Shown: positions 1 to 12,129 of the stretch, piece by piece
How the letters are laid out: the number at the start of each line of letters is the position of its first letter
How positions within the stretch are numbered: the stretch's first letter is position 1
NCBI GenBank assembly: GCA_050125095.1
Contig: JASFEA010000094.1
Coordinates: forward strand, 1 to 12,129
Source of the DNA: a bacterium
GTDB taxonomy: Bacteria > Arandabacterota > Arandabacteria > Arandabacterales > JALGWA01
Length of the DNA stretch: 12,129 nucleotides
Direction: 5' to 3'
Notes under the pieces: generated by a model
What the model was told of the DNA's origin: nothing
Database searches by the model: none
Seen by the model: the letters and a program-made list of their open reading frames with translations, nothing else
Translations under genes and position numbers: made by a program

Positions 1-471
1 AATACGGACGCCCGGACTCGCCTTTTCCAGGCCGCTCCCGCATTCAAGGTCCAGCCTGTTGCGCATGACGTCGAAACCCTCGCTGACCTTCACCTTGACA
101 AGCGCCGTCTCGCCCGGAACGAGCTGCCGGCTGGCGTAACGCAGGTTGAGCTGCACCATTACCAGAATCACGGGTATGATCATGACCAGCGCCGGGATGA
201 GGGAGAGCTTCATATAGCTCATATTGCTCTTCAGGATCTTGCCCTGCGACGCCAATACGTTGGATATGTCGTGGCTGTAGAGGCGGAGCTCGAGGAAATA
301 GGCGCTTATCCTGGTCTTGACCTCTTTCATCGCCTGCTGGTTCGAGGTAAACCTGAAGAGGAACAGCATCACGCCGCCGGTGAGGACGGATATGAAGATA
401 ATGCCGCCCATCGCGTTCCCGCCCTCGAAGGGCTTAAGAAGCAGCGTGAATATGCCGGTCAGAGCGCCCAA
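1..471 (-). CDS. Membrane protein, 3'-truncated by the window edge; resembles DUF106/EMC3/TMCO1 (Oxa1-superfamily) architecture
   Basis: Not in the ORF track; translated by hand. TTG at 471..469 with GAGGAG at 484..479 (7-nt spacer), open for 157 codons to position 1: MGALTGIFTLLLKPFEGGNAMGGIIFISVLTGGVMLFLFRFTSNQQAMKEVKTRISAYFLELRLYSHDISNVLASQGKILKSNMSYMKLSLIPALVMIIPVILVMVQLNLRYASRQLVPGETALVKVKV... It has two hydrophobic segments flanking an amphipathic helical stretch. The CDS itself is secure; the family call is pattern recognition. Confidence 0.75.
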   Translation of the reverse strand, partial: MGALTGIFTLLLKPFEGGNAMGGIIFISVLTGGVMLFLFRFTSNQQAMKEVKTRISAYFLELRLYSHDISNVLASQGKILKSNMSYMKLSLIPALVMIIPVILVMVQLNLRYASRQLVPGETALVKVKVSEGFDVMRNRLDLECGSGLEKASPGVRI

Positions 472-488
472 TTATGCTCTCCTCAAAC

Positions 489-680
489 CTATGATATGTA
501 TCCCAGGCCCTTGAGCCTTTCCTTGATTTCGTCGTCGTTCTCCGCGCCCTCGAGCTGGGCAAGTTCCTTCTCGATCAGGTGGACTATGAACTCGTCCACC
601 GACGAGTACCCCGCCAGCTCGGCGCATTTCTTGGCCCGTTCATAGAGCCCCTTTTCGAGCTTTATCTTGGGTCCGAACAT
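489..680 (-). CDS. Small (63 aa) ribbon-helix-helix/CopG-like protein with C-terminal RLxxLGY motif
   Basis: ATG at 680 with GGAGG at 693..689, directly after the upstream TGA (696..694); preferred over the track start at 728, which overlaps the upstream gene. MFGPKIKLEKGLYERAKKCAELAGYSSVDEFIVHLIEKEL follows a strand-helix-G-x-S-helix pattern, then an acidic linker and EIKERLKGLGYIS. Confidence 0.75.
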   Translation of the reverse strand: MFGPKIKLEKGLYERAKKCAELAGYSSVDEFIVHLIEKELAQLEGAENDDEIKERLKGLGYIS

Positions 681-693
681 GTAATTCGCCTCC

Positions 694-2661
694 TCACCTC
701 GCGGCCACTTCCCGCGTAAAGAGATCATTGCCGTCCATCTCGGGCAGCTTCTTTATCCCGAACTCGGCCAGGATCGTGGGAGCTATGTCCACCAGCGAGG
801 GGTTGGGGTTGTTGACGCGCCTGTTCGTGAAGAGCACTGCCGGAATCACGTCTTTTGACATCAGATGATCGCCGCTCCACTTCTTCTTATTGTCTGTAAG
901 AAGGTCGCGCGTGATTTTCCCCAGCGAAGTCTCCCAGGACGCCCTGTAGCCGTCGTCATAGCCTATTATGAGATCCGGCGCCTGGTCGGCGAATTCGCCT
1001 GAATAGACGTCACTTGACTTGTAGACCTCGGCGATTACCCGCCTGCCCGTCTCGGGGTCGACCACGGCCTCGAGCTTCTGCTTGAGCTCGTTCATTATAT
1101 GTTCCTTCTCGGCGCCGGGGGCAACCGCTCCCTGACCCTCCCGGCCGATCTGGTTTATATAGAGGCCGTTCAGCCCCAGCCCGTAGGCCTTGGTTCCTTT
1201 CCAGCTCACATTCTCGAAGAACTCGTCGCTTTCCTCGCGGAACGCGTCGCGAAGCTCGATGTAACCGTTCTGATAAAGCCAGGTATTGAGGTGGAAATTT
1301 CTCCTGAACGTCGTGAAACCGTGATCGGACAATACGATCACGGTGGCGTCGCCGCCGACGCGCTCCATGACATGCCCCACGACCGAGTCCATTCTGACGT
1401 AGTAATTCTCTATGACGTCGCCGTATATCTCCGCGAGTTCCGCGTCGTAAAGCGGATGCTCCGGGTCCCGGAATCTCCAGAACATATGCGACAGCGGGTC
1501 CGTCGTCGAGAAGTAGCAGAAAAGCATGCCCCATTCGTAGCGGTCCAGCTCGTACTCCAGCATCTTCTTGGTCTGCTGGAACACGAACTCGGACTGCTCC
1601 AGGTACTCGCTCTCATCCAGCCGGCCCTCGTTAAGCGCCCAGGTCTCTTCGGCGATGCCCTGGGTGTAGAAGGGGCCGATGGCCTCGGCGAGTTCCCTGG
1701 CGTAGCCGGGCGGCGTGGAAATGGGAACGGCCGGGTTCCTCGGATCGACCTGTATGGGGCTCATATAGAGCTCGAAGTCGGGTTTGACCGACTTGAGATA
1801 GAACCTGACGATGCCCTGCGCCGAAGCGAAAGGCATGAGCTTGAACTTGAGCGTTACCCAATCGCTCCACTCGCCCTCGCTTAAGAGGACCTCTTCGTCC
1901 TGCACCACTATCTTGGCCGCGCGGTAGTCGGGATCGAGATAAGCCGTAAACGGGATCTCGGCGTCCGGCCTGTCGGCCAGGAACGTGTTGACGGGGCCCT
2001 TTATCTTGGCTTCGACCTTGTTGTCGAAGCTCGAGACTATGTAGACCCTGCCGCCCGTCATATCCGTTATGACATACGGCTTGGTCGTAAAGAAAGAGAA
2101 GGTCCCGTACGTGCCCAGAATGTCGGGCGTCCCCATCCCCGAGATGCTTCTCGTCTTTTTGCCTGACGGCGGGAAGTTGGACGGGATTCTCAGCATCACC
2201 GTCGGGATGTCATAGTCCTCAAGCACCTCCCAGAAAGCCGTGCCTCCCCTCAGCAGCGAAACCTTGCCGCTGGTAAGAGGGATCACATATTTGCCGAGTT
2301 TTATGGTCTTGTCGGGCTCCTGCGTCACCGTCGTGGAGAGATAAGGCATATAGGTGTCGGGCTCCCGCCCCATGAAATCGTAGATACCATGCGCGCCCGG
2401 GTTGCAGCCCGTTATGACGTTGGACCAGGCCACGGGACTCTGCGGCGGTATGCCCGTCTCGAGCCTGGAGAATGTCCCCTTCTCCGAAAGCCGCTGGAAG
2501 TTGGGCATCCTGCCCTCTTCCAGGAGCTTCTGCGCGATCCTCGGGTCCATGCCGTCGAAACCAAGGACCACGACTTTGGGTTTGTTGCCGTCCTGGGCGA
2601 GACTGCTCAGCCCCGCCGCCAGCAGCCCGGCTGCAATGCAAATGACTATTATCTTCTTCAT
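694..2661 (-). CDS. Alkaline phosphatase superfamily protein (type I phosphodiesterase/nucleotide pyrophosphatase-like) with N-terminal signal peptide; paralog B
   Basis: Motifs VVVLGFDGMD, PPQSPVAWSNVITGCNPGAHGIYDF, DPLSH, SDHGF and WSGDH. Likely start is ATG 2661 (GAGGTGGGAGA upstream), giving MKKIIVICIAAGLLAAGLSSLA-QD, a Sec-type signal; 655 aa. The track start at 2718 is less likely. Confidence 0.9.
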   Translation of the reverse strand: MKKIIVICIAAGLLAAGLSSLAQDGNKPKVVVLGFDGMDPRIAQKLLEEGRMPNFQRLSEKGTFSRLETGIPPQSPVAWSNVITGCNPGAHGIYDFMGREPDTYMPYLSTTVTQEPDKTIKLGKYVIPLTSGKVSLLRGGTAFWEVLEDYDIPTVMLRIPSNFPPSGKKTRSISGMGTPDILGTYGTFSFFTTKPYVITDMTGGRVYIVSSFDNKVEAKIKGPVNTFLADRPDAEIPFTAYLDPDYRAAKIVVQDEEVLLSEGEWSDWVTLKFKLMPFASAQGIVRFYLKSVKPDFELYMSPIQVDPRNPAVPISTPPGYARELAEAIGPFYTQGIAEETWALNEGRLDESEYLEQSEFVFQQTKKMLEYELDRYEWGMLFCYFSTTDPLSHMFWRFRDPEHPLYDAELAEIYGDVIENYYVRMDSVVGHVMERVGGDATVIVLSDHGFTTFRRNFHLNTWLYQNGYIELRDAFREESDEFFENVSWKGTKAYGLGLNGLYINQIGREGQGAVAPGAEKEHIMNELKQKLEAVVDPETGRRVIAEVYKSSDVYSGEFADQAPDLIIGYDDGYRASWETSLGKITRDLLTDNKKKWSGDHLMSKDVIPAVLFTNRRVNNPNPSLVDIAPTILAEFGIKKLPEMDGNDLFTREVAAR

Positions 2662-2760
2662 TCTCCCACCTCTCGTCCGCCTACCCCGAATCCCCGCCCG
2701 GTCCGGGTAGAATAACATTCGGCTGTTGTTTGACCTGTGGTTGTTCTTGTCATACCTGTC

Positions 2761-4866
2761 TTACTCAAGCACAATCCTGCCGTCCACATACGCCGGCGGC
2801 CTGATTCCGAAAAGATCCAGCACCGTAGGCGCTATGTCAATAATGGAGACTTCCTCGGCCGTTACCTTCCTGTTGGATATGAAAGTCGCAGGCACGACAG
2901 TGGGGTCCACGCAGTGATCCCCGCTCCATGCCTTGGTATTGTCGGAGAATACTTCATCCGTGACGATCCCGGTGGCCGCGTCCCAGGACGCCCGGTAACC
3001 GGCACTCGAGCCCATTATGATCTCGGGTCCCTCGGCCGTGTAAGGCCCGGAGTAAACCTCCCGCCCCAGGTAGACGTTCTTTATGGCGACCATGCCGTTC
3101 TCGGGGTCCTTGAGGCCTTCAAGCTTGGCCTTGATCTCCGCGGCCAGCCCGGGCGCCTCATCGCGGGAGACTATGCCGTCGCGCTCTCTTCCCTTGACAT
3201 TGAGGAACACCCCGCCCAGCCCCAGCGCGTATGCTCTGGTGCGGCTCCAGTCGACCCCCTCGAACCACTCGCCGGCCTTCTCCCCGTCTTTCATGAAAAG
3301 ATAGCCCTCTTTCCTGAGCCAGGCGTTCAGGTTGATGCCGCGCCTGAATGACTTGAAGCCGTGGTCGGACATCACGATAAGCGCGGTCCTGTCGGTGACA
3401 TAGGGCATAACCCTGCCCACTATCCTGTCGACGTCCGCGTACAGGTGCTCGAGAGCGTTCTTGTGCTTCTCCGACTCCTTGTCGCGGTTGGCCGGATGGT
3501 CCGGGTCGATATATCTCCACAGCATATGCTGCATGCGGTCGGTGTTGTCGAAGACGCAGACAACCGCGCCCTTTTTCACCTTGTCGAGCTCGTTCATGAG
3601 CATGTCCTCGCGCTCTTTGTTTATAAGGTAGGTCTGCTCGATGAACTGCGTTTCGTCTATGACGCGCTCGTTAAGCGCCCAGGTGTCCTCCGCCAGCCCC
3701 ATGGTGGCATACGGCCCCATGAGCTTGGAAAGGTAAACCGAGTAATGGAAGGGATGCGAAATGGGCATCGCCGGTTTCTCAGGGTCTATGTGTATGGGAG
3801 TCATGTAGAGCTCGGCCTCGGGCTCGACCGACTGCAATATGAACCGGACCACGCCCTGAACGTGAATGCCGAGGCCCGCGTTGAAGTCGAGCGTCACCCA
3901 CCGCGAGTGCTTGCCGAGTTCGAGGTCCACGGTTTCTTTGCCCATGGCCAGCGTACCCGCTTTGCCGGCGGCGCCGTCGCCGTTCCCGCCCGGCGTCAGG
4001 GTGAAGCGGATCTTGAGCGGCGGCTCGCCTTCCAGCATGGCGTTGGGAGGCCCGATTATGTCTCCCGAGAAACCTCCGCCGTTCCGCTCCAGCTTGTAGG
4101 CAAACCCGCCCGTGTGCTGGCCGACGCGCGCGGGGTCGGATGAATAGAATGAGAAGCTCCCCTGCGTTCCCCTCAGGTCGGGCACGCAGAGCGACGAGAT
4201 GAGAACTCCGGTCGAGAACTTCTCGGGCGGGAAAGTAATGGGCACTCTTATTATCGATGAGAAGACCTCGTGCTCCCCGAGTATCGTCCAGAAAGGTTTG
4301 CTTTTCCTGAGCGGCCGGTAGGAGGGCTTCCCGATGGGGAACTTGTATTTGCCCACTCTCAAGAACTTCGTAGGAGGCCGGATCTCCGCCGACGATAGCT
4401 TGGAAAGATAAGACCGGCGCTCGGGCGCCAGGAAGTCGAATATGTTATGCTTGCCCGGATTGACCCCCGTCGAGAAGGACGACCAGGCCACGGGCGATAT
4501 GGGTGGCGTCGTACTTCTCATGGCCTTGAAACTCCCAGCGTCCATGAGCTTTTGGATATTGGGAAGAATGCCCTTCTTGAGGTACTTCTGCAGAAGCACG
4601 GGGTCGAGGCCGTCGAAGCCGAGTATGATGACCTTGTCGACCCTGCCCTCCACGGACTTGCCCCGGCGCCGTATCTTCCTTATCAGGAAGCGGATAGGCC
4701 AGGTCAAGAAGAAGAAAAACGCAAGGAAGAAGGTGGCGAATAATATGAGGAAGGAGGTCATGAAGGCAAAACCGGCCCCGGGTCCTATATAGGCGTACCC
4801 GGCTTCAGGAGCAATCAATATGGCTGCCGATGCCAGGATAAGTATCAGACCGGCTCTAGGCTTCAC
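2761..4866 (-). CDS. Alkaline phosphatase superfamily protein (phosphodiesterase/nucleotide pyrophosphatase-like) with signal peptide, YIGPGAG motif and TM anchor; paralog A
   Basis: Motifs VIILGFDGLD, PPISPVAWSSFSTGVNPGKHNIFDF, DRMQH, SDHGF and WSGDH; colinear with paralog B. Likely start is GTG 4866 (AGGGGG at 4876..4871); 701 aa. The N-terminus has a hydrophobic signal, GYA-YIGPGAG, a Phe-rich TM helix and RKIRRRGK. Confidence 0.9.
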   Translation of the reverse strand: MKPRAGLILILASAAILIAPEAGYAYIGPGAGFAFMTSFLILFATFFLAFFFFLTWPIRFLIRKIRRRGKSVEGRVDKVIILGFDGLDPVLLQKYLKKGILPNIQKLMDAGSFKAMRSTTPPISPVAWSSFSTGVNPGKHNIFDFLAPERRSYLSKLSSAEIRPPTKFLRVGKYKFPIGKPSYRPLRKSKPFWTILGEHEVFSSIIRVPITFPPEKFSTGVLISSLCVPDLRGTQGSFSFYSSDPARVGQHTGGFAYKLERNGGGFSGDIIGPPNAMLEGEPPLKIRFTLTPGGNGDGAAGKAGTLAMGKETVDLELGKHSRWVTLDFNAGLGIHVQGVVRFILQSVEPEAELYMTPIHIDPEKPAMPISHPFHYSVYLSKLMGPYATMGLAEDTWALNERVIDETQFIEQTYLINKEREDMLMNELDKVKKGAVVCVFDNTDRMQHMLWRYIDPDHPANRDKESEKHKNALEHLYADVDRIVGRVMPYVTDRTALIVMSDHGFKSFRRGINLNAWLRKEGYLFMKDGEKAGEWFEGVDWSRTRAYALGLGGVFLNVKGRERDGIVSRDEAPGLAAEIKAKLEGLKDPENGMVAIKNVYLGREVYSGPYTAEGPEIIMGSSAGYRASWDAATGIVTDEVFSDNTKAWSGDHCVDPTVVPATFISNRKVTAEEVSIIDIAPTVLDLFGIRPPAYVDGRIVLE

Positions 4867-4910
4867 CGTTCCCCCTGTCAGAATGCACGTATCCGCAGTC
4901 CACCCCACCA

Positions 4911-4945
4911 GTTATATATACTAATCGGCTCGCCGCTACGCGAGC
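4911..4945 (-). promoter_or_regulatory. Small hairpin followed by an AT-rich -10-like element upstream of paralog A
   Basis: Inverted repeat GCTCGC (4928-4933) / GCGAGC (4940-4945) with a 6-nt loop, then TAGTATATATAAC on the minus strand. No convincing -35. Confidence 0.3.
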
Positions 4946-4967
4946 TTTCGCTGAAATCATGCGGGCC

Positions 4968-5531
4968 CTATCCCGTAAGTCGTTTGAAACTAATCTTTTT
5001 CATCACTGCCCCGGACCCGAGCTCGACGATCCTGGCATCTATTCTGTCGCCGCTGATGTCGAGCACGGCATACGTGGGCGAAAAGCCCCTTTTGTCTTGT
5101 CCTTTTAGATGCCCCGGATTCACCAGAAGCACCCCGTTTTTGACCTCGATTGAGGGTATATGCAGGTGTCCGAACAGGAGCACGTCGATTCTCCGGGACG
5201 CAACCATTTGCTCGGGCCTGGGGTCGCCCGCAATGTCATGGGGATGGGACTCAGGGGTATGGGACAGCATGATTTTATGGCCTTCCACTTCCTCTATGAT
5301 GCGGTTGGGAACGCGGCTTTCGGCATAGAGATCGTGGAACACCCCCGGGACTCTCAGGTAATCGTATTCAAACTCGTCAAATACCCCGGCGTCCTCGTAA
5401 TTGTCCCCGAGATGGAAGAAGAGGTCGATCTTCTCCCTGGATGTGATCTCGCGGACGGCCGCCCTGAGGCCCTCCAGATTGCCGTGCGTATCGCTGACTA
5501 CCGCTATTCTCGTGGTCTTCACCCCCCTCAC
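4968..5531 (-). CDS. Calcineurin-like metallophosphoesterase, YfcE/MJ0936 family
   Basis: Motifs VVSDTHGN, HLGD, LSH, FGHLH and LVNPG at the expected spacing; 187 aa. Start could be GTG 5531 or GTG 5522. Confidence 0.9.
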   Translation of the reverse strand: MRGVKTTRIAVVSDTHGNLEGLRAAVREITSREKIDLFFHLGDNYEDAGVFDEFEYDYLRVPGVFHDLYAESRVPNRIIEEVEGHKIMLSHTPESHPHDIAGDPRPEQMVASRRIDVLLFGHLHIPSIEVKNGVLLVNPGHLKGQDKRGFSPTYAVLDISGDRIDARIVELGSGAVMKKISFKRLTG

Positions 5532-5579
5532 ACTCCGGTGCTACACGCCCGCAGCCCTTTTGTTCCTTGGGTCGGGCCT

Positions 5580-5607
5580 ATGGTAACAGATGCAGGGAGG
5601 GATTCAA
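5580..5607 (-). promoter_or_regulatory. Putative sigma70 promoter for the metallophosphoesterase and possibly the downstream operon
   Basis: Minus strand TTGAAT (5607..5602), 16-nt spacer, TACCAT (5585..5580), with an extended -10 TG (TGT TACCAT); about 50 nt upstream of the start codon. Confidence 0.6.
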
Positions 5608-5630
5608 AATCAATTCATGAGCGCCCGGGC

Positions 5631-8213
5631 TCACCTCTGGCGGGTTCCGGAAAGCACAAAAGCCCCCGTCCAGGCATCGAAACCCGTCACGTCGCCCGAA
5701 TCATCGGTTCTGAAGGTAACCGTCCAGCCCATTGCGGGTGAGAAGAAATCCATCGGGCTCTCCGGAAGAAGCAGTACGCGGGCGCCTTCAGTCCCGGGAT
5801 CGGGGGCGTAGAGGCGGCCGTCCTCCACCCAGAACGGCAAGGTACCGAGGCCCGGAAGGTCGTAGTTGCCGGTCACGGCATTAAGCTGTTCCTCTGTGAG
5901 AACCGCAGGGTTCTTCTTCTCAGGCTGGTAGTCGGGCCAGTCATAGGTGACGGCGATGGCGCGCAGGATCTCTCCGTAAAGGTGGTCGCCGGCATCGGAG
6001 TTCGTCATGATGACGGCCCCTTTGCCCGTGCGGGCGTATGCCGCCAGCAGGTTGCGATAGCCGCGGTTGCCTCCGCTGTGGGTGAACATGACCTCGCCGT
6101 GTCCGCTTGACACCGCAAGGCCCAGCCCGTAATGCCCCACTCGCCACGTCAGCATGTCGCGCGCCGTCTCCTTCTTAAGCAGGCTGCCGGCCTCCCCTGA
6201 GTATGACTTCTGAATCTCCACGGCGAAGCGCGCGAGGTCGGAAGGCGTGGACCACAGGCCCGCGCCGGCGCCGTACTCGGGATAGAGGTGATAACCGCCG
6301 TCTACCGGCGTGCCGTCGGCCAGATATGCGAAAGCGGCGTTCTCCTCCAGTTCAGCAGGCAGGGCGGCGCTGTAAAACGTTCTGGTCATCCCGGCCGGTT
6401 CGAATACCAGCTCGCGCATGGCATCTTCGAACGGCTCGCCGAGGACGTCCTCAAACATCTGCTGGAGCACCATGAAGCCTCCGCCTGAGTACCTCCACTG
6501 CGTGCCGGGGACCAGGTCCACCCTTACCGGCGGCGTATTGCAGGGCGGCGTCCCGTCCAGGACCTCCACAAGCGTCGGGAGGTCGGACCCCTTCGGATAG
6601 CCCGGGAAACCGTGCACCGTGGTTCCGGCCGAATGGCTGAGGAGCATTTCCAGAGTCACGTCTCTATCCCCGGTGAACTCGTTCTCCGGGAGTCTCCAGG
6701 ACCGGAGATAACGGTTGACGTCGACGTCGAGGTCGAAAACCCCCTTCTCTACAAGCCTCAGCGCGCCCGCCGAGGTCACGGGTTTGCCTATGGAGGCGAC
6801 CTGGAAAAGCGTCTCGGTATCCACCATGCGGCCTGTGCCGGCCTCGAGCTCGCCGTAGCCTTCAGCCCACTCGATGCGGCCCCCGTTTATGACCGCTATG
6901 CTCACGCCGGGCACCTGGTAGTGCTTCATGCGTTCGTATATGTTGTAGGTTTTCTGGAACTCTTCATGCCCATCCACCATAAAAGCCGTACACAGTCCGT
7001 TCTCGACGCTTCGCATGCGCGAGCCGACTTCATCCGAGCCCGCGCCGGCGGCCCCTCCCAGCAATATTTGCACGGCCTTCGTCCGCAACGTTTCCTTCCT
7101 GTCTTTGGAGTTCATCTGGTTTATTGTAAGGACGACACTCATGTCCTCTTCGGGACAGTAATAGGCGTCGCACGAATACGCTCCCGGGTGGCCGTAGAAA
7201 GTCCTCCCGCCTATGATCATCCTTTTTATGCCGAAGCCATAGTTCCAATGGTCGTCTTTTACCGTCGCGGCCAGCATTGCATCAAGCGTCGACCTCTTCT
7301 CAAACAACTCCCCCTTAAGAAGCGCCCGGTAGAAGGTGTTGAGGTCTTCTGTGGTGGACACGATGCCGCCGCCACCCCAGTCGAAGGACGTGTTGACATC
7401 GCGGGAGACGTTCATGCTCCCATAGAAGGCATGTGACAGGGGCGCCTCCCCCCTCGGTTCCTCATAGTACTCGAGATAGGAATTGTCCAGGCCGAGGGGC
7501 TCGAATATGCGGGTGCGGTATTGCTCGTGAAGGGGAGTGCCGGTCACCTTCTCGATGATGAGTCCCAGCAGCATGTAATTGGTATCGGTGTATTCCCAGC
7601 CCTCCCCCGGCGCGAAAGCCGGCTTCCGGTTGAGATGGTACTCGAAGTACTTGTCCATCATCATGGCCGGCGTCCACTGGATCCGGGGATGCTCTATTAT
7701 GTACTGAATGAATCTGGGGTCTCCGCCCAGATAGCATCCCAGGCCGCTCGTATGCCCGAGGAGGTGCTCTATGGTGACGCGCCGGCCATAAGAAACCCCG
7801 TCTATCAATTGCAGGGTATCGAGCGGCACCACGGGTGATGAGGCGAAGAACTCATCGAGAGTATCGTCCAGACCGAGCACTCCCTCCTCCACGAGCTGCA
7901 GCACCACCGCGGACGTGAAGGTTTTGCTGATGCTTGCGATCTTGTAAGCGTGGTCCGGCGTCATGGGCTCGCCTGCGCCGTCGGCTTGCCCGGCGGCCCC
8001 CTTGTATTTGAAGCCGGGGCCCTCGACCAGAAGCACCGCGTTATGAATCGGGTCCTCGTCCGCCGGGTCTATCACATTCTCGATCAGGGCCCTTAGGTCA
8101 TTCCCGACCGGGCCTGGGCCGCGTCCGTCTGCCGTAACGTGGACGGCCGCCAGAAGTGCCATGACGCCCGCCAGCACGCACCACTTCGCCGGAGAGATAT
8201 CCGTTGAGAGCAT
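5631..8213 (-). CDS. Secreted serine hydrolase with two tandem beta-lactamase/PBP-like (AmpC/R61-type) domains and a C-terminal beta-rich (DUF3471-like) domain
   Basis: Domain 1: ASISK, LLGHTSGL, YTDTNY, GHPG. Domain 2: ASIGK, LLSHSAG, YSGGG, THSGG. Likely start is ATG 8213 (GGAGGA 6 nt upstream) rather than 8228; hydrophobic signal WCVLAGVMALLAAVHVTA. Confidence 0.9.
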   Translation of the reverse strand: MLSTDISPAKWCVLAGVMALLAAVHVTADGRGPGPVGNDLRALIENVIDPADEDPIHNAVLLVEGPGFKYKGAAGQADGAGEPMTPDHAYKIASISKTFTSAVVLQLVEEGVLGLDDTLDEFFASSPVVPLDTLQLIDGVSYGRRVTIEHLLGHTSGLGCYLGGDPRFIQYIIEHPRIQWTPAMMMDKYFEYHLNRKPAFAPGEGWEYTDTNYMLLGLIIEKVTGTPLHEQYRTRIFEPLGLDNSYLEYYEEPRGEAPLSHAFYGSMNVSRDVNTSFDWGGGGIVSTTEDLNTFYRALLKGELFEKRSTLDAMLAATVKDDHWNYGFGIKRMIIGGRTFYGHPGAYSCDAYYCPEEDMSVVLTINQMNSKDRKETLRTKAVQILLGGAAGAGSDEVGSRMRSVENGLCTAFMVDGHEEFQKTYNIYERMKHYQVPGVSIAVINGGRIEWAEGYGELEAGTGRMVDTETLFQVASIGKPVTSAGALRLVEKGVFDLDVDVNRYLRSWRLPENEFTGDRDVTLEMLLSHSAGTTVHGFPGYPKGSDLPTLVEVLDGTPPCNTPPVRVDLVPGTQWRYSGGGFMVLQQMFEDVLGEPFEDAMRELVFEPAGMTRTFYSAALPAELEENAAFAYLADGTPVDGGYHLYPEYGAGAGLWSTPSDLARFAVEIQKSYSGEAGSLLKKETARDMLTWRVGHYGLGLAVSSGHGEVMFTHSGGNRGYRNLLAAYARTGKGAVIMTNSDAGDHLYGEILRAIAVTYDWPDYQPEKKNPAVLTEEQLNAVTGNYDLPGLGTLPFWVEDGRLYAPDPGTEGARVLLLPESPMDFFSPAMGWTVTFRTDDSGDVTGFDAWTGAFVLSGTRQR

Positions 8214-8235
8214 GTACGTTCCTCCCATTCGCAGG

Positions 8236-8280
8236 GGGATTTGAGGCGGGGCTGAGCGCCCCGCACGGGGCCTCTATCCC
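8236..8280. promoter_or_regulatory. Nested inverted repeat in the 5' leader of the serine hydrolase gene
   Basis: GGGAT (8236-8240) / ATCCC (8276-8280), GAGGC (8243-8247) / GCCTC (8270-8274) and GCGGGGC (8246-8252) / GCCCCGC (8258-8264). Function unknown. Confidence 0.4.
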
Positions 8281-8329
8281 AATTACGCTCAATGCGCCCG
8301 CGGTGTTTCAGAAAAGTCAAAATACTTCA

Positions 8330-8358
8330 TTCACACTCCGGGTTCCGGGCGCTATAGT
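8330..8358 (+). promoter_or_regulatory. Putative sigma70 promoter for the M24 peptidase-DUF188 pair
   Basis: TTCACA (8330-8335), 17-nt spacer, TATAGT (8353-8358); each hexamer is one mismatch from consensus. RBS AAGGAG at 8401-8406. Confidence 0.7.
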
Positions 8359-8412
8359 GTCGGAAGTGCAAACCGTGAATGACCAATTCAAACGCAGCAC
8401 AAGGAGCGGAAC

Positions 8413-9636
8413 ATGAAACAGGACCTGGACAGACTCATGGCCGAGCGCGGTTTCGACGCGCTCACGGTCATCGGGACCCCCAAGACCAGCCGCGACCTCT
8501 TATATATGACAGGCCCCATAGCCGTCCTGCGCGCGAGACTGATGAAGAAGCGCGGCAAAGAACCCGTGCTCATTGTAAGCGGCATGGAGCGCGATGAGGC
8601 CGCCGGGAGCGGCCTCGAGATCAGGACCTACGGCGACCTCGACATCATCAGGATAACTCGCGAGGCCGCCGACCCCCTGGAGGCCAGCGTCATGGCGTTC
8701 CTGCACGCATGCGACGTTCTCGGCATCGGCGGCAACGTCGCCTTTTACGGCGTCGACGATGTCCCTTACACGCATGCGTTCCTCAGGTCCCTGCAGAGCG
8801 CCGGCCGTTTCGATGTCGCCGTCGAGCCTTATGATTCCATATTCAGCGAAGCCCGCATGACCAAGGACAATGAGGAGATAGGGAGAATCGAATCCGTAAG
8901 CCGCCGGGCACAGGAAGTCATGACCGCCGTCAGGGACTTCTTAAGCACATGCAGCGACAGGGGCGGCAGAATCGTCGACGCCGGCGGTGAGGAAGTCACG
9001 ATCGGCCGCATCAAAGAGATGATTCAGGCGGAAACCGAGGCCCGGGGCATGATGCTGGACGAGGAAGTCATCTTCTCGCAGGGCCGCGACTCGGCCATCT
9101 GCCACAGCCGCGGAGACGACGCGGCCACGCTCGTGCCGGGTAAGACAATCGTATTCGACTACTGCCCCCAGGAAGCCGGCGGCGGTTTCTTCTGCGATAT
9201 CACCCGCACATGGTGCCCTGGTCACGTGCCTGACGCCGTAAAGGAGATATACGACCAGGTGCTGGAGATCCACGGGAAAGTCCTGGACCGGCTCGAAGTC
9301 GGCGGTCTCTGCTCATCTTATGACAAGCTCACCAACGAGTACTTCGACTCCCACGGCCACCCGACTCCGGGCAATGAAAAGAGCAAGGACGAGGGCTATG
9401 TGCACTCGCTGGGCCACGGCATCGGGCTCAGCATGCACGAGCGCCCCCGGCTGGCGCTAATGTCCAAGACCGAGGAACGCCTGGCCCCGGGGCATGTATT
9501 CACCGTAGAGCCCGGGCTCTACTATCCCGGCCGCGAGATAGGCGTGCGGCTGGAAGACGATATCGCGATCAGGGAAGACGGTACCATAGTGAACTTGACG
9601 ACAATCTCCAAGGACATACTTGTACCGCTGAAATAA
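8413..9636 (+). CDS. M24 family metallopeptidase (Xaa-Pro aminopeptidase/dipeptidase-like)
   Basis: Motifs ARMTKD.EEI, FDYCP...FCDITRT, HSLGHGIGLSMHERP, TVEPGLY and GVRLEDD; strong RBS; 407 aa. Confidence 0.93.
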   Translation: MKQDLDRLMAERGFDALTVIGTPKTSRDLLYMTGPIAVLRARLMKKRGKEPVLIVSGMERDEAAGSGLEIRTYGDLDIIRITREAADPLEASVMAFLHACDVLGIGGNVAFYGVDDVPYTHAFLRSLQSAGRFDVAVEPYDSIFSEARMTKDNEEIGRIESVSRRAQEVMTAVRDFLSTCSDRGGRIVDAGGEEVTIGRIKEMIQAETEARGMMLDEEVIFSQGRDSAICHSRGDDAATLVPGKTIVFDYCPQEAGGGFFCDITRTWCPGHVPDAVKEIYDQVLEIHGKVLDRLEVGGLCSSYDKLTNEYFDSHGHPTPGNEKSKDEGYVHSLGHGIGLSMHERPRLALMSKTEERLAPGHVFTVEPGLYYPGREIGVRLEDDIAIREDGTIVNLTTISKDILVPLK

Positions 9637-9673
9637 TCTGAAAATAGTGCGCAACGGAAGGAGAGGCCGGCCC

Positions 9674-10129
9674 TTGCTTCATATCTTCGTGGATGCGGAT
9701 GCCTGCCCGGTAAAACAGGAAGTCTACAGGGTAGCCGGGCGCTACGATTTGAAGGTCACGCTCGTGGCGGCGTCCCACATGCGCATCCCCGAGAGCAGCC
9801 GGATAAGGCTCGAGGTGGCGGGCGAGGGCCTCGACGCCGCGGATGACTTAATTGTGGATCACATTGAGCCCGACGACATCGTGATCACCGCGGACGTGCA
9901 TCTGGCGGCCCGGGCCCTCACGAAGGGCGCATTCGTGCTGGGGCATAAGGGCAAACCCTTCACCGATGACAATATAGGGTCTGCTCTCGCCACCCGCGAC
10001 CTGCTGGCGGAGCTTCGAGCATCAGGTGAGGTCAGGGGCGGGCCCCCGCCGTTTTCCGGGAAGGACCGGTCGCTTTTTCTTCAGCAGCTCGACCAGGCCG
10101 TCAACGCAATCCTGCGCAAGAGAAAATGA
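9674..10129 (+). CDS. yaiI: YaiI/YqxD family protein (DUF188/UPF0178)
   Basis: Family signatures IFVDADACPVK, DAADD.I, DIVITAD..LA and GGPPPF...DR..F...LD. Likely start is TTG 9674 after AAGGAGAGG; the track start is GTG 9647. Confidence 0.88.
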   Translation: MLHIFVDADACPVKQEVYRVAGRYDLKVTLVAASHMRIPESSRIRLEVAGEGLDAADDLIVDHIEPDDIVITADVHLAARALTKGAFVLGHKGKPFTDDNIGSALATRDLLAELRASGEVRGGPPPFSGKDRSLFLQQLDQAVNAILRKRK

Positions 10130-10149
10130 GGCTCCGGTCTTGTGCCGTC

Positions 10150-10176
10150 GATGGCCGCCAGGGGCCGGCGGCCATC
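10150..10176. terminator. Perfect 10-bp hairpin between convergent genes; candidate terminator or 3' stabilising stem
   Basis: GATGGCCGCC (10150-10159), 7-nt loop, GGCGGCCATC (10167-10176), between stops at 10129 (+) and 10194 (-). No U-tract on either side. Confidence 0.5.
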
Positions 10177-10193
10177 CCAGCAATCTGTCCCGG

Positions 10194-11270
10194 TCAGAGC
10201 CTGTCCTCGGGCGCGGCCTGAGATAAGAAGAATTCCCCAAGTGTCCGGCCCACGATTTCGTGACCCACTACGTTCCAGTGCAGATCATCACCGAAAATCA
10301 CAGCTGTCCCGCCTGCATCCGCTTTTCCCAGCGCCTCCGCGATGCTGACGAAGTGAATCCCGTGGGACTCGGCGAGGTCTATCAAGTCAATTGTGTCGTC
10401 GTGGTGAATGAAACCGCGCGCGGGGTCGGGTACGACAGTCATGATGAGGCTGCAGCCCCTGTTTTCGCAGGCGTCGCACATGGCAAGAACCAGCGCCTGC
10501 GTGACGACCTCACCCCTCCGCTCTACAGCACTCCGGCCCTCGGGCAGATCCGACTTGTCAGCCAGATCTCGAAAATGAAACCGGGCGGCGCGGTGCTTGA
10601 CAAAGTTGAGCAGGTGAGAACTCGCAAAGAGCGTTCTATAGCCCGGCATCCAAGCGGTAGCTTGCTGGACTGTCCGCCATAGCGTTTTGGGGGCGTCATG
10701 CTTGACGAGCTCCCCGTCTTCCAGAGTGTAGAGGCCGCAAGTGATATTGTCCCAATAGTCATTTGCCTGGCAGAAGCAAAGAACAACGTAGTCCGGGTCA
10801 TACTTGATACCCTCTCTCAAGAATAGGGCGTATTGCTGTGCCGTGCCGGTGCTACCGACCCCCATATTAAGTACTTCCCACGTCTCATCGCCCCCGCCCT
10901 CAGCATTCAGGATGCGCTCCAGCACCTTTGAGAAGGTCTCATCGGCCTGAACCCCATAGCCAAAAGTAAAAGAATCCCCAAGGACTATGATCCGCTTAAT
11001 TCCTTCACGCTTCTCATAAGCGAATTCGCGGTCGCGGAGCCCTTTGGAGTTAATTATCGCATCCATCTTGAAGTCCTTGGTTTTCACAAAACCCCTCCCA
11101 CCACATATATGTCTTGTTCCGACTTCCCGATCCCAAGTGTTGACAATCGCCGCGAAGCGCGTCTGTGGCCGGAAGATCCGGATCAGTGCTTCCATTGCGA
11201 CGAGGGTGACGATGAGCGCAACACATACGATTAGGATGTTTATGGCGAATCCTGCCAGGCGTGATCGCAT
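10194..11270 (-). CDS. Membrane-anchored SGNH/GDSL hydrolase family protein (AlgX/AlgJ/DltD-like acyltransferase or esterase)
   Basis: N-terminal TM helix, INSKGLRD, VLGDSFTFG (catalytic Ser), LNMGVGSTGT, ANDYWD and DDLHWN (Asp-His). RBS GGAGG at 11282..11278. Confidence 0.88.
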   Translation of the reverse strand: MRSRLAGFAINILIVCVALIVTLVAMEALIRIFRPQTRFAAIVNTWDREVGTRHICGGRGFVKTKDFKMDAIINSKGLRDREFAYEKREGIKRIIVLGDSFTFGYGVQADETFSKVLERILNAEGGGDETWEVLNMGVGSTGTAQQYALFLREGIKYDPDYVVLCFCQANDYWDNITCGLYTLEDGELVKHDAPKTLWRTVQQATAWMPGYRTLFASSHLLNFVKHRAARFHFRDLADKSDLPEGRSAVERRGEVVTQALVLAMCDACENRGCSLIMTVVPDPARGFIHHDDTIDLIDLAESHGIHFVSIAEALGKADAGGTAVIFGDDLHWNVVGHEIVGRTLGEFFLSQAAPEDRL

Positions 11271-11302
11271 TCAAATGCCTCCAGTCGAGCTCAAGGCGGC
11301 GC

Positions 11303-11461
11303 CTAGAAGAGCGCATAGATGAATGGAGCTACGGCTGTCCCTTCCGTCAGGACTATAAGAACACCGAGGAGCACCACGAGAATAATAATTGGGGTCAGCC
11401 ACCACTTCCTTCGTCGCTTGAGGAACTCCATGAGTTCCATAAAGGTACTCAATCTCCCCAT
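11303..11461 (-). CDS. DUF5989/SxtK-like small membrane protein (52 aa)
   Basis: MGRLSTFMELMEFLKRRRKWWLTPIIILVVLLGVLIVLTEGTAVAPFIYALF carries the family pattern FL..RKKWWL.P...APFIY.LF. ATG 11461 is preceded by GGAGAAGG; the track start at 11512 is less likely. Confidence 0.85.
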   Translation of the reverse strand: MGRLSTFMELMEFLKRRRKWWLTPIIILVVLLGVLIVLTEGTAVAPFIYALF

Positions 11462-11521
11462 GTGCGCCTTCTCCATCTTGACGTATGAGCGGACAATCGT
11501 GTCATCCGCCATGTGATATTA

Positions 11522-11944
11522 CTAATACTGGCGCTCATAGCTTTCCGGACCGCGCTCGGTTACTTCCTTCGGTCTCCAATAGGTTCGAGCCCCGGGATCC
11601 TTGCCAAGGTTCAGGAATTCCTTGCCGAAGAGACGTCCCGCAATTGCAATCGGAGACACTCCAACATAGAAGATTACACATAGCAGTACGCGGGTCATCA
11701 CCCAGCTCAAAACCAGGGCCAGGCCCATCCACAGCCTAAAGACGAGTCCGAGTGCGCGCGGCAGAAAAGCACCGAGCACAAAAAACACCACCGCCAAGGC
11801 AAGGAAATAAGGGCATATCTCCTTGCCGCGCCAGAGAAGAAGCGCCCCCAATACGGCGAAACAGACAGCCATGGTGAAGCCGAAATTCCTGAGCCTTCTC
11901 TTTGCTGGCTCGGCCAGGTCGATATGCTCTGCTCCAGGTCTCAT
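11522..11944 (-). CDS. SxtJ family membrane protein
   Basis: LRNFG, three hydrophobic segments, WM.LA..L.WV.TRVLL..IFY....PI, TYW and terminal ERQY. ATG 11944 overlaps the carbamoyltransferase stop (TGATG), suggesting translational coupling; the track start is 11971. Confidence 0.85.
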   Translation of the reverse strand: MRPGAEHIDLAEPAKRRLRNFGFTMAVCFAVLGALLLWRGKEICPYFLALAVVFFVLGAFLPRALGLVFRLWMGLALVLSWVMTRVLLCVIFYVGVSPIAIAGRLFGKEFLNLGKDPGARTYWRPKEVTERGPESYERQY

Positions 11945-12129
11945 CAGTCCAGCTCTATTTCCTTGCGCCACTCCATATCAGGCTGGGGCTGCTTCTGCTC
12001 TCCCTTGTCCAGCAGGAAGTTGCCCATTAGCAGGTAGTCCATCCTGGTCCGCATGAAGCACTTGTACGCGTCATCGGGAGTGCAGACGATGGGCTCCCCC
12101 CTTACGTTGAAGGAGGTGTTTATGATCAC
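11944..12129 (-). CDS. Carbamoyltransferase (NodU/CmcH/TobZ/SxtI family), C-terminal fragment; 5' part lies outside the window
   Basis: VIINTSFNVRGEPIVCTPDDAYKCFMRTRMDYLLMGNFLL is the characteristic C-terminal NTSFN..GEPIV motif; the ending WRKEIELD is typical of the SxtJ-linked subfamily. Confidence 0.92.
   Translation of the reverse strand: MIINTSFNVRGEPIVCTPDDAYKCFMRTRMDYLLMGNFLLDKGEQKQPQPDMEWRKEIELD

Follow-up and report, generated by a model that had tools for sequence, protein, structure and literature searches.

A conserved operon of two phosphodiesterase-fold paralogs, a small ribbon-helix-helix-type protein and an Oxa1-type membrane protein, with a possible role in PAPS-linked envelope modification

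Described systems closest to the locus

Among described enzymes, those closest to the two paralogs discussed here, A and B, belong to the NPP/PhnA/PafA clade (PF01663): both paralogs score far above the family cut-off and carry the two-metal ligand set together with a nucleophile at the conserved position. The nucleophile of NPP is Thr, whereas that of A and B is Ser, and A and B differ further in forming what appears to be an obligate inside/outside pair with a membrane protein. EptA, LtaS and OpgB are outer-face enzymes of the sulfatase family PF00884, with five N-terminal membrane helices, which take a group from a lipid and, through a covalent Thr/Ser intermediate, attach it to an acceptor in the envelope. 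They share a superfamily with B, which would instead be a PF01663 protein that is exported and either soluble or held by a lipid anchor. For the membrane protein, the nearest group is the Oxa1 superfamily (YidC, archaeal DUF106, EMC3, GET1, TMCO1), which it resembles in its three-helix core and cytoplasmic hairpin, and from which it differs in a 130-aa Ig-like domain in the TM2-TM3 loop, in the placement of its gene within an enzyme operon and in falling short of the Pfam cut-off. Finally, the model of the small protein, an extended N-terminus with two helices, may correspond to the strand-helix-helix core of RHH repressors (Arc, CopG, NikR and the N-terminal domains of PutA), a likeness with a Foldseek E-value of about 0.3 only, and it differs from them by an extra C-terminal helix with an LGY tail common to enzymes.

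Two kinds of whole systems also invite comparison. Namely, GtrA/GtrB/GtrC and ArnC/ArnEF/ArnT are three-part systems for periplasmic modification, in which one enzyme for each face of the membrane is encoded along with a small membrane protein. The likeness here is one of working principle only, and a lipid-linked intermediate in our case is purely hypothetical; what is more, the present cassette has no GT2, GT-C or known flippase family, and both of its enzymes are alkaline-phosphatase-fold paralogs. In rhizobial NodPQ/NodH and in sulfated capsule clusters, sulfate-activating and sulfotransferase genes are clustered with envelope-glycan genes, a feature they have in common with the present context, but they have neither paired PF01663 enzymes nor an Oxa1-fold protein nor a shared C-terminal tail. 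The sequence-only reading of this DNA knew of no characterised system of such composition and, likewise, our search of the literature yielded no description of a cassette with the order A, B, small gene, membrane gene.

The four genes form one conserved operon

The window, i.e. the whole stretch of 12,129 nucleotides that was analysed, comes from one contig of an uncultured sediment bacterium, and all four genes lie on its minus strand (Table 1). Re-reading the sequence confirmed that they are co-oriented, with the intergenic gaps that had been claimed for them, namely 99 (A/B), 13 (B/small) and 17 nt (small/membrane). No NCBIfam model was matched above its cut-off by any of the four proteins.

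Table 1. Features of the four-gene locus and its upstream neighbour (positions are those of the window)
Feature	Residues	Positions	Strand	Remarks
Membrane protein		1-471	-	TTG start 471; the contig ends at base 1, leaving the first 157 of about 269 aa
Small RHH-type protein		489-680	-	63 aa; ATG start 680
Small-protein tail	49-63	492-536	-	acidic linker + RLKGLGYIS
Paralog B		694-2661	-	655 aa; ATG start 2661
Putative Sec-type signal peptide of B	1-22	2596-2661	-	basic start, hydrophobic core, SLA then Q
Paralog A		2761-4866	-	701 aa; GTG start 4866, stop ends 2761; GGGGGA 5-6 nt upstream of start
N-terminal segment of A	1-25	4792-4866	-	basic start + hydrophobic segment ending GYA; signal-peptide-like, or first arm of a hairpin
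Candidate anchor of A	26-72	4651-4791	-	YIGPGAG, ~30 uncharged residues (putative membrane span), WPIRF, then Lys/Arg cluster
YfcE-type metallophosphoesterase		4968-5531	-	101 nt upstream of A; Metallophos_2 1.1e-22; TIGR00040 78.9 bits, above cut-off

The sequence-only reading had made its case depend on finding the same order elsewhere, and the order is indeed conserved across phyla. In particular, it recurs in 14 genomes, related and unrelated, 13 of them having the genes in order or cut by a contig end and one being rearranged. In a set of 80 metagenome loci, the small gene is followed immediately by the membrane gene in 72 of 73 cases and preceded immediately by a paralog in 66 of 67, and A-type and B-type paralogs both lie upstream in 22 of 25, related genomes and loci in these counts not being independent samples. 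Antisense artefact ORFs produced by the greedy caller (e.g. L100:913-1713) were left out. The four genes are thus one conserved operon. Since public data contain about 3000 representative clusters of the membrane-protein family (3082 at E<=1e-3), the cassette is not a one-genome rarity.

The four proteins and their predicted topology

Both enzymes are PF01663 (Phosphodiest) proteins, A matching the family with 108.4 bits (7.6e-31) and B with 119.2 bits (4e-34), against a cut-off of 23, and they are 40% identical to each other over 629 aa (E 4e-172). Across 14 orthologues of each, the invariant residues include D85, S124, D443, H447, D501, H502, D650 and H651 in A, and D36, S75, D388, H392, D446, H447, D598 and H599 in B, which bears out the claim that both paralogs keep the metal ligands and the nucleophile, the assignment of single residues to the metal site being by analogy. 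In both, the conserved Ser nucleophile precedes a TG motif by about nine residues, and in a profile alignment Ser124 of A falls opposite the cysteine that becomes formylglycine in a sulfatase. The A profile reaches structures of NPP (2gsn, 7n1s, 7mw8), PhnA (3szy) and a sulfatase (9bb9) with E-values from 1e-5 to 3e-3; a single-sequence search of the PDB with B gave no match at E<=0.01. Some 250 residues between the two Pfam-matched parts of the paralogs are uncovered by Pfam.

The N-termini set the two enzymes apart, as the sequence-only reading had noticed: A begins with a signal-peptide-like segment followed by a span and a basic stretch, and B with a signal peptide alone. In A, the invariant anchor residues among 14 orthologues are Y26, G28, P29, G30, A31, G32, P57 and R59, and nine Lys/Arg residues fall between R59 and K78. 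Most of 36 A-type N-termini have a small-x-small triplet before YIGPGAG, mostly AxA (30 among the 12 commonest triplets). In the same set, YIGPGAG is followed by 33-42 residues free of Lys and Arg, and the next 15 residues hold 4-9 Lys/Arg with a median of 0 Asp/Glu, a positive-inside bias. Because the positive-inside rule places such a flank in the cytoplasm, A is predicted to be anchored in the inner membrane with its catalytic domain on the cytoplasmic side, and the residue pattern strongly indicates that its N-terminal anchor is procoat-like. The N-terminus of B, on the other hand, reads MKKIIVICIAAGLLAAGLSSLA followed by QD and then the catalytic strand. Most of 30 B-type N-termini have a hydrophobic core 7-32 residues before this strand (median core hydrophobicity score 2.25), and simple patterns find lipobox-like signals in 10 of the 30 and twin-arginine-like ones in 6, so that B is predicted to be an exported paralog whose signal is of Sec, lipoprotein or twin-arginine-like type depending on lineage. 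Taken over 36 A-type and 30 B-type N-termini, the proposed arrangement with A inside and B outside is therefore supported, as far as sequence rules go.

The membrane protein had been called insertase-like, and by fold this holds. The truncated copy in the window matches EMC3_TMCO1 (PF01956) with E 2e-4 and 21.6 bits, and a full-length orthologue with 20.5 bits, both below the cut-off of 27.1; among 12 orthologues, seven match at E<=0.01 and none reaches the cut-off. The AF2 model of an orthologue (pLDDT 85) has helices at residues 20-42, 45-64, 69-112 and 247-266, and in a VIA structure search its best match is 7tut_8 with Z 11.7 over 136 residues, the next row having 8.6; YidC follows with Z 8.1 (3wo7_A, residues 1-269), and 6ww7_C with 7.3. 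Chain 8 of 7tut, a multipass translocon, is presumably TMCO1. The Oxa1-type match comes from the VIA search, Foldseek against the PDB matching the Ig-like loop only. Together with the orthologue alignment, in which the cytoplasmic helical hairpin follows TM1 and an Ig-like domain of ~130 aa lies between TM2 and TM3 of full-length members, the model strongly indicates an Oxa1/TMCO1/YidC-type fold with a cytoplasmic hairpin and a periplasmic Ig-like domain.

The small protein, which has 377 related clusters and is 60-95% identical between phyla, belongs to no Pfam family at gathering score, and a single-sequence search of the PDB gave chance-level rows only. Its AF2 model (pLDDT 92) shows an extended N-terminus, with an invariant Lys7 on the strand, and helices at residues 10-23, 28-41 and 49-59. 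The top Foldseek rows are all RHH domains (NikR, Arc, PutA), with probability 0.99 and an rmsd of 1.5 A over 42 residues, and among 22 members there are matches to PSK_trans_fac in 12 and to RHH_1 in three, all of them weak (E<=0.1). The model suggests a cytoplasmic ribbon-helix-helix protein. A predicted complex of the membrane protein with the small protein scored 0.00, which is no answer and weighs neither way.

Sulfate activation, the shared tail and possible functions

The extended LGY tail of the small protein also ends other proteins of the same genome, ten ORFs in all: an APS kinase, three Phosphodiest proteins, three of the sulfatase family, two ORFs without a Pfam family (on C31 and, as a fragment, on C160) and the small protein itself. 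The tailed enzymes of the alkaline-phosphatase superfamily are mostly cytoplasmic, but the tailed sulfatase on C260 has a lipoprotein-type signal, and the tail is therefore not strictly cytoplasmic. Readings of the tail as a proteasome-activator HbYX motif or as a sortase-type sorting signal were rejected, because its Tyr varies in distance from the C-terminus and is not always the last residue but one (GYI, GYIS, GYIE) and no membrane span follows it.

The tailed APS kinase lies on contig C4, in a locus that also encodes ATP sulfurylase, four short Phosphodiest paralogs and a symporter for sulfate, so that in this genome sulfate activation is encoded apart from the cassette contig. (A thymidylate-kinase-like gene in the same locus, considered as a hidden sulfotransferase, looks like a real relative of thymidylate kinase and was set aside.) In the 32 metagenome loci that span 7 kb or more, an APS kinase is found near the cassette in 8, a small Sulfotransfer_3-like gene in 11 and at least one of the two in 17, neither being seen within the fetched flanks of the remaining 15; the small sulfotransferase genes are immediate neighbours of A or of the membrane gene. 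Cassette-adjacent APS kinases with the LGY tail occur in L071, L086/L128, L112, G016 and G017, and all 14 order-level genomes that have an APS kinase carry the tail on it. In G034 and G035, which represent other phyla and have the cassette, the strict tail pattern matched the small protein only, and docking through the tail of APS kinase is thus not universal. In line with the sulfate link, no PAPS reductase, CysD, Sulfotransfer_1 or Sulfotransfer_3 was found in the present genome, which is 91% complete. On the other hand, APS kinase is common without the cassette as well (9 of 22 such genomes, against 17 of 19 that have it), which weighs against the link, as do the location of sulfate activation on C4, the 15 long loci with neither gene and the untailed pattern in G034 and G035. 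The sequence-only reading had left the transferred group as phospho-, phosphodiester- or sulfo-linked, and it is this genomic context that narrows the choice to PAPS/sulfate metabolism.

Our preferred explanation, which we hold tentatively and whose chemistry we infer, is that the operon encodes a membrane-spanning module for PAPS-linked envelope modification. Namely, A would work at the inner face, through a covalent Ser, on a membrane-bound intermediate derived from PAPS or modified by it; the Oxa1-fold protein would anchor A and give the intermediate access to the outer face; and B would finish or edit the modification outside. The LGY tail would act as a docking peptide through which APS kinase, the tailed enzymes and the small protein all bind the same partner. 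A more specific version, unlikely in its full detail, is a relay in which A loads a PAPS-derived sulfuryl or phospho-sulfate group on a membrane carrier via the covalent Ser, the Oxa1-fold protein moves it to the outer leaflet as a scramblase or conduit instead of inserting proteins, and B transfers the group to an envelope glycan or lipid. In this version the tail, as a new docking peptide (acidic linker plus RLKGLGYI), would build a sulfation complex at the membrane out of APS kinase, the small RHH protein and the short alkaline-phosphatase-fold enzymes, which may be non-canonical sulfotransferases.

If the module exists as proposed, several poorly known phyla have an undescribed envelope modification that operates across the inner membrane, and a bacterial Oxa1/EMC3-like protein is wired to enzymes and not to general protein insertion. 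It would also mean that an obligate pair of alkaline-phosphatase-fold paralogs works together from inside and outside, which would give a function to one subgroup of proteins annotated as 'alkaline phosphatase family protein'. Finally, APS kinase would have a short C-terminal peptide in common with a tiny RHH protein and with many enzymes of phosphodiesterase- and sulfatase-like type. This would open to direct test a long-standing gap, namely by what route sulfate or related groups get to acceptors in the periplasm, given that PAPS is made in the cytoplasm only.

The most serious rival, which we consider rather less probable than the preferred module, is a dedicated insertase accompanied by two independent hydrolases: the membrane protein would do no more than insert or hold the unusual anchor of A, A and B would be phosphodiesterase- or sulfatase-like hydrolases that recover ester substrates, by recycling or scavenging, on the two sides of the membrane, and the small protein would regulate transcription of the operon. 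The N-terminus of A, with its cleavable-looking leader, very short outer loop, single span and basic inner flank, has the layout of M13 procoat, a classical YidC-only substrate; PF01663 members are mostly hydrolases, and the small protein has the predicted fold of DNA-binding RHH repressors, with an invariant Lys on the strand. What such a scheme leaves unexplained is why an inside/outside pair of paralogs has been kept in an operon with a membrane protein across phyla, why the periplasmic Ig-like domain is conserved, and why one tail is found on the small protein, an APS kinase and cytoplasmic enzymes alike. In addition, a search for operator-like repeats 5' of A and of the two genes before it, the first being the YfcE gene, found none.

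Another possibility, and an improbable one, is that A, B and the short paralogs are themselves sulfuryl transferases with a sulfo-Ser intermediate, the short cytoplasmic ones replacing the canonical small sulfotransferase and A and B performing the membrane-bound steps. Apart from the nucleophile Ser at the formylglycine position of sulfatases, what speaks for it is a pattern of mutual exclusion: a small sulfotransferase occurs in 13 of the 80 loci and short paralogs in 7, six of which also carry an APS kinase, and the two never occur in the same locus. This exclusivity is weak, as the expectation for the 32 long loci is about two overlaps and the loci are related to one another. Furthermore, the genome makes PAPS (Sat and APS kinase), and PAPS reductase, Sulfotransfer_1 and Sulfotransfer_3 were not found in it at 91% completeness, but other sulfotransferase families may be present, the searches with Sulfotransfer_2 and Sulfotransfer_4 saying nothing, as these profiles matched in no control genome. 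Relatives at the order and class level mostly lack Sulfotransfer_3, with three weak matches in 18 genomes. To our knowledge, no sulfotransferase of the alkaline-phosphatase fold has been described.

Lastly, a reading of the small gene as coding for a CopG-type antitoxin or an unrelated regulator, with the four genes forming no functional unit, is very improbable: some sources call its homologues 'predicted CopG family antitoxin', in line with the weak PSK_trans_fac matches, but no toxin gene lies beside it, and the conservation of gene order and sequence across phyla strongly disfavours this reading.

Two minor observations concern the surroundings of the operon and its expression. The YfcE-type gene occurs 5' of A in L037, L039, L040, L042 and L050 and was not seen in L043 to L047; it is a neighbour retained in this bacterial order only. 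A scan for promoters and terminators gave four promoter-like sites against 3.1 expected, none of them useful. In an RNA library, three contigs match the window with at least 99% identity, and one of them spans the junction of the small gene and the membrane gene, a weak hint of expression.

A conserved operon with two intact paralogous active sites

The window is an entire contig of the source assembly (3.35 Mb in 268 contigs, 91% complete), and it carries the genes of two paralogous Phosphodiest (PF01663) enzymes, A and B, followed by those of an RHH-like small protein and a membrane protein. The gaps of 99, 13 and 17 nt between the four genes, which the sequence-only reading had claimed, come out the same from the ORF coordinates. 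DNA contigs from two sequencing runs (X1 and X3) continue past base 1. Three RNA contigs from one metatranscriptome library match at an identity of at least 99%, one across the junction of the small and membrane genes (332-554) and two within B (847-997 and 1022-1172), with the caveat that such libraries may contain DNA.

Features of the window, and related genes in other loci of the source genome and of sampled genomes and metagenomes (L numbers, loci; C numbers, contigs of the source genome G000)
Feature	Location	Strand	Remarks
A	2761-4866	minus	701 aa; GTG start behind GGGGGA
B	694-2661	minus	655 aa
Small protein	489-680	minus	63 aa
Membrane protein	1-471	minus	157 aa encoded before the contig end cuts the gene
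YfcE-type metallophosphoesterase	4968-5531	minus	101 nt upstream of A
PF00144 protein	5631-8228	minus	865 aa; YfcE-like gene follows after 99 nt
O-carbamoylation-type cluster	10194-12129	minus	carbamoyltransferase C-terminus (cut by contig end), SxtJ-family membrane protein, DUF5989, GDSL/SGNH hydrolase
Second RHH-like protein	L114 9787-9987; L121 344-559; L128 8220-8504		HMM match alone
Second RHH-like protein	L044 10786-11037; L045 2341-2598		tail read, ends ...RLRNLGYLD
Tailed APS kinase locus (L145)	G000:C4:1-11000
Radical-SAM genes	G000:C260:1647-2828; G000:C99:2637-3926		one with SPASM

Pfam scores Phosphodiest at 108 bits in A and 119 bits in B (cut-off 23), in each case in two stretches that leave the middle part uncovered, and the two proteins share 40% identity across 629 residues. 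Alignments of 14 orthologues for each paralog show no change at any Asp/His ligand or at the nucleophile Ser (in A, D85, S124, D443, H447, D501, H502, D650 and H651; in B, a matching set). Against the PDB, a profile of A matched sulfatase, NPPs and PhnA weakly (E 1e-5 to 3e-3), with Ser124 aligned to the sulfatase formylglycine cysteine; a single-sequence search found no solved relative of B, and no NCBIfam family was found for either paralog. Because the ligands and serine are invariant, the PDB matches weak and NCBIfam families not found, A and B look catalytically competent and belong to an uncharacterised branch of PF01663. The family as such is strongly expanded in the source genome, where a genome search gives 33 matches, or about 18-20 genes in 3.35 Mb.

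Among 14 genome loci compared, the complete order A-B-small-membrane is found in 10; three more are cut by contig ends and consistent with it, and one (G034) is rearranged, with A, then small-membrane, then a B-like gene. These 14 are among the 19 genomes, of 41 sampled around the source genome, in which the membrane protein was found: all of its genus, 12 of 13 from the sister family, both from the next family and two of 23 from other lineages. When metagenome contigs were scanned with an alignment of the small protein, at least 599 stretches matched, and at least 507 of them were confirmed as relatives. In the best 80 of these, the membrane gene directly follows the small gene in 72 of 73 loci with enough downstream DNA, a paralog directly precedes the small gene in 66 of 67, and an A-type and a B-type paralog both lie upstream in 22 of the 25 loci with at least 4.6 kb there (the exceptions are L067, L088 and L139). 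Among 1.84 billion representative clusters, the membrane-protein profile matches 3082 at E<=1e-3 and 965 at 1e-30, and the Atlas neighbours, all named 'hypothetical protein', are clusters from Aminicenantota, Acidobacteriota and Planctomycetota.

Predicted placement at the membrane

Sequence signals for opposite membrane faces are present in A and B, as a rule-based reading of their N-termini. In A, a basic start is followed by a hydrophobic segment to G-Y-A, an invariant YIGPGAG, about 30 uncharged residues and WPIRF, and nine Lys/Arg lie between R59 and K78, ahead of the catalytic GFDG strand. A set of 36 A-type N-termini, drawn from relatives and metagenomes, shows a small-x-small triplet before YIGPGAG (the 12 commonest triplets include 30 AxA), 33-42 residues without Lys/Arg after it and, within the 15 residues that come next, 4-9 Lys/Arg but a median of 0 Asp/Glu. 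By the positive-inside rule, the catalytic domain of A would be cytoplasmic, whether the first segment is cleaved, forms a hairpin arm or is absent. The N-terminus of B reads MKKIIVICIAAGLLAAGLSSLA followed by QD; in most of 30 B-type N-termini a strong hydrophobic core lies 7-32 residues before the catalytic strand, and simple patterns class 10 of the 30 as lipobox-like and six as twin-arginine-like. That one protein family shows three different export routes argues that B acts outside the cytoplasm.

As for the membrane protein, in its full-length orthologues (267-290 aa) TM1 is followed by a helical hairpin that is rich in Lys/Arg and highly conserved; a beta domain of 130 residues then lies between TM2 and TM3. 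With an AF2 model of one orthologue (pLDDT 85), Foldseek returned matches to the Ig-like loop only. A separate structural search, VIA, placed first chain 8 of the multipass-translocon entry 7tut, which we take to be TMCO1 (Z 11.7, 136 residues, model residues 14-269; next row Z 8.6), and also matched YidC (3wo7_A, Z 8.1, residues 1-269) and the EMC chain 6ww7_C (Z 7.3). Because of these three structural matches, the predicted fold is of the Oxa1 type, and the model adds a putative periplasmic Ig-like domain to it. Against the Pfam cut-off, neither the window fragment nor any of 12 orthologues qualifies as EMC3_TMCO1, which seven of the 12 match, all with scores below it.

For the small protein no Pfam family was found, and its 377 related clusters, some from Acidobacteriota and Candidatus Saccharicenans, are labelled 'hypothetical' or 'predicted CopG family antitoxin'. 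In its AF2 model (pLDDT 92) the N-terminus is extended and helices span 10-23, 28-41 and 49-59, and the top Foldseek rows are the RHH domains of NikR, Arc and PutA (probability 0.99, E about 0.3). The third helix is a tail in which (I/V)K(E/K)RLKGLGYIS comes after an acidic linker, and it is near-invariant across phyla. DUF7557, a 45-position Pfam family of unknown function, matches this tail weakly (window 492-536; six of 22 members, best E 0.003). In some lineages, a second, more divergent small RHH-like protein is encoded near the cassette.

A shares its N-terminal layout with M13 procoat, the classical substrate of YidC. A plainer explanation would start here: the membrane protein would be a dedicated insertase for the procoat-like anchor of A, the two enzymes independent hydrolases, and the small protein a repressor. 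We regard this as unlikely, and tentatively prefer a joint modification pathway linked to PAPS.

The tail and sulfate activation

The 3' end of the small gene shares a 24-nt identity with contig C30, which prompted a scan of the source genome (33,686 ORFs of 50 aa or more) for ORFs that close with LGY plus one hydrophobic residue, with up to three residues after it. Sixteen have such an end, and ten of them carry the extended tail. Besides the small protein and an APS kinase, these are three proteins each of the Phosphodiest and sulfatase families and two without a family, one of 329 aa and one a C-terminal fragment on C160. No signal peptide is present in the APS kinase, in the 329-aa protein, in one sulfatase-family protein or in two of the Phosphodiest proteins; the remaining Phosphodiest protein has five N-terminal membrane spans, and one sulfatase has a lipoprotein-type signal. 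The tail is common to APS kinase and enzymes of the alkaline-phosphatase fold. Several tailed paralogs lie next to glycosyltransferases (GT4 on C30, GT1 on C99, GT2 and GT5 on C31, GT2s and an LPG_synthase_TM protein on C160), and radical-SAM genes near tailed sulfatase or Phosphodiest genes could be sulfatase-maturase-like.

Across 18 genomes of the same order and class, the tail DNA pattern occurs 2-8 times per genome, against 0-1 for a reversed control, and the APS kinase is tailed in all 14 order-level genomes that have one. Genomes of other lineages show the pattern no more often than chance, and their 10 APS kinases all lack it, so the tail on APS kinase is lineage-limited; in G034 and G035, from other lineages, the pattern is matched only by the cassette small protein. 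G008, a genome of the same order (91% complete), matches the tail pattern six times and its APS kinase is tailed, but our query did not find the membrane protein there; the gene may truly have been lost or may fall into a gap of the assembly.

In the source genome, the genes that share a locus with the tailed APS kinase are those of ATP sulfurylase, a sulfate symporter, Usp and GT1, a thymidylate-kinase-like gene and four genes of short Phosphodiest paralogs, which are cytoplasmic. Neither PAPS reductase, CysD, Sulfotransfer_1 and Sulfotransfer_3 nor, by HMM, the cassette-linked sulfotransferase was found in this 91%-complete genome; searches for Sulfotransfer_2 and _4 gave no match in any control genome.

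In loci elsewhere, PAPS genes recur next to the cassette. By Pfam, neighbours in 14 long loci include APS kinases, Sulfotransfer_3 proteins, a CysQ-like phosphatase with PAPS reductase, sulfatases, TauE and short Phosphodiest paralogs. By HMM, in the best 80 metagenome loci, an APS kinase is found in nine (eight of the 32 that reach 7 kb) and a sulfotransferase of about 200 aa in 13 (11 of the 32), one or the other in 17 of the 32; the sulfotransferase gene directly follows the membrane gene in five loci and directly precedes A in eight. Cassette-adjoining APS kinases end in the tail in L071, L086/L128, L112, G016 and G017. Because of the shared tail and the PAPS genes beside it, the cassette is strongly linked to sulfate. 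Short Phosphodiest paralogs occur in seven of the 80 loci, six of these with an APS kinase, and in none of the 80 beside a sulfotransferase. With an expected number of about two overlaps in the 32 long loci, this is only a hint, possibly of non-orthologous replacement.

A possible route across the membrane

YidC is described in PMC11997395 as both an insertase and a lipid scramblase. In the PAPS-linked pathway that we favour, A would meet its substrate, a membrane-bound intermediate that is PAPS-derived or PAPS-modified, at the inner face. The Oxa1-fold protein would anchor A and open the outer face to this intermediate, B would complete or edit the modification, and the tail would serve as a docking peptide. 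Taken as a whole, this is possible, if somewhat short of probable. That the alkaline-phosphatase-fold enzymes are themselves sulfuryl transferases is a bolder idea, and one that we find improbable.

Each part either falls into a known superfamily (PF01663, Oxa1 or RHH) or resembles one. Judged from titles and the starts of abstracts, no described system of this composition was found in the full-text literature on the alkaline-phosphatase superfamily with sulfotransferase and APS kinase, on bacterial DUF106/Oxa1, on nucleotide pyrophosphatase with sulfate-activation genes, or on the tail motif. In function, the three-part Gtr/Arn systems and transferases of the EptA/LtaS type may be analogous.

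Elsewhere in the window, the PF00144 protein has a hydrophobic N-terminus, two tandem beta-lactamase/transpeptidase-like stretches and a weak DUF3471 end, and the O-carbamoylation-type cluster bears no relation to the cassette.
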